In this document: positions 1 through 64,000 of the stretch, in pieces | Layout of the letters: every line of letters starts with the position of its first letter | Numbering within the stretch: the stretch's first letter is position 1 | IMG/VR virus record: IMGVR_UViG_2513237213_000006 | Coordinates: 1 to 64,000 of that record | Reading direction: 5' to 3' (one strand) | DNA length: 64,000 nucleotides | Source: a virus | Lineage: Duplodnaviria; Caudoviricetes | Notes under the pieces: model-generated | Databases searched by the model: none | Seen by the model: the letters and a program-made list of their open reading frames with translations, nothing else | Told to the model about the DNA's origin: nothing | Program-made: the position numbers and the translations under genes

Positions 1-855
1 TTAGAATATATTCTGTGCTACCTTATGCAGATCGTCCTCGTCAAGATGGATATATCGCATCGAAGAGGCAATAGACTTGTGCCCCAGCGCGTATTTTATC
101 GTTGCCGCAGATGCCCCGGCTTTGGCGTATGCGGTGCCGCATCCATGTCGGAAGGAATGGCAATGCAGGTCAGGATAGCCAACCTTGGAACAAGCGTCTG
201 ATACCAACCTTTGAACGGAACGGACAGAAAGATGACCTCTCACGCCCAAAAACAGGAAGCTGTCCCCCCGTTGGTCATTTCGCCATCCGTTGATAATGTC
301 CTGCCGCTGACCGTTTACATACCGGCGAAAAGCGTTCTCTGCCTTGTCCACAAGGATGTAGTTGTGTATCTGTTTAGTTTTCTTGTCGCGTAAGCCCATA
401 ACGATGCCTTTTCCCGACTCGGCAAAGTCCGACACCTTCAGCTTGGTCACGTCCGAAACGCGAAGGCCGTGATAGAATAACAGGGAAACCAACAAAGCAG
501 TCCGGCTATCTGACTTCAGGATAACATCAGCTGCTTGCTCCGGTGTAGCCACTGACACATCAGGTTCAACCGTCTTTATCTCAGACATATAATTGATAGA
601 CTCCTGAACATCGACGGGGTCAAAACAGCGCGGGAAGTGTTTCATCAGCCATCTAATAGCTGCGTGTTTCTGCCTGATGGTAGTTCCCTTCTGCCCAGCG
701 GCCAGCCATTCGTTTGTATGTGCGATAATCGTAGAGCGAGTAGGAAAGTCGTCAAAGGTTCTCAGTGTAACCATGTATCGGTCGGCGGTGGTAGTTGCTT
801 TAATACGAAGTGTAGACTCTGCCTCTTCTAATATCTCCTTATACTTGTCGTTCAT
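1..855 (-). CDS. Tyrosine recombinase (XerC/D/Cre-like, 284 aa, no N-terminal arm-binding extension)
   Basis: Catalytic motifs HGLRVSDV, DKKTK, HCHSFRHGCGT, LGHKSIASSMRY. Confidence 0.92.
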   Translation of the reverse strand: MNDKYKEILEEAESTLRIKATTTADRYMVTLRTFDDFPTRSTIIAHTNEWLAAGQKGTTIRQKHAAIRWLMKHFPRCFDPVDVQESINYMSEIKTVEPDVSVATPEQAADVILKSDSRTALLVSLLFYHGLRVSDVTKLKVSDFAESGKGIVMGLRDKKTKQIHNYILVDKAENAFRRYVNGQRQDIINGWRNDQRGDSFLFLGVRGHLSVRSVQRLVSDACSKVGYPDLHCHSFRHGCGTAYAKAGASAATIKYALGHKSIASSMRYIHLDEDDLHKVAQNIF

Positions 856-859
856 ATCG

Positions 860-950
860 TAAACCTCTCAATCTTTTCAAAATCACGAAACAGGGGAGGC
901 CAGCCCAGCTATAATCGGATGAGCCAGCCAGCCGGAAAATGCTCTGGTTC
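860..950 (-). promoter_or_regulatory. Conserved upstream element, copy ahead of the recombinase
   Basis: Minus strand CATTTTCCGGCTGGC...TATAGCTGGGCTGGCCTCCCCTGTTT...GATTTTGAAAA aligns by eye with the 5640-5740 copy; core AAAATG at 936, 81 nt from the ATG. Confidence 0.55.
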
Positions 951-962
951 GTTTCTTGTCTG

Positions 963-1049
963 TCAGTCAAACATATCCCGCAGGAAGTCGTGCCCCTCTT
1001 TGGTGAACAACAGAACTAAAATCAGAATAAACCATGCCGCTGTCAGCAT
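963..1049 (-). CDS. Small hydrophobic peptide, 28 aa (MLTAAWFILILVLLFTKEGHDFLRDMFD)
   Basis: Hand-translated; AAGGAG RBS upstream; one TM-like segment; below the ORF-track cutoff. Confidence 0.55.
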   Translation of the reverse strand: MLTAAWFILILVLLFTKEGHDFLRDMFD

Positions 1050-1152
1050 AACAACCACTCCTTCTAAATGTCACAACACGAAAATTGTATGTTATTCACA
1101 CTTATATTTTACTATATCGGGAGAAAAAAAGGTATAGTAACAGACAATTTAT

Positions 1153-1659
1153 TTAACATAACCAGTTCAACTTGCAACTACTCCTGAACCCCTCACGAGC
1201 CACAGAAGAAAACTTGCGCCACTGGCTCTCATAGTAGGTTTTTATCTTTTGCAGTTCCTCGAAACGCTCCCAGCCGTCAAGACGATCGCGCTCCAGTTCG
1301 GCCAAACATTTTCTGTAGCTTTGAACCTCGCTATTTATCCATTTGATGGCCTTTTCACTGTCCACCCGTTTGCCAGTTTCGTCCAGCAGGTGCTCATCGG
1401 TAAAGCTGATGAAGTCGCGCTCCTCGTAACCGTGGATGTCCTCGCGATATACTCTGAAAAGACACCATGAACTCTCATAACAATCAATATCGGGTAATTC
1501 GTTGATGGCTCGGCGTATTCTTACGTTGTAGATTTTGCCGTCTACGGAAGGAAAAAACTCCCGCAGGGTATATAACCCCACGAGATATTTTTCGATTGTC
1601 TGTTTGCGCTCGTCTATTTTTTTCAGTAGCGTTTCCTTATCGTTAATATCATTCCACAT
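1153..1659 (-). CDS. Hypothetical protein (168 aa, start MWNDIND)
   Basis: ORF track 1153..1791; start moved to ATG 1659 because of AGGAGG RBS near 1671-1676. Confidence 0.7.
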   Translation of the reverse strand: MWNDINDKETLLKKIDERKQTIEKYLVGLYTLREFFPSVDGKIYNVRIRRAINELPDIDCYESSWCLFRVYREDIHGYEERDFISFTDEHLLDETGKRVDSEKAIKWINSEVQSYRKCLAELERDRLDGWERFEELQKIKTYYESQWRKFSSVAREGFRSSCKLNWLC

Positions 1660-1660
1660 A

Positions 1661-2017
1661 TTACAGTGCACCTCCTTTGAAATAAACTCTCGGCATCCGT
1701 GTAACCAGCCCTGTAACCTCGGTAAATACTTCCTGCAGCTGGTCGCAATAAACACCCTCGCGTTTGGCAATGAGCGTTTCTTTGTATTCACTGTATGTCC
1801 ACGTTTTCCGGCTCAGTCGCGGCGTCGTGATTCTCTTGAACTCCACGGTGTAGGTGTCCATCGGAGTCAGGGTAATCTTCACATAATTTGCCTTACTGCC
1901 ATTTCTGCCGATTCGGAAGGAAAGCCAGTTATCGTGCGTCAGGAAGTGCTTTGCTCCTGTGATATAGGCGAACTGATTGCCACCTAACTGTTTGTAGATT
2001 TCTTTTCCAATACTCAT
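1661..2017 (-). CDS. Conserved phage/plasmid early-region hypothetical protein
   Basis: IYKQLGGNQFAYITGAK motif recurs in mobile-element early proteins (recognised, family not named); AGGAG RBS before ATG 2017. Confidence 0.7.
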   Translation of the reverse strand: MSIGKEIYKQLGGNQFAYITGAKHFLTHDNWLSFRIGRNGSKANYVKITLTPMDTYTVEFKRITTPRLSRKTWTYSEYKETLIAKREGVYCDQLQEVFTEVTGLVTRMPRVYFKGGAL

Positions 2018-2110
2018 AACTAACAACTCCTTAAATATTTTTTAGCACCAATATAGGCACAATAAAGGACACCATATCGGAAAACATGATGCCCTCAATC
2101 TGTCTATATT

Positions 2111-2362
2111 TTAGTCACGATAGCAAAGGCCACCGCTTTTCTTGGCTCTTGCCATACAACGCAGGAAACACTCTGTCAGGTCTTTTACATCGTCCGTGTC
2201 GAAGTAGTCAGCAATTTCCTCGTCTGTGGTGGTTGGTTTAATGAACCGGTCAGGCACTCCGCACATAAGCCAGCCCTCGAATACACGCTCATCATTGATG
2301 TGTCTTGCTACGGTTTCCATAGCTCGGATAAATTCAACTCTCTTTTTTACTTTTACATCCAT
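2111..2362 (-). CDS. Hypothetical protein (83 aa)
   Basis: ORF in operon with GGAGG RBS. Confidence 0.7.
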   Translation of the reverse strand: MDVKVKKRVEFIRAMETVARHINDERVFEGWLMCGVPDRFIKPTTTDEEIADYFDTDDVKDLTECFLRCMARAKKSGGLCYRD

Positions 2363-2377
2363 TTTCAGATACCTCCA

Positions 2378-3013
2378 TTACATCGTGATTGTTTTTCTGC
2401 CTGCGGCTGACCGTCCATCCCGCACTCCCGCGTTATATGCGCCTGATACTGTCGCTCGAATCCCTGCCCCTTTTTTAAGACTGGGGAATAACTCGTGCGT
2501 TTTTTCTTTTACATCCTCGGGAACAACCAACATCAAAGCCCTGCACTGTTCTCCCATAGCACTCTCTACAGCATTGATGAACCCTGAAGCATAACTGTTC
2601 TCAACGCCTTTGGTCGTACCATACATATCCCTGTATTTTTTTCTCTGCTCACTGATCCCCCGCGCACACGCCCACATCAGGCGGTCGAACATCTGAAGGA
2701 CTGCGGTGCGGTCTGTTTCGCGTCCGATAAAGGTCAGCGTCGCTTTGCCTCGCCCCCTTACTGTGCGAATAACCTTGCAACATGTATTTTTGGCAATGAC
2801 ATGAGCCAGTATCGCTTGCCACGGCTTCTGTACAGTGTCCTTGTCAGTTCCAACCTCCTCCGACTCGTTGTACTCTCTCATATCGACATGGTGTTTTGCA
2901 ATTAGCCTCTGCGCCATAGCTGCTGCTGATGCTGCTTCCTGCGGTGTGCATCCGTTTTCCACGGTCTTGCTCAGTAAGTTATTGATGCGCTCCATGATTT
3001 TCTTGTTATCCAT
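2378..3013 (-). CDS. DUF2786-family protein
   Basis: N-terminal KIMERINNLLSKTVENGCTPQEAASAAAMAQRLIAKH is typical of DUF2786; start moved to MDNKK. Confidence 0.8.
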   Translation of the reverse strand: MDNKKIMERINNLLSKTVENGCTPQEAASAAAMAQRLIAKHHVDMREYNESEEVGTDKDTVQKPWQAILAHVIAKNTCCKVIRTVRGRGKATLTFIGRETDRTAVLQMFDRLMWACARGISEQRKKYRDMYGTTKGVENSYASGFINAVESAMGEQCRALMLVVPEDVKEKTHELFPSLKKGAGIRATVSGAYNAGVRDGRSAAGRKTITM

Positions 3014-3014
3014 C

Positions 3015-3191
3015 TTATTCTTCCTCCAGTTCATAATCAGTCATTTCAAAGCGGTCTGCTCCGACGTATAAATCCATATCACTGTGTTCTCGCTCGGCAA
3101 TTTCTCGATAATCACAGGTCGGCGTATCGTCAGGAACATCAATCACGACATCGCCCTCGGTTATCTTTTTAAAATACACTCTTATCTTCAT
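3015..3191 (-). CDS. Small acidic hypothetical protein (58 aa, MKIRVYFKKITEGDVVIDVPDD...)
   Basis: Hand-translated; AGGAGG RBS at 3197-3202; fills the gap in the operon. Confidence 0.65.
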   Translation of the reverse strand: MKIRVYFKKITEGDVVIDVPDDTPTCDYREIAEREHSDMDLYVGADRFEMTDYELEEE

Positions 3192-3210
3192 CCAAACCTC
3201 CTACAGTTTA

Positions 3211-3549
3211 TCATTCGTATTTTTTCAGAAACGAGATTAGCCTACGAATTACAGAGCCGCGCCATCGAGAAATGGTCAGTTTCAGCGCAGGCCACCAGCC
3301 GTCCGTTCGCTTGACTTTGAACACTTGACACTGGCTCTCCCCATAGTCCTCGCTAAAGATAACAAAACAAGAGTCGTTCAAAATTTCCTCATAGGTCTGC
3401 CCCCAGCCGCACTCGTCGGCATACTCCATAACGGTATCTTTTTTCCATCTTTTTACAAAGTCACGATAAAGAGCCATCATTTGCTCTTTTGTTCCGAACC
3501 GATTGGTCAGTTCGCAGGTTTCGGGATTCCATGAAACAAAACAGTACAT
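3211..3549 (-). CDS. Hypothetical protein (112 aa)
   Basis: ORF with AGGAG RBS, co-oriented. Confidence 0.6.
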   Translation of the reverse strand: MYCFVSWNPETCELTNRFGTKEQMMALYRDFVKRWKKDTVMEYADECGWGQTYEEILNDSCFVIFSEDYGESQCQVFKVKRTDGWWPALKLTISRWRGSVIRRLISFLKKYE

Positions 3550-3560
3550 AATATCTCTCC

Positions 3561-3836
3561 TTAAATTTGTATCATTCTAACAGGGAATTTACGCACACGC
3601 CCGAATTTTTGCATGGTGTAATATATATCCCAGTAATTCTCGCCAGTCACCATCTTGCCGTCCTCGTTCACTTCACAATCATAACCATTGTTATTGAAGA
3701 ACTCGCAGAACTCTTTTGTTTGATAAGGCCACGGAGAAAACGAATCCTCACTGCCATTATCGTCGTATACTTTTACGGTATAACCTACTGTTTCGCCGTC
3801 ATCGTCGGGGATTGACTTTACAACAAATAATAACAT
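3561..3836 (-). CDS. Hypothetical protein (acidic, 91 aa)
   Basis: ORF track 3561..3842; ATG 3836 fits GGAGG RBS. Confidence 0.65.
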   Translation of the reverse strand: MLLFVVKSIPDDDGETVGYTVKVYDDNGSEDSFSPWPYQTKEFCEFFNNNGYDCEVNEDGKMVTGENYWDIYYTMQKFGRVRKFPVRMIQI

Positions 3837-3849
3837 AATCAAACCTCCA

Positions 3850-4305
3850 TTACCGATTGAAAAGGTGGGGGTGAGTACCCTTTAAACTTCTGTGGTGCTC
3901 CCCTCCGATTATGATGTGGTCGAGTACACGAATGTTCATAATTTTTCCGACCTTGCAAAGCCGTTCTGTTGCTCGCAAATCCTCGATACTTGGCTCAGTA
4001 ATACCACTGGGGTGATTATGAAAAACAATCAGCGCCGAGGCATTATGCAACAGTGCCCCTTTGAATATTTCGCGAGGGTCAGCCATGCTTGCATCCACAG
4101 TCCCTCTGCTTGTTTCCATAACTCCTGCGACGTGGTTTTTTACGTTCATGTAAATACAGGCCAATACTTCCTGCGCCTCGTCCTTCAAGTTTAGGGCATC
4201 GTTTATCGTATCAACTGCAGTCTGTGGGGAGTTTATGCTCCGCATTTTTAAATAAGCAGGTGCGGTTTCTCTAACAAGTGCAATTTTACTAACAGTGATA
4301 TTCAT
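3850..4305 (-). CDS. JAB/MPN-domain protein (RadC/UPF0758-like)
   Basis: E...HNHPSG.TEPS.ED...T..L...G.I.NIRVLDHIIIG signature. Confidence 0.92.
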   Translation of the reverse strand: MNITVSKIALVRETAPAYLKMRSINSPQTAVDTINDALNLKDEAQEVLACIYMNVKNHVAGVMETSRGTVDASMADPREIFKGALLHNASALIVFHNHPSGITEPSIEDLRATERLCKVGKIMNIRVLDHIIIGGEHHRSLKGTHPHLFNR

Positions 4306-4405
4306 GGTTCAAACCTCCTGTGATTTTCGTTTTGTTCAAATCAGACAGAGCCATCTGCGGTGTAATTAAACAGACAACCCGCGCCCAAAATGCTCACTTT
4401 TCGCC
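4306..4405 (-). promoter_or_regulatory. Conserved upstream element, copy ahead of the JAB gene
   Basis: AAAATGCTCACTTTTCG at 4387-4403; GTTCAAACCTCCTGTGATTTTC shared with the 5640 copy. Confidence 0.65.
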
Positions 4406-4495
4406 GTTGTACCTGTTGGCAAAGTGAATACTGTTCGGTGTCACAAGCATCATTCCCTTCATTTTTATTTTTTCAGTGTTTAGTTAACACCATGA

Positions 4496-4521
4496 GGGAT
4501 ATTATCCCGCGATAATATCCC
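4496..4521. repeat. Perfect 11-bp inverted repeat
   Basis: GGGATATTATC-CCGC-GATAATATCCC. Confidence 0.85.
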
Positions 4522-4533
4522 CTGTGCTATCAA

Positions 4534-4782
4534 CTAATTAAACGGTAGACTCCAGCGCATAACATCGTTGAACGAAACAGACATCCCTCGCGTTTTGAAA
4601 AACGGCTCCCCCTGCTCGTCATAACGAATTTTTGATTTTGTGAGTCTGCTCGATTCGCCAGAAGTTACCCATCTAAATACCACCTTGTCATCTATACCGT
4701 GCTCAATGTCCCAAACTTCAAGGGAACAAAACGGCCCCATAGGGTAATAGCCGATAAAATTATTGTACTGTTTCATTGTCAT
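4534..4782 (-). CDS. Hypothetical protein (82 aa)
   Basis: ORF, stop/start overlap with the upstream gene. Confidence 0.65.
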   Translation of the reverse strand: MTMKQYNNFIGYYPMGPFCSLEVWDIEHGIDDKVVFRWVTSGESSRLTKSKIRYDEQGEPFFKTRGMSVSFNDVMRWSLPFN

Positions 4783-5054
4783 GCCTCCATATAGCTCAAG
4801 GTGTTCTTTAATACCCGCAAGGTGTTTTTTTCGTTCTCAATCATAAACGCCTGTGCTTGCAACTGCTCGATTTGTTGTTTCATATCGGACAGTAGGGCAG
4901 GGGAGGGATTGAAAAAATCCTCTTTGATTTGTACCCCAACTGCTGCCTGAGTTACCTGCATTTTGTTCCAAAGTACCCGCATGGATTCCTCAAGCGTCCA
5001 CACTCGGTGCATTGCCTTTTCCTTCTCCTGTTGTACCATAAATGTGTCAATCAT
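4779..5054 (-). CDS. Hypothetical coiled-coil protein
   Basis: ORF track 4779..5144; ATG 5054 fits AGGAG RBS. Confidence 0.6.
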   Translation of the reverse strand: MIDTFMVQQEKEKAMHRVWTLEESMRVLWNKMQVTQAAVGVQIKEDFFNPSPALLSDMKQQIEQLQAQAFMIENEKNTLRVLKNTLSYMEA

Positions 5055-5147
5055 AAACAACATCTCCTTTTGATTGTTTTTTGCTGGTAGTTGATACCAT
5101 GAAGGACACCATGATGCGAACCATGATGCCCTCGGTGCTATCAAATA

Positions 5148-5639
5148 TCAATCGGTCAATTCGGGTTTGAACCGGCTACTATAACCGCTCACATGAATAC
5201 TGCCGTATTTTGCGCGTATCGCGTCCATATCCTTCCCGCCTTTTCTGCCTGTGCTTTTCATCCATGCTGGTCTCCAGTACCACATGTGCTTTTTACTTGC
5301 CCAGCGGCATCCTATGTTTTTCAATTCATCCTTGTGCTCCTTCGTGTTGCCGCTTATCCATAGCCACTCGCCGCACAACTCTACATCTACCTCGATATTT
5401 AACAGGGCGTTGATGACATCCCTGTAACCATCGTCCACATCGTCAAGGTTAATATTTTCAGAATGGGTTTTACGTTTGATGCCCGCTTTGATGTCCTTGA
5501 AACACAGTTCATATTCGGCTGACATTGCCTTAAACTCTTCCTCCGAACCGCCGAGGTCGGGGTGCAGTTTCATTGCCCACTGTTTGTATGCTTTTTTCAG
5601 TTCCTTCATATCCACGATGTTCTTGAAATATTTAAACAT
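5148..5639 (-). CDS. J-domain (DnaJ-like) protein with a C-terminal W-rich domain
   Basis: LKKAYKQWAMKLHPDLGGSEEEFKAMSAEYE contains the HPD motif. Confidence 0.85.
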   Translation of the reverse strand: MFKYFKNIVDMKELKKAYKQWAMKLHPDLGGSEEEFKAMSAEYELCFKDIKAGIKRKTHSENINLDDVDDGYRDVINALLNIEVDVELCGEWLWISGNTKEHKDELKNIGCRWASKKHMWYWRPAWMKSTGRKGGKDMDAIRAKYGSIHVSGYSSRFKPELTD

Positions 5640-5740
5640 TGTTCAAACCCCCTGTGATTTTCAAATCGGATAAAACAGGCAAGACCATCCGACTATATTT
5701 CAAGACGGACGGCCAGCCCGAAAATGGTCACTTTTCGACT
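5640..5740 (-). promoter_or_regulatory. Conserved upstream element, copy ahead of the J-domain gene
   Basis: Palindrome-flanked CGAAAA-TGGTCAC-TTTTCG at 5719-5737, 82 nt from the ATG; TATAGT -10-like hexamer downstream on minus strand. Confidence 0.7.
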
Positions 5741-5913
5741 GCGGCAAATACCATGTGATGCAGATCAACGGTTTTTCCGAACACATAACACTCGCCGTTA
5801 TAGTAGGTCGGCACGTTGTAGCCATCGTTGTTGGCATCGTGGTAGTTATCAAAGACTTTTTCAATCTTTACTGTGCAGAAACGTGGTGTAAAAACTTTGT
5901 CTCCGATATTCAC
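5728..5913 (-). CDS. Hypothetical protein (61 aa)
   Basis: ORF with AGGAGG RBS; its stop lies inside the conserved element. Confidence 0.65.
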   Translation of the reverse strand: MNIGDKVFTPRFCTVKIEKVFDNYHDANNDGYNVPTYYNGECYVFGKTVDLHHMVFAAVEK

Positions 5914-6839
5914 GCTACGGCCTCCTTTTTCTTTGCAGTGGTCTTCTTAGTGGCGGCCTTTTTCGTCGTGGATTTTTTCGCAGTGGTCTTCTTTGTCGTG
6001 GTCTTTTTCTTTGTTTTGGGGCTGGTGTTTTTCTTTTCGATTTCTTTAGCCTCGGCCTGTAATTTTTCGATGTAATCTGCGTCAATCACAACCACTTCAG
6101 GCTCCTCGGTCTTGTCCTCGGTCGGCAGGTTTTCAAGCCACCATGCTTCGTCAGCGTGTTCGCCGTCAATATTCACCCCATACTGTGAGCGTTTGTCGTA
6201 ACTAACAAACCAGTCGTGAACCATTTCGGCGGTGCAAGTGTAGACAGGCAAGCACATCGGAAGGTTCGGAACAGGCGCGGTTGGTTCGTTCTGTTCTTTT
6301 TGTGCCATCTTTGCAAGGATAGCCTCCCTCGACAGGCCGAACTCCTTCTCAAGCAGATCAAGCATTGCCTCGTTGATTTTGGCCTTGCGGGTGCGGGTCT
6401 TGCGCGGGGGGATAATGCCCGCCTTGCGCATCTCCTTTTCCTTTTGGTATTGCTCCATGTGTGTTTTCCAGTCGCGTGCAGGCCGTCCTTCGATTGGTTC
6501 AATCTCGGTGTAACCTTCCCCACAGGCGAGGTCGCGATACATCATAAGCGTCTGCGTCGTTGTTTTCGGCCATTCGCCCTCCTTGACTTCGCCAGTTGCC
6601 TTGTCAGTCGCATATATTCCGGCGTGGGACAAACGGAAGGTCTTTGCGTTATCATTCACAACACAGATGGGGTGCTCGAAGAAATAGAACACGCGCGTTG
6701 CTTCAAAGGTTTCGGCTTCAAGGTCTTTGTCTGCGATGATGGTCACAGGCAGGGGACGCGGTTTAATGGTCACCGCATGATTCCCCAGCTTCATGATGGT
6801 TTCTTTAGATTCCCATACCTTCAGTACACTCTTTTTCAT
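5910..6839 (-). CDS. Hypothetical protein with a histone-H1-like K/T/A-rich C-terminal tail
   Basis: C-terminus KTKKKTTTKKTTAKKSTTKKAATKKTTAKKK; AGGAG RBS. Confidence 0.8.
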   Translation of the reverse strand: MKKSVLKVWESKETIMKLGNHAVTIKPRPLPVTIIADKDLEAETFEATRVFYFFEHPICVVNDNAKTFRLSHAGIYATDKATGEVKEGEWPKTTTQTLMMYRDLACGEGYTEIEPIEGRPARDWKTHMEQYQKEKEMRKAGIIPPRKTRTRKAKINEAMLDLLEKEFGLSREAILAKMAQKEQNEPTAPVPNLPMCLPVYTCTAEMVHDWFVSYDKRSQYGVNIDGEHADEAWWLENLPTEDKTEEPEVVVIDADYIEKLQAEAKEIEKKNTSPKTKKKTTTKKTTAKKSTTKKAATKKTTAKKKEAVA

Positions 6840-7007
6840 GTAAATTCGCTCCTTTTCTTTTCACATAGATTCGACAGTTCACGGTTCGGAAAATGGTCAC
6901 TTTTCGCCTATAATTTTTCGCCTCGCTTGTTGTTTATTTGTATCATTCGTAGACACAAGACAAGGCACAATTCGGAAATTATGCCCTGTGTTTCTATCTA
7001 CGAACTT

Positions 7008-7256
7008 TTAAATTTCGTATAAGTCGCTACTCCAAAAATCGGCTTCGCCTTTTGCCGTTTCGCCAAAATAGATTGACGCAGGTAAAATGTTATCGAAGTA
7101 GTGACCTTGTGCCCAATCAGGTTTAGGTATTTCAAAGTCTTTTTCGTACTTTTCTTTGAAGTCAGGCCACCACGCGACGACATACGGTTCAACGGTGTTA
7201 TCGGTTCTAAGTAAAACGTATTCGCCTTTAGTTGCATAAATCATTTTAATTTCCAT
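7008..7256 (-). CDS. Hypothetical protein (82 aa)
   Basis: ORF with GGAGG RBS. Confidence 0.65.
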   Translation of the reverse strand: MEIKMIYATKGEYVLLRTDNTVEPYVVAWWPDFKEKYEKDFEIPKPDWAQGHYFDNILPASIYFGETAKGEADFWSSDLYEI

Positions 7257-7423
7257 TATTTACCTCCATAAAAATATTCAAGGGCCTCACTGGTCTTGTC
7301 AAATTTAATCTTTTTTTCTCCTTCATTCGGCCAGTTAGAAATAACAATCCATTTGTTAGGATTATTACGGTGTTGCCAAAGATTACTCCAGCCGATTTTT
7401 GCGACAAGTTGATAATGTAACAT
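7256..7423 (-). CDS. Hypothetical protein (55 aa, MLHYQLVAK...)
   Basis: AGGAGG RBS before ATG 7423. Confidence 0.65.
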   Translation of the reverse strand: MLHYQLVAKIGWSNLWQHRNNPNKWIVISNWPNEGEKKIKFDKTSEALEYFYGGK

Positions 7424-7433
7424 AGTGCCTCCT

Positions 7434-7553
7434 TTATCGCGTCCAACGCTCAAAAATACTTGCATAAAACAACGCTGGAACTAAGACGGCCAACGCCTTT
7501 TGGATGTTTGGATGTAAGCGGCGTTTCGGAAGAGTTTGGATAAATTTTTGCAT
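7434..7553 (-). CDS. Small peptide, 39 aa (MQKFIQTLPKRRLHPNIQKALAVLVPALFYASIFERWTR)
   Basis: Hand-translated; AGGAGG RBS; first ORF after the long leader. Confidence 0.6.
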   Translation of the reverse strand: MQKFIQTLPKRRLHPNIQKALAVLVPALFYASIFERWTR

Positions 7554-7569
7554 AAATACAACCTCCTAA

Positions 7570-8350
7570 AATGTGATTTTGTTTCGTGTGGTGTTAGCGC
7601 CACAAGTCAAGGCACATTTAACGATTTCAACTCGCTCGGCTGACTTTATCCATGAAGGAAAATGCGAACAAGAGATTTTTTTACGAATCGGAAAACGTGC
7701 CTATCATTCTGACGCGAACAAATAAGAACAATTCACCTTGAGCCTTTTTGTATTAGAATTATTGCTACGATTGGTCTACTATATACCCCATCAGGCTATA
7801 GATTTCGGTTGTTTCGTTGCTTCTTCACAACTTTGTAGGGCGTATAGAGCGCACTTCATCCGCTTACTTGCGTACACTTTTTACACGCACTCTCCCTATT
7901 TTGCAGATACCGTAACTGCGGGCTATATTGTGACAAATGAGCCACCTTGTCTTTACAAGTTCTTGACTATCAGCCTGCGTATGGCAAATGAGCCACAGGC
8001 CGGGGGTACAGGTATACCACACAAACGACTAACTATGGTCTGACAATTTTCAGAGGTTCGGCGTATGCAAGCTACTCCGCATGTTTCACAACATTCGTTG
8101 ACCGAACATTCAAGGGAATGTGCCTAACACAGTTTCGATGCCTTTTGCATGGTATGGGGTTTTTAGGGTACAAAGTTCCCGACAACATACGACACACAAC
8201 AAAAATTGTATGACAAAGATAGTTATGACTTTTGCTTTTGCCGTATGTTATGGAATTGGTATGGAAAGGGAAATAGATACACTGGTCATATTTTGGGCCG
8301 TGGTCGCTACCAACTGGTGCGCCTGACGTTCGTGCTCGTTGCCTCGCCAC
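7570..8350 (-). ncRNA. Candidate large structured RNA or long 5' leader
   Basis: No convincing ORF; directly downstream of two consensus promoters; at least 7 hairpins found by eye. Confidence 0.5.
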
Positions 8351-8356
8351 GCTTAT

Positions 8357-8385
8357 ATCATAACAAATGGCTTTTTGCTTGTCAA
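8357..8385 (-). promoter_or_regulatory. Sigma-A promoter P1 (leftward)
   Basis: TTGACA-17-TATGAT with extended TGn and an A/T UP element. Confidence 0.85.
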
Positions 8386-8499
8386 CTCTTTTTGAAAAGA
8401 ATTTTTCGTGCTTGTCGTATGTAATTGTCAAAGAACAATATCCGTTGGGATAGGGTAGCAAGCCTTTCGGCTTCGCGCCCGTCCCTCAAGGACAAATAC

Positions 8500-8528
8500 A
8501 TCATACAACGAACGCGGGATAATGTCAA
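8500..8528 (-). promoter_or_regulatory. Sigma-A promoter P2 (leftward), duplicate of P1
   Basis: TTGACA-17-TATGAT; upstream GAAAAATTCTTTT.AAAAAG.G shared with P1. Confidence 0.85.
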
Positions 8529-8848
8529 CACTTTTTTAAAAGAATTTTTCACACATACGCGGGCACGCTTATATATTTTTACTAATAGAAGGAATGTGAC
8601 CAGGTACTAAATAAAACAAAAGTGGCCTCCGGCCTTATGTAACAAGGGCTGGCGGCGTGTTTCGATAGGTAAAAAACAAAGCATGGAAAAAATCACGGCT
8701 GGGGCGCGATTCGTGCTGATACTTGACATAGGTCAACTAACTAATAATGATTAACAAAGGTCAACTAACAATCGAAACAGGACAAATAAATTACTAAAAC
8801 ATGATAAACAAATAAATAGCAATAGGAAAACACGATATACGTATACAC

Positions 8849-9905
8849 AATATAATTGCATACAATTAAACTATACACAAAATAATAGATAAAACAAAGA
8901 AAATGTATACAGATAATAATTATCAATTAGCAAGTATGGCGGGATGACGGCTTATAGTAGGGTATAAACGATAATAAATGTAATACAAGCAATAGAAAAT
9001 ACAAGATAAAATAAAAATAATAGAATAGTATGACAATTGATAGGTAGGTGGTAGAATAGAAATATTTGACACAATAGAAAATGCAAGAACAATAAGAAAA
9101 ACGATAATAGAAATCTGATAACATAATACAATTAAATTGCATACAACTGAATGTTTGCAGCTTGTCGATTTGTATAGATAAATAAAGGGAGAATGATTAT
9201 CGAGATAACAAAATATAATTGCACACAATGAAAATAAAATATAAATTTTTTTGCGCGTATTATAGCAAATTTTGTTGTAACAGAACAGGGCACAAGACAA
9301 AACAAGAAAAGGGCGTGACCACTATATAAAGACAAAATACGGCGAACGTCCTGCATAAAACCATGTAAATAGCGTATAGCCTTAGAGCCGCAAGGGTTCA
9401 TGGTGTTTCTATTGCGTAAAATACGGAGTGACGAGCAAGGCAAATCGAAAACACTTGTAATGCACGATATATAAGGGCTGAGCGGGATTTTAAGGACAGT
9501 TTAAAAAACAGTATACGACAAAACAATTATACATGTGCTTGTATAAAATTACACGACCTATATAGCATGTAATATCTATTCCGCGACCGTGTTACGTGTT
9601 GGTGTTCCATTGTTTCAAAGTAACAGGTACACGGGGCAATTTTTCACAAACCTATTGGACACAACAGAACAGGCTTCGCCCCCTTTGATTGGTTCATGCA
9701 TCTTGGCCATATTTTTATTTTTTTCAATCCAAATCGGAGAAACTGTCATTAGCTCCAACAGTGCGACCAGGGCAGCTCCATTGATGTGATTGGCCGGAGG
9801 GCAGTTTTTGATATGCCTGTTTTTGTTTATATTTTTATATTGTCAGGGAGATTTTGCGGCAAAAATTTTTCTATATCCCTATATATTCGATTGTATACAA
9901 TTAAA
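8849..9905. repeat. AT-rich non-coding region with four ATTGYAYACAAY boxes (origin/operator candidate)
   Basis: Boxes at 8855, 9136, 9218, 9890 (the last a perfect palindrome ATTGTATACAAT); GGTCAACTAAC repeated at 8731 and 8759. Confidence 0.5.
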
Positions 9906-10112
9906 TTTATTAGCTGAAAAAGCGGCGTTTCATCCAGCATCTATGCGGTGTTACAGGCTCGTCGGGAAATCTTGTTACAGCTGATACAAGTTTGTTCCGG
10001 CCCGGCGTTTGGACAGAAATATTTTGATTTGGGCGTTGGAAAGTGTCGATTTTCACTGTAGGTAAAAAGTAGAGAGAGTTTGCGTCGCGTTCATCAGGAG
10101 GGAGGTGGATGT

Positions 10113-10427
10113 ATGGGGGCAAATATTGTGACTGGCTGGCAGTTGGTAAGCTACGCTATCAAATCGGGTAAGGTAAGTCATTCGGCGGCGGTTTTGTTGT
10201 TTGTTTTGATTGATAAGTGGAACGCACTTCACAGGCCGTTTAGCTTGAATATGACCAATGCTGCGCTTATGCAGATGGCTCATTTTGGCAGTCATGTTTC
10301 TTTGGACAAGGCGAAGCACGAACTGGAGGCCACTGGGTTTATCGTCATCAAGGCAAGCAAGAAGCGGTTCGGGACGGAGTATAAGATCTGTTTTGGGGCA
10401 TGGCCGGGAATGGCTGATGGTGTCTGA
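10113..10427 (+). CDS. Winged-helix protein resembling the N-terminal domain of phage replisome organisers (104 aa, possibly truncated)
   Basis: AVLLFVLIDKWN...TNAALMQMA...SLDKAKHELEATGFI...K..GTEYKI pattern; GGAGG RBS before ATG 10113. Confidence 0.6.
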   Translation: MGANIVTGWQLVSYAIKSGKVSHSAAVLLFVLIDKWNALHRPFSLNMTNAALMQMAHFGSHVSLDKAKHELEATGFIVIKASKKRFGTEYKICFGAWPGMADGV

Positions 10428-10990
10428 ATCAGACCAACAACAGAAGAGTATTATATTTATCTAATACTAACGTATTATCTAAATATAAAGGTGAGTGGGT
10501 TCTTCAAAGGTGAATCCTTCCGATTTGGCAATCGGTTCAGGCAAAGCCTGAATGTCTTGCAAGCAAGCCAACCTTCGGTCTTTTAGTTTTCTCTTTTCTC
10601 TCCACATCGGAGGAATGGTCAGGCAAAAAGAGAGCAGCGCGAGGCTGGCGCCGGGCATGGATAAGCCTTTCCGATTTGGTGACCATCGCGAATAAGTGGT
10701 ATTGATGACCTGCCACGGTCTGAAATTGCCGTATAAGCGGCTGTTTCTCATATTGGTTTTGTGCAATCAAAAAAGTGACCGCGAGAAACGCCGTCTAAGG
10801 CCGTTGAAAAAGGAAACGCATATAAACTATCGCATCGGAGTGTAAAAGGCGGCTACGCCGCGAATAGAGCCGTTAGGCTTAATTTCTCCGATTTGCAATA
10901 AAAATTACCCGCAATGGTGGCTTAGATGGCCAACATGGGGGGAATATGGTGCAGGCAACTGCCAAACCATACATGAAGGAGGTGGAAAAT

Positions 10991-11272
10991 ATGTATATCC
11001 CAGTCAAAGAACAGGAAACTGTTATTCAGATTGACCGCACTGGCGACATTGCTCGGGTGTATTCCACGGATGCAACCATGATCTGCAAGCTGGACAAAAA
11101 ATATGAGCGATACCAAGTCCACAAGCAGAACAGGAAAATCGTTGGTGTCGAGTATCGCGTTGATAAGCGGCTTCTTTCGTGGCGGTCTGCTCCGGCTGTA
11201 AGTCACATGACGGACGAGCAGAAAAAGGCTGCAGGGGAGCGATTGAAAAAAGCTCGGCAAAAGAAGAAGTAA
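10991..11272 (+). CDS. Conserved Firmicutes-phage hypothetical protein
   Basis: EQETVIQIDR...ARVYSTD...ICKLDK motif; AGGAGG RBS. Confidence 0.7.
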   Translation: MYIPVKEQETVIQIDRTGDIARVYSTDATMICKLDKKYERYQVHKQNRKIVGVEYRVDKRLLSWRSAPAVSHMTDEQKKAAGERLKKARQKKK

Positions 11273-11394
11273 AGCATCGATTCTAAGCCCGATTTTCTAC
11301 ACCGCACGGTGTACCTGACATCTGAGCACTATCAGGTGCGATAACTTATTAGGGAGTCCATCTAAACGCACTGAACTCAAAATTTACCAAACAG

Positions 11395-11437
11395 GCCGTG
11401 AAGCCACATCGCAGTAGGGCTTACGGCTATTTTGTTT
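11395..11437 (+). terminator. Intrinsic terminator-like hairpin upstream of terS
   Basis: GCCGT-G-AAGCC / GGCTT-ACGGC stem followed by ATTTTGTTT. Confidence 0.55.
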
Positions 11438-11565
11438 GCTGTTTTTGTGTTTTTTTGTAATTTTTTTTGAGATTTTTCCATTTCAGCCTCTGAAAATGTC
11501 GAATCTCACTATGAGTAATATATGGGGGGATAAATTTAGAGTCCTCCTAGAAAGGGGGCTGGCAC

Positions 11566-12111
11566 ATGGCAGGACAGTCCAAGATTGATAAACTGGGGCT
11601 GGGAGCCAAGGTTCTCGCCCTTCGACAAGACCTCACCTGTGAAGAGATTGCCGACGAGATCAACAATCGGTATCTTCCTGCAGGTGCAGAGCCTGTCAAC
11701 AAAATGACGATTTCGAGATACTGTACTTCCCACGGTATGACTGATATGAACCGAAACGACATTTCCAAGAGCGTCACCAACTTTGATGCGCTGGGCGAAG
11801 CCTGTAAGGTTAGGGACAGACTGGTCAAGCGCACCAACAAAATGGAGCGATTCCTCGATGAAATCAAAGAGGATGAGGAAAAGTTGTCGGAGTATGCAAG
11901 TATCAATAACGCATACCTGAACTGCTTACGACAGTTGAATGACCTCAATGAGTCGGTATCGAAAATCCAAAAAGAACAGCTGGGAATGAGCAAAGTGCGT
12001 CAGGTTTTGGGAGTAGTCCTGACAACGCTGAACAAGTACCCATCTGTTCGAGCAGAGATTTTTGAGCAGCTTCGCAATTCGGAAGTATACGAAACCATCA
12101 GAGCAATTTAG
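11566..12111 (+). CDS. Probable terminase small subunit
   Basis: N-terminal HTH plus coiled coil; immediately upstream of terL. Confidence 0.65.
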   Translation: MAGQSKIDKLGLGAKVLALRQDLTCEEIADEINNRYLPAGAEPVNKMTISRYCTSHGMTDMNRNDISKSVTNFDALGEACKVRDRLVKRTNKMERFLDEIKEDEEKLSEYASINNAYLNCLRQLNDLNESVSKIQKEQLGMSKVRQVLGVVLTTLNKYPSVRAEIFEQLRNSEVYETIRAI

Positions 12112-12119
12112 AGGTATTC

Positions 12120-13748
12120 ATGGCAAAGAAAAATCAGCTTAGATTCTTTGATGAACTTGCTGAGGCTATGGATAAGACCTCGAAAAAGGGGAATGGCACA
12201 GAAGCATTGCGGGTGCGGGTTCGGGACTGCGCCACATCACTGGAACTGTTTGCGAAAACCTATTTCCCGGATGTTTTTACATCTGAGTTCTCCGAACTGC
12301 ACAAAGAAATTTTCAAATCAGCGGAGGAAATGATTTTAAGGCGTAAACGCCGGAAGAATTACTATGTACGAGCCGCTCCGCGTGGCCACGGCAAAAGTCA
12401 GGTAATCAGCTACCTGTTGATTATTTGGTGCATTTGCTATAAGTACAAACAGAATATTCTACTCGTTTCTGATACGCTCGACCAGGCCAAGTCCTTCATT
12501 TCTGCCATTAAGACAGAACTGGAAGAAAATGAGCGTATTAAAGCCGACTTCGGCGACTTATCCTCTGAGGAGAAATGGGCACAGGACAAAATCATCACAT
12601 CCAACAAAGTTCAGGTTTATGGGCGCGGTGCTGGGCAGAAATTGCGCGGTAACAAATACGGCTCTATTCGCCCCGAGTTGGTCATCATTGACGATCTCGA
12701 GAACGATGAAGCTGTTGAAACTGAGGCACAACGCCGCAAACTATTCAACTGGTTTATGAAAGCCCTGCTGCCAGTAGGAACGCCGACCACCGACTATATC
12801 TTTATCGGGACAGTTTTGCATTATGAAGCATTACTGCAAAAGTTACTTACAGAGCCAACCTTCTCGATGTGGGACAGAAAGCGGTATCAGGCGGTCACAA
12901 AGTTTTCTGATTCTCCCTTGTGGGATGAATGGGAAACTATCATGCTGGACGAAAACAACGATAACGCTGGCGAGGATGCTTACAAGTTCTACAAAAAGAA
13001 CAGAGCGGAAATGCTAGAGGGCGTTGAGAGTCTATGGCCTGCAAGCGGTGCTGACTACTACGAAAACATGATGGAGCTTAGGGTGTCAGATCCTAGTTCC
13101 TTCGCGTCCGAGTATCAGAATGAACCGATTGATCCCTCGCAAGCAGAATTTTTGCCGGAATGGTTTGATTATTACTATGAACTTCCTGAAATTGTGGAGG
13201 TTTATGGTGCGTGTGATCCATCTTTGGGTAAAGCGAAATCAGACCGAGCGGCAATCATTTGGGCTGGCAAGGATAAGCAAGGCTACCTTTACATACTGGA
13301 TGTGCTAATGGGAAGGTATAAACCTGACCGAATCATTGACCTCATTATTGCAGGTTCTATGAAATATCAAAGCCACCTGAAAAGTGTGGTCATTGAAACA
13401 GTACAATTTCAGGCTATGTTCAAGGACGAGGTGGCCAAGCGTGGACTCAATGCGGGTATTCAAATTCCCATAACTGAGTTTAACGACAAAACCCCGAAAG
13501 AGGTTAGACTGCGCGGCCTTATCCCGCGTATCAAAAATAAATATATCAAATTCCGCAAAGACCAAACGGTGCTTGTAAATGAGTTCCTGCGGTTTCCAAA
13601 AGCGTCTGATGACGGCATGGATGCGGTAAATATGATTTGCTCTGCGGCTTTTCCGGTAACAGGGCAGAAACTTGTTTTTGGAGGTATATCCTCTAATATT
13701 AGACCAAAATTCAACCCGATGGGGGGTATATTCGCCAGATGGAGATAA
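12120..13748 (+). CDS. terL: Terminase large subunit
   Basis: Walker A APRGHGKS, Walker B VIIDDLE, nuclease motifs ACDPSLG and DDGMDA. Confidence 0.95.
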   Translation: MAKKNQLRFFDELAEAMDKTSKKGNGTEALRVRVRDCATSLELFAKTYFPDVFTSEFSELHKEIFKSAEEMILRRKRRKNYYVRAAPRGHGKSQVISYLLIIWCICYKYKQNILLVSDTLDQAKSFISAIKTELEENERIKADFGDLSSEEKWAQDKIITSNKVQVYGRGAGQKLRGNKYGSIRPELVIIDDLENDEAVETEAQRRKLFNWFMKALLPVGTPTTDYIFIGTVLHYEALLQKLLTEPTFSMWDRKRYQAVTKFSDSPLWDEWETIMLDENNDNAGEDAYKFYKKNRAEMLEGVESLWPASGADYYENMMELRVSDPSSFASEYQNEPIDPSQAEFLPEWFDYYYELPEIVEVYGACDPSLGKAKSDRAAIIWAGKDKQGYLYILDVLMGRYKPDRIIDLIIAGSMKYQSHLKSVVIETVQFQAMFKDEVAKRGLNAGIQIPITEFNDKTPKEVRLRGLIPRIKNKYIKFRKDQTVLVNEFLRFPKASDDGMDAVNMICSAAFPVTGQKLVFGGISSNIRPKFNPMGGIFARWR

Positions 13749-15058
13749 AGGCATTTGGCAGGGTGTTTCAAATGAGATTCGGCAAGCACTCGGACAGGGA
13801 GACGCGCTCAACGATTTTTGCGTTCGCGCAGACTGTTCCTAAAGCGTCAACGCCGAAACCCACAGAGAGAATGCTCCGAGATTTTTCTCGTTCTGCTATC
13901 CCTCACCGTGCGATTTCCCTTATCCGGGACGGTGTACTCGCACAGAATTGGAGGGTAGTACCTGCGAAAGCAGGTGATGGCCGGTCTTATAAACAGGCTA
14001 TCAGGGCGATTGAGAACATTATCAAGCACCCTAATGAAACAGACGATTACAGAACCTTTTGGGGACAGATTGTAAACGAAACATTGATAGGGGACAACGG
14101 TGCTGCAGAGATTGTTTTTACAGGCAATCCGACACAGCCCATGAAACTTTATCCTGTCAATGGCTTTTCGCTGGAGTATTGCCACGGATTCTTTGAAAAT
14201 CCGAAGCAGCCGCGATTCTGCCAGCGTCAAAATCAGTACAATCCTGTCTATCTTTATGACGAAGATGTTCTGTATATCCAACATAATAAAACAACCGACA
14301 GTGCTTTTGGATTGTCCCCGCTGGAGTCAGCGTATCGGCAGTTAATGGCACTGGGTTCGGCAGAAGAATACGCCGCTTTGCAGGCTTCACAGGCCATGCC
14401 CCGAAATGCCTTAAACTTGGGTGAGGGCGTGTCCGAGAATGATCTGAAAGCGTTCCGAAAATACTTTGCCGAAGAGGTTTATGGTAGCGGTCGTTCCCCG
14501 ATTATCGGCGGCACAAAAGGTGCGGGGAGTCTTAAAATTGGTGCTGAAGGTGACTCTGAACTGTTCCTCGAATGGCAGAAACACCTCATTACCATTATTG
14601 CCCTGTCGTTCGGCATCGATCCGAAGAAGCTGGGGCAAGGCTCTAACACTGACCGCTCAACCGTTGAAGAACAGAATGAGTCTATGCAGAACGAGGCTAT
14701 TCGCCCCATTTGCTTACTGATTCAGGACGCTATCAACGAAAAAATCATTCGCCGTTTGGGACTGTCCGATGCGGTAAAATTCGAGTTCTACTACGAAGAT
14801 ACGCACGACCAAAAGATGAAAGCCCAGCAAATAATCGTAGACCAATGGAACACCAACGCCTTAACCTTTGCGGAATACCGCGAGAAACTAGGCTTACCCT
14901 ATATTGACAGCCCATACAACGACATGACTCAGGCCGAGATGAAATCTGCTTTGAACAAAAAATACGCAGTTCAAACAGGCGGTTTTAATGGCGTGGGTAA
15001 AAACCAAAAAGATGGAGTTGACAAAAAGACCAATGGAGAAAAAAACACAAAGTCTTAG
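13739..15058 (+). CDS. Portal protein
   Basis: 439 aa after terL; HK97-portal-like motifs (GNGAAEI..., FGLSPLE, IALSFGIDP). Confidence 0.88.
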   Translation: MEIKAFGRVFQMRFGKHSDRETRSTIFAFAQTVPKASTPKPTERMLRDFSRSAIPHRAISLIRDGVLAQNWRVVPAKAGDGRSYKQAIRAIENIIKHPNETDDYRTFWGQIVNETLIGDNGAAEIVFTGNPTQPMKLYPVNGFSLEYCHGFFENPKQPRFCQRQNQYNPVYLYDEDVLYIQHNKTTDSAFGLSPLESAYRQLMALGSAEEYAALQASQAMPRNALNLGEGVSENDLKAFRKYFAEEVYGSGRSPIIGGTKGAGSLKIGAEGDSELFLEWQKHLITIIALSFGIDPKKLGQGSNTDRSTVEEQNESMQNEAIRPICLLIQDAINEKIIRRLGLSDAVKFEFYYEDTHDQKMKAQQIIVDQWNTNALTFAEYREKLGLPYIDSPYNDMTQAEMKSALNKKYAVQTGGFNGVGKNQKDGVDKKTNGEKNTKS

Positions 15059-16016
15059 TGTAATCAGCTTCTCTTCCATGCAAGATGCGAGTAATCCCGA
15101 TGTACTACCGTTTGAGGCAGTCCTGGGGTATGTAGATACTCCTACGGACGCAACGCCCTGCGGCGGTTATAGTGGTTACAAAACTACGCTTAGTTCTGAA
15201 AATATTGACCTTGATTCCCTCGTGGGTAGCGGTGTCAATGTCTGCTGGTCTTACTGGCCGGAAGATAATATGACTCGGCACAACCCGCGTTTTAAGGTTG
15301 GAGTAATCGATGCTGCCGAATTGGACGGTACGGCAATTAAGGCAAAAGGGCACCTGTGGAAATCTGATTTTCCCGATGTGTGCGAGGTCGTGGAAAACGC
15401 CAAAGACAGCCTCGGTTTCTCTGTCGAAGTATATTCTGACGGAATTAAGATAGACCACAGCGAGAAAAACGCAACTTGCTTGGGAGTCCATTTTACTGGG
15501 GCTTCTATTCTGTATAAGTCGAAAGCGGCTTTTCAGAAAACCAAAATCATGTGCTCTATCATGGGCAACGAAAAGGAGATTGACGAAGTGAACGAAGAAG
15601 TACAGAAAGCTCTTGACGAGCAGAATAAGGCTTTTGAAGAAAAGTTCGGTGCTCTCAATGAAACGGTTGGTAAGCTGACCGCAGCAGTTGAAAAGCTCTC
15701 TGCAAAGCCTGAAGAAAAGGAACCCGAACAGAAGGACGAGCCGCAGGCTATGGATTTTTCTGCTATGACGGATGCCATCAAGTCTGCAATCGCTGACGGT
15801 TTCAAGGCACAGAATTTCGGTGTACAGGAAAAGGCTCCGGAAGGTCGTAAGACTGAACAGAACCCCGGCACGGAAAAACAGCTGGATAACCACGAAAAAA
15901 CGGCTATGGAACTTTCCGCAGAAGTTCAGAAGGATGACAGCCTGACTCCCGCTCAGAAGTGGAGCAAGCAGCTGAGCATTTGGAACGAACATCGCGACGA
16001 GTTCGAGTCTAAGTAA
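15033..16016 (+). CDS. Prohead protease/scaffold protein
   Basis: Protease-like N-domain (H..RFKVGVI, LGFSVE, FTGASIL) plus acidic coiled-coil scaffold; alternative starts at 14988 and 15012. Confidence 0.75.
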   Translation: MEKKTQSLSVISFSSMQDASNPDVLPFEAVLGYVDTPTDATPCGGYSGYKTTLSSENIDLDSLVGSGVNVCWSYWPEDNMTRHNPRFKVGVIDAAELDGTAIKAKGHLWKSDFPDVCEVVENAKDSLGFSVEVYSDGIKIDHSEKNATCLGVHFTGASILYKSKAAFQKTKIMCSIMGNEKEIDEVNEEVQKALDEQNKAFEEKFGALNETVGKLTAAVEKLSAKPEEKEPEQKDEPQAMDFSAMTDAIKSAIADGFKAQNFGVQEKAPEGRKTEQNPGTEKQLDNHEKTAMELSAEVQKDDSLTPAQKWSKQLSIWNEHRDEFESK

Positions 16017-16029
16017 TTAGGCAAACAAA

Positions 16030-16314
16030 GGGTAGGGGTTATTTATTAGGTGCACGCCTCAGCCCTGTGGAGGTTTTGATACAACTCCATGAACTGAAAA
16101 AATAAAAACACCTAGTCGTGTGAGCAAAGAGAAACGAGACTCTTTCCATCACTTTTCTCATGGGTGTTCCGTCTTATCGTGGATGTTGAAAAATCCCGCT
16201 AAGTATCTATAAGCGTTGTGGAAATACTTGTTCTTATCCAAGAGGTGTAAAACACTGCTCCGATAAAGAGGTATGGTAGTTGATTCCGAATACTACTCAC
16301 GAAAGATAAAACAT
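16030..16314 (+). ncRNA. Structured intergenic element between scaffold and capsid genes
   Basis: About 350 nt without an ORF; stems TAGGTG/CACCTA, TGGAG/CTCCA, AAAGAG/CTCTTT, AAGTAT/ATACTT, GTAGT/ACTAC. Confidence 0.4.
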
Positions 16315-16340
16315 GAGAGCCGCTTTTGCGGTCTTTTTTT
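16315..16340 (+). terminator. Intrinsic terminator just upstream of the capsid gene
   Basis: GCCGC-TTTT-GCGGT stem plus T-run. Confidence 0.65.
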
Positions 16341-16373
16341 ATGCGATTTTTTATTTCAAAGGAGAAAAAATAA

Positions 16374-17375
16374 ATGGAACGTCTTTTTAACGGCGTAAGC
16401 CGTCAGATGAGTTTCGGCGCAGTAACTGCTGACTATATCGGCACTGGTGCTATCCATGTACCTGTTTTCGATAAGCCGATTCTCGACAACACCCGCAAGC
16501 GTGGTGTACTGCTTCAGCGTGTACCTGTAAAGGCAGCAACCGGCCACCCGACCCGCTATTTCGAGAAGGAGCCGCATGACAGCAAGCACCAGTTCATCAA
16601 TCCTCGCAACATTGACCACAACCTCGATACGACTCTGGACTACACGGAAAAAAGTGCTCTCGTGCGTGGTTTGGTCGATGGTATCACGTTCTCCAAGTTC
16701 GACCGCGAGGTGTACTACGATTCCCAAGGCGCTGGCTTTGGTGACCTGCAGGCTGATGCCCTGAATGAAATGGTTACGGATATGCTGGATGCCCAAGACC
16801 GCGCTGTGTGGACTGGTAACGCAACCGACCTGATGGACACCAAGAACCCCGAGTATTGCTCTGTTCTCACTCAGGTTAAAAAGAAGGGCACGATTGCTAA
16901 GGACTCCCGCATTGTTCTCGGTATCATTCAGAACGTGGCTGAACTGATGTACAACAAAAAGTACAATGTTCGCCCCAGCGCCATCTACATGAACCCGCTG
17001 GATAAGGCATTGCTCGACGAACAAGAAATGCTGGAGAAGGACAAGCTCAAGACTTTCACGATGGAAGTCGTTCCCGGCATTAAGGTAGACGCTATTATGA
17101 CTGCTGCTGGCATCCTGCCCATCATCTGCGACATCTACTGCCCGGTCGGCAAGATTCTCGTTGTTGATGAGAAACAGCTCGAACGTCGTTATGTGGCCTC
17201 TGCTGCACCGCGTGTGTACCAGCTGGGCACGGAAAAAGACCTCGCAACCCGCTTTATCGCTGTTCTGTTCGATACGTTCATCGTTAAGGCTGGCGAGTAT
17301 GGCCACAAGGTCATCACCATCGAAGGCCGCACCGAGGAAACTGTTACTCCGGCACAAGCTGCTGCTGGTAACTAA
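16374..17375 (+). CDS. Major capsid protein
   Basis: 333 aa after scaffold; strong AGGAG RBS; strongly biased codon use; position in head module. Confidence 0.85.
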   Translation: MERLFNGVSRQMSFGAVTADYIGTGAIHVPVFDKPILDNTRKRGVLLQRVPVKAATGHPTRYFEKEPHDSKHQFINPRNIDHNLDTTLDYTEKSALVRGLVDGITFSKFDREVYYDSQGAGFGDLQADALNEMVTDMLDAQDRAVWTGNATDLMDTKNPEYCSVLTQVKKKGTIAKDSRIVLGIIQNVAELMYNKKYNVRPSAIYMNPLDKALLDEQEMLEKDKLKTFTMEVVPGIKVDAIMTAAGILPIICDIYCPVGKILVVDEKQLERRYVASAAPRVYQLGTEKDLATRFIAVLFDTFIVKAGEYGHKVITIEGRTEETVTPAQAAAGN

Positions 17376-17389
17376 GATTAGTAAACAGG

Positions 17390-17422
17390 CTGGCTCTTCC
17401 CGATAGGGAGGGGCTGGCTTTT
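17390..17422 (+). terminator. Intrinsic terminator after the capsid gene
   Basis: CTGGCTCTTCCC-GATA-GGGAGGGGCTGG then CTTTT. Confidence 0.7.
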
Positions 17423-17444
17423 GTTACTGAAAAGGGGTGTATAA

Positions 17445-17612
17445 ATGGCAAGAAAGAAAAAGGAAGAAATCACGGAAGATGGTTATGTAAACATCGTTGA
17501 TGGAGTGCATAGCATTACGCTGAAACACCGTACAATTCACTGTCCGAATGGCGTTGCTTATGTGACACCCGAGGAAAAGGAAACTATCAAGGCTATGGGG
17601 CTGATTAAATGA
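17445..17612 (+). CDS. Small head-module protein (55 aa, MARKKKEEITEDG...)
   Basis: Hand-translated; AAGGGG RBS; ATGA overlap with the next gene. Confidence 0.7.
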   Translation: MARKKKEEITEDGYVNIVDGVHSITLKHRTIHCPNGVAYVTPEEKETIKAMGLIK

Positions 17613-18184
17613 ACTGCTATCTGACGGAACAGGAGTTATTGCCGTATCAGAACATCATGGATGAACTCACGATGGAAGATGCGCAAATGGCTTCAAGTCT
17701 GATTGACGGTTATTTAGGACGGTCTTTCGCTTTATCGCAGTTCACAGACCGCATTAAATTGCGGAAGGGCAGAGGAAAACTCAGTCATTCGCCTGTGGCG
17801 AGTGTAGACAAGGTGGTGGGAGTTTCCCGCTCCATGTTTGGCAAGGTGAAGTCCGAAATGTCCCCTGAAGTGATTGATCTTGATCCCGAAATGGATGGTT
17901 ATTTCACGCTCGAGAATGATTCAACAGACCTGACGGCAATGGTATTCAACACAGTTCCCGAAATGCTGCTTGTTACCTATACCAGCGGTTTTGCTGAGTA
18001 TCCTCAACGACTGAAAGACGCTTGCGGGATGCTTGCTTGCAACATTCGTCAGGCAAAATCCTTCGCTGGGGCAAAGCAATTAACCTCTTTGGACTTTCAG
18101 GTGCTTATGACGGATGATAGCTTCTTTACATCTGACATAAAACTGCTTTTGAAAGGGCTGAGTTACGATGTTCGCAATGTTTAA
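17609..18184 (+). CDS. Head-tail adaptor (gp6-like)
   Basis: Y.T..EL...ASSLIDGYLGR...VTYTSGF..YP..LK.AC..L pattern. Confidence 0.75.
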   Translation: MNCYLTEQELLPYQNIMDELTMEDAQMASSLIDGYLGRSFALSQFTDRIKLRKGRGKLSHSPVASVDKVVGVSRSMFGKVKSEMSPEVIDLDPEMDGYFTLENDSTDLTAMVFNTVPEMLLVTYTSGFAEYPQRLKDACGMLACNIRQAKSFAGAKQLTSLDFQVLMTDDSFFTSDIKLLLKGLSYDVRNV

Positions 18185-18740
18185 TCGGTTCAAAACACCC
18201 ATCAACATATACGGCAAAGAGCCGGAAAAGGCTGTTTTTGCTCGTGTGGGCAAGACTGGCTCATCCAATTTCAAATCCAATTTTGTGTATTCTGTCCTGC
18301 TTTCCGAAAAGACGAAACTGGAGAACGGCGATATTTTTACGGCAAAGACAGGTCTGCAGAAAAAAGAAAGCACATTTCTCGTTATATCGGTACGCCGCGC
18401 TGACGAGTCAATCCAAGCAACGGTATACAGGTGTAATGGTGTGGCCGATATTTACCGCGCAACACCCGAGTATGATGAGTTCGACCAGGTCATTGGCAAT
18501 ACCATAAAACTGGTTGATTCCGTAGCTGTAAACCATACTACAGTCAATGCCCAAATGCGACTACTGAACGCTGGCTTGTTGCCTAGCACTACAAAGGAAT
18601 TTCGGATGCCCAAATGCGACATCAAAGAAATGGACAGGATTATTCTCGATGGGGAAAAATACTGCGTAGATGCTATCGACAAGACCAAATTTGATGGTCT
18701 ACTGGCGGTTCAGACTTCTAACGACAACAGAACGCTGTGA
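18168..18740 (+). CDS. Probable head-closure/neck protein
   Basis: Position after adaptor; beta-rich. Confidence 0.55.
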   Translation: MFAMFNRFKTPINIYGKEPEKAVFARVGKTGSSNFKSNFVYSVLLSEKTKLENGDIFTAKTGLQKKESTFLVISVRRADESIQATVYRCNGVADIYRATPEYDEFDQVIGNTIKLVDSVAVNHTTVNAQMRLLNAGLLPSTTKEFRMPKCDIKEMDRIILDGEKYCVDAIDKTKFDGLLAVQTSNDNRTL

Positions 18741-19321
18741 GGAAGGACTACCAAAAGCACCTCCTGAACAAAATGCGGAAGATCCTCCGTAAATACTGCA
18801 GGTTGGCTTGTGATGAAGTCCGGCAACAGTGGGGAGCATTGGACACGATTGATGGTGAAGCAGCCATCGAACAAAAAGAACTGGAGATAACGCAAGATAC
18901 GGTGGCTAGAGCCTTGTGCGCTTATGGGCAGAAAGCATGGATAGCCGAGTTTGGTAAGGGTTCGCTGATGGACAAGTCCACAGAGGAAAATCCTTTCCTG
19001 CAAGATTACCTGCGCAACAATCCTGATGTGAACTGGGACAGAATGGCCCACAATATGGCTGTTGTCGGTAGACCGTATGGTTACTATTCCGACATTGACG
19101 GCAATAAGCATTTTTCCCACGGCACATTAAAGGGTGTTCCCATCGAAACATGGTACGGCCAGCCGTTGTTTACTCCGATTCGGGGAAAGCACATTATCAG
19201 CAATATCCTCGAAAAAAGCGGCCTGATTGATGAAATGAACGAAGAAATACAGACCGCAGTCATGGATATTTTGTATGAGCTAGTGGGCAGGTTCCCAAAG
19301 GAGATAAAAATTGTTAAGTAG
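18737..19321 (+). CDS. Probable tail-completion protein (HK97 gp10-like)
   Basis: Position; AWIAEFGKG motif. Confidence 0.55.
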   Translation: MRKDYQKHLLNKMRKILRKYCRLACDEVRQQWGALDTIDGEAAIEQKELEITQDTVARALCAYGQKAWIAEFGKGSLMDKSTEENPFLQDYLRNNPDVNWDRMAHNMAVVGRPYGYYSDIDGNKHFSHGTLKGVPIETWYGQPLFTPIRGKHIISNILEKSGLIDEMNEEIQTAVMDILYELVGRFPKEIKIVK

Positions 19322-19712
19322 GCGAGAGTTATTTGGCAAGATATATCAGGAACTATGGAAGGACGCAGATCTTGCGAAGTTGCTGGGCAACCCTAAAACC
19401 CCCCAGGAACGCAGTGAGCGCATCCGAATGGGTATCACCCCGCTTTCCTATGCTACTGCAGATAAAGTAAATTTTATCAGTATGTATTTGTCCTCTACGA
19501 CAGAGACTGAAAATATTTATGCAGTCAGGGCTTTCCTGAATGTTGACTACTACGGCAAAAGCTACTCCGATTTGTTACAAATGAGTGAAATCGTGGGGAG
19601 AGTTATGGAGCGGCTGGGTATTCTATGTGATAGTTCCTATGATGTGGCTTCAAACACCAAGGGTGTATACATTTATACCCAAAAATATAGACCTATTATA
19701 TGGTCGCAATAA
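19311..19712 (+). CDS. Probable tail terminator protein
   Basis: 133 aa directly before the major tail gene. Confidence 0.55.
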   Translation: MLSRRELFGKIYQELWKDADLAKLLGNPKTPQERSERIRMGITPLSYATADKVNFISMYLSSTTETENIYAVRAFLNVDYYGKSYSDLLQMSEIVGRVMERLGILCDSSYDVASNTKGVYIYTQKYRPIIWSQ

Positions 19713-19741
19713 CCCGATGGGGTATCAATATGAAATAGACA

Positions 19742-19765
19742 GCTCTCTAACGAGAGCGTTTTTTT
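19742..19765 (+). terminator. Intrinsic terminator upstream of the major tail gene
   Basis: GCTCTC-TAAC-GAGAGC plus T7. Confidence 0.65.
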
Positions 19766-19795
19766 ATTATCAATTTTTTCAAAGGAGAAAAATAA

Positions 19796-20575
19796 ATGGC
19801 AGAAGTAAAACTCAATCGTAATTTCTTTGTCGAAGGTACTGGCAAGGCAGTAGTCGGCGGCAAGAACGGCAAGGTCGGTTATATCCACCTGCAAAACGCA
19901 ACTTTCGAGTTCAGCTCCAAGATGGAAAATATCGAAGGCGGCGAATCCAATGCAAGCCTGTTCTCTTATCAGACCGAAAAGGACGGTAAGGTCACGTTCC
20001 AAAACGCTTCCATGGATGCGCAGACCGTGGCTCTTACGCAGGGCGTGACGGCTTCCAAAAAGGCTGTTGTGTTCGCAATGGAGGAAAAAGTTAAGGTTGA
20101 CACCGATGGTACGGCTACGCTGGCTCACGCTGCTACTGCTGACCTTGAAACGCTGGTTCTCTCCACGGACGAGGGCGAGTATGTTCCGTATAAGGATGGC
20201 AAAGTTGACGCTAAGTATGCCAATCAGACGCTGGTTGCTACTTATGCGTACAGTGTAAATCAGAACGCAGTGGGCGTTGACGTTAAGACGACCTCTGTAC
20301 CGGGCTATGTGACGATTTTCTTCCGTTCTAAGCCTGTAAAGCAGAAGGACGGCCGCATCCTCCGCCAGTTCTTGACGATTTACAAGGCACGTTCTGACGG
20401 TTCCCTGAAGGTTGACTTCAAGCACAAGAACGCCTTTGCTCCCGAGCTGACCTTCAACATCGTTGATCCGGAACGCACTGACGAGAAGTTCTGGGCATAT
20501 TCCTGGCAGGATGTGACCGAGGAAGAGGCTGGCAACCCGGACGTGGTTGTGCCGACTGAATCTGCTGGCGAATAA
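19796..20575 (+). CDS. Major tail (tube) protein
   Basis: 259 aa, strong RBS, biased codon use, precedes chaperone and tape measure. Confidence 0.8.
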   Translation: MAEVKLNRNFFVEGTGKAVVGGKNGKVGYIHLQNATFEFSSKMENIEGGESNASLFSYQTEKDGKVTFQNASMDAQTVALTQGVTASKKAVVFAMEEKVKVDTDGTATLAHAATADLETLVLSTDEGEYVPYKDGKVDAKYANQTLVATYAYSVNQNAVGVDVKTTSVPGYVTIFFRSKPVKQKDGRILRQFLTIYKARSDGSLKVDFKHKNAFAPELTFNIVDPERTDEKFWAYSWQDVTEEEAGNPDVVVPTESAGE

Positions 20576-20595
20576 GCCACTGAGTAAAAAGAAAA

Positions 20596-20636
20596 GGGGT
20601 GTCCAATCTTTTATGGTTGGATGCCCCGTCTTTTTT
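20596..20636 (+). terminator. Intrinsic terminator after the major tail gene
   Basis: GGGGTGTCCAATC / GGTTGGATGCCCC stem plus T6. Confidence 0.75.
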
Positions 20637-20664
20637 GGTGTACGAACAGAAAGGAGTTTAACTT

Positions 20665-21030
20665 ATGACTGATAATTTTATTAAATGCCGCGATGGCAAA
20701 GACCGTGAAATTTTTCCGGCACTGATTAAAGACCGCAAGCGCATCCAACACTTTATTGTAAAGTTCCGTACCGATATGGCTATTCTTAATCTGCTGTCCC
20801 CTGACCTCGCAAAAGTGGCAGAGATTGGAGATTTTGAAGCAGCTTCGGCTTTCTCCGATGAGCCATATGACGCAATGATGGAAATGCTGGTAATGGCGTT
20901 TGGCAATAAATACACCGCAGAGCAGCTGGAGGAATTTGTCGATGTGGCAATGGTTCCCAAAATCTTTGATGTATTCTTTGCTATCAGCGGCTACAAAGAT
21001 ACAAAAAAAAAGACCAGCAAGAGCAAGTAA
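20665..21030 (+). CDS. Tail assembly chaperone (gpG-like)
   Basis: 121 aa between major tail and tape measure genes. Confidence 0.8.
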   Translation: MTDNFIKCRDGKDREIFPALIKDRKRIQHFIVKFRTDMAILNLLSPDLAKVAEIGDFEAASAFSDEPYDAMMEMLVMAFGNKYTAEQLEEFVDVAMVPKIFDVFFAISGYKDTKKKTSKSK

Positions 21031-21242
21031 GCTGGGACGAGCTGGTCGCAAGTATCGTAAAAAACACCAGTATGACTGTAAAAGATATAGGCGAAATGAG
21101 CTACCCTGAACTTGAGGGGCTTATGGACGGCATGGCCACCAACGCTAAAAAGGAAGAAGCCTACCTGAAGGGCGAGGAAGAAATCACTGAGAATGGTGAC
21201 GCTAATGACTTCATGCAGTTTATGATGAACGGCGGGATGTAA
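20665..21242 (+). CDS. Tail assembly chaperone gpGT-like fusion via -1 frameshift at A AAA AAG (21006-21012)
   Basis: The -1 frame stays open for 77 codons: KDQQEQVSWDELVASIVKNTS...MQFMMNGGM, stop 21240-21242. Confidence 0.8.
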
Positions 21243-21881
21243 TCAGCCCCATTTTTGGGAGTGTTTGTATATTTCTTGTTTTATCTCGTATTCGTGTTTG
21301 GGTTCAAAAAAAGCGAGTTTTCCCGTTTCGTGGTCTTTAATCGAGTTGTAATATCCAAAGGCAACTGTTTTTATTGCGAGCAGTATCAAAGCTATGAGAG
21401 AGTAGTCTATGATGTCCAGTAAGGCTCGCTGAGCCTCTATGAATGTCTCGCATCTTGCTTGTTGGTCAGCTATTTGCGCCCACATTATAGATTGCTCACG
21501 CGGCGGGACATTAACTGCCCAGCTGGTTGCCGAATTGGGGTCTAGGCAGTTTGTCACAAAAAGGTATGCCGCGAAAGACGTGAACGGCAGAAGTAACACA
21601 AGGCTCATTGTCATCGCCTTTGCCAGTTCTTTCCAATCGACTTTATATTTCAATTTATTTTTAATCAATAAAAGCCAAAAAGCAACAATGGGAGCCGTAA
21701 CAAGCGCTAGTGATAGGTGTTTTAGGTTTGCAACTCTTAACAAAACGTGCTGAGTCCCAGTTGCTAGCGTCCCTAACCCTAGACCTGCCCAAACTGCAGG
21801 AATACTAAAACACACTGTTATCCCTATGCAGGAAAAGACAAAGATTGTAGCACCCAAACTCATGGGAAACAGAAAAAACAT
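21243..21881 (-). CDS. Multi-pass membrane protein, moron-like, antisense to the tail operon
   Basis: 4-5 hydrophobic segments; own TGG-TATAAT extended -10 at 21912-21920; GGGAG RBS. Confidence 0.75.
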   Translation of the reverse strand: MFFLFPMSLGATIFVFSCIGITVCFSIPAVWAGLGLGTLATGTQHVLLRVANLKHLSLALVTAPIVAFWLLLIKNKLKYKVDWKELAKAMTMSLVLLLPFTSFAAYLFVTNCLDPNSATSWAVNVPPREQSIMWAQIADQQARCETFIEAQRALLDIIDYSLIALILLAIKTVAFGYYNSIKDHETGKLAFFEPKHEYEIKQEIYKHSQKWG

Positions 21882-21959
21882 ATCAATCAACTCCCTAAAT
21901 TTTCTGTCTATATTATACCATACTGCCTTTTAATAACTCTACAATACAGGAGGTAAAAT

Positions 21960-24900
21960 TTGGATAAAAACCAAGAACTACGGACAAATCTCGTGCTTGA
22001 GGCCAACTCTGCATTAACCGCAATCAGAGAGCTTTCCGATGGGCTGGACAAAATCAGCAAATTGAAGTTTGATAACGTAAAAAGCGGTTTCGATTCGCTG
22101 ACCAAGGCTTTTCAGGCGGCTCAGAAAATGTCCTCTAAGGTGGCTAAGACTCAGGTAAAAGAGGAAGAAGAACTGCAGAACTTAATGCAAAAGCGAAAGA
22201 AAATTATCGCTGACATGATGAACCAGTTTTCAAAAGAAAAGACTGGCTTATCTGTAAAGGTCGATATGTCTGCCGCTCAAAAGGAACTGCAGAAAACCAC
22301 CCGCATGGTTGCCGATATGTACGATGCACTGGGGCAAACGGGAAAAGCTAAAACCCTGATGGGCGAGGCTCTTAATGTTCTCGCGAAACTCAGTAATGGG
22401 GGAGCGAAAGGGATAGGTCTAGAGTCTGCAAAAAGAGAATACAAGGACTTTGAGCGACAACTCCAAGAAAACAAGGCCATGAGGGCTGAACTCGATCGAC
22501 AGGTAGCCAACGGCATAGCCGAACAACACCGCCAAGAAGCTGTGAAAAAAGGGAAAGACCCGTATTCCGACCCGGTTTATGCAAATTCTGAGGCTGGCAA
22601 AAAGGCAAAAAAAATAAAAGACCAGCAAGAGGCCGAGGCCAAGGCCAAGGCGGAGCAGCAGAAAAAAGATACTGAAGCTCTGCAGAAATACCTCGAACAA
22701 AAAGAAAAGGCGTATGCAAGAGAGCTGGAAGCAGAAGCTGCGCTGGCTCGAAAACGCAAAGAAAATGAAAACCAACGGATTGAGGCCACCAAAAAACGCC
22801 AAGAGCTAAACAAGGATGAGTGGGCTGCTGTCCAAAAGGCTCTCGGGGAAAAGGAACGTGACCCACACCGTAACGACCTCTACAAAACCACTGGCACATA
22901 TTATCCCGAAATGAATCGCAGGGAACGGTTATCGGCTACTCCGTCCGAAGCGGATGAGTTAGCTAAAATGCGAGCGGAGGACATCAATAATCGTCGTTTG
23001 GCCAGAGAATCGGCTGAGAAAAAACGTCAGGCACAAGCCGAGGAAAAGGCTGAGCTTGACAGAATGAAAGCCCAAGAGATTAACAACAATCGACTGGCTC
23101 GGGAGCGACTGGAACGAGAGCAACAACTTACCAATGCTAGGTTAGATAATGAGAAACGTGTTCAAGCTGAAATAAAGCAAAATGAAGACCGCATCAAAAA
23201 GAACCGCGCAGATGCTCAAAGCGGTTTTACGAAATATTTTAACCTTCAGGATAAGCTGGGTAAATTTACGAGAGATATAAACTTCCTTAGCGGGAAAGAA
23301 GTTTCCGAAACGAAAATGCACCAACTCCTCGAGGAAATGGAAAAAATTAGGCGCAAGGCGCTTGATATTGGTGCCACGGATATTGCCAGCAAGCTGACCA
23401 AAAACATGCTGAGTGGCGTTAAGGTAGTTACTGAGGCCGAAAAAGAGGCAGCTAGAGAGAAAAAGAAAGCTGACAATGAAGCTCAGAAACGCCTTAAAGA
23501 GCAAGCAAAACTCATAGAAGATATTGCAAAGCTCTGGAAGGACATTGAAAAATACCGAGGCGCAGATGGCCAGAGTTTGTCTAAAAAGGGCTATGACAAT
23601 ATGCTGGGCAGAATTAGCAACCTGCGTGACAGGGCAGTGGAGCAAGGTTTACATGGCGATGCAACATTACTGAACCCTTCCCTGCTGAACGGCGTAAACA
23701 CAAAGCTGGGGCAGTTTAATAATCGCCTGTCCGAAGCGAAAGACAAAGCGCAACAGCTCTATATGAGGTTTCGAGAAACTGGCAAAGAGGCCGACAAATT
23801 GAACTTCTTGAAAGCCAAGGCAGACCTCAAAGAAATGAACAACCTCGCTGAGGATTTTGATCGAGCCATCAGCAAGGCTAGACGGCATGAGCTGACGCTG
23901 GGGAATATTGCTAAAAGGGCGCGAGAGTCTGCTAACTGGCAAATCGGTGGCCGAATCGAAAACACCGTCGTTGATTTTCCGAGCGAAGTTATCTCGTCTG
24001 TTAGTAAATATGAGCTGGCTATGGCTGGTATTGCACAGGTGTTGCCAAAAGTTGAAGAAGGGCAGTCTGCTGCTAACGCTCAATTCGGTAAATTTGCAGA
24101 TATTGCCGCTCGTTATGGGCAGTCTCTCGATAGTGCTCTCGAATCGGCAAAATCAATAGGTAGAATGTATGGTCAGGCCGACGGAAACCACAACAAAGGA
24201 GCAGAGAATACCTCTCTTTTGACCGCACAAGCAATGAAAATGGCAACGGTCGACAACTTTGACCCCATTGAAGCTACTCGCGGTCTCGAGTCTGCGTTAT
24301 CACAGTTTAACTTACAGACCGAGGACACTAACCTTTTGATGGAACGCTCGGGAAAAATCCTTGACGTTTGGACAAAGCTGGCACACAATTCGGGTGCTTC
24401 TGCTCAGGATTTGGTTCAAGGTGTAAACCAAGCAGGCGCGGCTGCTCATCAGTGTGGTGTGTCTTTCGAGACACTGAACTCGCTCGTGGCTGTGGGTATT
24501 CGCTCCACTGGCAAGACAGGCAACGAGATAGGCACGACTCTAAAAAGTATGTTCTCTTCTATCCTTTCCGATAAGAACATCAAAAGCATGGAGCAGTTTG
24601 GCGTTAGAGTGTACGACATTGGAGAAAACGGTAGCAGAAAACTTCGAGATATGAAGGATATTATTCTGGATATTTCTCGCGTTCTAAGTACTGGCGGCAA
24701 AGACGCCAAAGAACTCCGTGACTTTATGATGCCTATTGCTGGTGGTAAACAGCAGTATTCAAAAATCGATGCTATTCTTGCGAACTACAAAGAGTTACAG
24801 CGTACCATGGGAGAAGCTAGTGACTCTGCAGGTTTTACGGATAAGCAGTTGGAACTTCAGCTCAATACAATTTCTCGTAAGTGGGAAACCCTAAAAACTA

Positions 24901-27900
24901 ATGTCTCTCACTGGTTTGCTAATAGCGGCGCGGATGGGTTGGCCAACGATCTGAAGTGGATTCTCGATACGCTAAATAGAATTGTAAATGCCGTTATGGA
25001 CGCAGATACTCATTTTTATCAATGGGCAAAGTTGGGAGTTCAAATTGTTATCGCGTGGAAAGCTATCCCTGCTCTTATAAACATGGCGGCTCGTGCGGCT
25101 GGACGCTTTGCAGCTGCTAGTACGTTTAAGGGTGGAGCCTCTGCTGGAGTTGCTTCGTTAGGCAGTGGGTTAGCAACACAATTTAGCGCAGCAAAGTATG
25201 GCGAGATGAGAAAGCAATTACAAGCGGGAAATGTCCAAATTGCTAAGGCCAATAGCCTTATGACAATATGGAACGGCTTGATGACCAAAGGTGCTAGGGC
25301 ATCTTCGGTTGCCGCTTTTGGGGTAAAATTGTTTTCCGGCGCGATAGGTACTCTTCGGGGAATAGTTGCCGCGTTAGGCGGCCCTATGGGGCTGGCGATT
25401 ACGGCTGCGATGTTACTAAGTGAACAGTTCATAGCAAGTGCTAACGATGCGGAGGTTTTAAAAGAGAAGCAGGAAGATATAATTCAAAAATCTGAAGAAG
25501 TGGCTACCACCACCGCTCTAGAGCTGGAGAAGCACGATGAAGCCGCAAAAAAAGCGCAAGAGCTCGCAGACCAATACAATATGCTGGTTGATTCTTTGAA
25601 CGCTTTAAAAGCCGCTGATGACGGTTCTGCTGAGTCTGCACAACGGCAAGCAGACGTTCGTAAACAAATGGGGGCGATTAGTGACGAGGTTCAACAAATA
25701 CTCCATGCCAACGCTATTGAGTTCGACAAAGACGGAAAAATAAACAAAGACACCATTGAGAGCCTAGCTGAAGCCGATAAGGCTAAAACGATAGAGAAAA
25801 TAGATAATGCTCAGTCTGAAATAACAGCAGAAAAAGACCGCCTTGATGCTAAAATCGAATCAGCAAAGATCATCTTGGAGGCTCAAAAGGCTGAAATCAA
25901 CAGTACCTATGCCGTTGCGACTGCATATAAAGCTCTGTACGCCACCGTTACTGCCCTTGAAGGGTTGATGGCTGGTTTTGATTTCGGGATGCAAGGAGCT
26001 CTGGAGTCTACCATGATTGGTGGAGCTTCTCGTTTTGTTTTCGGTGATGCTAAAACAGATGAATGGATTGCGTCTTTTAAAAGCTCCGCTCAATCTCATG
26101 CTCAAAACTTTGCTAATAGGTTGGATTTTTTAAGCTCTGGCAAAAATATTCTTGCTCTGCAAAATGTAATTGAACAACAGAAAATTATAGACAGTCTCCA
26201 ACCTCAAGTTGACCGTTTAAGTGACAGGTGGAATAGTCTTGAGGCCGTAAAGCGTGGAGTCGGATATGACCAAGATAAACATGAGTATTATGAGAAAAGG
26301 GAAGATATAGACACTTCCGGCAGAATCCCCGGTGGAGGCAAAGAGCATCCTCTGTCAGAAGCAGAGAAGAAGGCTGCTGCCAAAGAAGCCGCTAAGGCCA
26401 AACGCGAGGCTGCAAAAGCTGCTAGAGAACAGGCTAAACTTGAACGACAGAAAGAGATTGTCTCTTTCCGTAATGACGAGCCTATGGACTATGTAAATAC
26501 TGTGTCTAAAGAAACTGGCGCTCTTACTATCGGTCAGTTACTGTCGTTTGCGGCGGCTCTTAATGGTCATAACGACCCGTGGAAGGTTCATGCGGACTAT
26601 TTCTCCGATAAGAATATTTTCAAGGTTCCCGAGGCACTGACAAACCAATATGCCGATGGAAAGACCGATGAGGAGTCTCGTTTTTGGGCGTTCTCTAAAT
26701 GGTTACAGAATAACCAGGCGCGATTTGGCGGATATGAAGGGGCACTTGAGGCTTATTACAAAACTATCCATCCGCAAACCAGTGATGAGGAACTGAAGCG
26801 TAAGGCAGAGGCGTGGATGAACGAGGGCGAGTATTTCGACTCCAAACACGATTACAACAAAAACAAATCTGTGCTGACTCATCATAGTGCCTATGGTACT
26901 GGCTATGCAAGCGGGGACGTTATTACTGGCTCCCAGTATGACGATTATATTAACCGCATGGCCGAGCGGTATGGTGTCGATAAGGTGCTGGCTCATCAAA
27001 TCGCAGAACGAGAATCAACGCATGGTCAATATTCCAGTAATGTAATGCAGGTTGAATCCGCGACAGGTAGAGAAATGGGCTTCTCCGATATGAGTGACCC
27101 TTTCCAGTCTATCGAGGCCGGACTCAAATATTTTGCGAAGATGTTAAACGACAACAACGGCAACATCGAAGCGGCGCTTAGGGCGTACAATGGCGGCGGA
27201 GACCCGAACTATGTTGAAAATGTTTTGAAGCACAAATATACTCCTGTAGGTGTAACAGGCAATAGTTCTATTTGGGATAAGGCGGCAGAACATCTTAGCG
27301 ACCAAGGACTTTTGGACTACGGAGCCGGGGCAGAAAACCTCGGTCTGCAATGCGCTGCCTTTGTTTCCAAGGTGCTTGTAGAGGCCGGGGTAAAAGGACT
27401 TAACTCTATCAATGTAGACGAATTGGCCAGACAGGCTGATGCGCAGGGGCTTTATCATTCGGCAGACAGTGGCTACCAACCACAAAAGGGCGATATTTAC
27501 ATTTGGGGACATCACACTGGATTTGCTGATGGACAAGGTAACTATATAGCCCGTAACTCCACTGAGGGGGTTCACTTCGGGAATGAGCTTGACTACCGGG
27601 CAAATTTTGGCGGTCTTAGGGGATATATCTCCACTGGCTCTGCACTTGGTGGCAGCAGCAAGCAAGCGGCTTTCCAATGGAAAAATAGCGAGTCGGATGG
27701 ACAGCCTACTTTATTGAATTGGAGACCAAACCAGCAAAATGTTGTACAGAATTGGTATGAACGCCAGCAAGACCTGTTTAAACTTCAAGAACAAGAAGTA
27801 AAAATGCTAGAAGATGCTGGTCAAATGGCCGAGTCAATCAAAGAGCAGTCTCAAACGGCTAGAGACAAAGCTAATACGCAGGCTACTTATCTTGCGATTA

Positions 27901-29432
27901 CAAAGCGGAATGTGCTAGAAGCCTATAAACTGTTCATTAAGAAAATGTCTGAGGACAGTGATGTACAGGCTGCGTTGAAGCGGAATGGCACGACCATTAC
28001 CAATATTTCTCCTTCCGATATGGATGACCTTATCCAGCGCATGAAAAATGCCAAAAAGAACACCGAGGAGCTGGAGCGATTGTGGAAGGTTGTCAAAGAG
28101 TTTAAGTTCGACTCTAACGGCAACAGTACAAAGCTACAAGAAATTGACCTCAACGAAAAGCAACAGCGAATCGAAGCGGCAAAAGCATCCGGGTATATGA
28201 CACCCCAAGAGGAAGAAGATTATGCTCTGAACTCGTTGGACTTGTGGTATCAGCAAGAATCCAGCGGCAAAATATTCCAAGACCCTCGCATGGAAGAGGA
28301 ATATCACAGACAAAGAGCCACTGTTTATCAGACACGGCTGGAACGTCTGCAGGTAGAAGCTGAAAAGGCTGACGAGGATGCCCCAGCTGTCAAGGAGGAA
28401 TTACGTCAAAAGGTATTAGCTGCCAAGAACAATGTTGACAGTAAAGAAGCCGCTCTCCATAACGCCAGTACGCCAGAGGAAATCGCAAAGGCCAAAAAGG
28501 AACTTGACGAAGCGCAAAATGCACTTGACCTGCAGAGCGAAACGTGGCGAAATGTTGAGCAACACGGCACCGATGCGCAGCGCAAAATTGCGCAGGAAAC
28601 GTCAAAGACAATAGCCAACCTAAACAAAGAAACTAAGGCCGCCGACAAAGTGGGTACGGAGATAAAGCAGAAAATTGGTAATGGTATAAAAACCATGTTC
28701 TCCGATGTGCTTATCGAGGGTAATAACTTCAAGGACGCATGGAAAAACCTTTGGACAGATATAGGCAAGTTTGCACTTGACCGTCTGTTGGAAATCCAAA
28801 TGTCGAAATGGTTCACCCCAATCGGCAAAGCCACAGGTGGCTCTGTTAAGGCTGGTGCCACTGGTGGCATGGTTACTAATCTCTCCGGCATTGCTCGTTT
28901 TGCCAACGGTGGTTATACTTATACAAATGGCCTGATCCAAGGGGCAGGGACAGGGACTTCCGACAGTATCCTGACATACCTTGCGCACAGAGGACAGTTC
29001 ATCGCTACCTCCAACGGCGAATACATCATCAAAAAATCCTCGGTAGACAAGCTGGGTGTTGGTTTCCTCGACACGTTGAACAATAACCCTGAAGCAATCG
29101 GGGCATTGAACGGCCTTAAACGATACGCCAACGGCGGCAACCTCGGGGAGTCTTATGCGCCTTCTATGAGTCTGAAAGGAATCAACGGCTATAAGACCTT
29201 CAACAAGTCCAATATGGAAAAGCAAATGAGTTTCTCTACCCGAAAAATGGAAACGCTTCTGCAGGGACTCCGGCAAGACGTACAGGATGGCAACAAGTCT
29301 GATGGTTCGGTCGCACAGCCGATTATCCTGAACACGCAAGCTGACAGCGCATCCGTGATGAAAGCTATTGCAAAGAACCCGAGAGCATTACAGGCCATCT
29401 TGGGGAATAACCAGCGAAGGGGGTTTAGATAA
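21960..29432 (+). CDS. Tape measure protein with lytic transglycosylase and NlpC/P60-CHAP-like domains (2490 aa)
   Basis: TP901-type TMP core; SLT motifs IAERES...VMQV...IEAGLKY...ALRAYNGG; LQCAAFVS...GDIYIWGHHTG. Confidence 0.95.
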   Translation: MDKNQELRTNLVLEANSALTAIRELSDGLDKISKLKFDNVKSGFDSLTKAFQAAQKMSSKVAKTQVKEEEELQNLMQKRKKIIADMMNQFSKEKTGLSVKVDMSAAQKELQKTTRMVADMYDALGQTGKAKTLMGEALNVLAKLSNGGAKGIGLESAKREYKDFERQLQENKAMRAELDRQVANGIAEQHRQEAVKKGKDPYSDPVYANSEAGKKAKKIKDQQEAEAKAKAEQQKKDTEALQKYLEQKEKAYARELEAEAALARKRKENENQRIEATKKRQELNKDEWAAVQKALGEKERDPHRNDLYKTTGTYYPEMNRRERLSATPSEADELAKMRAEDINNRRLARESAEKKRQAQAEEKAELDRMKAQEINNNRLARERLEREQQLTNARLDNEKRVQAEIKQNEDRIKKNRADAQSGFTKYFNLQDKLGKFTRDINFLSGKEVSETKMHQLLEEMEKIRRKALDIGATDIASKLTKNMLSGVKVVTEAEKEAAREKKKADNEAQKRLKEQAKLIEDIAKLWKDIEKYRGADGQSLSKKGYDNMLGRISNLRDRAVEQGLHGDATLLNPSLLNGVNTKLGQFNNRLSEAKDKAQQLYMRFRETGKEADKLNFLKAKADLKEMNNLAEDFDRAISKARRHELTLGNIAKRARESANWQIGGRIENTVVDFPSEVISSVSKYELAMAGIAQVLPKVEEGQSAANAQFGKFADIAARYGQSLDSALESAKSIGRMYGQADGNHNKGAENTSLLTAQAMKMATVDNFDPIEATRGLESALSQFNLQTEDTNLLMERSGKILDVWTKLAHNSGASAQDLVQGVNQAGAAAHQCGVSFETLNSLVAVGIRSTGKTGNEIGTTLKSMFSSILSDKNIKSMEQFGVRVYDIGENGSRKLRDMKDIILDISRVLSTGGKDAKELRDFMMPIAGGKQQYSKIDAILANYKELQRTMGEASDSAGFTDKQLELQLNTISRKWETLKTNVSHWFANSGADGLANDLKWILDTLNRIVNAVMDADTHFYQWAKLGVQIVIAWKAIPALINMAARAAGRFAAASTFKGGASAGVASLGSGLATQFSAAKYGEMRKQLQAGNVQIAKANSLMTIWNGLMTKGARASSVAAFGVKLFSGAIGTLRGIVAALGGPMGLAITAAMLLSEQFIASANDAEVLKEKQEDIIQKSEEVATTTALELEKHDEAAKKAQELADQYNMLVDSLNALKAADDGSAESAQRQADVRKQMGAISDEVQQILHANAIEFDKDGKINKDTIESLAEADKAKTIEKIDNAQSEITAEKDRLDAKIESAKIILEAQKAEINSTYAVATAYKALYATVTALEGLMAGFDFGMQGALESTMIGGASRFVFGDAKTDEWIASFKSSAQSHAQNFANRLDFLSSGKNILALQNVIEQQKIIDSLQPQVDRLSDRWNSLEAVKRGVGYDQDKHEYYEKREDIDTSGRIPGGGKEHPLSEAEKKAAAKEAAKAKREAAKAAREQAKLERQKEIVSFRNDEPMDYVNTVSKETGALTIGQLLSFAAALNGHNDPWKVHADYFSDKNIFKVPEALTNQYADGKTDEESRFWAFSKWLQNNQARFGGYEGALEAYYKTIHPQTSDEELKRKAEAWMNEGEYFDSKHDYNKNKSVLTHHSAYGTGYASGDVITGSQYDDYINRMAERYGVDKVLAHQIAERESTHGQYSSNVMQVESATGREMGFSDMSDPFQSIEAGLKYFAKMLNDNNGNIEAALRAYNGGGDPNYVENVLKHKYTPVGVTGNSSIWDKAAEHLSDQGLLDYGAGAENLGLQCAAFVSKVLVEAGVKGLNSINVDELARQADAQGLYHSADSGYQPQKGDIYIWGHHTGFADGQGNYIARNSTEGVHFGNELDYRANFGGLRGYISTGSALGGSSKQAAFQWKNSESDGQPTLLNWRPNQQNVVQNWYERQQDLFKLQEQEVKMLEDAGQMAESIKEQSQTARDKANTQATYLAITKRNVLEAYKLFIKKMSEDSDVQAALKRNGTTITNISPSDMDDLIQRMKNAKKNTEELERLWKVVKEFKFDSNGNSTKLQEIDLNEKQQRIEAAKASGYMTPQEEEDYALNSLDLWYQQESSGKIFQDPRMEEEYHRQRATVYQTRLERLQVEAEKADEDAPAVKEELRQKVLAAKNNVDSKEAALHNASTPEEIAKAKKELDEAQNALDLQSETWRNVEQHGTDAQRKIAQETSKTIANLNKETKAADKVGTEIKQKIGNGIKTMFSDVLIEGNNFKDAWKNLWTDIGKFALDRLLEIQMSKWFTPIGKATGGSVKAGATGGMVTNLSGIARFANGGYTYTNGLIQGAGTGTSDSILTYLAHRGQFIATSNGEYIIKKSSVDKLGVGFLDTLNNNPEAIGALNGLKRYANGGNLGESYAPSMSLKGINGYKTFNKSNMEKQMSFSTRKMETLLQGLRQDVQDGNKSDGSVAQPIILNTQADSASVMKAIAKNPRALQAILGNNQRRGFR

Positions 29433-30133
29433 TGGAGGATTTACAGACTTTTAAACTGAACCCCAAAGGGCAGGTAAAGATTTCCCTCGCATGGGCACCG
29501 AAACGGACTGATTTTATGTCAGGCAAATCCCAGTTCCAACGCAGGAGAATTAACGCAAAAAAAGCCTACTCGTTCACGGTCTGCGGAGGTCGCAAGGATT
29601 ATGACTACCTGATGGAGTTTTATAATTCCCACTTCGGACAGTTAAAGCCCTTCTACTTCGACTATGACGGCAAGACGGAAAAGGTTTATTTTGGCTCGGC
29701 TCTGCAGGTAAAAATCAAAAGGGAGGTCGGCAAGATCGTCGGCTTCTCTGCTAATATTTCACTGGACATTGACAAGCGCGGAAAAATCGACAAGATTACA
29801 CCGTCAGAAAGCGATGTACTCCCAAAGGCAACCCCGGCTGTTACCTATTCTTCCGATTGGAATACAAAGGTGTATAGCAGCTCCCCAGCGGTCAATCGCC
29901 GTAAAGAGTACAACAAGCCTCGGGAGAAACTGTCTGTCAAATTCAAGGGGCTGAAGAAAGAACGTGACAGGGTCATTGATCTGTATGAGTCCCATGCCGA
30001 TTTACCGTGCCTATTCCCTTTCGATGGAAAAAAGGTAAAAGTGCGACTCCCCGACTCCATAACCATCACAGATTACAGGGAGGTCAAGAAAATTGTTGGC
30101 TATGAGTGCCAAATGGATTTAGAAATAGTGTAA
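29432..30133 (+). CDS. Distal tail protein-like (two internally repeated domains)
   Basis: Follows TMP; both halves share ...F...D.L..FY..H....PF.F..DGK..KV.F. Confidence 0.7.
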   Translation: MEDLQTFKLNPKGQVKISLAWAPKRTDFMSGKSQFQRRRINAKKAYSFTVCGGRKDYDYLMEFYNSHFGQLKPFYFDYDGKTEKVYFGSALQVKIKREVGKIVGFSANISLDIDKRGKIDKITPSESDVLPKATPAVTYSSDWNTKVYSSSPAVNRRKEYNKPREKLSVKFKGLKKERDRVIDLYESHADLPCLFPFDGKKVKVRLPDSITITDYREVKKIVGYECQMDLEIV

Positions 30134-30138
30134 GGATC

Positions 30139-30174
30139 AAGGCTCGTTTCCGATATGGAGGCGAGTCTTTTTTT
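30139..30174 (+). terminator. Intrinsic terminator inside the tail module
   Basis: AAGGCTCGTTTCC-GATAT-GGAGGCGAGTCTT plus T-run. Confidence 0.7.
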
Positions 30175-30233
30175 GTTTTCGCCTGTTTTTTATGTCGATA
30201 TTCACCATGAGTAAAATATAGAGGAGTGTTTAA

Positions 30234-30650
30234 ATGAGTTTTGACACAGATAAATATATAGGAATCGTGCATCGAACCAACGGTGACACCTTCAAGGAGT
30301 GCGACTGTGTGGGGCTTGCCCGATTGTTTTATAGAGAAAATGGCTGGCCGGAGACCTTTTGGGATGACGGCGAACCAATAACCCATGAAAACTTCAACAC
30401 AGGAGCGACGTGGAAGCGCTTATTAAGATACCTCAATGGACATATGGAAAAAACCAAGGACATAAATTCCTTGCGATATGGGGCGTGTGTGGTGTTCGTT
30501 GTCAACGGGGACATGCACTTAGGCGTATATGTTGGAAAAGGTATGGTGCTGGCTATGGCCGTGCCTGTCAAAGAAGGAAAAAGCACGTCGACACTCTATC
30601 ATAAGCGTGTATGGGCTTTGGCGTTCAAAAGGGGGTATAACCGATGTTAG
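30234..30650 (+). CDS. NlpC/P60 tail-tip protein (lambda gpK-like)
   Basis: ECDCVGL...HLGVYVG catalytic Cys/His. Confidence 0.85.
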   Translation: MSFDTDKYIGIVHRTNGDTFKECDCVGLARLFYRENGWPETFWDDGEPITHENFNTGATWKRLLRYLNGHMEKTKDINSLRYGACVVFVVNGDMHLGVYVGKGMVLAMAVPVKEGKSTSTLYHKRVWALAFKRGYNRC

Positions 30651-31435
30651 TTTTACCTGTAAGCATGAAAGAGGCTGCGTCTAGTGGCAATCCGTTTTTT
30701 ATCGAGTTATATATCATCACTCTGCGTACCGCAACGCTGTTTTTAGCAGCAGCAGACGAGGACATAGAGTTTGCTGGACAGAAATATATCGCCGTACCTA
30801 TCAAGAGGGACGAGTTGAATAGGTCTCTGGACAGTATAACCAATGATTGCTCCTTGGAGGTCTCGGACTGCTCTGATGACCTTTTGCGATACCTTCTTAG
30901 CGGCTACGATTTTAGATCCTGCCGTTGCAATATTATTCGCATCCAATACCCTGACAGTTTGGAGGACGAAACAAACTTCTCTTGGGTGTTCTCGGGCGAG
31001 ATTGATGAGCCGTCTTTTTCCGATGGGGTATTTACCTGCAAGGTTGTTCGGGAGTTCCCACAGATACAAGTCCCTTCGCGGGATTTTAGATTGGCCTGTA
31101 ACAGCGAGTTTGGCGATGAAGATTGCCGTATGGACATAGGCAAAGAGCAGCTGACTGTAACCAAGGTCACTCCGAATACACTGCGCCTTCCCAATTCTTA
31201 TGACAAGAATTACTGGAAGCACGGCACGATTACGATGGAGGGTGAGTCGCGAACCATCACCAAGTCAGACGGCAACGAGATAACCATTAACCTGAACTTC
31301 CTGCAAGAGTTTTCTTCACGTTCTGCGGAGCTGGTAAGGGGTTGCGACAAAACCAAAACCATGTGCCAAAAATACAAGAACATGATGCATTTCAGCGGAT
31401 TCCCCGCGATTCCGTTTGAAAATGTTTATAGATAG
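30644..31435 (+). CDS. Tail-tip protein (lambda gpL/DUF2163-like)
   Basis: Conserved Cys pattern C...GD.DC ... GCDKT..MC..Y.N..HFSGFP.IP. Confidence 0.8.
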   Translation: MLVLPVSMKEAASSGNPFFIELYIITLRTATLFLAAADEDIEFAGQKYIAVPIKRDELNRSLDSITNDCSLEVSDCSDDLLRYLLSGYDFRSCRCNIIRIQYPDSLEDETNFSWVFSGEIDEPSFSDGVFTCKVVREFPQIQVPSRDFRLACNSEFGDEDCRMDIGKEQLTVTKVTPNTLRLPNSYDKNYWKHGTITMEGESRTITKSDGNEITINLNFLQEFSSRSAELVRGCDKTKTMCQKYKNMMHFSGFPAIPFENVYR

Positions 31436-31446
31436 GTGGTGAGAGA

Positions 31447-34400
31447 TTGAATTTTGATGCAAAAAACACCATATCGGACGAAAGATTTGCAGAAGAACTT
31501 TTAAAACCTTTTGTTCCCGGAGAGTTTAAAATCGACCTCCAGTTGTTTGGTAAGTCCAAAGGTAAGACTGTGGGTAAGATTTTGATTACGGCTGCAGCAT
31601 TCGCTTTTGGTGCTGGCCATGTGGGCATGAAGCTGTTTGGTGTAACCAAGTCATTGGTTGGCGGCATTATGGCATCTTCCTTGGTTGGCTCGATTTGGAT
31701 GATGGCTTCCTCTCGAAAAATGAACCAAAGTAGCCCTTCTATTCAGCGATTCGACAAAGCTCAAGAGAGCATGAGTAGCACGGCTCAAATCCCGGTTGTG
31801 TATGGTATGCGTAAAATTAGCGGAAATCAGACGTACCATGAAACCAACGCGAAACAGAACACCCTTCATAAACACGTTGTCCTTTGTGAAGGTGGCATCG
31901 AGGGCATTGTGTCTGTGTGTGCCAATGATTTGCTTATCCCGACCGGAGAGCAAGTTAAAGGCACTGTTTTTACAATTCAAAACGTCAAGTATGAGGACGC
32001 ACAAGCATGGAAAGACGGGAAAAACTTGCACCTGTATGCCAACGGAAAGGACGAGGTTATTTATCTGTGTAACAAGAAAGACGCAGACAAGTCTGACACG
32101 TTTTATGAATGGCAAGCAAGCACTAGCTCTTTGATTTCGTATATCAACCGTATGCGCATGGGCTGGCAGGCGTTTCCTTATGCAACGTCCTCAAAGTACC
32201 CGGGAGACCTGAAAGTTGAAACTCCTCAGCGTGAGCGGAGAGTTACCATTGGTACTTCCGAGGATTGCGATGAAAAAATATCAAAAGACCAGTTGACCAC
32301 TTATGAAAATTTGTGGAATGGGAGCTATAAGGTTTCTTTTGGTGAAGGTTCTGTCGGTGTTGCGATTGGCAGGTCTATTTTAAAGAAAAAGTATCACATC
32401 ACGGGGCGTTTGTCCGATGAGGTCTTTTATCGGGATGAGACATATTATGACCGTGGCTGCTACATGAATCCCCTTAGCGTAACTGCTAGCACCGTAACAG
32501 GCGGCACAAAATATACCTTTCACGATTGCGAAGCTCCCGATAACTACGAGGAGGTCGGCGGTTATCCGCATATGGCGTGGCTGGACATGACATTCCAGAC
32601 TTCCAACGAGTTGAACGGCAATCCGTCTGTGGACTGTATCGTCAAAGGGCGCAAGGTTTATGACCCCCGCTCAAAAACAACCGCATACAGTAATAACCCA
32701 GCCTTATGTGTGTTAGACTTTCTCACTAACAGGCGATATGGTTTAGGCGAGTGGGTAACAGAGGCTGACATTGACATTGATTCCTTTATTGAAGCTGCGA
32801 ATTACTGCGATGAGGAAATCACGGTCTACGATGCTGACGATACTCCGTTGAGGTCTAAGCGTTATGAGCTGAACATGATTGTTGACGAAAGGCAAGACGC
32901 TTCTCAGTGGCTTCAGGATATGTTGGCGAATTTCTGTGCATGGCTTGTAATATCCAAGGATAAAATCAAGCTGATGGTGGAGCAAGAATCTCCTGTCGTT
33001 CACAAGTTCGACGATGACAGTATTACCAGTATGACCATCACACCGATCAAAGCTAGCGATGTTCCTAATCATTATGAGATTTCCTTGTGTAATCCTGAAT
33101 CGAACTGGCGCGTAATTCAGGTTGTCTGTGACGATTATGCTGACCAAAAGCAACGAGGGAAAGTAATTTCCAAGACTGTTGAACTTAGTGGCGTAACTTC
33201 GCAGTCCCAAGCCCTCCGATTGGCAAGATTTTACAGTGACTATAACCTGAGCTGTCCTATCGTGGTCAGCTTTACCACTGGCATTGAGGCTATGGCACTG
33301 GAGCCGGGGGATGTAATCTCTGTTTCTTATCGGGATGCCTTAAAAGACATGCCTGTACGCATATCGGAAATCAGGGAAACGGACGAGAACGAGTTTGAAA
33401 TAACGGCGCGGCAGTATAACGGCGATATATACAGTGACGAACTCGGCGGCGGAATACAGACAAAGAGCTACACCATTGCAAAAGACATATCCGACGAGGA
33501 CTCTCCTTATTTTGTATTGACCAATGTCACGAACCTCAAGGCAATATCCCAACATCGAAAAAAAGAAGATGGCACAGTCGCATACGACATAGTTGTTTCC
33601 TTCGATCTGCCAACTCAGTATACGGTAAAATCCGCCAATGTCTATTATAAGCAAAACAACGCCCCTGTGAGCGAATCAGGCGTTATCCCAGAGGGGGTTG
33701 CTGCAGACGAGATAGGGTATCAATCGGAGTGGCGATGTGCGGGAGAATCTACTGGAACACTCAAAATCCCCAATGCGAAAATAGGCGATGTGTATAAAAT
33801 CCGAGTGGCCACCATAAGTAAAAGCGGGAAAGAACAGGACATCGAAGACTGCCCCGAGGTGTTGTGCAGGGTTACTGCGAGAGAAACAATTCCCTCTCAA
33901 CCGTATAATCTGACCTTTGATTTTACGAACGACTTTAGCTTTTCATGGAGCGACGTAGTGGATTCAGATGTGGTTTATTACGAACTGCGTTCTGACACCA
34001 ATAAAGGGAACCCAGTCGGTCTACTTGTAAAAACTGCTGCTCCTACTGCCACTGTGAAGCTGACCAGCAGGTCTGGTAAGGCTTATGTATATGCAGTTAA
34101 CCAGCAAGGAAAATACAGCTATCCTGCAGAATGTGAGTGGAACTACCCGAAGCCCGAAGCTCCCGACAAGATTACATTTAGTGAAACTCCCCGGGGTGTG
34201 CGAATCACTACACCGTTCTTCCCTGCAGGGATAAAAAAGGCAAGGCTTTACATTACGGGGGCGTCGTCTTCCGATGTGATTGACACTTTAAATCCTGTGT
34301 ATGATTTCAAGGGGTCTCCGTCTGTCTACTCTATTAGAGCGTGTTGGATTGACCTAATCGGAGAAGGATATGTTTCCCAGGAGTATTCGTTTACGGTAAA

Positions 34401-36225
34401 TCCCACGTTCAACCCTGACTGGATAGCCGATGGGAGCATGTCACTGGAAAAGATGGACGGTGTTATCAAAGGCGCTGTTAAGGACGCTCAAGACTCCGTT
34501 CCTCGCTTGAAAGAGATTACAGAAAACATTGACTCCATTGGAGTTGACATAACCGGTATCAACACCAGCATAGAAGGAATCAGCACAGACATAACCGGTA
34601 TCAACACCAACATAGAGGGAATTAACACCAATATTCTAAGCATTGAGGGGAATATAACGGAGCTGAAGAAGGCTGACGGCGAAATAACTGCTACTATCAC
34701 CAAAACAAATACTGAAACGCAGGAAAAATTTGCCAGTCAGCTGACACAGAAGGCCGAATCCATCATGGCCACTGTTGCAGCCAATAAAAAAGACCAAGAG
34801 TCAGAAGACGCTGCTCTTGCGTCACAAATCAAGCAAACGGCTGATAACATTAGTTCTGCGGTTGAAAAGAAAATCAGCGGTGTGAGAACTGACCTCTCTA
34901 AGTTAGACCAGAAGGCCGAATCCATCATGGCCACTGTTACCAAAAACAAAAACGAACAGGCCAAGACAAATGAAGACCTGGCTTCTCAAATTTCGCAAAC
35001 GGCAGAAAGTATCAGTGCTACTGTCGAGACAAAAATAAAGGGCGTAACCAGCGATATTTCCAAAGTAGACCAAAAGGCTGACGGTATCAGTGCCACGGTC
35101 GCTGCTAACAAGAAGGCACAGGATACTAAGAACGCTGAGCTGACTTCTCAAATCAAGCAGTCTGCCGATTCGGTAACTTCTGCTGTCCAAAAGAAGATTG
35201 ACGGTGTTGTAGGTGACATCTCAAAAGTAAGTCAACGTGCTGATTCCATAGAGTCTACTGTCTCCAAGAACAAAAAGGATTTCGACGAACAGCTGGCCAG
35301 TCAGCTCAAGCAAACGTCAGACTCTATCCTTTCGACGGTCGCTGCTAACAAGAAGGCACAGGATACTAAGAACGCTGAGCTGACTTCTCAAATCAAGCAG
35401 TCTGCCGATTCGGTAACTTCTGCTGTCCAAAAGAAGATTGACGGACTTACTTCCGATATTTCCAAAGTAGACCAAAAGGCTGACGGTATCAGTACCACTG
35501 TACAGAACCGCTTAGACGGCGAGGTCAACCCTAAAACTGGAAAGCGCGAAGGCGGCATAGTTGCTAGTATTTCCAAAGTAGACCAAAAAGCTGATGGGAT
35601 TAGCTCCACTGTACAAAAGAACAAGAAAGATACCGATTCGGAAATATCCCAAATAAAGCAAACCGCAAGCGCTCTTAGCACAACAGTGCAAACCAATAAG
35701 ACGAACACAGACAAAAGCATATCGGGGTTATCGTCAACAATCACTCAGCAGGCCAATTCAATCACTGCTATTGTTACGAACCTCGGCAAATCGCCTACAG
35801 CAAGCGGATATAGCGCCCTGACTCAGCTTCAAAATGGTATTAATGCGCGTGTAGTCAAAACGGATTTCAACGGCAAAAACATCATCAACCAAATCAACCT
35901 CACGGAAAAAGGTACAACCATTGATGGCCAATATCTGCATATTACAGGAACTACTCAAATCGAAAAAGATGTTATTGTGGGGGGCATGATAAAAGCCGGT
36001 TCAATTTCTACGCAAAAAATAGCCGCCGAGGCTGTTACATCTGACAAAATATCGTCAAGAGCTATTACTGCTGACAAATTGAATGTTAGCTCTTTATCAG
36101 CTATTAGCGCCAATATTGGTACGTTAAGAACAAAAGAAAGCGGTGCTCGTGTTGAAATTAGTAACAACTTAATACAGGTGTTTGATGAAAACGATAGATT
36201 GCGTGTTAAATTGGGGGTATGGTGA
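31447..36225 (+). CDS. Central tail fibre / host-specificity protein (gpJ-like, 1592 aa)
   Basis: IPVVYG, YSNNPALC.LD.L...RYGLG, FN3-like segments, coiled-coil repeats, C-terminal LRVKLGVW. Confidence 0.9.
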   Translation: MNFDAKNTISDERFAEELLKPFVPGEFKIDLQLFGKSKGKTVGKILITAAAFAFGAGHVGMKLFGVTKSLVGGIMASSLVGSIWMMASSRKMNQSSPSIQRFDKAQESMSSTAQIPVVYGMRKISGNQTYHETNAKQNTLHKHVVLCEGGIEGIVSVCANDLLIPTGEQVKGTVFTIQNVKYEDAQAWKDGKNLHLYANGKDEVIYLCNKKDADKSDTFYEWQASTSSLISYINRMRMGWQAFPYATSSKYPGDLKVETPQRERRVTIGTSEDCDEKISKDQLTTYENLWNGSYKVSFGEGSVGVAIGRSILKKKYHITGRLSDEVFYRDETYYDRGCYMNPLSVTASTVTGGTKYTFHDCEAPDNYEEVGGYPHMAWLDMTFQTSNELNGNPSVDCIVKGRKVYDPRSKTTAYSNNPALCVLDFLTNRRYGLGEWVTEADIDIDSFIEAANYCDEEITVYDADDTPLRSKRYELNMIVDERQDASQWLQDMLANFCAWLVISKDKIKLMVEQESPVVHKFDDDSITSMTITPIKASDVPNHYEISLCNPESNWRVIQVVCDDYADQKQRGKVISKTVELSGVTSQSQALRLARFYSDYNLSCPIVVSFTTGIEAMALEPGDVISVSYRDALKDMPVRISEIRETDENEFEITARQYNGDIYSDELGGGIQTKSYTIAKDISDEDSPYFVLTNVTNLKAISQHRKKEDGTVAYDIVVSFDLPTQYTVKSANVYYKQNNAPVSESGVIPEGVAADEIGYQSEWRCAGESTGTLKIPNAKIGDVYKIRVATISKSGKEQDIEDCPEVLCRVTARETIPSQPYNLTFDFTNDFSFSWSDVVDSDVVYYELRSDTNKGNPVGLLVKTAAPTATVKLTSRSGKAYVYAVNQQGKYSYPAECEWNYPKPEAPDKITFSETPRGVRITTPFFPAGIKKARLYITGASSSDVIDTLNPVYDFKGSPSVYSIRACWIDLIGEGYVSQEYSFTVNPTFNPDWIADGSMSLEKMDGVIKGAVKDAQDSVPRLKEITENIDSIGVDITGINTSIEGISTDITGINTNIEGINTNILSIEGNITELKKADGEITATITKTNTETQEKFASQLTQKAESIMATVAANKKDQESEDAALASQIKQTADNISSAVEKKISGVRTDLSKLDQKAESIMATVTKNKNEQAKTNEDLASQISQTAESISATVETKIKGVTSDISKVDQKADGISATVAANKKAQDTKNAELTSQIKQSADSVTSAVQKKIDGVVGDISKVSQRADSIESTVSKNKKDFDEQLASQLKQTSDSILSTVAANKKAQDTKNAELTSQIKQSADSVTSAVQKKIDGLTSDISKVDQKADGISTTVQNRLDGEVNPKTGKREGGIVASISKVDQKADGISSTVQKNKKDTDSEISQIKQTASALSTTVQTNKTNTDKSISGLSSTITQQANSITAIVTNLGKSPTASGYSALTQLQNGINARVVKTDFNGKNIINQINLTEKGTTIDGQYLHITGTTQIEKDVIVGGMIKAGSISTQKIAAEAVTSDKISSRAITADKLNVSSLSAISANIGTLRTKESGARVEISNNLIQVFDENDRLRVKLGVW
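35095..35444 (+). repeat. Exact 110-bp direct repeat (35095-35204 and 35335-35444) within gpJ
   Basis: ACGGTCGCTGCTAACAAGAAGG...AAGAAGATTGACGG identical at a 240-nt period. Confidence 0.9.
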
Positions 36226-36563
36226 TGCCAGCGGGATTGTCTGTTTTTGACGATAAAGGAAATAGTCGCCTGTGTTCGTCAAACTTTATTTTTAATGAAA
36301 TAGGTACATTTGTGGCACAACACGGCCTCCCCCAAGAGATTACCGACGATAGAATTATAGGAAAAAGGATTGCATGTTTTATAAAGTCCGTTGAGCAGAT
36401 ACAAGACGGCGCGTATATATCTTATGCTTATCCAAATGGCATATCCATTGACAACAACAAAATACAATGGAGTTATAATGGTAATTTCAGCTACGACAAA
36501 CGCGCAGGTCTTTCCGAATCGTATAAAATTTATAGAGTTATTTATTCTTATGGGTGGTATTGA
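36219..36563 (+). CDS. Tail-associated protein following gpJ
   Basis: MPAGLSVFD..G motif typical of post-J genes in siphophages of Gram-negative hosts. Confidence 0.7.
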   Translation: MVMPAGLSVFDDKGNSRLCSSNFIFNEIGTFVAQHGLPQEITDDRIIGKRIACFIKSVEQIQDGAYISYAYPNGISIDNNKIQWSYNGNFSYDKRAGLSESYKIYRVIYSYGWY

Positions 36564-37379
36564 ATGAGCACATACTTAGAAGTAAAAAACGATCTTGACA
36601 TCGTACAGGTAGATGATACTCATAAAACTTTAAAAATAATCAGAGAGGGAACGCTGTCTGCCTCTTATTCTCGAGGAGAAATGTGCGGCTTTGCCTTAGA
36701 GGAAAATGAGTGTTTTGCTGTTTTTGCTGTTGCGTCAGGAGTGCTGTTGTGTGTCTCTCCCTTAATTTACGATGGCAAGTTGGTATACTACGTGTCAAGC
36801 GATGGCGCCCCAATATCATATAAGACAATAGGGTATTTGTGCTCATCCGATAAAATGCTTCACGGGGCCGGCATAGAGGTATACACCGATAAGGGCGAAT
36901 TGACTTATAGTTCTTTTTTCAAGTCAATGAATTATGTCTTATATAAAAACATCCCCCCTAGTTCTAAAATATGGTCAGGGACAGGACGTGACACCCCAGA
37001 GTCAAAGGCACAATCTCGACTGATAGATAATGGCAATTATTGGGAAAGCTACGCTTACAATGGGCAATCTCCTTTTGTCTTACCGCAGTCTATTCCCTGT
37101 GTTCACAGTGGCTCTATAAACCCATTTTATACAGGGTGGCAAGGGGCTAACCCCAACTATGGAGCATTTACCTGTGGAGGCTTTCGTTTTACCGATAGAA
37201 ACAAAATCGAAATTCTTTCTCCTCTCATTGAGTTTGGCGCTCAAAAAATAATCGGAGTTGGCGATTTTAGTCAGCTCACTTACAGAGATTACCATTCTGG
37301 AAGTGGAATGAACGAGGTAAACCATTATAGCGGGGCTATGGCAATATACTATGATTTTCATATTTTTGAACCCATATAG
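36564..37379 (+). CDS. Tail-associated / possible receptor-binding protein
   Basis: Repeated YLEV.ND / GIEVY...G.L.YSS motif; lower-GC variable region. Confidence 0.65.
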   Translation: MSTYLEVKNDLDIVQVDDTHKTLKIIREGTLSASYSRGEMCGFALEENECFAVFAVASGVLLCVSPLIYDGKLVYYVSSDGAPISYKTIGYLCSSDKMLHGAGIEVYTDKGELTYSSFFKSMNYVLYKNIPPSSKIWSGTGRDTPESKAQSRLIDNGNYWESYAYNGQSPFVLPQSIPCVHSGSINPFYTGWQGANPNYGAFTCGGFRFTDRNKIEILSPLIEFGAQKIIGVGDFSQLTYRDYHSGSGMNEVNHYSGAMAIYYDFHIFEPI

Positions 37380-37395
37380 TAAGGAGTGATTTGTT

Positions 37396-40300
37396 ATTTA
37401 CAATCAGGGATTTCAATTCTTAGAGCAAAGAGATTCTGACGATACTATCCAGCGGGAAGGCGTCGTTTCTAAAAAAAGCCCATTTAGTACATCAGATAAC
37501 AAAGGTATTTATGATGTGATTGCGGAAAATTTGCGCTGGTTGAAAGATACACTGGATAGCGTAAGCAATTCGGATGAGCTTTCTGCCATCCGTGATGACA
37601 TTCAAAACATGTATAACGACATGAGAACCAATGAGAAATTCGGTTCGATTGAAGCTACGGAACAGGCTAAGATTGCTACGGAACAGGCCAGCGTTGCAAC
37701 AGAAAAGGCTGTCGAAGCGGCTCAGGCTTTGTCCGATATGAAAGCGGAAACATCGTCTGTGGCCGACAATATGCGGGTAATCAAAAACAACATCGCAGAC
37801 ATAAAGAAATATCTTGAAGAAATTGCGGCATTGCAAAAGGACGTTGCGGATAATGCTCAGGTCGCCACCAATCATGCTGGGGTTGCAAAAACCAAAGCAG
37901 CTGAGGCTGCTGTCTCCGAGACCAATGCAAAAAATTCTGCGGATAACGCATCTTTGTCTGAAGCTAATGCGAAAACGTCTGAAAACAAGGCTCTTGCTAG
38001 TGAAAAGGCAGCCAAAACTTCCGAGACCAATGCTAAAGCCTCCGAAACGGCTAGTAAAGCCAGTGAAACCAACGCAAAAAACTCTGAAACGGCTAGTAAG
38101 GCTAGCGAAACGGCCAGCTCCTCCAGTGCGTCTGCGGCCAAAACTTCCGAGACCAATGCTAAAGCCTCTGAAACGGCTAGTAAAGCCAGTGAAACGGCGG
38201 CTAAAGCATCCGAGGCCAACGCTAAAGCCAGCGAACAGGCAGCAAGTGCCAGCGAGAGCAAGTCAAAAACCAGTGAGGCTAATGCGCGAAACGCCGAGGC
38301 CGGGGCCAAAACATCCGAAACTAACGCAAAAAACTCCGAAACGGCTAGTAAGGCTAGCGAGAAAGCGGCTAAGACCAGCGAAGAAAACGCCCAAAAATGG
38401 AGCGAGGGCACGCCTGATAGCACTATAGACAGTGACGGCAATGTGATTAATCATTATTCCTCTAAGCACCATGCAGAGCAGTCTACCTTGAGTGCAAGTG
38501 AAGCTAAGGCTTCTGCAACCAACGCCAAAACGGCGGAGGCCAACGCCAAAAGCCATGAGCAAAAATCACTGGAATATAGAGATAGCGCTGGAATGCAAGC
38601 AAAAAACGCAAAAGATAGCGCAAAAAACGCAAAAGATAGTGAAACCAACGCCAAGGAATACGAGTCGAAGTCTAAGGAGCATAGAGATGATGCTATGAAC
38701 TGGGCTGAAGGTTCTATCCCCGACTCCGTGGACGAAAACGGCAATCCTGTAAAACATTGCTCTGCCAAACATTATGCTGAAAGCGCTAACGACTGCTCCG
38801 ACAAGGCAAAAGCCAGTGAGACGCAGGCTAAAGCCTCCGAAACAAAAGCGGCGGCATCAGAGTCCAGCGCCAAAAAAAGCGAGACTAATTCCAAAACATC
38901 CGAGACCAACGCAAAAAACTCCGAAGCAAAAGCGCGGAGCTGGGCAGAATCTTCCGATGTCGTGGAAACAGAAACGGTGTCTGGTGAAACTATTAACCAC
39001 TATTCCTCTAAACATTATGCTCTTGAGGCCGAGAAGTCTTATAATAGCGCGTCTGCAAGTGAAACGGCTGCACAGTCCTCTATGAACAAATCGAAAGAGT
39101 ATATGGAGAAAGCGGCAAAATCCGAGACTAACGCAAAGGCCAGCGAAAATCTTGTAAAAGGTTATTCCGATAGTGCCACTGCTTCGGCAAACACTGCTAG
39201 CGAACAGGCTTCCGCTGCCAAGACTTCCGAGACTAATGCGGCAAACAGCGCAAGTTTAGCAAAAAAATGGGCTATGTCTGATACATCTCCAGACGGAGGG
39301 TTCGACGCTGTTGGGACTGGTGGTAAAACGCAATCAGCAAAAACATGGGCGACTCAAGCCAAGGAACAGGCTGTATCGGCAACAAACAAAGCCGCAGAAG
39401 CGTCCGAATATACCAAAACGGTAAAAGACGTACTAAAGCAAGCGCAAAGTATTCAGGCCACAATCGCCTCATCAAAAAGCGCAATGGAGTCATTAGCAGA
39501 ACAAACTAAAAATGCTCTTTCTGAGTCAAAATCCATTCGGGACAGCCTCTCCGACGTGGTGAAATACAAGGGGTCTGTCGAAAATTACTCCGATTTGCCG
39601 AAGGAAAATAATAAAATTGGCGACATGTATAACGTAAAAAACGCCGACAAAGCCAATGGTTGTAATGCCGGGGACAATGTTGTCTGGAACGGCACTGGCT
39701 GGGATAACCTGGGGGGCTTTATTGATGTTGATGACATTCTGAACGGTGGTAAAAATGCCAAGCTCGGTGAAGTAATAGCAACGTCTTTTACTGGTAAACT
39801 TATCGGCAACGCCGATACAGCTACCACGGCTGACAGTGCAAAGTCGGTCGCATGGGCAAATGTAAGCGGAAAACCAACCTCTATGCCCGCAAACGGCGGT
39901 ACTGCTGACAGAGCGTTAAAAGCTGACGTATGTACAGGCAACGCGGCCAGTGCTTCGAGTGTCGCGTGGGCTAATGTATCAGGTAAGCCTACTTCGTTCA
40001 CCCCTGCTTCTCATAACCACGATTCTTCTTACCCATCAACAACTGGAACAAGAGCAAGCGGAACGTGGGAAATTAGTATCACAGGTAAAGCGGCTACTGC
40101 TGGAACAGCCGACACCGCAACCGCATTGAAAATGAACGAGGGGACAAATGATAAATATCGCCCTGTTTGGTTTGAAGATGGTGTCACAAAATATAGAACG
40201 AATTATAACGACAAATTCCAATACAATCCCGCAACTGATTCTCTAAAAGTCGGTAGTATCACAGGTAAAGCGGCTACTGCTGGCACTGCCGACTCAGCTA

Positions 40301-42600
40301 AAGCTGTAGCGTGGGGCAATGTTAGTGGTAAACCGAGCACTTATCCTGCAACGGCACATAACCATGATAGTTCTTATCCGTCTACCACAGGAACAAGAGC
40401 AACAGGCACTTGGGGAATTTCCATCAGTGGCAAGGCAGCTACGGCTGGCACGGCCGATGTGGCGAACAGTGTCTCTTGGGCTAATGTGTCAGGTAAGCCA
40501 TCCTCTATGGCCGCAAATGGAGGCACATCGTCTTATACCAACAACATCAATATAACCCGAGGAAACGAAATTGTTCTGAATAAAAACGGTCAGAATGACG
40601 GAGGAGACTACTGGTTTGGCTATAGAAACGATGGAGCAACAAAAGCAACAACAAGTTATATATTTGGCGACGGACTTGCAAAAGGCGGTTTAGCTAACCT
40701 CAAAGCAAAAACCTTTATTGGTAGTCTGCAGGGCAACGCGACCAGCGCCTCTAGTGTCGCATGGGGGAACGTAACGGGTAAGCCGTCCTCTTTCACGCCA
40801 GCTTCTCACAACCATGACGGCAGTTATCCCTCGAAAACAGGCTCGGGCGCATCGGGGACATGGGGTATCAATGTAACCGGTTCGGCTGGCTCTGTGGCTT
40901 GGGGTAACGTGAGCGGTAGACCGAGCAGCCTTCCTGCGAACGGCGGTACATCCGATGTGGCAAACAAAATCGCTGGCACTTACTCTGGTAGCGGTGGCTG
41001 TCAAGGGCCGGGGTATTATGGCCGGTATCGTGCAGGATTTCTTATGTCCAACCAGTCAATTAATGGTGATAGCAGCTATAAGAACTGGCTCTATATGGAC
41101 AACTACGGCAGTGATGATGCTGGTGGTACGTCTGCAATCGGCGTTTCTCGGGCAGCAGCAAGAGCCTTTATTATGTCTTCCGATAAGAACCGCACGTCAT
41201 GGAACTGGTCAGCAGAACTTCTGAGCACGGCAAACTATAATAGCTACGCTCCTACGAAAACAGGCTCGGGCGCATCGGGGACTTGGGGTATCAGTATCAG
41301 TGGCAAAGCCGCTACGGCTGGCACTGCTGATAAAGCTAATGCTGTCGCATGGGGAGCTGTGTCTGACAAACCAGCGACTGCCACAAGGTGGCCGAGCTGG
41401 GGAGAAGTAACAGGAAAGCCTTCTACTTATACCCCCTCTAGCCATACCCACGCATGGAGTCAAGTAACAGGCGCTCCTGCAACTGCCACAAGATGGCCTA
41501 GCTGGTCGGAGGTAACAGGAAAGCCATCTGTAATGACTACAGGTGGTGGCACTTTTACAGGAAATATTGTAGTTCCCACGGCAAGCTCCTCTTGGAGGGA
41601 CGGACGCACAAAAGCAGCTATTCGCACGACAAGCATAAATGGTTATACGCCTGTTCTTTCTGCGAAAACAACCAATGGCTCTTGGGACTACGGTGTGTAC
41701 GATGGGAATATTGCTCATTTCACATATTTCACTGACGATAACTATAACAAAAATAACAACACACAAACGGTCGATGTTCAACTGAAGCCAAACGGTGAGG
41801 TGCAAGCTCCTGCTTTTAGAGGTCGTTTGTATGGCACAGCGGATGCCGCTAACAGCGTCGCTTGGGCTAACGTATCGGGAAAACCCAGCACCTTTACTCC
41901 AGCTAGCCACACCCACGCATGGTCGCAAGTCACAGGCGCTCCTGCTACTGCTACGCGGTGGCCTTCATGGGGCGAGGTGACCGGAAAACCTAGCTCGTTT
42001 ACACCAGCGTCACATAATCAGGCATGGAGTACGATTACAGATAAACCAGCACAGGCTACAAGATGGCCGAGTTGGAGTGAAGTTACCGGCAAGCCTACGT
42101 CTCTCCCCGCTAATGGTGGCAACGCTGACAGTGTAGGCGGTGTAACACTTAATGACCTTTATCGCACACTTTCAGGAAGAAAAAGACCCCAGATGACTGA
42201 TATCTTAAAAACAATAGTGAAGTCTAGCTTCAGCGGCACAAATGTAACACCAGGAACGCAAACAGATGCGAAGCATGTACAAACTGACAGCGGGAGAAAT
42301 ATAGTTTATTATACAAACTGGAATCACATCCAGCTGACGCAGCCTTTCACGAATTTTGATAAGATATTGATTATAACAAGTAATGGTGGTGATTACGGTC
42401 AGCATGTATTGTGGGAAAGCTGGGAATTGGCACACGCAATCAGCTGGCATTATCGATTTGCGTTATTGAAAGACACGAACATATATTGGTGGTGCTGGGG
42501 GGCACAAGGAACAAACCACCCACATAGTGATACTACTAACTTCTATTGTCAAAACAGCAATATCAATATTTCGGGAATATTCGGCATAAACTATGCATAA
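37396..42600 (+). CDS. Large tail fibre (about 1735 aa) with ASETNAK and W..V.GKP repeats
   Basis: ORF track starts at 37516, but the frame is open from 37390 with an AAGGAG RBS at 37381; true start uncertain. Confidence 0.85.
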   Translation: MYNQGFQFLEQRDSDDTIQREGVVSKKSPFSTSDNKGIYDVIAENLRWLKDTLDSVSNSDELSAIRDDIQNMYNDMRTNEKFGSIEATEQAKIATEQASVATEKAVEAAQALSDMKAETSSVADNMRVIKNNIADIKKYLEEIAALQKDVADNAQVATNHAGVAKTKAAEAAVSETNAKNSADNASLSEANAKTSENKALASEKAAKTSETNAKASETASKASETNAKNSETASKASETASSSSASAAKTSETNAKASETASKASETAAKASEANAKASEQAASASESKSKTSEANARNAEAGAKTSETNAKNSETASKASEKAAKTSEENAQKWSEGTPDSTIDSDGNVINHYSSKHHAEQSTLSASEAKASATNAKTAEANAKSHEQKSLEYRDSAGMQAKNAKDSAKNAKDSETNAKEYESKSKEHRDDAMNWAEGSIPDSVDENGNPVKHCSAKHYAESANDCSDKAKASETQAKASETKAAASESSAKKSETNSKTSETNAKNSEAKARSWAESSDVVETETVSGETINHYSSKHYALEAEKSYNSASASETAAQSSMNKSKEYMEKAAKSETNAKASENLVKGYSDSATASANTASEQASAAKTSETNAANSASLAKKWAMSDTSPDGGFDAVGTGGKTQSAKTWATQAKEQAVSATNKAAEASEYTKTVKDVLKQAQSIQATIASSKSAMESLAEQTKNALSESKSIRDSLSDVVKYKGSVENYSDLPKENNKIGDMYNVKNADKANGCNAGDNVVWNGTGWDNLGGFIDVDDILNGGKNAKLGEVIATSFTGKLIGNADTATTADSAKSVAWANVSGKPTSMPANGGTADRALKADVCTGNAASASSVAWANVSGKPTSFTPASHNHDSSYPSTTGTRASGTWEISITGKAATAGTADTATALKMNEGTNDKYRPVWFEDGVTKYRTNYNDKFQYNPATDSLKVGSITGKAATAGTADSAKAVAWGNVSGKPSTYPATAHNHDSSYPSTTGTRATGTWGISISGKAATAGTADVANSVSWANVSGKPSSMAANGGTSSYTNNINITRGNEIVLNKNGQNDGGDYWFGYRNDGATKATTSYIFGDGLAKGGLANLKAKTFIGSLQGNATSASSVAWGNVTGKPSSFTPASHNHDGSYPSKTGSGASGTWGINVTGSAGSVAWGNVSGRPSSLPANGGTSDVANKIAGTYSGSGGCQGPGYYGRYRAGFLMSNQSINGDSSYKNWLYMDNYGSDDAGGTSAIGVSRAAARAFIMSSDKNRTSWNWSAELLSTANYNSYAPTKTGSGASGTWGISISGKAATAGTADKANAVAWGAVSDKPATATRWPSWGEVTGKPSTYTPSSHTHAWSQVTGAPATATRWPSWSEVTGKPSVMTTGGGTFTGNIVVPTASSSWRDGRTKAAIRTTSINGYTPVLSAKTTNGSWDYGVYDGNIAHFTYFTDDNYNKNNNTQTVDVQLKPNGEVQAPAFRGRLYGTADAANSVAWANVSGKPSTFTPASHTHAWSQVTGAPATATRWPSWGEVTGKPSSFTPASHNQAWSTITDKPAQATRWPSWSEVTGKPTSLPANGGNADSVGGVTLNDLYRTLSGRKRPQMTDILKTIVKSSFSGTNVTPGTQTDAKHVQTDSGRNIVYYTNWNHIQLTQPFTNFDKILIITSNGGDYGQHVLWESWELAHAISWHYRFALLKDTNIYWWCWGAQGTNHPHSDTTNFYCQNSNINISGIFGINYA

Positions 42601-42649
42601 ATCAATTCGTATGCAGACTAAATCTATGTGAAGAAAAGGTGGTGGTATT

Positions 42650-42904
42650 TTGAATGGCGAAACCTTAGAATTTGCTCTTGCCAAAATTGACAAGCAGTTG
42701 ACCAGCATATCGGAGGAATTAAAAGACCTTAAAAATAATTTGCCAAACCTGTATATATCAAAAGAGGTATACCGCAGTGAGTTGTCCGATTTGGAGCGGC
42801 GTGTGGCTGTCCTAGAAGCCAATTCGTCGAAAGTGACCTGGGCAGTCCTCGGCGCAGCAGGTAGCGTTTTGTTCACAGTCGTAAAAGCGTTTTTAGGTAT
42901 ATGA
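42650..42904 (+). CDS. XhlA/holin-like coiled-coil protein with C-terminal TM
   Basis: Coiled coil then VTWAVLGAAGSVLFTVVKAFLGI; start of lysis cassette. Confidence 0.7.
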   Translation: MNGETLEFALAKIDKQLTSISEELKDLKNNLPNLYISKEVYRSELSDLERRVAVLEANSSKVTWAVLGAAGSVLFTVVKAFLGI

Positions 42905-43049
42905 GCAGGAGAAATCACGACGATATAGAATTATATCAATACGGGTAATTCTGCCCGAATATTTCTAAATAAATTATCTCGCATTAGGCTGGTTTGAGAG
43001 CATCCCCCATGGACTCTTGGACTGGCCTTTTTGCGTTGGGGGTGAAAAT

Positions 43050-43286
43050 TTGAGAGAAGTAATAGAAGGTCTGAAAGGGTTATGGCAGAGGCTTAAAAAG
43101 GAGCCGCTTATCGTAAGAATCAAAGTGCTAGTCTGTTTTATCCCTGCTCTGATTCTTTTTGCAATCACCTGCATGGGCGAGTTTGCTGAAAGTGCTGGCA
43201 TGAAAATGGTTGGCTGGGCATGGCGTGACCCTCGGTTCGGTAAAAACCTTGCGGGGGAGAAACCGTATTGTCCGAAGGAGGTATGA
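43050..43286 (+). CDS. Single-TM membrane protein (lysis cassette)
   Basis: TTG start with GGGGGTG RBS; TM VLVCFIPALILFAITC. Confidence 0.55.
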   Translation: MREVIEGLKGLWQRLKKEPLIVRIKVLVCFIPALILFAITCMGEFAESAGMKMVGWAWRDPRFGKNLAGEKPYCPKEV

Positions 43287-43287
43287 G

Positions 43288-43506
43288 TTGAAAGTATTAG
43301 AGAAAATTGTAGATTGGTCTTTGGACAAGGTTTTAGGGGTTGGCTTAGTGCTGACCCTTTTAATTTCCCTGTTTTTAGGCTATGACACAACGATACAAAC
43401 AAACATCATAAGCGGTTTGATTGGCTATATGTCAAAAACTGTAGTACAAGAAAGGAAAGTTGAAAATGAAAAAAGTAAAAAATCTCATCGAGAAAGTAGC
43501 AGGTAA
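43288..43506 (+). CDS. Holin-like protein, 2 TM
   Basis: TTG start after AAGGAGG; two hydrophobic segments and a basic C-terminus. Confidence 0.65.
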   Translation: MKVLEKIVDWSLDKVLGVGLVLTLLISLFLGYDTTIQTNIISGLIGYMSKTVVQERKVENEKSKKSHRESSR

Positions 43507-43747
43507 AGCCGAAAGCGGCTGTAAGAAAGTCGCTAAGTTTGGCTATGGACTTGTAGGTGCGATCGTGGGTGCTATCGTACTAACGGCAGTGGTTATGCTT
43601 ATCCTAGCTGGTGCGCTGGCTGTTGCTTGCGGTCTACTGACAATCGTTGCGTGTGCGGCAGTATTTTTGGCTCATATCCTCGGTTTATCCACTGGCTGGG
43701 CTATCGCGTTTTTCTTAGCTATGATTTGGCTCTTTTGGCGTAAATAA
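43466..43747 (+). CDS. Hydrophobic membrane protein (holin-like)
   Basis: Basic N-terminus then about 60 hydrophobic residues. Confidence 0.65.
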   Translation: MKKVKNLIEKVAGKAESGCKKVAKFGYGLVGAIVGAIVLTAVVMLILAGALAVACGLLTIVACAAVFLAHILGLSTGWAIAFFLAMIWLFWRK

Positions 43748-43941
43748 TGGAGCTGTATATCAAAGACGTAGCCGGGAAAGAGGTAACTGTGGGGACGAGA
43801 GTTGCTTTTATCGTTCCTCAGTTCCGTTTCCTGAAAGTAGGTATTGTTGATGCAGTAACCCCGCGGGGGGTAAAGATTCTCTACGATGGGCACTGGGTAA
43901 CACATCGGAAAAGGAATCAGATTTCAAGGATTGAGGTGTAA
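43747..43941 (+). CDS. Small SH3-fold-like hypothetical protein
   Basis: D..GKEV.VG.RVAF pattern. Confidence 0.6.
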   Translation: MELYIKDVAGKEVTVGTRVAFIVPQFRFLKVGIVDAVTPRGVKILYDGHWVTHRKRNQISRIEV

Positions 43942-43943
43942 AA

Positions 43944-44141
43944 ATGCAAGGTATTGTGGAATGTCCTGATTGTCATGTACGGCATGTTCGCCTGATTAAA
44001 AAGGACATCAGTAAAAGCGTGATTGATATTCACTGCGGTGGATGCGATAAAGTTCTCGGCAGTATCCATGACTACATGGTGGATGAGCCGTCTGTAAAGC
44101 AGGTTGCGACTTTGGACGAACTGGAGGCAGATAATGCGTAA
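43944..44141 (+). CDS. Zn-ribbon protein
   Basis: CPDC...CGGC. Confidence 0.65.
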   Translation: MQGIVECPDCHVRHVRLIKKDISKSVIDIHCGGCDKVLGSIHDYMVDEPSVKQVATLDELEADNA

Positions 44142-44727
44142 GGTCACATTGGACGAATTAAGACAGATTGCCGAAGAACAGCGTGAGGCTGTTTGGGCAG
44201 AGGCGCGTTCCGTAGGGCGTGAACCGAAGGTGTATCTTCATTGGACGGCAGGTCACTACTTCCAAAAATTTGATGATTACCATATCAACATCACTGCCAA
44301 CGGCGACATATGGCTGGCTACGGATGACTTGTCCGAAGTGTTAGCGCATACATGGCGCAGAAACACTGGCTCTATCGGCGTAACGCTCTGTTGTTGTGCA
44401 GGTGCTACGAGTGCCGACTTGGGCGATGAACCTCCGACTCCCCAGCAAATCGAGTGCATGGCTCAGGTTATTGCTACACTCTGTAATGCTCTGTGGCTGA
44501 CTATCGACCGCGAAAGAGTTCTGACTCATGGCGAGGCCGCAGATAACGCAGACGGATGCTGGTGTCACGAGGAATATGGCTGCTTGTCTACTGTCGAGCG
44601 TTGGGATTTGCAGTATCTCGGAACAGAGGAAAGCCCTGTTTATCTCAAAACCTATGACGATGAGCGCACCGGGGGTAACATCCTGCGCGGAAAAGCGAAC
44701 TGGTACGCCTCCGAATGGGCTGACTAA
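44134..44727 (+). CDS. Endolysin, N-acetylmuramoyl-L-alanine amidase (Amidase_2-like)
   Basis: YLHWTAG, YHINI, AHTWRRNTGSIGV, VLTHGE Zn-amidase motifs. Confidence 0.9.
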   Translation: MRKVTLDELRQIAEEQREAVWAEARSVGREPKVYLHWTAGHYFQKFDDYHINITANGDIWLATDDLSEVLAHTWRRNTGSIGVTLCCCAGATSADLGDEPPTPQQIECMAQVIATLCNALWLTIDRERVLTHGEAADNADGCWCHEEYGCLSTVERWDLQYLGTEESPVYLKTYDDERTGGNILRGKANWYASEWAD

Positions 44728-44746
44728 AAGAAAGGAAGATTGACGA

Positions 44747-45319
44747 ATGAATAAAATCAAACAGCTTGTAAACTGGATCACCTTGAATAGCAAATATGCC
44801 CTGATGTTGCTGGTAGCTGGCGTGGCGTTCTACGCTGGCTTTTTTGTTTGTCAGCACTACAACAAGAACGTGGTGGAGGTGCCAGTGGAGATTGAAAAGA
44901 CCATTGAAAAAACTGTCCCCATTGAGGTTCCAGTGGAGGTCAAAGGAGATACTGTTATCCGATATGTGGAGAAACAGACTCCATCGGACGCTGATGTAGA
45001 GATTACGAATCCTGCCCCTGTGGTATCGGTGGCCTATAACGGTGAAAAGACCGAACTTGCTGGCAACGTATCGGAAAAGCAGAAATTTGAAAACGGCAAG
45101 CTGCAGGTCGAACAAAAGACCGAAACTGTTTTAGATGTGACACCTATCGTAGAGCGTGAGGTCAACACTGCAGTAAACAAAGCAGTACAGGAAAACACCG
45201 ACAAACTGAATACCGAACATCAAGCAGAATTGAAACAGGAAAAGCACAAACGGCATAAACGAGAGATTGAAACATACCTCGCCGGATTGGGGACGGCTGG
45301 CCTGTTGTTGTTGTTCTGA
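44747..45319 (+). CDS. Membrane-anchored coiled-coil protein (spanin-like candidate)
   Basis: N-terminal TM, coiled coil, hydrophobic C-terminus; directly after endolysin. Confidence 0.55.
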   Translation: MNKIKQLVNWITLNSKYALMLLVAGVAFYAGFFVCQHYNKNVVEVPVEIEKTIEKTVPIEVPVEVKGDTVIRYVEKQTPSDADVEITNPAPVVSVAYNGEKTELAGNVSEKQKFENGKLQVEQKTETVLDVTPIVEREVNTAVNKAVQENTDKLNTEHQAELKQEKHKRHKREIETYLAGLGTAGLLLLF

Positions 45320-45489
45320 TGAGTAAGAAAGACATTTGGGTGCGGGCGCAGCCTTCGGCTGTGTCTGTGCCTATTTTGTTGAACGATACTCCAGCAGAGG
45401 GTGATCCGCCGTGTTCGGAATGTCCCGATGCGGAAATGTGCGAGAGATACCTTGAACAGTTCGGTTGTGGCTTGTGTGGTGGTAACTGA
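45319..45489 (+). CDS. Possible Cys-rich small protein
   Basis: Hand-translated CSEC..C..CGLC; overlaps a terminator, start uncertain. Confidence 0.35.
   Translation: MSKKDIWVRAQPSAVSVPILLNDTPAEGDPPCSECPDAEMCERYLEQFGCGLCGGN
45338..45380 (+). terminator. Terminator after the lysis cassette
   Basis: 15-bp GU-rich stem around CTTCG, then ATTTTGTT. Confidence 0.65.
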
Positions 45490-45686
45490 TGTTTAAGTGC
45501 TCTCTAAAAAAACTCTGCCGTAAATGTCGCGAGGTTGCCTGTGACAAGTGGTGTTTGTGCTTGGCCTGTGTCTATTGGATTGACGGAAAATGTACAGGCG
45601 AACCATTCAAACGCTGGAAAGGTTGGAAATCCTGCAGACAAGGCAGACGTTGGCGAGATATGTATGAAATGTTGCACGACTTATAA
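45489..45686 (+). CDS. Cys-rich hypothetical protein
   Basis: 9 Cys in 65 aa. Confidence 0.55.
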   Translation: MFKCSLKKLCRKCREVACDKWCLCLACVYWIDGKCTGEPFKRWKGWKSCRQGRRWRDMYEMLHDL

Positions 45687-45715
45687 TCAGATTTTATAAC
45701 AGGAGTTGATTGAAA

Positions 45716-45892
45716 ATGCGTAAAGACGGCGTAATTTGGTACGACAACGAGCGACGTAAATTCCGCGTTGCTATTGGTATCGGACAGAAACACCATATCG
45801 GACGATATAACACCATGAAAGAGGCCAAGGCTGCGCTCCATGCGGCTATCCGTGGTTATCGGTACGGCTGGAATATGGGTGTAGTTTGCTGA
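45716..45892 (+). CDS. Stand-alone AP2-like DNA-binding domain protein
   Basis: GVIWY...RKFRVAI....HHIGRYNT.KEAKAA matches the AP2 pattern. Confidence 0.65.
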   Translation: MRKDGVIWYDNERRKFRVAIGIGQKHHIGRYNTMKEAKAALHAAIRGYRYGWNMGVVC

Positions 45893-46572
45893 TAAACAAG
45901 ATTGTGAAGGGCGATTGCGTAAAGGGCATGAGGGAAACCATCAAAGATGCGTCTATTGACCTTATCGTGACCGATCCTCCGTATCTTGTTAGCTATAAAA
46001 CGAACTACCGCAAGAACAAAGAGCATAAATTTTGCAGTGAAATAAAAAACGACAACAACCCCGATTTGATAAACGATTATATCAAGGAGTGTTATCGTAT
46101 CTTAAAGCCTAATTCGGCTATGTATATGTTCTGTTCCTGTGTCCACATCGACAAATTCATGCAGATGGCTCGGGATGCAGGTTTCAATATCAAAAATAAT
46201 ATCGTATGGGTAAAAAACAACTGGACGGCGGGGGATTTACAGGCAGCTTTCGGCAGACAACACGAGTATATCCTGCTCCTGAACAAAGGCCGTAAAAAAT
46301 TCCACGGCAAACGCCTGACCGATGTATGGTACTTTGACAGGGTAGCTGGCTCTGAACAAGTCCACCAAAACCAAAAGCCCATAGAACTGATAAAACGGTG
46401 CATTGAGTATCACAGTGAACCAGGGCAGGTTATCTTTGACGGCTTCATGGGTTCAGGGACTACTGCAGTAGCGGCTCTTGAAACACACCGCAATTTCGTG
46501 GGCTTTGAGCTGGATGACGAATACCACAAGGTGGCCACTGCTCGTATTGATGAATGTAAGAAAATGAGTTAG
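45886..46572 (+). CDS. N4/N6 DNA methyltransferase (orphan, beta class)
   Basis: DLIVTDPPY; HQNQKP; DGFMGSGTT. Confidence 0.93.
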   Translation: MLINKIVKGDCVKGMRETIKDASIDLIVTDPPYLVSYKTNYRKNKEHKFCSEIKNDNNPDLINDYIKECYRILKPNSAMYMFCSCVHIDKFMQMARDAGFNIKNNIVWVKNNWTAGDLQAAFGRQHEYILLLNKGRKKFHGKRLTDVWYFDRVAGSEQVHQNQKPIELIKRCIEYHSEPGQVIFDGFMGSGTTAVAALETHRNFVGFELDDEYHKVATARIDECKKMS

Positions 46573-46626
46573 AATATATATCGTGGTTGGTGTCGTTAGT
46601 GCTTTCCCTTCGGGGAGGTGAGGCGC

Positions 46627-46707
46627 ATGACGCTATATGAGATGTTATCCCTATTACTGGGTACTCTGACGCTGATTGTGGCAATCCTTGGACTGCTGAA
46701 AAAATAA
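46627..46707 (+). CDS. Type I toxin, holin-like toxin family (26 aa MTLYEMLSLLLGTLTLIVAILGLLKK)
   Basis: Hand-translated; GGGGAGGTG RBS partly inside a CCCTTCGGGG hairpin; sequence fits the holin-like toxin pattern. Confidence 0.8.
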   Translation: MTLYEMLSLLLGTLTLIVAILGLLKK

Positions 46708-46714
46708 ACGCATG

Positions 46715-46810
46715 AAAAAAGCCGCCTAGCCTTCTGCTCGACAGCCCTTTTCTAACACTAATTTCGTTTTGGGAAGGTGCCAGCGGGTCGAAACGCCAGC
46801 CACTTCTTTT
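46715..46810 (-). ncRNA. Predicted antisense antitoxin RNA
   Basis: Minus-strand promoter TTGAAA-17-TATAAT (46845-46817); terminator hairpin plus U6 at 46745-46715. Confidence 0.7.
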
Positions 46811-46856
46811 GTCAATATTATAACTCTTTCGTATAGATTTTTCAAGGTAAACCATC

Positions 46857-46886
46857 AGACCGCTCCGCAAGGGGTGGTCTTTTTTT
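46857..46886 (+). terminator. Terminator of toxin mRNA, immediately upstream of dnaE
   Basis: AGACCGCTCC-GCAA-GGGGTGGTCT plus T6. Confidence 0.8.
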
Positions 46887-46909
46887 GTATGCAGGAAAGG
46901 ATGATTATT

Positions 46910-49900
46910 TTGTTTATCGGCTTACACAGACACAGCCATTATAGCAAGCGTGATGCCATCGCCAAGATTCCCGATATGGTAGAGCGCATCGGCGAATTAG
47001 GCCAATCAGCATGGGCACTCACAGACCACGGCACAACCTCGGGACTGATGGAGGCTTATAAAGTCACACAGAAATACAACAAACAGCACAACACCAATAT
47101 CAAGTTTATTTTCGGGTGTGAAATGTACTGGACACCAAACGTGTTCATCAAAGACCGCAAAGCCACCTGCCACCTGCTGGTACTGGCAAGAAACGAGGTC
47201 GGCTACAAAAACCTGCTGCGGCTTACGACTATCGGTTACGGTGACAAAGGAAAGAGACCGGATCAATATTTTTACAATATGCGGGTAACGACCGAGGACA
47301 TGGTGGAATGTAAAGATGGCCTTATTTTCACTTCAGCGTGCATGGGAGGCGTCCTAAATCCAAAGGTATATGATGGTATAGACTGGGATAAAAACCTCGC
47401 CTACGAGCGTGCCACGAAGTTTAAGGGGCTATTCGGAGATAGTTTTTACCTTGAAATTCAATGCTCCGATACGCCAACCCAGCGGGAATACAACAGGAAC
47501 ATCATTCAGATGGGCAAAGACCTCGACATTCCTGTAATCGTGACAGAGGACAGTCATTATGTAAACCAGCACGAGGCTGACATCCACCGCAAATGGCTGG
47601 GAGTAGAAATCGAACCCGACAACCCTGACGCATACTATCAGACCGATGATTATTTTATTCACTCCGAAGAACAGGTAAGAGAGGCTATTGGTTATCTTCC
47701 GGCTGATACTGTCGATATGCTGATAGACAACACGCTCAAACTGGCTGACTCCATCGAAACTGTCCACCTGAAATTCGGCGGCAAGAACTTCCCCGAACTG
47801 GATTTAGGCGGTAAGACTCCGCTGGAGGCCGTAAAGGAAAAGTGCAGGGCTGGCTGGAAAAAGAAAATGCAGAGCGTTCCCCGGTCGGAATGGCCTGTAT
47901 ATGTCGAACAGTTAGAGCATGAGTTCAAGGTACTGGAGAAGTGCGATTACTTGACATACTTTCTGATGACTGAGGACTTTATCAGCTGGGCGCGGTCGCA
48001 AAACATTCGTATGGGTATTGGGCGCGGTTCTGTTGGTGGCTGTCTAGTGGCGTATCTTATGGATATTACACGGATTGACCCCATCAAATATGGCCTGATT
48101 TTCGAGCGTTTCGCACATGACAAGAGAGTGTCCCTCCCTGATGTCGATATTGATATGCCAAACTCACGGCGGCAGGACTGTATTCAGTATCTTGTCGATA
48201 AGTATAAAGAGGTGTTCCACGTTCGCACCTTCGGTAAAATGGCCGAGAAAGCGTCTATCCAACGTGCAGCACGGTCGCTGAACTACACTCCCGAGGAAGT
48301 CAGGGCACTATCCAAAGCGGTTTCATCCATCGATGAGGTTTCAGATCCCGAGTTACGCCAGCTGGCAAAGTCGTATCAGGGCATTATCCAAAACTACGGC
48401 TGTCACGCATCGGCGGTAATGCTGTTCCCCAGTGACGCTAATCAGTGGACGGCGATTGAGAAGCAGGGTGATGACTATGTATGTGCGTATGAATACCACG
48501 ACCTCGAAGCTATGGGGCTTTTAAAAGAAGATTGCCTCGGGATTAAGACGCTGGATTGCATTGATGAGTGTGTACGGCTGGTAAAAGAACACCACGGTGT
48601 TGATGTTGATGTGGATGCGCTCCCCGACGATGACGAAAAGACCTTCAAAATGCTCCAAAAGCTGGATGTAAAAGGGTGTTTTCAGATTGAGTCCGGCGGC
48701 ATGATTAAACTGATTGACCAAATGAAACCGACCTCGGTCTTTGATTTAGTCCCCCTGGTCGCACTGTACAGACCTTCGACAATCCAATCAGGTATGCTTG
48801 ATAGCTTTGTGAACCGCAGGGCAGGGACAGAGAAAACAATCTATCTCCATGACAAACTGAAAGGGTGCTTATCGGAAACCTACGGCGTTCTGTTATATCA
48901 GGAACAGGCGATGAAGATTGTTCAAGTAATGGCTGGGTATGACTTGGGCGTTGCGGATATGTTCAGACGTGCCATAGGGCGCAAGATACCGTCCGAAATG
49001 GCTGAGCTTATCCCTAAATTCGTAAAGGACGGCGAAGCCCTCGGGATAGATGCGCGAACCATGAATAAGCTGGCTGAGTGGCTGACGAACTGTGCGGCGT
49101 ATCAGTTCAACAAATCCCATAGTGCTGCCTACGGCGTGACCTGTTATCAAACAGCATATCTTAAAGCCCATTATCCGGCAGAGTATCTGACGGCGTTTCT
49201 GAACGCATACAAAGGGGACAAGCAAGAAGATCTGCTCCCATACGTTCGCGATGCGAAAGAACACGGCATAAAGATTCTGCCACCTTCGGCTGACAGTGAT
49301 ACCTGTGGTTGGACTTGTGGTGTAGACGCTGACGGCCAGCCTTGGATTCGTGTTGCCTTGAATTTCATATCGGGCGTAGGAGATTTGCCAGTACCACTCG
49401 ACAAAGACAGCTACCTAAAACTCCCTCGGGACAAAGTGGAGAACCTAACCAAAGCCGGAGCGTTGGATTTTGTGGGGGACAGAGCCAAACTGCTGGAGAA
49501 GCTGTATAAAGGCGGTCAGCTGGAACGATTGCAGAAACAACTCGACACTGCTGCAGAACGGCAAGAAAAGAATCGTATCCTGTATGAATCAGCAAAAGAG
49601 GGCACAAAGAAAAAAGAGGATGCCAAACGCAAAATGCTGAAATATTCCGAGCAGAAGTGGGACATCCAGCAACGTATAGACGAGGTCAATGCGCTGAACT
49701 GCAAGGACTTTGACCAGTCAAAAGCAGAAATGGAAGTGCTGGGCATGACTTTTGTCGATGTGTTCGCCGGATATGACCTGTCCAAATACTCCACACCTGA
49801 AGTAGACGAGAACGGAAAACCAGTAGAGAGCACCCCAAATCGGAGGATTGTGCTAGGCTGTGTCAGACGCTGGAAACCGTGGAAACAGAAGAACGGAAAA

Positions 49901-50041
49901 CCTATGGCCTTTTTCTCCATAGAGTGTCCTGACGGTAGAACCTATGACCTTGTAATGTTTAACTATGTTTATGCGCAATTAGAGCTAAACAAGGTATATG
50001 GCTTTGTCTTGCAGGGCAATAAATTCAAAAAAACATTGTAA
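46910..50041 (+). CDS. dnaE: DNA polymerase III alpha subunit
   Basis: PHP motifs LHRHSHYS, ALTDHG, IFGCEMY, EDSHY; catalytic LPDVDID; FNKSHSAAY; C-terminal OB fold; TTG start inferred from RBS. Confidence 0.95.
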   Translation: MFIGLHRHSHYSKRDAIAKIPDMVERIGELGQSAWALTDHGTTSGLMEAYKVTQKYNKQHNTNIKFIFGCEMYWTPNVFIKDRKATCHLLVLARNEVGYKNLLRLTTIGYGDKGKRPDQYFYNMRVTTEDMVECKDGLIFTSACMGGVLNPKVYDGIDWDKNLAYERATKFKGLFGDSFYLEIQCSDTPTQREYNRNIIQMGKDLDIPVIVTEDSHYVNQHEADIHRKWLGVEIEPDNPDAYYQTDDYFIHSEEQVREAIGYLPADTVDMLIDNTLKLADSIETVHLKFGGKNFPELDLGGKTPLEAVKEKCRAGWKKKMQSVPRSEWPVYVEQLEHEFKVLEKCDYLTYFLMTEDFISWARSQNIRMGIGRGSVGGCLVAYLMDITRIDPIKYGLIFERFAHDKRVSLPDVDIDMPNSRRQDCIQYLVDKYKEVFHVRTFGKMAEKASIQRAARSLNYTPEEVRALSKAVSSIDEVSDPELRQLAKSYQGIIQNYGCHASAVMLFPSDANQWTAIEKQGDDYVCAYEYHDLEAMGLLKEDCLGIKTLDCIDECVRLVKEHHGVDVDVDALPDDDEKTFKMLQKLDVKGCFQIESGGMIKLIDQMKPTSVFDLVPLVALYRPSTIQSGMLDSFVNRRAGTEKTIYLHDKLKGCLSETYGVLLYQEQAMKIVQVMAGYDLGVADMFRRAIGRKIPSEMAELIPKFVKDGEALGIDARTMNKLAEWLTNCAAYQFNKSHSAAYGVTCYQTAYLKAHYPAEYLTAFLNAYKGDKQEDLLPYVRDAKEHGIKILPPSADSDTCGWTCGVDADGQPWIRVALNFISGVGDLPVPLDKDSYLKLPRDKVENLTKAGALDFVGDRAKLLEKLYKGGQLERLQKQLDTAAERQEKNRILYESAKEGTKKKEDAKRKMLKYSEQKWDIQQRIDEVNALNCKDFDQSKAEMEVLGMTFVDVFAGYDLSKYSTPEVDENGKPVESTPNRRIVLGCVRRWKPWKQKNGKPMAFFSIECPDGRTYDLVMFNYVYAQLELNKVYGFVLQGNKFKKTL

Positions 50042-50082
50042 AAACATACAAGAAAAACCATAACGACAGTGACCTGCTGTTA

Positions 50083-50112
50083 TTGACACACACATATAAA
50101 CGACCATATAAT
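50083..50112 (+). promoter_or_regulatory. Sigma-A promoter
   Basis: TTGACA-18-TATAAT; spacer contains ACACATATAAA, also seen at 62799 and 62856. Confidence 0.75.
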
Positions 50113-50156
50113 TGTATATAGAGCAAAAAGAAAGAATCACAAAAGGAGTGGTAACT

Positions 50157-50645
50157 ATGGCAAGGGGAAGAACCAAAGGTGACGTAGATTACGACAAAAT
50201 CCTCCAAAAATGGAATATCTCTTACGAACTTTATGATAAATGGGTATCGGCAAAAAAAGTCGTATACATTTTAGACCAGTATAAACAAGAACTTGGGATA
50301 GAAACAGATCGAGAACTGGCCGAAAAAACAGGGATACTAAAGCAAATTATCTCAGCCACTAGGAGCAAAGCCCGCAAGGGGAGCCGTTTGCAAGCGCTTG
50401 GAGCAATAACACTGATTGATGCATTAGGGATAGACCCTCGCGTTATCCTGGTTCAAAAGGTAAAGCCAATCGAACTGACACTCAATCCTTACGATGCGCT
50501 TTTTCTTGACTCTTTCCCCAGTGACGTAGACCGGGCAAACCTGATGAAATACAAAAACGAAATCCTGTCGTACCTGCACAAGCTGGTTGATGAATCCAAA
50601 AAGAAAAACATTGCCGAAATGGAAAGATATGTGAACTCAAACTAA
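50157..50645 (+). CDS. Putative HTH (XRE-like) regulator
   Basis: TDRELAEKTGILKQIISA...KGSRLQALGAITLIDALGIDPR; AAGGAG RBS. Confidence 0.65.
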   Translation: MARGRTKGDVDYDKILQKWNISYELYDKWVSAKKVVYILDQYKQELGIETDRELAEKTGILKQIISATRSKARKGSRLQALGAITLIDALGIDPRVILVQKVKPIELTLNPYDALFLDSFPSDVDRANLMKYKNEILSYLHKLVDESKKKNIAEMERYVNSN

Positions 50646-50673
50646 AAGCCGCCGAAAGGCGGTTTCTTTTTTT
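50644..50673. terminator. Terminator between convergent genes
   Basis: AAAAGCCGCC-GAAA-GGCGGTTT plus T-run. Confidence 0.85.
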
Positions 50674-50689
50674 ATGCCTTTTTCGTCTG

Positions 50690-50880
50690 TATTTATTTGT
50701 GTGTTTATATATTTACGTATTTTTATACTTGTTTATGTATGTGTATAACTACGTATTTATGCACGCCTACACATGCCCTTCTATGCGTTTATGCACGTTT
50801 GTATGCACCTGTGTTTTTATACTTATTTATGTATGTGTTTTATTGTGTACTTATGTATTTGCTTATATATACACATAAAA
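50690..50880. repeat. Degenerate TATG/TTTG/TATT tandem array (parC-like candidate)
   Basis: TTTATGTATGT at 50732 and 50826; directly downstream of the parR-like gene. Confidence 0.6.
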
Positions 50881-50914
50881 AAAGAGTGCCTTCCGGCACC
50901 CTTCGGTCATTGGC

Positions 50915-51508
50915 TTATATCATTTTTATAGGTCTTCTCCGTTTGGACTTCCCGCTGTTTTTTATCACATCGGAAACATCCTCTGGCGTAGGGTCGTTCT
51001 CGGTCTGCTCGTTTTTTTCGGTCTTTTCTTTTTGCTGTGGCTTTGGCATATATTCAGGATGCGGAATATATTCTTCGTCGGGTTCTTCCGCTGGCTCGTC
51101 CACGGTGTCCACACCCGGCCCATCGTTCGCCTGGTCTGCCTGAGCTTCAGCAACCTTGGCTTCTTCCTCGGCCTTCTTCATCAGCTCTTTGCCTTTTTCG
51201 ACCTTAGCTCGTTTGCTCACTGCCTGACTTACGCTATCCTTGAAATCATCTTCCAACTCAAAAGCCGCCAGTGCGTCACCTTTATGCGTGGGGATGATGG
51301 TTCTTTTTGTTTCCTTCTTCATAGCTTTGATTCGAGCCACCTTCTCCGCCAGCATCTTGTCCTTTTCATCCCTCAGTATCTTGAAGAAATCCTCGCGCAG
51401 AACAAGCTCAGATATATAGGCCGACATATTAAGCCCCATCGCATCAGCCTGAACCTTCAGAAGCTCCTTTACTTCCGGCTCTATTGTGATTGTCATATTA
51501 ACTCGCAT
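50915..51508 (-). CDS. Ribbon-helix-helix protein, ParR-like adaptor
   Basis: N-terminal RVNMTITIEPEVKELLKVQADAMGLNMSAYISELV; downstream of parM; disordered acidic tail. Confidence 0.7.
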   Translation of the reverse strand: MRVNMTITIEPEVKELLKVQADAMGLNMSAYISELVLREDFFKILRDEKDKMLAEKVARIKAMKKETKRTIIPTHKGDALAAFELEDDFKDSVSQAVSKRAKVEKGKELMKKAEEEAKVAEAQADQANDGPGVDTVDEPAEEPDEEYIPHPEYMPKPQQKEKTEKNEQTENDPTPEDVSDVIKNSGKSKRRRPIKMI

Positions 51509-51514
51509 ATTTTA

Positions 51515-52402
51515 TCAGTCCTTTTCTCCTGCATAATATCCGTAAGCATTTGCAAATACCGCTGTCATTTCGTCCAGTGGTTTATATGCAGTATCTTTAA
51601 AGTGGGGGGCAATGAAAGAGGTGCCACCGCCGACGATGTAAAGAGAGTCCATCAGTTCGAGATTCCAATGGTTAATTCTGAGATTGTTCTTGATAGTCTT
51701 TGCCATTCTCTCAAAGGCTTTGTCAGCCTCCTCGGGTACTTTGTCAATGTATAACTTCGCTTCATAGCTCTCAATATCATTGTAGCCGACATTTTCAAGA
51801 GCTTTCACAATATCCCGATAAGCATTGATAACGCCTTTCTCTAAGCTGCCGCTGTTCTCTGGGACGTAAGTGCCGCGCTTGAAGTAAGCAAAATCGACGG
51901 TTTTCTGTCCAATGTCAACGATGCCAATCACTTTTCTTTTGATGTCCTTATCGTCTTTGGCAATCAGTTTGTAGACAGCTTCCGACTGGGCATATACGGA
52001 GATTTTCTTGATGTCAACGGAGCACTTCTTGCCATTATAGGACACTTCATACTTGCCTTTTAGCTTCGTTAGAGCGTCTTTCATGGCCTTGTAATCGCTA
52101 ATGGGTAGTCCAACCGCAACCGAATCGGAGAAGCTCTCTGTGTCCGTCATAGCACAGATAGCAGTCAACATGAAAATCTTGTGACGTAACATATCAGTAC
52201 GGTCAAATGGAGCTTCGCCGCCACGGTTCAAGGCGGTCATACCAACATGGTACTTAACACCGTCCAATTCAAGCAGCTGATCGTCCGGATCAGTAGTGGG
52301 AATGTAATCCTCCGATGCTTCCATGTAAACAGACGGGAAAGCCGTAACCTCCTCGCCGTCATACACCTTCACATTACCAAATCCAACATCGATACTAAGC
52401 AT
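51515..52402 (-). CDS. parM: Actin-like plasmid segregation ATPase (ParM/StbA family)
   Basis: SIDVGFGNVK, VAVGLP, AQSEA, IVDIGQKTVD, IVGGGT, NAYGY. Confidence 0.92.
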   Translation of the reverse strand: MLSIDVGFGNVKVYDGEEVTAFPSVYMEASEDYIPTTDPDDQLLELDGVKYHVGMTALNRGGEAPFDRTDMLRHKIFMLTAICAMTDTESFSDSVAVGLPISDYKAMKDALTKLKGKYEVSYNGKKCSVDIKKISVYAQSEAVYKLIAKDDKDIKRKVIGIVDIGQKTVDFAYFKRGTYVPENSGSLEKGVINAYRDIVKALENVGYNDIESYEAKLYIDKVPEEADKAFERMAKTIKNNLRINHWNLELMDSLYIVGGGTSFIAPHFKDTAYKPLDEMTAVFANAYGYYAGEKD

Positions 52403-52419
52403 AGATACAACATCCTTTC

Positions 52420-52560
52420 AATATGTATTTGTTTATGTGCGGTTCCCGACTGGTTCCCCGCAACAACCATATTATAGCACACGTACATATTTATTTGCAA
52501 GCATATTTATTTTATATGTATGGTTATATTCGTTTACATACGTATTTGGAAATTATAAAA
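52420..52560. repeat. Degenerate TATG/TATT array upstream of parM (parC/operator candidate)
   Basis: ATATGTATTTGTTTATGTG, TATTTATTTG, TATATGTATGG. Confidence 0.5.
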
Positions 52561-52595
52561 ACGAAGAGTGTATTATATTTATGAAAAACTTGGGC

Positions 52596-52625
52596 TTGAC
52601 TCCATCATATATGGTGTGTTATTCT
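52596..52625 (+). promoter_or_regulatory. Promoter for rep with a 350-nt leader
   Basis: TTGACT-18-TATTCT with TG; GGACAACAAAAAA tandem repeat at 52649 and 52662. Confidence 0.6.
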
Positions 52626-52668
52626 TGATGCATAGACATTTTGAACACGGACAACAAAAAAGGACAAC

Positions 52669-52820
52669 AAAAAAGGACTTCTCCCGCGCCAACGGTTGAA
52701 ATCCTTTAGTCCACATAGCCTGCAGCCACAGGCACTTGTAGGAAGCGACGCCAATCGCAAGACCTACTTTGAAAGCAACTACTGATTTGTGTACGGAATC
52801 AGCAGAGCATTGTTTTCTAT
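52669..52820 (-). ncRNA. Predicted countertranscript (antisense) RNA in the rep leader
   Basis: Minus-strand TTGCAT-17-TATAAT (52855-52827); terminator hairpin 52707-52672 followed by U6. Confidence 0.65.
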
Positions 52821-52976
52821 TACTATATTATACAGTAATGGAGTAAATAATGCAAGAGTTATAGCTGTATTTTGCTATATTTCTATACGCATATTCGGGA
52901 GCATTTTCAGACCTGTGGTGTTGGTTTGAGGATGCTCCTTTTTGGTATGTCTAAAACAGGAAAAGAGGTTATTGGT

Positions 52977-53678
52977 ATGGCATGGACAGTAAACGGTATA
53001 AAACTGAACAACACGCATCTCGCCGTATACAACTGCGTAAAACGCTTATCGAAGAAGCAAGGATACTGCTCTGCATGGAACGAGCAAATCGGGAAGGACT
53101 GGATGGTGAATCGTTCTCCTGATCGCGTGAGCCACATTTTAACCGACCTGCGTAGAGCTGGCCTGGTTGCCGTGCTTTGCATTTACGAGAAAGGCAGAAA
53201 CTTTGTGAAGCATCGTAAACTCACCATTGTTGGGGACTTCCTGAAGGCCGTAACCCCCAGTCTTTCCTCTATCGCTACAAATAACGAGGTACATTCCGTA
53301 GGATGTAATAATAAGACAAACAACAACGACGGCGAGCCACTCAAGAACCTGATGCGGTCTGCCATGAAGCTGGGTATATCCCCATATCGGGTAAGTGTTG
53401 CCATTAGAAAATGGGGCATTAAGTACGTTCAAGAAAAGATGGCCATTGTTGCCAACTCCCGCACGGTAAAGAATCCGGTGGCTTATTTCCTGAGAGCATT
53501 ACTCTCCGATTGGAAGCCCAATAAACGCGCATCTAAGCATATCGGACAACCCTGCGACTATACCCGCAAGACCGTATTCACTGTGAACTACGAAAACCAT
53601 GAAGCAGATGCCGTTGTCAAAACACGTTCCCTCGATGAAATAGCCAAGGACTCTCCATTTGCTAAGTTTCTGCGATAA
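52977..53678 (+). CDS. HTH replication initiator (Rep)
   Basis: N-terminal wHTH (LAVYNCVKRLS..QGYC.AWNEQIG...VSHILTDLRRAGLV); C-terminal VKNPVAYFLRAL..DW; AAGAGG RBS. Confidence 0.7.
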   Translation: MAWTVNGIKLNNTHLAVYNCVKRLSKKQGYCSAWNEQIGKDWMVNRSPDRVSHILTDLRRAGLVAVLCIYEKGRNFVKHRKLTIVGDFLKAVTPSLSSIATNNEVHSVGCNNKTNNNDGEPLKNLMRSAMKLGISPYRVSVAIRKWGIKYVQEKMAIVANSRTVKNPVAYFLRALLSDWKPNKRASKHIGQPCDYTRKTVFTVNYENHEADAVVKTRSLDEIAKDSPFAKFLR

Positions 53679-53926
53679 GAGCATAGATATTCCCTGACAA
53701 CTCCATACTCTACGCATCAGGCGTACTCTATTCATTTTTAGGGACTTTATGCCCATTATTTTAAATGCGGGTAATTTCTGAAAATAATTTCTTTGAGTAT
53801 TCGTCATACTTTCTAATGTGTCAATAGACACTGGCTCTCCTTGTATTTATTGGGGTCTTGCTTATGGTATTTCTTTACAGAGATAAAGCGACACAGGGAA
53901 TGCGACCAAAGTCATAATATCTTTGC

Positions 53927-53955
53927 TTGACATTACATTCGTCACAGTCTATTAT
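53927..53955 (+). promoter_or_regulatory. Sigma-A promoter of the replication/recombination operon
   Basis: TTGACA-17-TATTAT; A15 tract at 53980-53994. Confidence 0.75.
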
Positions 53956-54210
53956 TAAAATCACATTAGAAATTGAGGCAAAAAAAAAAAAAAACACCAA
54001 TTCTGACATTTTCCATCGGGGAAACACGTTTTACCATTCGTAGCTCACTTTTTTGCACATCTTCAACTATTCGGGAACGTAAACCACTTATAGTCTATTT
54101 GTAAAATGATACTTTTAATAAAAAGAATTTATTTTATAAAAATGTATTGTTTTTATGTGTATACTGTGGTAGACTGTATTTAGTTTACAAAACAGGAGGT
54201 TCTTTTCATC

Positions 54211-54393
54211 ATGCAAAAATTCCCCAAGATTTTCCGTTTTCTCGGTAAAGACATCAAGATTGACTCTCTCGAAGAAGAGAAGAAGATTTTAGACGGCTTA
54301 TCGAGGCTCGTTCGCGATAACTTTGAGTGCGGGTTCCAAGGGCATGACGGAAGAGAACTTCCCATTAGAATACAGATTGGAGATGCGTGTTAA
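54211..54393 (+). CDS. Hypothetical protein (60 aa)
   Basis: AGGAGG RBS. Confidence 0.65.
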   Translation: MQKFPKIFRFLGKDIKIDSLEEEKKILDGLSRLVRDNFECGFQGHDGRELPIRIQIGDAC

Positions 54394-55125
54394 TTGGCTA
54401 AAAAGAACGATGTCGAGGCTCAGCTGAAAGCTCCTTTTCCGCTGGCTGACCTTGAGTGGCGTGTTGGTTCCACTTTCAAAGAGGGTACAAAGGGGATTTT
54501 ATTGCCTTTTGTGACAGCCCGAGCAATTCAGGAACGGCTCGACCAGGTGTTCGGCGTTGAGGGTTGGAAGAACAAACCGGATATTTACGAGCAGGGTGTT
54601 GTGTGCACTCTGACGGCTACAACCGCCGATGGTAAGGTGATTGAGAAAGCTGATGGCGCAGAGTTCTCACAGGTTAGTGGCCTGAAGGGTGGCATCAGTG
54701 GTGCTCTGAAAAGGGCTGCTTCTGCAATGGGCATTGGCAGGTATCTGTATGATCTGCCGGTTATCAACGTAGAACTCGACCACAAGCGGTTCAAAGGCAA
54801 GGTCGTGGCTCTCCCCGATGAGTTTGTTCCCGAATCGGAGAAAACTGGGGCGACGGAAGTTAAGATTGAGTATTACGGTTTCGCTGGCTCTGACGGCGGT
54901 TACAACAATCATAGAGGCGCATCCAATAGTGCACCCTTAGGTAACGTATCGGAAGACGAAATCAAGGCCGCTATGGACTTTGTGGTGCGTAATGACAAAT
55001 ACAACGAGGGCAAGAAGATGTCCGAAGTGTGGGAGAAATCCCTGCGCTTCCTTGCAAATGGTCGCGACAAAGAACAGGCCAGAGCAGCTCGAATTGTAGC
55101 TCGGCATAAGGGCATCGCACTGTAA
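54394..55125 (+). CDS. Single-strand annealing protein, Rad52/Sak family
   Basis: L.APFP...EWRV, FVTARAIQERLD.VFG..GW, KGGISGALKRAA...GIGRYLYDLP. Confidence 0.9.
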   Translation: MAKKNDVEAQLKAPFPLADLEWRVGSTFKEGTKGILLPFVTARAIQERLDQVFGVEGWKNKPDIYEQGVVCTLTATTADGKVIEKADGAEFSQVSGLKGGISGALKRAASAMGIGRYLYDLPVINVELDHKRFKGKVVALPDEFVPESEKTGATEVKIEYYGFAGSDGGYNNHRGASNSAPLGNVSEDEIKAAMDFVVRNDKYNEGKKMSEVWEKSLRFLANGRDKEQARAARIVARHKGIAL

Positions 55126-55195
55126 GTATTTATGTATGTAAGTGCATATGTGTTTGTTTGTGTATGTAGTTATTTGTGTAAATATGTATAGTGGA
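55124..55195. repeat. Third degenerate TATG/TTTG array
   Basis: TTTATGTATGT at 55129; a related array lies at 55405-55442. Confidence 0.55.
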
Positions 55196-55203
55196 GGTTT
55201 GCT

Positions 55204-55446
55204 GTGTTACGTTTAACAACCATATTTCTAGCCGGGTGCGGGGCCTATGTATTGGTTGGCACCTATATGGTACTGTGCCTCCTAAATCGTTGCACTCTTT
55301 CTTCAACAGATAGCTACAATATGTGCGACGTTATGCGTACTTGTGCTCATATTATAGGGTATCACCTGAAACTCATAGAGTGTGCAATATCCACACAAAC
55401 ACACAACAACATAAACAAATATGTGTGTAAATATGTATGTGCATAG
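55204..55446 (+). CDS. Possible exported/membrane protein (80 aa)
   Basis: GGAGG RBS and hydrophobic N-terminus; 3' end overlaps repeats. Confidence 0.4.
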   Translation: MLRLTTIFLAGCGAYVLVGTYMVLCLLNRCTLSSTDSYNMCDVMRTCAHIIGYHLKLIECAISTQTHNNINKYVCKYVCA

Positions 55447-55799
55447 ATATTGAGAAATTCGTGGGGTTGCCTTTTAAGAGCCAGCTCCACCAATGTTGCC
55501 TGATGTACTGTCTAGCCAATGGCGTATCAGCATTTAAGAACAAAAAGCCCTCGCCTGATTACTTCAAGTGCAGAGCGTATCTGTTTAAACTGCCAACACA
55601 GGACATCAAAAACATTGCATTGATGCTCATGAAAGAGCGAAAACCTGTCTACCTCTATGACCTATTAAAAAAGGCACAGGAGTATGTAGAGCGGGAGCGT
55701 ACAGAGGAAAATAAAAATAAGATTGACCGTCTTGAGAAAGCGTGTAAAAACGGCAATTCTTACGACATGGATGCAGCTTTGTTAGATTTTTTAGGATAA
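55437..55799 (+). CDS. Hypothetical protein (120 aa)
   Basis: ORF in replication operon. Confidence 0.65.
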   Translation: MCIDIEKFVGLPFKSQLHQCCLMYCLANGVSAFKNKKPSPDYFKCRAYLFKLPTQDIKNIALMLMKERKPVYLYDLLKKAQEYVERERTEENKNKIDRLEKACKNGNSYDMDAALLDFLG

Positions 55800-55802
55800 C
55801 AT

Positions 55803-56153
55803 ATGTTAAGAAAAACGATAGCGACATTGACAGTGACAACGGTTCTAGGTGTCGGACTGTGGTTCATTGATGACTTTTACACAGAGAAAACATTAGAATG
55901 GTACGAAGACTCCTATGCTTATGCTTTTGAGAAGACCAACGAGAAGCCCGATGAGGATAACGAACTTGGTCGTATGACATGGCTTTTGTGCTGGCGTATA
56001 GCGAATAATTTTACGCCGTCGCTGTCAGATTGGCTCGACCCACCACCAAAAGTGGGAAAAAGAGAAACAGTTGAGTACATACAGAAACAGGGGTATTATT
56101 ACGATGCGTGGAAAGGAACTCTCGTAGAGATACCCGAATCGGAGGAAAAATAG
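55803..56153 (+). CDS. Hypothetical protein with N-terminal TM/signal segment
   Basis: IATLTVTTVLGVGLWFI. Confidence 0.65.
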   Translation: MLRKTIATLTVTTVLGVGLWFIDDFYTEKTLEWYEDSYAYAFEKTNEKPDEDNELGRMTWLLCWRIANNFTPSLSDWLDPPPKVGKRETVEYIQKQGYYYDAWKGTLVEIPESEEK

Positions 56154-58120
56154 ATGTAAAAACCCTTGTAGGTCAGGTCGATTTAGTCGAGTTCGCTGAG
56201 AAGTACACGGATTTACAGAAGCAAGGTGATGTGTACCGGGGAATATGCCCTGTTTGTCAGCACGATAACAACAGTGAATTTGTTATATACGACCACAAAA
56301 CCTACCATTGCTGGGCGTGCGGCTCATCGGGCGACGTTATCAATCTGTTGCGGGATAAGTATAAGCTGGACTTTTTCGCGGCGGCTGAGAAACTTGCCGA
56401 TATGATGAACGTAGATTTAACCCATGACAAAGGCTATAAGGCCAGAAAAGAAGCGGTAAATAAAAGACAGGAATGGGCGAGAGCCTGCCAGCGCAATCTG
56501 AAGGTAGTCAAGGACTATCTCACTAAGGTGCGCGGCCTGTCAGACAGCACAATAGACTATTTTCAGTTAGGTGCGGATGAGCACGGAAATGTATCTATCC
56601 CCCTGATCGACGCAAACGGTCGCTATGTAAGCTGGGCAGTTCGCCGCTTTGAAGGTCAGCCAAAATATTTGACTGGTAAGAATGACGAGATTTTTACTAA
56701 AGCGGAATTTCTCTTTAATATGCGTGGCGCAAAGGAGAGAATGACGAACACCCTCTACTTAGTGGAGGGCTTTTTTTGTGCCATGAGTTTGTATGAAGCT
56801 GGTTTTGCGGCAGTGGCATACAATAGCAGCCAACCCTCGAAACAGCATATACAGAAGATGGCAGCACTTTTGAAATATCATCCTGAGCTGACAGTGGTGC
56901 TGGTGCCGGATAATGACGGCGTGGCCTACCCGCTGGTCGAAAAAGTCAGGAAGAACCTTCTGCGATATGCTCCTGAGTTACCTGTGGAAGTGCTGATGTT
57001 GCCGGATGGCATGAAGGATGTCAATGACTTCTTTGTTGCTGGTGGCACATCGGAAGGATTTGCACAGTTGCCGAAAGAGCCGATTGACCTGTTTGTGTTG
57101 AAGCAGGAACTGCAGAAGTGCGGGAGTCGAACGGCAGAGCGCAAAATGGTGGAGTCATACGCCAAGACAGTCAAGGATAATCTTACCCTGCTGCAGATCG
57201 CGAGTTATCTTGCTGGCAAATGGGGAGTCACGACAGAGGCCGTAGACGACTTCCTGCAGGTGTCCCGGCAAGGCATGGATTTAGACAGTGATTTCAAAGA
57301 CCCCGACCAATGTATCGCGGAAACCGTGAAAATGCTGAAAGAGCCAGTTATGTCATATGGTGTCAAGACTCTTGATGATGGTATCAGGGGGGCTGGCCGG
57401 AGAAAAGATGTAACCATTGTTGGTGCGTGTTCCTCGGTCGGCAAGACATTCTTTGTTGTCTGTATGGCGGCAGATATGGTGGTGCGTCAGCGTAAGCGTA
57501 TTGTGTTCTTCTCGCTGGAAATGAGCGCGGGGGCGTTGTTTGAGCGTCTTATCGCCTGTTTGCTGGGGCGCAGTTCGGATATTGTCGATAAAATGCTCAT
57601 CGAAGGAGATCCGCTGGCCTATTCCGTACTGGAGAAGTTGCGCGAATACATCTATGTTGTCGATAAGAACGGCCTGACCATCGAGGAAATTGATGCCTAT
57701 GTCAAAACCGCGAACAGTAAAATGTTTGATGGCCAGTTAGACTGTGTGTTTATTGACTATCTGCAGTATATGAAAGGGTGTTCCGAGTATCAGGTGTTGG
57801 CTGAAACGGCGAAAGGGCTGAAACCACTGGCGAAAAACAACAACATCCATGTGGTGGCTCTCAGTCAGTTGAACCGTGGTGTTAATCCGTGGGAGCGTCC
57901 TGACATGGGCAAACTAAAAGGCGGTGGCGACATCGAAGCATCCGGGGATGAAATTCTGCTGCTTTGGAGGCCGGAAAAAGATCCGAACCTGTTACCAGAC
58001 GAACGAGAGTTAAAGAAAAACAAGGTTATGTGTGCGATAGGAAAGGCTCGTCATGGTGCTCGTATAGACGAAACAGAGCTGATTTTTGATCCAGCCACAT
58101 CGAGAATAAGAGGTGTATAG
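56150..58120 (+). CDS. Fused DNA primase-helicase (CHC2 Zn finger, TOPRIM, DnaB)
   Basis: GICPVCQH...HCWACG; LVEGFF; PDND; GACSSVGKT; FSLEMS; IDYLQ; LSQLNR. Start either GTG 56108 or ATA 56150. Confidence 0.93.
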   Translation: MDVKTLVGQVDLVEFAEKYTDLQKQGDVYRGICPVCQHDNNSEFVIYDHKTYHCWACGSSGDVINLLRDKYKLDFFAAAEKLADMMNVDLTHDKGYKARKEAVNKRQEWARACQRNLKVVKDYLTKVRGLSDSTIDYFQLGADEHGNVSIPLIDANGRYVSWAVRRFEGQPKYLTGKNDEIFTKAEFLFNMRGAKERMTNTLYLVEGFFCAMSLYEAGFAAVAYNSSQPSKQHIQKMAALLKYHPELTVVLVPDNDGVAYPLVEKVRKNLLRYAPELPVEVLMLPDGMKDVNDFFVAGGTSEGFAQLPKEPIDLFVLKQELQKCGSRTAERKMVESYAKTVKDNLTLLQIASYLAGKWGVTTEAVDDFLQVSRQGMDLDSDFKDPDQCIAETVKMLKEPVMSYGVKTLDDGIRGAGRRKDVTIVGACSSVGKTFFVVCMAADMVVRQRKRIVFFSLEMSAGALFERLIACLLGRSSDIVDKMLIEGDPLAYSVLEKLREYIYVVDKNGLTIEEIDAYVKTANSKMFDGQLDCVFIDYLQYMKGCSEYQVLAETAKGLKPLAKNNNIHVVALSQLNRGVNPWERPDMGKLKGGGDIEASGDEILLLWRPEKDPNLLPDERELKKNKVMCAIGKARHGARIDETELIFDPATSRIRGV

Positions 58121-59014
58121 TTGCCATACAACAAATATATCTGTCCTGATGGGCAGACTTGTGATATTGATAAATGCCTGAATGAGTGTCGTATTCCTGA
58201 AATGTTTGAGGCAGACCGTTGTTTATCTCATCGGACACTTAAAGCGATTTCCGAACAGAGAACATGGAACGGTCACCCCTCGGCTACCCAGTTACTGAGC
58301 GGCACTCGGGAAGAGTACCTGAAGATAAAGAAAAACTATGCCATTGACCCGCAGTCATCCATCTTTGCTATCTTTGGTACTGGCTGTCATGCGTTCCTCG
58401 AAGGATTCCTCGAGAATGACAAGATGATAGCGGAAAAACGACTGATGGACGCGACAGGGACTTACACAGGCCAGTTCGACTGCTACGATGGAAAAAGGCA
58501 GATTCTCTACGATGTGAAAACCTACGGTAGCTTCAAAACCGCGCATTTGATGGGGTTGGTCAAACATAGGGAGCCGATTTTAGATGAAAATGGAGTGCAG
58601 AAAAAATACAAAAACGGCAGGAAGATGTTTAAAACTTTCTTTACAGTCGGCCGGAGAAGCAATTTTGATGTTGCTGTTCAGCTTAATGCTTATCGGATGA
58701 TGGTTGAGCACGCTGGCTATCCTGTCAAAGATATGCAGGTTGAGGTGTTTACTCGTGACGCTGGGACGTTCGCGGCAAAAGACCGGGGCGTTATGACCAA
58801 CATGCAGCTGGTGCGTATCAACTTTATTTCTGACCGTTGGATTCAGCGGTTTATGCTGACCAAAGCCCACCGACTGATTGAGGCCGTTGAACAGGATAAG
58901 TTGCCCCCTCCGTGCTCGTATCGGGAATGTTGGGGAGGCCGGAAGTGTCAGGATTACTGCGCGGTGTGGAAGTGGTGCGATAAGGGCAGGGAGATTCATG
59001 GCGAAACGACCTGA
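58121..59014 (+). CDS. Cas4-like PD-(D/E)XK exonuclease with Fe-S cysteines
   Basis: GQFDCYD...YDVKT; QLNAY; C-terminal C..RECW..RKC..YC....WC. Confidence 0.8.
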   Translation: MPYNKYICPDGQTCDIDKCLNECRIPEMFEADRCLSHRTLKAISEQRTWNGHPSATQLLSGTREEYLKIKKNYAIDPQSSIFAIFGTGCHAFLEGFLENDKMIAEKRLMDATGTYTGQFDCYDGKRQILYDVKTYGSFKTAHLMGLVKHREPILDENGVQKKYKNGRKMFKTFFTVGRRSNFDVAVQLNAYRMMVEHAGYPVKDMQVEVFTRDAGTFAAKDRGVMTNMQLVRINFISDRWIQRFMLTKAHRLIEAVEQDKLPPPCSYRECWGGRKCQDYCAVWKWCDKGREIHGETT

Positions 59015-59528
59015 AACCCTTGAACTGGAAAACGCGTTGATGGCAAAGACGGTCGAGTTTAGGACGTTCGGATGCCCCGAAGTAACCATTGGCTGGTACG
59101 GTAGAAAGCGCGTAGACTTCATGCAAACGAATACGAAGGGTATTATATGGTGCTATGAAATCAAAGTGACTGTAAGCGATTTTCACAGTAAGCATGGCCA
59201 TAATTTTATGGGGCACTATAACTACTACGTTATGACACCTGAACTATACGAACAGGTCAAAGGCGAAATCCCCAGTGAGGTTGGTGTACTGGTTGGCAAA
59301 TACCTTGACTGTAAGAAGAAGTCCAAGCGTAAGAAGCTGACCGCAGAACAGGCCGAAATGATGCGGTTGTATCTGACCAGATCAATGGCTCGTGAAGTCA
59401 AAAAGAACTGGAAAAGCCACAATGGGGACATCATCAACGAATATGAGCGGCGAGTCGCATACTGGAAACGCGCATACGAAATCGAGCGAGAAAGAAACGC
59501 CGACAGAATACAATACAGAAGGAGATAA
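58998..59528 (+). CDS. MmcB-like PD-(D/E)XK nuclease
   Basis: EVTIG...RVDFM...CYEIKVTVSDF. Confidence 0.75.
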   Translation: MAKRPETLELENALMAKTVEFRTFGCPEVTIGWYGRKRVDFMQTNTKGIIWCYEIKVTVSDFHSKHGHNFMGHYNYYVMTPELYEQVKGEIPSEVGVLVGKYLDCKKKSKRKKLTAEQAEMMRLYLTRSMAREVKKNWKSHNGDIINEYERRVAYWKRAYEIERERNADRIQYRRR

Positions 59529-59530
59529 CG

Positions 59531-59731
59531 ATGGAATTTCCCAAAACAGTGATTATAAACATTGACCATCCACAGGGGCTGCCCGACGTGGAGTGCAGAG
59601 GACAGATGGGCACTGCTCTCAGACCAATCGACAACGGCGATTATTGGGAGGTGCGCTTCTATGGCTTTGGTGAGCCTGACAGATATTATGAGGCGGCATT
59701 TCACAAAAACAGCTTGGAGGTGGTAGCGTGA
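59531..59731 (+). CDS. Hypothetical protein (66 aa)
   Basis: GGAG RBS, in operon. Confidence 0.65.
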   Translation: MEFPKTVIINIDHPQGLPDVECRGQMGTALRPIDNGDYWEVRFYGFGEPDRYYEAAFHKNSLEVVA

Positions 59732-60423
59732 AAAAAAGATTTGAAAATGGCAATACATACGCAAGCAAACTGTATCAGCTTTTGACAAGTTCCAGTAAGA
59801 CAATCAGGGTTTATTCTGTAAAGACGCTCCGAATGTTGCTGGGAGTTCCTGCGGGTTCTTATCAGACAGGAAGTGTGCAGTTGCTTCTGAAGTCTATTGT
59901 CTACGAGCCGGTGGAAACAATCAACCAAAAGACAGCCCTGAAGGTGTGCTATGAAAGCATCAAAGTAAAGGGCGAGGTTGTTGCAGTCAAGTTTACTGTA
60001 AAATACCCCACAGCCAAGGCCGAGCAGCCGCGACAGATGGAGTTTAGTGCAGCACCCAATTCGCATATTGTTCCCACAGTAGACGAAAAAGGGAAAATGT
60101 GTTTTGCGACCGTTTCGGAAAATCCGATTATCAACAAGACAACCACGAAGGAAGAAGTGCCAAAATTCCTTGCTATTGAAGGTAAGCCCTTGACTATTGA
60201 TGATGCAGTTTCTCATCCCAGTCACTATACAGATGGGCGCATCGAGGTTATCGAATTTATACAAGACAAGAAGCTGGACTTCTGCAGAGGCAACATTGTT
60301 AAGTATGTCAGCAGAGCCGGGAAGAAGGGGGACAAATCGAAGGAGCTGGAGGATCTGAAGAAGGCTCGTCAGTATTGCGATTTCGCTATCAATCAGTTGG
60401 AGGGCAGAATATGGAATACTTAA
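59728..60423 (+). CDS. Fusion: Rep_3-like winged helix plus DUF3310 (SaV-like)
   Basis: YASKLYQLL..S...LR.LLGV...Y...P...IN.KT.L.V.YE..K....V..V.F; then VSHPSHYT.G.IEVI.FI...FC.GN.VKYV.RAGKKG....EDLKKA..Y. Confidence 0.75.
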   Translation: MKKRFENGNTYASKLYQLLTSSSKTIRVYSVKTLRMLLGVPAGSYQTGSVQLLLKSIVYEPVETINQKTALKVCYESIKVKGEVVAVKFTVKYPTAKAEQPRQMEFSAAPNSHIVPTVDEKGKMCFATVSENPIINKTTTKEEVPKFLAIEGKPLTIDDAVSHPSHYTDGRIEVIEFIQDKKLDFCRGNIVKYVSRAGKKGDKSKELEDLKKARQYCDFAINQLEGRIWNT

Positions 60424-60635
60424 AACTGCAAACTCTTATCGAAAGCAAATTCGGTAAAAGCCAGCATGTGCGTTGTTATATGGAAGGACAGATTGGTAAG
60501 GTCGTAAAAATCAAACTCGACACAGACGAAGAAAACAAGCGCACCTTCTACTATCTGTTGGAGTTAGACAACGAAGAGCGGAGCTGGTACGCAGAGAGCG
60601 AATTGGAGGGACTTCCGGGGGACAGGGCAATATGA
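60411..60635 (+). CDS. Hypothetical protein (74 aa)
   Basis: GGAGGG RBS. Confidence 0.6.
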   Translation: MEYLKLQTLIESKFGKSQHVRCYMEGQIGKVVKIKLDTDEENKRTFYYLLELDNEERSWYAESELEGLPGDRAI

Positions 60636-60811
60636 TTCATATTTCGATTTATGATGGAAGTCTGAAAACGCCCTTTCGAGAAATCGGAACAAATATTAGT
60701 AGCACCGCAACGAAGGAAGAAATTGCTTCTGAAGTGATGGGGCTGTTAAAGTCTCACGACAAATTAAGACATGGCGAAACGGCTATGCAGAAAGCGTATC
60801 GCGATGAATAA
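60632..60811 (+). CDS. Hypothetical protein (59 aa)
   Basis: Hand-translated, overlapping both neighbours. Confidence 0.5.
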   Translation: MIHISIYDGSLKTPFREIGTNISSTATKEEIASEVMGLLKSHDKLRHGETAMQKAYRDE

Positions 60812-61037
60812 AATTACAGACTTCTACGGCACGGGACTTAACAGCGAGCATATCTCTTTTGCGAATAGATTTCATATCAGAGGCGTTCACAAAGAGGGTA
60901 TGACTGTACGCCAACTTATTCACGAGTTGCAATTACAGAACATGGACAGCAAGGTTATCTGGTATGACAAGGACGGCTGTACTCACAAGGTAATTGATGT
61001 AGTTCAAGACGGTAAAAGAGTGGTGGCGATATTTTGA
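60804..61037 (+). CDS. Hypothetical protein (77 aa)
   Basis: Contains MTVRQLIHELQ motif. Confidence 0.55.
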   Translation: MNKITDFYGTGLNSEHISFANRFHIRGVHKEGMTVRQLIHELQLQNMDSKVIWYDKDGCTHKVIDVVQDGKRVVAIF

Positions 61038-61189
61038 CGGACATACAATTCTTGGCTGTTTGGTTCGGAGCATGGGCGTTGGGCTATCCCACTCTTATGT
61101 CGCTGTTTACTTGCCAGTGGAGAGATTTTGGCTACATTCTGCTTATTGATTATTTGTATATTTTTATTTGCGGGGTGGTGCTGTTTTGA
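61034..61189 (+). CDS. Small 2-TM peptide (51 aa)
   Basis: TTGA-coupled start; MTDIQFLAVWFGAWALG... Confidence 0.55.
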   Translation: MTDIQFLAVWFGAWALGYPTLMSLFTCQWRDFGYILLIDYLYIFICGVVLF

Positions 61190-61335
61190 CGCAGGGCGAT
61201 TTGTTTTGCTGGGTAGTGACGGTCTGTGCGTGTATTGGCTTAACGGGCTTCACAGGCTGGGCGATAACCTGTTTGGCTTCCGATGTGAAAAAACGCATTG
61301 AAGAAATGATAAGCGGTAAGAAGGATAGGTGGTAA
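61186..61335 (+). CDS. Small TM peptide (49 aa)
   Basis: TTGA-coupled start; hydrophobic N-half, basic C-tail. Confidence 0.55.
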   Translation: MTQGDLFCWVVTVCACIGLTGFTGWAITCLASDVKKRIEEMISGKKDRW

Positions 61336-61340
61336 GGTCA

Positions 61341-61499
61341 GTGAATGAGTTTGTTAATTTTCTTACAACGACAGACCCAAAACTTGTTATGGATTGGGCG
61401 ATGGCTATATTCATTTCGGTGCTTTCCCTGTTCTTAGTGATTTTAGTGGGTTCGCTGGTGGCAAAAGAGTTCATTGAGATATGGGGGTTAGACGAATGA
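61341..61499 (+). CDS. Small TM peptide (52 aa)
   Basis: WAMAIFISVLSLFLVILVGSLV. Confidence 0.6.
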   Translation: MNEFVNFLTTTDPKLVMDWAMAIFISVLSLFLVILVGSLVAKEFIEIWGLDE

Positions 61500-61642
61500 C
61501 TGTAGATGAACTTATAGCAGAACTACTGGAACAAAACCCCGAAGCAGAAGTGCGTTTCCTGAACTGGGGAAGAACAGAAGGATTTGAACCTATGCCAATC
61601 GAGGGTGTAGGCAAGGACGATAAAGGAGTTGTTATCTATTGA
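61496..61642 (+). CDS. Hypothetical protein (48 aa, MTVDELIAELLEQNPEAEV...)
   Basis: ATGA overlap; common phage small-protein start. Confidence 0.65.
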   Translation: MTVDELIAELLEQNPEAEVRFLNWGRTEGFEPMPIEGVGKDDKGVVIY

Positions 61643-61815
61643 ATCACATCAAACTTAAACCCGAGGACGTATCGCGGGAACCCCCGTGTATCAGGTGTCA
61701 TAGACCAGCCTACGAGCATTGCTACTCGGATGCCGGACGGCGGGAAGTGAGTATCAGCGGCCTGTGCGAAGAGTGCTTTGACGAGATTTGCGACGCGATG
61801 GAGGCTGAAGATTGA
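61639..61815 (+). CDS. Zn-finger-like small protein (58 aa)
   Basis: CIRC...SGLCEECFD. Confidence 0.55.
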   Translation: MNHIKLKPEDVSREPPCIRCHRPAYEHCYSDAGRREVSISGLCEECFDEICDAMEAED

Positions 61816-62039
61816 TGAAAAAATATGTTATTGGGCTGATTTTTGGCCTTATCATGGGGATGGCTGGAGCGGCGTATGCGAGTAGTTACGAGGTTAATTA
61901 CTGGACTGACCCCGACACGAAGGTGCAGTATTTGGTCGTGAGAGAATATTGGGACGGAGTAGCCATTGGTATTTGCCCTCGCTATACATCTAACGGAAAC
62001 ATCATGTATGTTGGTTCTGAAATTGTAGAAGGAGATTAA
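61815..62039 (+). CDS. Secreted DUF6440-like protein
   Basis: Signal peptide; WTDPDTKVQYLV...GICPRY..NG. Confidence 0.65.
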   Translation: MKKYVIGLIFGLIMGMAGAAYASSYEVNYWTDPDTKVQYLVVREYWDGVAIGICPRYTSNGNIMYVGSEIVEGD

Positions 62040-62040
62040 G

Positions 62041-62166
62041 ATGGATTTTGGTTTATTTATTTACGGTTTGACGATTGGTGCTGGTCTGTGTACTGGCGTT
62101 ATTGTAGCAGATACGATTTTCTACTGCGGTAAAAAACTCATCGGGAAGTATATCCATATTGGCTGA
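62041..62166 (+). CDS. Small TM peptide (41 aa)
   Basis: AAGGAG RBS; hydrophobic. Confidence 0.6.
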   Translation: MDFGLFIYGLTIGAGLCTGVIVADTIFYCGKKLIGKYIHIG

Positions 62167-62794
62167 TTGCGTGGTTAAACAGTATTGTTTGACTGGCGAA
62201 AAACGTGGTGAGTGCAGAAAATGCAAGGAGTACAACAAGTTTGAACGCAAAAAGTCAAAGTCCCGACAGGCAACTGGTAGGGCAAACAAACGGAAGGGGA
62301 AGGAGTCAGAGAAAAAACTGTTACTTCACTTCCAAAGACAGGGACTCGAGAGCCGCATTATTGAGGGTTCGGGAGCGTATAAGAAAAGCAAGGGAGAAGG
62401 GTTTGATTCAGATCTGAGAGTCACCATTCTCGATAAAGAGCGCAAGGTGGAGAATAAGAAGTATGCGTCCAAGGCATCGGCTCTCCATCGGATTAGACGG
62501 CTCATCGGAGAAACGGACATCCTTTATATCACAGGCTTTTGTTATATCATGGATGAAAATATTTTTTACGATGTGGTCAAGAACAGTGAAAATTATAGCG
62601 TGGGCGAGGCTGCCAATATTAAAGCCATTCACACCGCAGAGAACACTTACAAAATTCGGGAGGTGTCTGACCGCGACTTTGGCTGGCTTCACAAGTTCTT
62701 TGAACAAGACTATGCCGACATTGTGTCGTTGGATGAGTCATACCGGGATTTCCTGTTCTGCTTACAGACTGGGTTCTTCAAAGAGATTATCTAA
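62159..62794 (+). CDS. Holliday-junction-resolvase-like PD-(D/E)XK nuclease (Hjc-like) with N-terminal Cys motif
   Basis: NKRKGKESEKKL...SGA...DSDLRV...VENKK. Confidence 0.7.
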   Translation: MADCVVKQYCLTGEKRGECRKCKEYNKFERKKSKSRQATGRANKRKGKESEKKLLLHFQRQGLESRIIEGSGAYKKSKGEGFDSDLRVTILDKERKVENKKYASKASALHRIRRLIGETDILYITGFCYIMDENIFYDVVKNSENYSVGEAANIKAIHTAENTYKIREVSDRDFGWLHKFFEQDYADIVSLDESYRDFLFCLQTGFFKEII

Positions 62795-62849
62795 CTATAC
62801 ACATATAAACAATACAAATAAAAATAAGAATTTATTTTATATAAAAGTA

Positions 62850-62878
62850 TTGACAACACATATAAAAAGGTGTACTAT
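62850..62878 (+). promoter_or_regulatory. Sigma-A promoter of the RNA cluster
   Basis: TTGACA-17-TACTAT (TATAAT overlapping) with AT-rich UP region. Confidence 0.75.
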
Positions 62879-63131
62879 AATCAAGGATTAAAAAAAAACA
62901 GTTTCTACATTGTTTATATCTTCTAATTTAATCATTGTTACTGTTGTTTTTGATTTCCTCTTTTCACAGCATAGGGTTTACTGCCCTGTGTACCGTTCCT
63001 GATGGTTTTGAGTCGCTTCTTTCCTTCGGGTTCGGTATAGAGTGCAGTAAGATTTGTCTTTCTTAGGCAGTTGTTGCACCTCCTTATAATTTCTTTTCAC
63101 ATATACGAGGCCACCAACTGGTGGTTCTCAC

Positions 63132-63206
63132 AGGGGTATAGCCAAGTGGTTAAGGCATCGGACTTTGACTCCGACATCGGTGGTTCAACTCCACCTGCCC
63201 CTGCCA
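63132..63206 (+). tRNA. tRNA-Gln (TTG)
   Basis: Cloverleaf: acceptor AGGGGTA/TGCCCCT, anticodon arm TCGGA-CTTTGAC-TCCGA, T-loop TTCAACT, CCA. Confidence 0.95.
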
Positions 63207-63210
63207 ATAT

Positions 63211-63249
63211 GCACTCCAGCGGGTTAACGCCTGTCTTGCGGGTGCTCCA
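63211..63249 (+). ncRNA. 39-nt CCA-ended tRNA minihelix with Gly-type acceptor end
   Basis: GCACTC/GGGTGC stem, T discriminator, CCA; internal CGGGT-TAAC-GCCTG hairpin. Confidence 0.5.
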
Positions 63250-63252
63250 AAT

Positions 63253-63424
63253 CACCGTATTAGTTCAAAGGTAGAACAGTGTTTTTCCGTATTATGTACT
63301 ACGGCTTTTTCGATAACGTCGTTGATACGTCCGTCAACCATAGTCATCTTGTTTTCCGCATAGCCACGGTATAAAGCAAAGAAAAAACGCAAGCACGGGG
63401 TTCGATTCCCCGATACGGTGCTCC
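63253..63424 (+). ncRNA. tRNA-like RNA with a 102-nt insert replacing the anticodon loop
   Basis: Acceptor CACCGTAT/ATACGGTG; D arm GTTC-AAAGGTA-GAAC; anticodon stem GTGTT/AACGC; variable AAGCA; T arm CGGGG-TTCGATT-CCCCG. Confidence 0.8.
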
Positions 63425-63426
63425 TT

Positions 63427-63510
63427 GGGCGAGTAGCGAAGTGGTTAAACGCAGCAGACTGTAAATCTGCTCCTTCGGGTTCGGTGGTTCAAATCCACCC
63501 TCTCCCACCA
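63427..63510 (+). tRNA. tRNA-Tyr (GTA)
   Basis: GCAGA-CTGTAAA-TCTGC anticodon arm, long variable arm, T-loop TTCAAAT, ACCA; one acceptor mismatch. Confidence 0.95.
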
Positions 63511-63514
63511 TATC

Positions 63515-63622
63515 ATCAGAGTGCGACTCCTTTCAAATCCCTTTGGATATGTCTGATGTGTCTGCGCTGCATTAGATAATTCTTTCTTCATCCCCTATGA
63601 AGTTTCTTATCAGCACTCTGGC
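63515..63622 (+). ncRNA. Structured multi-branch RNA element
   Basis: CAGAGTGC(63517)/GCACTCTG(63613) closes ATCC-CTTT-GGAT and CTTCA/TGAAG hairpins. Confidence 0.45.
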
Positions 63623-64000
63623 CAGAATGAATTACATACCGACAGTGCCGTGTTAACCAATGGTTTACTGATGTCGTAACAACTGTTGGAATGTATTCAG
63701 ATAGACTAGAGCCTGTCAACAATTTGGTGAAGAACTCTTACATACTACAATGAGTTGGCATGGTTCAAATCAAAAAAATGGAATATCTGTAGTCGCATGA
63801 ACAACCCGTCAGGGGTGCGTGGTGAATGTTGCAGATGTTCCGAAGTCTAGCTAGACAAAACTACCTAACTTATTTACGGCTATCTCCAACCGGCAGACCT
63901 CTTTGGATGAGTTGAGGCGAGGCAAATCGAGAGTCCTGAACATGACATAACTGTTCCGACAAGGGCCAGTCGTTAAAAACCAGCGGGGAGACCAACCAAT
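63623..64000 (+). ncRNA. Large structured RNA, 5' part (ROOL/GOLLD-class candidate), runs off the window
   Basis: No ORF; stems CCGACAGT/ACTGTTGG, 12-bp GAATATCTGTAG/TTGCAGATGTTC, AACTC/GAGTT, GAACA/TGTTC; follows phage tRNAs. Confidence 0.6.

What the first reader, a model, noticed from the sequence alone, without database searches (positions are those of the whole stretch)
7570..8350. ~780-nt hairpin-dense RNA between tandem promoters and the first early gene
Seen (minus strand): hairpins ATGTT-GTGA-AACAT (8081-8094, GNRA loop), ACATTC-CCTT-GAATGT (8106-8121), TCTGA-N6-TCAGA (8039-8054), CTTGT-AAAG-ACAAG (7946-7959) and a 7-bp stem at 7869-7889. Two hairpins carry the identical UCAUUU loop (7930-7945, 7982-7995) and differ by a G-C to G-U swap that pairs only on the minus strand. 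No credible ORF. Inference: an undescribed large ncRNA or a cis-acting antiterminator/leader controlling the early operon.
Basis: partly seen in the sequence, partly recalled or inferred. Interest (0 to 1): 0.72.

Follow-up and report, generated by a model that had tools for sequence, protein, structure and literature searches.

The report
Long untranslated leader of phage early operon
The region is a gene-free stretch of about 800 bases (940 from the first promoter) that a phage transcribes from two ribosomal-RNA-style promoters before its first early gene; two large hairpins and an rRNA-type antitermination signal look functional, but the small hairpins first noticed are not conserved.

Summary
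The window is a 72.9-kb phage or phage-plasmid contig. Positions 8350-7554 (minus strand) hold no ORF and lie between two near-consensus promoters and the first early gene (ATG at 7553).

All exist, but they are weak (-1.7 to -5 kcal/mol). They sit in the part of the leader that is not conserved in the only retrievable relative, L019. Whole-leader folding energy is within the range of other parts of the phage.
- **What is solid.**
  - The promoters copy the host's stable-RNA promoters.
  - An exact host rrn-type boxA (8437-8425) follows P1.
  - Two large hairpins fold far better than shuffles: HP1 (8255-8177, z -6.0) and HP2 (7715-7597, z -4.1). HP2 is kept in L019 through five pairing-compatible changes.
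  - A 27-nt block (8215-8189) is 96% conserved.
- **Relatives.** Phages with related late genes carry the same layout: promoter, 5' hairpin, boxA-like signal, 0.5-1 kb ORF-free structured leader. Their leader sequences are unrelated to this one. One leader type shows strong covariation.
- **Best reading.** A cis-acting early-operon leader with Nus/boxA antitermination and processing or stabilising hairpins.

There are no Rfam matches and no transcription data.

The parts
8500..8550 (-). Promoter P1: A/T-rich upstream element, -35 TTGACA (8528-8523), -10 TATGAT (8505-8500); start of transcription near 8493
   Evidence: Promoter scan gives 11 of 12 matches. The upstream element plus -35 matches 26-34 nt at 91-96% in front of tRNA genes in genomes of the host family and resembles the host rrn P1/P2 promoters.
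8458..8493 (-). 5' hairpins of the P1 transcript (GUCCUUGAGGGAC, then a GAAA-loop hairpin), like the hairpins behind host rrn P2
   Evidence: Aligned with the host rrn P2 leader. The same GTCCTTGAG start is seen in relatives L147 and L154.
8425..8437 (-). boxA-like element TGTTCTTTGACAA (with flanks, ATTGTTCTTTGACAATTACATA)
   Evidence: The only exact match to the pattern on the phage contig. The seven host rrn leaders carry ATTGTTCTTTGAAAACTAAAC 78-80 nt after the -35 of P2, against 91 nt after the -35 of P1 here. boxA-like copies sit at the equivalent place in L147, L148, L154 and eight R1-type leaders.
8357..8407 (-). Promoter P2: upstream element, -35 TTGACA (8385-8380), extended -10 TGtTATGAT (8365-8357); start near 8350
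   Evidence: It is a 93% direct repeat of the P1 upstream part (D13). The -10 and start region are identical in L019 over 16 of 16 nt.
8177..8255 (-). HP1, a long hairpin (-26.2 kcal/mol); its 3' arm holds block A
   Evidence: z -6.02, 0 of 200 shuffles fold as well. Only the apical part is kept in L019 (z -2.9).
8189..8215 (-). Block A, UGUCAUAYAAUUUUUGUUGUGUGUCGU; it can form a G-U-rich local hairpin
   Evidence: 26 of 27 nt identical in L019, and the one change turns a C-G pair into U-G. None is expected by chance. A looser second copy lies at 1092-1072.
7807..8176 (-). Variable middle part.
   Evidence: No similarity to L019, whose middle part is about 225 nt of other sequence. Small-hairpin count is twice that of shuffles on the sense strand only. 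z -1.94 sense, +0.80 antisense.
7760..7806 (-). Blocks B and C: GAAAUCYAWWGCCUGAUGGGG and GUAGCAAUA
   Evidence: Conserved and collinear with L019 5187-5228.
7597..7715 (-). HP2, a long interrupted hairpin (-40.6 kcal/mol) that ends 30 nt before the ribosome-binding site; the apical part is variable
   Evidence: z -4.14; the L019 homologue has z -4.58. The consensus helix has five one-sided changes, all of which keep pairing, and three of these give G-U pairs that are A-C mismatches in the antisense strand. Both arms recur in the hairpin at 6995-6945.
7551..7567 (-). Ribosome-binding site AGGAGG (7567-7562) and ATG (7553-7551) of the first early gene (39 aa)
   Evidence: Sequence. Conserved in L019, whose first gene is 44 aa.
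6945..6995 (-). Related hairpin after the third small gene, with the same arm and tail motifs as HP2 (GUGCCUUGWCUUGUGKC)
   Evidence: z -3.70. The L019 counterpart (z -4.06) keeps a stem of 13-14 pairs through paired changes and is followed by UUUUGCUUGUGU. Flagged as terminator-like.

Best explanation
Positions 8350-7554 form the main body of a cis-acting, untranslated 5' leader of the phage's leftward early operon. The leader is about 800 nt from P2 and about 940 nt from P1.

Shown:
- There are two near-consensus promoters that copy the host's stable-RNA promoters.
- An exact rrn-type boxA with preceding hairpins lies on P1 transcripts only.
- The leader has no ORF.
- There are two very stable long hairpins. 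HP2, just before the ribosome-binding site, is conserved with pairing-compatible changes.
- The same layout recurs in relatives with unrelated leader sequences.

Inferred:
- Host RNA polymerase starts at P1 and P2.
- On P1 transcripts, boxA recruits NusB and NusE (S10), as in rRNA operons. This makes elongation fast and resistant to the hairpin stops in the leader and between the early genes.
- HP2 and its relative at 6995-6945 are long interrupted duplexes. They act as processing or stabilising sites, most likely for RNase III. Cleavage would separate the leader from the first three small genes and set the stability or translation of their message.
- This resembles the T7 early region.

The small hairpins in the variable middle part are probably generic structure rather than a specific fold.
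For: - **Promoters.**. They match sites directly upstream of tRNA genes in the host family and resemble the host rrn P1/P2 promoters.
- **boxA.** The exact 13-mer has about 0.2 chance matches expected in the whole 3.6-Mb genome. Besides the seven rrn leaders it occurs once on C2, and here in rrn-like context and spacing. boxA-like elements occupy the same place in L147, L148, L154 and eight R1-type leaders.
- **Host factors.** The host encodes NusB and RNase III.
- **No ORF.** No reading frame is conserved.
- **Hairpins.** HP1 z -6.0, HP2 z -4.1 (L019 homologue -4.6), hairpin at 6995-6945 z -3.7 (L019 -4.1). HP2 has five compatible one-sided changes. The hairpin at 6995-6945 has paired changes in L019.
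- **Strand asymmetry.** Sense folding exceeds antisense folding in both homologues.
- **Relatives.** Their leaders are ORF-free and structured (z -2.9 to -5.6). One type has 18 covarying pairs.
Against: - There are no transcription data, so the start sites and the very existence of the RNA are inferred.
- Only one homologue of this leader type could be fetched, and with two sequences no helix has a true two-sided compensatory change.
- L019 lacks the boxA core. A degenerate remnant sits at the aligned place, so boxA is not indispensable for this leader type.
- P2 transcripts carry no boxA.
- Whole-leader folding energy is within the range of the phage background.
- The host has no Rho, which removes the commonest reason to protect an untranslated RNA.
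- HP2 and the 6995-6945 hairpin have weak U-tracts here, so it is open whether they stop transcription at all.
- RNase III cleavage is by analogy only.
Confidence: 0.55

Rival explanations
1. The leader, or a piece cut from it, is a trans-acting non-coding RNA. It might be an RNA immunity factor of the P4 CI, P1 c4 or N15 CB kind, processed from the early leader. It might instead be an anti-defence decoy. Either would explain why related phages carry unrelated leader sequences (diversifying selection).
For: - Stable-RNA-type promoters drive it.
- Leader bodies are unrelated in sequence between relatives, yet each is structured.
- One leader type (R1) is a complex fold of about 250 nt with strong covariation.
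- The contig looks like a phage-plasmid: it has a partition protein and a recombinase.
- The 17-nt direct repeat could be a pair of target sites.
- HP2 could release the leader as a separate molecule.
Against: - No sequence complementary to the 17-nt repeat or to block A exists elsewhere on the contig.
- No terminator follows that would define a discrete RNA end.
- The middle part is not conserved even with L019, which is 73-77% identical in the flanking genes.
- There is no Rfam match.
- The R1 RNA is not homologous to this leader, so its covariation cannot be transferred.
Confidence: 0.2
2. The middle of the region is functionally inert spacer or the remains of lost genes. Only the promoters and the ribosome-binding-site-proximal part matter, and the hairpins are chance.
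For: - The middle 380 nt has no counterpart in L019, whose leader is 225 nt shorter.
- Whole-leader and 250-nt-window z-scores are like background.
Against: - Excess structure is sense-strand-specific in both homologues.
- HP1 and HP2 are far beyond shuffles.
- Long ORF-free leaders are retained in every relative examined. This is unexpected in compact phage genomes if they were junk.
Confidence: 0.17
3. The region works as DNA: as operators for a repressor, as an origin, or as a packaging site. The palindromes would be protein-binding sites rather than RNA hairpins.
For: - The two TGGC-N6-GCCA-like repeats look like operator half-site pairs.
- Block A is more conserved than a hairpin would require.
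- The neighbouring AT-rich stretch 8560-10000 holds iteron-like repeats.
Against: - Substitutions in HP2, in block A and in the repeat pair keep G-U pairing on the sense strand. They weaken the DNA palindromes.
- Folding excess is absent on the plus strand.
- The iteron-like repeats lie outside the finding.
Confidence: 0.08

Closest known systems
Bacterial rrn leader with tandem P1/P2 promoters and boxA (the rRNA antitermination complex with NusA, NusB, NusE and NusG)
   Same: Tandem strong promoters 143 bp apart (host rrn: 133-142 bp). A/T-rich upstream elements. 5' hairpins. A boxA matching the host's own at 15 of 16 positions, at similar spacing. A long untranslated structured RNA follows.
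   Different: - boxA follows P1 rather than both promoters.
- The RNA behind it leads into protein-coding early genes, not rRNA.
- No boxC-like element or leader-spacer pairing partner was identified.
- The closest relative has lost the boxA core.
Phage T7 early region (tandem host-type promoters A1-A3, leader, RNase III site R0.3 before gene 0.3, RNase III sites between early genes); from established knowledge
   Same: Tandem strong host-polymerase promoters at the head of the early operon. An untranslated leader. Long interrupted hairpins in front of the first small early gene and again between early genes.
   Different: The leader is four to five times longer. It carries boxA. RNase III cleavage is untested. 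There is no sequence relationship.
Lambda nut sites and HK022 put RNA (processive antitermination signals in early phage transcripts); from established knowledge
   Same: An RNA signal just downstream of an early promoter that could make polymerase termination-resistant. Lambda nut also contains a boxA.
   Different: No N-like protein and no boxB for one were identified. The boxA here is of the full rrn type, which works without a phage protein. Nothing resembles the two-stem put fold, and there was no Rfam hit.
P4 CI RNA, P1 c4 RNA and N15 CB RNA (immunity RNAs processed from the untranslated leader of an early or antirepressor operon); from established knowledge
   Same: A phage-plasmid-like element. 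A long untranslated leader with internal repeats and hairpins at the head of the early operon. Hypervariable between relatives.
   Different: No complementary target and effector pair was found. No leader terminators were found. There is no similarity to those RNAs.
R1-type leader RNA of IMG/VR relatives
   Same: Same position and context: strong promoter, boxA-like element, ORF-free leader, and a long hairpin just before the ribosome-binding site. The late genes are related (TerL 79-81% identical at the amino-acid level).
   Different: No sequence or structure homology to the window's leader. R1 has a covariation-supported multi-helix core. This leader type has no such evidence.

Membership tests
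rrn-type boxA antitermination leader | boxA sequence matching the host's rrn boxA, on the transcribed strand | tested here: met
   TGTTCTTTGACAA at 8437-8425 (-), against the host's TGTTCTTTGAAAA in all seven rrn leaders. With flanks, 15 of 16 positions match.
rrn-type boxA antitermination leader | Located shortly downstream of a promoter and preceded by hairpin(s) | tested here: met
   91 nt after the P1 -35, against 78-80 nt after the host rrn P2 -35. Hairpins lie at 8493-8458.
rrn-type boxA antitermination leader | Host encodes the boxA-binding factor NusB (with S10) | tested here: met
   A NusB domain lies in a 143-aa frame at C1:1312634-1313044; a second match lies in a 476-aa frame.
rrn-type boxA antitermination leader | Conserved in relatives | tested here: inconclusive
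   Present in L147, L148, L154 and eight R1-type leaders. The core is missing in L019, the only relative with the same leader type.
rrn-type boxA antitermination leader | Nus-dependent read-through of downstream terminators | not testable with these tools
   Needs reporter or RNA-seq experiments.
Conserved large structured ncRNA (GOLLD, ROOL or OLE class, or a new family) | Match to a curated covariance model | tested here: not met
   No Rfam hit at the gathering score. The best E-value in the region is 0.61, at 20.8 bits against a cut-off of 88.
Conserved large structured ncRNA (GOLLD, ROOL or OLE class, or a new family) | Fold conserved with covariation across homologues | tested here: inconclusive
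   Only one homologue is available. HP2 is kept with five one-sided changes, and the middle 380 nt cannot be aligned.
Conserved large structured ncRNA (GOLLD, ROOL or OLE class, or a new family) | Folding energy well beyond shuffled and genomic background | tested here: not met
   Whole-leader z is -1.6 to -2.3, against a background range of -3.2 to +1.2. Only HP1 and HP2 stand out.
R1-type leader RNA of relatives | Match to model R1 or to the profile HMM of A6/A7 | tested here: not met
   The best cmsearch score is 3.4 bits with filters off. nhmmer finds nothing in the leader.
RNase III processing site (T7 early type) | Long duplex of about 20 bp or more, often with an internal loop | tested here: met
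   HP2 has a 10-bp and a 5-bp helix plus a lower stem and apical helices. The 6995-6945 hairpin has a stem of 13 pairs plus a lower stem.
RNase III processing site (T7 early type) | Host RNase III present, and cleavage observed | tested here: inconclusive
   The RNase III gene is present. Cleavage cannot be tested here.
P4, P1 or N15-type leader-encoded immunity RNA | Effector segment complementary to target repeats in the same leader | tested here: not met
   No complementary copy of the 17-nt repeat or of block A exists on the contig.

The most novel reading that the evidence does not exclude
A group of rumen phage-plasmid-like phages places an interchangeable, fast-evolving long structured RNA module (0.5-1 kb) behind an rrn-style promoter and boxA cassette at the head of the early operon. 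The window's leader would be one type of this module, and the covariation-supported R1 RNA another. These RNAs would act as RNAs in their own right, for example as immunity-specificity determinants or decoys against host defence, and not only as passive leaders.
Probability: 0.2. Interest if true: 0.75.

Novelty: new variant of a known kind. Interest (0 to 1): 0.45.

Why it matters
If the reading holds, a phage has copied its host's whole rRNA-operon control module: tandem stable-RNA promoters, 5' hairpins and boxA. It would use that module to drive its early genes, which are probably anti-defence and takeover genes. This would be antitermination that depends only on host factors, with no phage N- or Q-like protein, in a host that lacks Rho.

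The repeated presence of long ORF-free structured leaders of unrelated sequence in related phages is unusual for compact phage genomes. It marks a place to look for new phage RNAs. One such RNA, the R1 type found in relatives, already has strong covariation support and no Rfam family.

For this window alone the finding is modest. It is a plausible regulatory leader with two well-supported hairpins.

Tried and rejected
- **Rfam.** No family matched at the gathering score or at E up to 10 (for the relatives' leader).
- **DNA searches for the leader.** Nothing turned up in the phage records, the plasmid records, 262 genomes of the host family, 401 of its class, or the host's own genome beyond the region itself.
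- **Flanking proteins.**
  - Back-translated scans found none in IMG/VR or GTDB genomes and one in metagenomes, L019.
  - The 82-aa neighbour gave only a spurious hit.
- **Motif scans.** The L019-version 20-mer of block A has no hit in IMG/VR. A looser 17-mer scan of the genomes gave only chance hits and wasted a scan.
- **Homology to the R1 RNA of relatives.** Rejected.
- **Hidden small genes.** Rejected.
- **CRISPR-repeat mimicry in the leader.** The host I-F repeat, which starts GTGTTCCGCCGTATAGGCGG, was not seen in the leader by eye. This was not tested by a search.
- **Protection from Rho as the reason for the structure.** Dropped, because the host has no Rho.
- **Block A as a third promoter.** It has a -10-like TAYAAT but no -35, so this was not adopted.
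- **Literature.** Searches found only general boxA/Nus work and nothing on this phage.

Full report
**Setting**

The window is the first 64 kb of a 72,893-bp contig. Its GC content is 45.7%, against 50.7% for the 3.0-Mb chromosome. The contig encodes a large terminase, a portal, a large DNA polymerase, a primase-helicase, a partition protein and a tyrosine recombinase. It is therefore a phage, probably a phage-plasmid.

The host 16S looks like Selenomonadaceae. The replicon sizes match what I recall for Selenomonas ruminantium TAM6421. That identification rests on my own memory and was not tested.

Genes left of about 8350 run on the minus strand, and late genes run rightwards from about 11566. 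The finding (7570-8350) lies at the head of the leftward operon.

**Checking the observation**

Each is weak on its own, at -1.7 to -5.0 kcal/mol.
- *UCAUUU-loop pair.* The two hairpins are copies of a 17-nt direct repeat, found only at 7996-7980 and 7945-7929. They differ by the G-C to G-U change described.
- *Promoters.* Both are near-consensus. They repeat each other over their upstream parts (D13).
- *ORFs.* No ribosome-binding site with an ORF lies in the leader. The six-frame comparison with the relative shows only hits that mirror conserved nucleotide blocks in all frames.

The statistics are mixed.
- The three sub-regions give sense z-scores of -2.35, -1.94 and -1.72, against +0.67, +0.80 and -0.20 for the antisense strand.
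- The whole-leader z-score is only -1.6 to -2.3. Twelve equally long sense windows elsewhere in the phage span -3.2 to +1.2.
- Arbitrary 250-nt leader windows look like background.

**Relatives with the same leader type**

DNA searches of phage, plasmid and genome collections found no copy of the leader. The neighbouring 309-aa protein has 25 relatives in the large protein set. One metagenome contig, L019, was recovered.

L019 is syntenic and 73-77% identical in the flanking genes. It keeps the following:
- P2, with the -10 and start region identical;
- a 575-nt ORF-free leader;
- the same first gene.

Its leader folds better than shuffles on the sense strand only (z -3.56 against -0.58).

The conserved, collinear pieces are:
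- block A (8215-8189; 26 of 27 nt, and the single change keeps a pair as U-G);
- blocks B and C (7806-7760);
- the two arms of HP2;
- the ribosome-binding-site region.

In HP2 the consensus helix shows five one-sided changes, and all of them preserve pairing. Three of these create G-U pairs, which would be A-C mismatches in the antisense strand. The apex of HP2 differs in sequence but stays helical.

It has no counterpart in L019, which carries about 225 nt of other sequence there.

**The promoters and boxA**

The only hits of the region in the host's family were 26-34-nt matches to the upstream element plus -35 of P1 and P2. In most of the loci checked they lie directly upstream of tRNA genes.

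All seven host rrn operons have the following layout:
- tandem promoters 133-142 bp apart, with the same A-rich upstream elements;
- a 5' hairpin, GTCGCTTGAAGCGAC;
- a second GAAA-loop hairpin;
- boxA, ATTGTTCTTTGAAAACTAAAC, 78-80 nt after the P2 -35.

The phage has a closely similar layout:
- P1 and P2 are 143 bp apart;
- the P1 transcript starts with GTCCTTGAGGGAC and a GAAA-loop hairpin;
- ATTGTTCTTTGACAATTACATA follows, 91 nt after the -35.

The exact 13-mer pattern is expected about 0.2 times by chance in the whole genome. It is unique on the phage contig.

Because boxA lies upstream of the P2 start, only P1 transcripts carry it. L019 has a P1 homologue with a related 5' hairpin, but its boxA core is missing. 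The host has NusB and RNase III but no Rho.

**Relatives with other leaders**

The large terminase finds 19 IMG/VR loci, most of them 64-81% identical at the amino-acid level. DNA homology to the window begins only at 11566, so their early regions are different. The layout nevertheless recurs.

- *R1 type.* Eight loci have a strong promoter, an invariant boxA-like TTGTACCTTG, a 475-600-nt ORF-free leader, and a long hairpin just before the ribosome-binding site.
  - The core is a multi-helix fold of about 250 nt with 72 pairs, 95.8% of them paired.
  - 18 pairs show changes on both sides, against 10.2 +/- 1.9 in shuffles and 1-4 in slid controls.
  - It has no Rfam family.
- *L147/L148 and L154.* These start with the same GTCCTTGAG hairpin and a boxA-like element that ends in CATA, as in the window. 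They continue with 720 and 1050 nt in which no ribosome-binding site or ORF was evident by eye. That sequence is structured (z -3.5 and -5.6) and different again.
- *No homology to the window.* Neither a profile HMM nor the covariance model R1 finds anything in the window's leader or in L019. The window's leader is therefore not a member of the R1 family, and R1's covariation cannot be credited to it.

**A related hairpin downstream**

Both arms and the tail of HP2 (GUGCCUUGWCUUGUGKC) recur in a hairpin at 6995-6945, after the third small gene. Its L019 counterpart keeps a stem of 13-14 pairs through paired changes. It has a GAAA loop and is followed by UUUUGCUUGUGU.

In both elements the tail folds back on upstream bases to form a lower stem. 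The result is a long interrupted duplex. The first three small genes are thus bracketed by two related long hairpins.

**Interpretation**

The best-supported reading is a cis-acting early-operon leader.

*Shown:* host-type stable-RNA promoters, an rrn-type boxA on P1 transcripts, no coding capacity, two exceptional hairpins (one of them conserved), and a layout conserved across relatives.

*Inferred:*
- NusB/S10-dependent modification of polymerase started at P1 helps it through the hairpin stops.
- HP2 and the 6995-6945 hairpin act as RNase III-type processing or stabilising sites, much as in the T7 early region.

Rival readings are:
- a trans-acting RNA released from the leader (immunity or decoy), which would explain the hypervariability;
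- an inert middle spacer;
- DNA-level sites.

The sense-specific G-U pattern argues against DNA-level sites. The retention of long leaders in every relative argues against pure junk. No complementary target for a trans-acting immunity RNA was found.

**Verdict**

- The antitermination element exists, but it is a known kind (rrn-type boxA) and lies outside the stated coordinates.
- The hairpins cited are not the conserved ones.
- A single large conserved ncRNA is not shown for this window.

The wider pattern, and the R1 RNA in particular, deserve follow-up. Earlier scan notes on this genome were used as leads only: the upstream palindrome element, the leading-region-like early genes and the CRISPR-repeat mimic.

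Noticed in passing
L140:2305-2612 (-) and the equivalent parts of L141, L143, L144, L145, L146, L149, L156: A structured RNA of about 250-300 nt (model R1) in the early leader of IMG/VR relatives. It has 72 pairs, 18 of them with two-sided changes (0 of 500 shuffles reach this), and no Rfam family. It is not homologous to the window's leader.
   Followed up: partly
L147:3692-4413 (-), L154:2285-3333 (-): Further relatives carry 720- and 1050-nt leaders of yet other sequence in which no ORF was evident by eye. They sit behind the same GTCCTTGAG 5' hairpin and boxA-like element. Sense z-scores are -3.5 and -5.6.
   Followed up: partly
window 6945-6995 (-): A terminator-like long hairpin after the third early gene shares arm and tail motifs with HP2. 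Its stem covaries in L019, where a U-tract follows it.
   Followed up: partly
window 6906-6888, 5737-5719, 4403-4385 (-); L019 5934, 8830, 10430 (+): The palindrome CGAAAAGTGACCATTTTCG recurs 60-80 nt upstream of several early genes and is conserved in L019. It could be an operator or an RNA hairpin.
   Followed up: partly
window 1072-1092 (-): A looser second copy of block A (ACATACAATTTTCGTGTTGTG) sits about 10 nt upstream of the ribosome-binding site of a small ORF that precedes the recombinase gene.
   Followed up: no
window 8560-10000: An AT-rich stretch (36-39% GC) lies between the divergent operons. It has no Pfam-recognisable gene and holds four copies of ATTGCATACAATTAAA-like repeats (8855, 9136, 9218, 9890). 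It may be an operator, origin or packaging region. Only 8569-8676 and 9561-9870 are conserved in L019.
   Followed up: no
host genome G000 (C1): The host has no Rho factor: neither the Rho RNA-binding domain nor a TIGR00767 match above cut-off was found in a genome that is 100% complete. NusB and RNase III are present. A 35-repeat type I-F-like CRISPR array lies at C1:1013713-1015816.
   Followed up: partly
L224 (IMGVR_UViG_2595698978_000001), L162, L213, L234: Unrelated IMG/VR phages also place a boxA-like GTTCTTTGAAAATTACATA shortly after a consensus promoter. The use of host rrn-type boxA by phages may be widespread.
   Followed up: no
window 7434-7553 (-): The first early gene encodes a 39-aa hydrophobic peptide (44 aa in L019) with no family match. 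It is a possible small membrane protein directly controlled by the leader.
   Followed up: no

Follow-up and report, generated by a model that had tools for sequence, protein, structure and literature searches.

The 64,000-nt stretch of DNA analyzed here (the window) ends inside a 547-nt RNA that is conserved, non-coding and structured on the plus strand only. Comparison of homologues revealed at least nine local helical domains (P1-P9, plus the terminator) that compensatory changes have preserved and that invariant single-stranded linkers connect. Our analyses suggest that this RNA, the last unit of an accessory tRNA cassette, probably represents an undescribed family of non-coding RNA that would be released, accumulate and act in trans. 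The best reading is that of a new family analogous to ROOL and GOLLD, that is, a phage RNA of tRNA operons.

The terminal unit of a tRNA cassette

The window covers positions 1 to 64,000 of a 72,893-bp contig (C5) within a 3.63-Mb genome. The EF-Tu of the host falls into a 90%-identity cluster shared with Mitsuokella and Selenomonadaceae proteins, and the host is therefore a Negativicute, within the Firmicutes. The contig (~73 kb) has the appearance of a phage, or of a phage-plasmid, from a Selenomonadaceae host. Its closest relatives by gene content are IMG/VR viral contigs of 66-71 kb, and the upstream neighbours of the cassette are a primase-helicase and further replication genes. At 71456-71483 of C5 (8957-8984 of L007, the sequence C5:62500-72893) there is a sub-threshold match to CRISPR-DR4 (30.1 bits, with a gathering threshold of 35); no cas genes were seen nearby.

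We completed the RNA unit by reading on past the end of the window in L007. Positions 62892-64084 (L007 393-1585) contain no ORF of 70 aa or more. The part of this block that follows tRNA-Tyr, which ends at 63510, is 547 nt long and has a GC content of 44%, compared with 51% for the host. It is closed by a two-tier hairpin with a U7 run at 64019-64057, beyond the end of the window, which thus shows only the first 490 nt of the unit (63511-64000). Downstream of the terminator, from 64071 onward, come an AGGAGG site and a 73-aa gene that starts with TTG and overlaps the dUTPase gene; the gap between the terminator and this ribosome-binding site is ~15 nt and contains no promoter. Neither the 211-aa protein encoded upstream nor the 73-aa protein encoded downstream matched a Pfam or PHROG family. 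A preliminary description of the window had reported nearly 500 nt without an ORF after a tRNA cluster and had suggested a large structured RNA of a Firmicutes phage. All of this was borne out: the ORF-free part measures 490 nt in the window and 547 nt when complete, it closes a tRNA operon headed by a single promoter-like site, the EF-Tu of the host groups with Mitsuokella and Selenomonadaceae, and the RNA is non-coding with a conserved structure.

The cassette is ordered as promoter, leader, tRNA-Gln, CCA minihelix, tRNA-like RNA, tRNA-Tyr, large RNA and terminator (Table 1). Its promoter-like site is the sole good one upstream on the plus strand. Because the RNA ends the tRNA operon behind this one site, co-transcription of the large RNA with the tRNA-like RNAs, as proposed in the preliminary description, is plausible. 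The further idea put forward there, an RNA-only module aimed at translation, is conjectural. A second promoter-like match (9/12) in the T-loop of tRNA-Tyr was judged to be due to chance, because its start site would break P1. In descriptive terms, the unit is an intrinsic-terminator-bounded tRNA operon RNA, with a promoter-like site, upstream tRNAs, a hairpin with a U-run and no ORF.

Table 1 Features of the tRNA cassette and of its terminal RNA, in window coordinates continued on contig C5 beyond position 64,000
Feature	Position	Strand	Remarks
Promoter-like site TTGACA-17 nt-TACTAT	62850-62878	+	10/12 matches; would drive the whole non-coding operon
Leader, ~245 nt	62885-63131	+	Spanned by the nhmmer match in homologous loci
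tRNA-Gln(UUG)	63132-63206	+	ARAGORN and Rfam
CCA minihelix and interrupted tRNA-like RNA	63207-63426	+	Between tRNA-Gln and tRNA-Tyr
tRNA-Tyr(GUA)	63427-63510	+	ARAGORN and Rfam
Large RNA	63511-64057 (G000:C5; L007 1012-1558)	+	Last unit of the cassette, 547 nt
P1 domain	63517-63620	+	CAGAGUGC (63517-63524) pairs with GCACUCUG (63613-63620); 9 pairs, 2 compensatory
Invariant linker GCCAGAAUGA, P2 and UUCAGAUA	63621-63703	+	P2 63634-63646/63682-63694; UUCAGAUA 63696-63703
P3 and A-rich linker	63709-63778	+	GAGCC 63709-63713 pairs with GGUUC 63762-63766
P4	63780-63841	+	63780-63792 pairs with 63829-63841; contains CCCGUNGGGG and GGUGAAUGU
P5, optional palindromic hairpin GUCUAGCUAGAC	63845-63856	+	Comparison of homologues
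Conserved linker ACCUAACUUAUUUA	63863-63876	+	Candidate partner of UUAGGU in the P3 arm
P6-P7 module	63878-63956	+	Nested GG/CC, UCUC/GAGA, GC/GC and CCUC/GAGG with invariant internal loops; P7 loop AUGACAUAAC
P8 hairpin	63957-63972	+	3'-domain consensus
P9 hairpin, 9 bp, loop ACCAAU	63983-64011	+	Starts in the window, ends beyond it

Other parts of the cassette also recur. tRNA-Gln was found at every homologous locus. The CCA-ending minihelix (GCACUCC...GGGUGCUCCA) is present in L048 (~2180-2220), L137 (~1445-1485) and L032 (3046-3090), with compensating changes in its inner hairpin; in L036 (144-211), L040 and L093 its place is taken by a weak tRNA-like unit (31.9 bits) that ends in GUGCUCCA. 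As these minihelix and tRNA-like units recur across loci, they are conserved parts of the cassette. The leader, likewise conserved at the homologous loci, holds the anti-Shine-Dalgarno-like sequence CACCUCCUU at 63077-63085, which is kept in the leaders of L036, L134 and L137, and its positions 63022-63036 are an exact 15-nt copy of a segment of the tRNA-Tyr variable arm (63471-63485). About 1.1 kb upstream of the tRNA cassette of L093 (ERZ842401 NODE-808), positions 110-181 match RAGATH-18 at 68.3 bits, above the gathering threshold.

Relatives without the cassette (L011-L018) keep the order of the 211-aa gene, the 74-aa gene and the dUTPase gene. The interval between the first two genes holds a 123-aa ORF and a TTGACA-18-TATTAT promoter in place of any tRNA, and covariance models of the 3' domain of the RNA (R1) and of its P6-P7 module (R2) found no match in these relatives. 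Their promoter directly precedes the 74-aa gene; in the window's group, a 1.2-kb non-coding cassette lies between the two. Since the flanking genes are kept in relatives that lack it, the cassette is accessory.

Homologues and covariation

Direct DNA searches for the RNA returned nothing from the phage collection, the plasmid collection, 61 relatives and 262 host-family genomes. In 150 genomes of the class R1 detected no copy other than the window's own, and the same was true of R2 in 150 genomes sampled from the phylum. IMG/VR relatives of the upstream 211-aa gene had no tRNAs and lacked the RNA. Full-length relatives of the downstream dUTPase, which has an unusual N-terminal extension of 75 residues, led to syntenic metagenomic contigs. 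These have a ~1.1-kb gap between a ~215-aa gene and a 74-aa gene, which nhmmer shows to be homologous to that of the window. An equivalent gap was found on an NCBI assembly encoding a 95%-identical dUTPase. L093 and L061 were added by a motif scan (loop and terminator) of a metagenome collection, the other 79 of 81 stretches being chance matches; a strict terminator pattern found no match in IMG/VR.

About a dozen contigs from related rumen and gut phages carry the RNA. Eight copies are full-length (L007, L032, L034, L036, L040, L048, L093 and L137; 533-578 nt, ~60-88% identical). The others are partial: L061 is cut at the 5' end, L050 and L134 share the 3' domain only, and L132 and L133 are short variants of ~240 nt. 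The conserved sequence always begins directly after the preceding tRNA or tRNA-like unit and always ends in a terminator. All full-length homologues were reached through the downstream dUTPase, and their constant position before the dUTPase operon is partly ascertainment. Phylogenetically the set is shallow, with ~8 distinct sequences that all come from a single phage group.

The short variants (L132 2564-2800 and L133 2525-2800) come from phages with a 206-aa dUTPase. They follow tRNA-Gln, have a different terminator, and show a minimal 3-bp P2 between the usual GAAUGA and UUCAGAUA flanks. Across the homologues, copies that are otherwise little alike (such as L137 compared with L050, L034, L048 and L134) share 84-94% identity over the final 80 nt of the RNA and the opening codons of the 74-aa gene. 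This near-identity of the terminator and gene start could reflect a recombination joint between phage modules and not selection on the RNA.

Folding and coding analyses both point to an RNA of the plus strand. The minimum free energy of the plus strand was -165.6 kcal/mol, compared with -142.6 +/- 6.5 kcal/mol for shuffled sequences (z = -3.56; none of 100 shuffles was as good), and the minus strand folded no better than its shuffles (z = +0.23). No stop-free frame was common in strand, frame and position to the 10 homologues, and indels are not multiples of three. G-U pairs alternate with G-C or A-U pairs on the plus strand in P4, P9 and the terminator, which identifies this strand as the functional one.

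The preliminary description had called for a covariation analysis, and compensatory changes were indeed found in sequence-only MAFFT alignments, with shuffles and slid partners as controls that ignore phylogeny. The RNAalifold consensus of the full-length alignment (A7) contains 77 pairs, and in 26 of these a compensatory double change occurs at least once. In the alignment of the 3' domain (A3, 10 sequences), 97.7% of cells are paired and 12 pairs show double changes, compared with 4.6 +/- 1.5 after shuffling (0/500 as many) and 0-3 with slid partners. The 3' domain folded alone was close to its shuffles (z = -0.64) and its minimum free energy structure differs from the covariation structure, so thermodynamics alone would mislead here. 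The 5' domain could not be aligned in register by MAFFT, and P1 and P2 therefore rest on folds of the individual sequences and on the pairs recovered in A7.

Three local helices singled out in the preliminary description recur among the homologues. The 8-bp helix 63517/63613 (P1) is found in all full-length homologues, with one compensatory change from U-A to C-G. The helix 63639/63682 (P2) forms a hairpin in 10/10 homologues although the stem sequences differ. The 12-bp helix 63781/63829 (P4) has five pairs with double changes (2.5 +/- 1.2 after shuffling) and 90% of its cells are paired, compared with 33-50% for slid partners. The proposed long-range pairing of TAGACT with AGTCTA did not survive the comparison: most homologues lack both halves, and AGTCTA is part of the local hairpin P5.

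The 5' half of the RNA is variable and the 3' half is highly conserved. P1 encloses variable hairpins with UCCCCU motifs. Between the invariant GAAUGA and UUCAGAUA, the stems of P2 take different sequences (ACAUACCGACAGU, CGCGGUCGGU, CACCUCA and CAUACAGUGA). The closing stem of P3 is kept as GAGCC/GGUUC, AAGCC/GGCUU or GAGC/GCUC, with an arm that ranges from a 5-nt loop to ~50 nt. The optional parts are P5 and one hairpin after P7. The P5 palindrome persists in altered form in L034, L061 and L093; L032 has a GAAA hairpin in its place, and L036, L040 and L137 lack it. The order from P1 to P9 and the invariant linkers are nevertheless kept in 8/8 full-length copies.

The RNA had been described as ornate. 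The comparison supports its many local domains; multistem junctions and pseudoknots of the ROOL kind are not among the supported helices, all of which are local. No long-range helix linking domains was supported in the consensus folds of the eight sequences and no pseudoknot had covariation support in them, although eight sequences give little power for the latter. As no supported long-range helix joins the domains, the RNA may not fold as one body. The motifs UUAGGU (P3 arm) and ACCUAA (the linker after P5) tend to be present or absent together in the eight sequences; this is the only hint of a long-range contact between domains and is suggestive only.

Several resemblances were followed up and rejected. 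The motifs GUCGUAACAA in P2 and CCGUAGGGG in P4, together with CACCUCCUU in the leader, prompted the idea of a mimic of the 16S rRNA 3' end. Local alignment to the 16S tail of the host scored 23, compared with 18.9 +/- 2.1 for shuffled sequences (16/300 as good), and other 16S windows scored up to 27. CAA in the P9 loop is not a Gln specifier codon for tRNA-Gln, as L134 has CAU there. Hammerhead-like or box C/D-like elements (GAUGAG, CUGA) occur in an unfit order and matched no Rfam model, and a ToxI-like repeat antitoxin was dismissed because there are no tandem repeats.

Known RNA families and the movable P6-P7 module

ROOL and GOLLD occur in a context comparable to that of this RNA (PMC5737381; bioRxiv 10.1101/2024.12.08.627333), and the preliminary description had suggested membership in one of these classes or kinship with them. 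Membership was not supported. At gathering thresholds, Rfam 15 (4227 models) recognized only the two tRNAs. Permissive scans returned nothing relevant on the 1.3-kb region (E<=10), the 10-kb extension (E<=1) or the RNA of 11 homologous loci (E<=10). This includes the sequence beyond position 64,000, to which the preliminary description had proposed extending a search for ROOL, GOLLD and group I introns. A group I intron is rejected, as there was no match to Intron_gpI (E<=10) and the RNA interrupts no gene.

The ROOL model (RF03087) did not reach its gathering threshold of 99.1 bits on the window, the extension or the 11 homologous loci. The same model recognized ROOL at 320-345 bits in 4/151 genomes of the host's class, and ROOL is absent from the genome studied here. 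R1 in turn gave only noise on those ROOL loci (best 8.6 bits, on the wrong strand). The resemblance to ROOL is nevertheless broad. ROOL averages 581 nt and is phage-borne, tRNA-adjacent and rumen-associated (PMC5737381), and the RNA of the window has 547 nt and directly follows tRNA-Tyr on a 72.9-kb phage-like contig. Both are RNAs of ~550-580 nt from Firmicutes phages or prophages of rumen origin that lie beside tRNA genes, are probably co-transcribed with them and have no defined function. They differ in that neither matches the other in sequence or structure, and the RNA of the window supports only a chain of local domains.

GOLLD is likewise a large phage RNA near tRNAs, with a conserved 3' part, a variable 5' part and, in some cases, embedded tRNAs (bioRxiv 10.1101/2024.12.08.627333). 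The same asymmetry is present here, and the tRNA-Gln of L133, which lies between P6-P7 and P2-P4, recalls the embedded tRNAs. However, GOLLD is usually longer than 800 nt, compared with 533-578 nt here, and its model found no match in the whole-Rfam scans. Nanocages or oligomers belong to the GOLLD side of this comparison.

More distant parallels concern the operon and its processing. The tRNA gene cluster of phage T4 contains two small stable RNAs, species 1 and 2, of about 120-140 nt. They are non-tRNA RNAs of a phage tRNA operon that are released by tRNA-processing enzymes, as would be the case here, but they are far smaller. In MALAT1/mascRNA and in mitochondrial transcripts, as here, a long non-coding RNA directly adjoins a tRNA or tRNA-like unit, and cleavage by RNase P or RNase Z would set the ends. 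These systems are eukaryotic or organellar, and the analogy is one of mechanism only.

The P6-P7 module also occurs on its own. R1 matched L133 at 2364-2445, in the leader directly before tRNA-Gln, and made a second, partial match in L034 directly 5' of a tRNA. A pattern for the P7 hairpin found a single IMG/VR contig, L150 (IMGVR_UViG_3300028048_000086, 118 kb), from an unrelated phage. There the module lies within an island of ten tRNAs and stops 9 nt short of tRNA-Met, and no dUTPase operon is beside it. R2 confirmed the module in L133, L150 and the second L034 copy. In these stand-alone copies (~90 nt), P7 ends 3-9 nt before a tRNA, and RNase P cleavage would leave P7 as a 3'-terminal hairpin. 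Alignment of 13 module sequences (A6) gave 18 pairs with 94% pairing, 12/18 having double changes; the 33 cells with double changes compare with 9.7 +/- 2.5 after shuffling (0/500 as many) and at most 7 with slid partners.

In L133, P2, P3, a P4-like hairpin and a ACCUAACUUA linker follow tRNA-Gln and the module precedes it, so that the tRNA separates parts that are contiguous in the window. L150 additionally encodes a true ROOL (177.8 bits, 4522-5107) 750 nt upstream of the module in the same tRNA island. Given this distance, ROOL and the module are separate things that share a habitat. The 410-nt ORF-poor spacer of L150 between tRNA-Trp and tRNA-Met (5551-5960), which ends in the P6-P7 module, contains a P2-like flank pair (GAAUGA...UUCAUAGA) and may be a distant relative of the RNA of the window.

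Possible roles and their alternatives

We propose that the operon precursor would be cut by tRNA-processing enzymes, with maturation of tRNA-Tyr generating the 5' end of the RNA and intrinsic termination the 3' end. Once released, the RNA would accumulate and act in trans while the phage infects its host, an assumption also made for ROOL and GOLLD. Contacts for tertiary folding, self-association or a host partner would be provided by the invariant linkers and loops. Most transcripts would stop at the terminator, and only read-through would reach the 73-aa gene and the dUTPase gene.

The position of the terminator, ~15 nt before the next ribosome-binding site with no promoter between, also suits a role in cis, in which the 3' domain and terminator would form an attenuator controlling read-through into the 73-aa, dUTPase and replication genes. 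The terminator has hardly changed in sequence, unlike other helices, which drift, and all full-length copies and the short L132 and L133 variants precede the same gene pair; a cis role is compatible with this constant position, even though the constancy is partly ascertainment. Still, we consider attenuation unlikely. Relatives have the same genes behind a plain promoter without the cassette, an RNA of 550 nt with nine domains is far larger than known attenuators, an alternative antiterminator pairing was not found, and the P6-P7 module also lies within a tRNA island, before a tRNA (L150). It is rather unlikely, too, that the transcript is a row of independent small RNA modules that are cut apart after transcription and have separate roles. 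The P1-P9 order and invariant linkers are kept throughout the full-length copies (8/8), known processing signals, tRNA-like or other, are missing between the modules, and the co-occurrence of UUAGGU and ACCUAA hints at a long-range contact. Such a row would nonetheless be consistent with the local nature of all supported helices, the optional P5 and post-P7 hairpins, a P3 arm of 5 to 50 nt, and the solitary P6-P7 copies before tRNAs in L133, L150 and L034.

A very divergent ROOL or GOLLD, missed because the Rfam models are too narrow, appears most improbable. The length (547 nt, with 581 nt on average for ROOL), the phage origin, the tRNA neighbours and the rumen-associated host family would fit ROOL (PMC5737381), and the conserved 3' and variable 5' parts would fit GOLLD (bioRxiv 10.1101/2024.12.08.627333). 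However, no match was found in 12 loci at E<=10, ROOL itself scored 178-345 bits in genomes of the class and in L150, R1 gave noise on ROOL loci, and L150 carries ROOL and P6-P7 separately, 750 nt apart. Hardly any weight can be given to a DNA-level element, such as a replication origin or packaging site, or to a decayed gene, in either case without an RNA function. The sequence does sit in a replication module and is AT-richer than the host (44% compared with 51% GC), but its folding is strand-specific and the many G-U pairs that it keeps would become C-A mismatches on the opposite strand. Compensatory changes are unexpected for protein-binding DNA, no repeats or iterons were found, and a decayed gene is opposed by the lack of any residual reading frame. 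A more far-reaching reading, which we regard as doubtful, is that of a third, independent class of large tRNA-island phage RNA, in which the P6-P7 unit would be tied to tRNA 5' processing and the whole RNA would assemble into a higher-order structure. The module could then act as a 3' cap that protects the upstream RNA once RNase P has cut, or could even process itself and thereby release the tRNA, and an assembly like those of ROOL and GOLLD might be built, by analogy, through the invariant loops and the palindromic P5 hairpin.

We thus favour a trans-acting RNA released from the end of the tRNA operon. To our knowledge, bacterial and phage non-coding RNAs of more than 500 nt with a conserved structure are few (rRNA, group II introns, OLE, GOLLD, ROOL, HEARO and raiA), and we know of no large tRNA-linked non-coding RNA whose function has been established. 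A distinct family in the niche of ROOL and GOLLD would lend weight to the idea that large functional RNAs are generally at home in phage tRNA operons, and adds a further case for asking what large tRNA-linked RNAs have in common. The movable module that precedes tRNAs, once beside a true ROOL, raises the question of which product RNase P cleavage leaves, and whether that product is stabilised. As the host family is culturable and the element lies on a separate 73-kb replicon, deletion and expression work on this RNA should be feasible.
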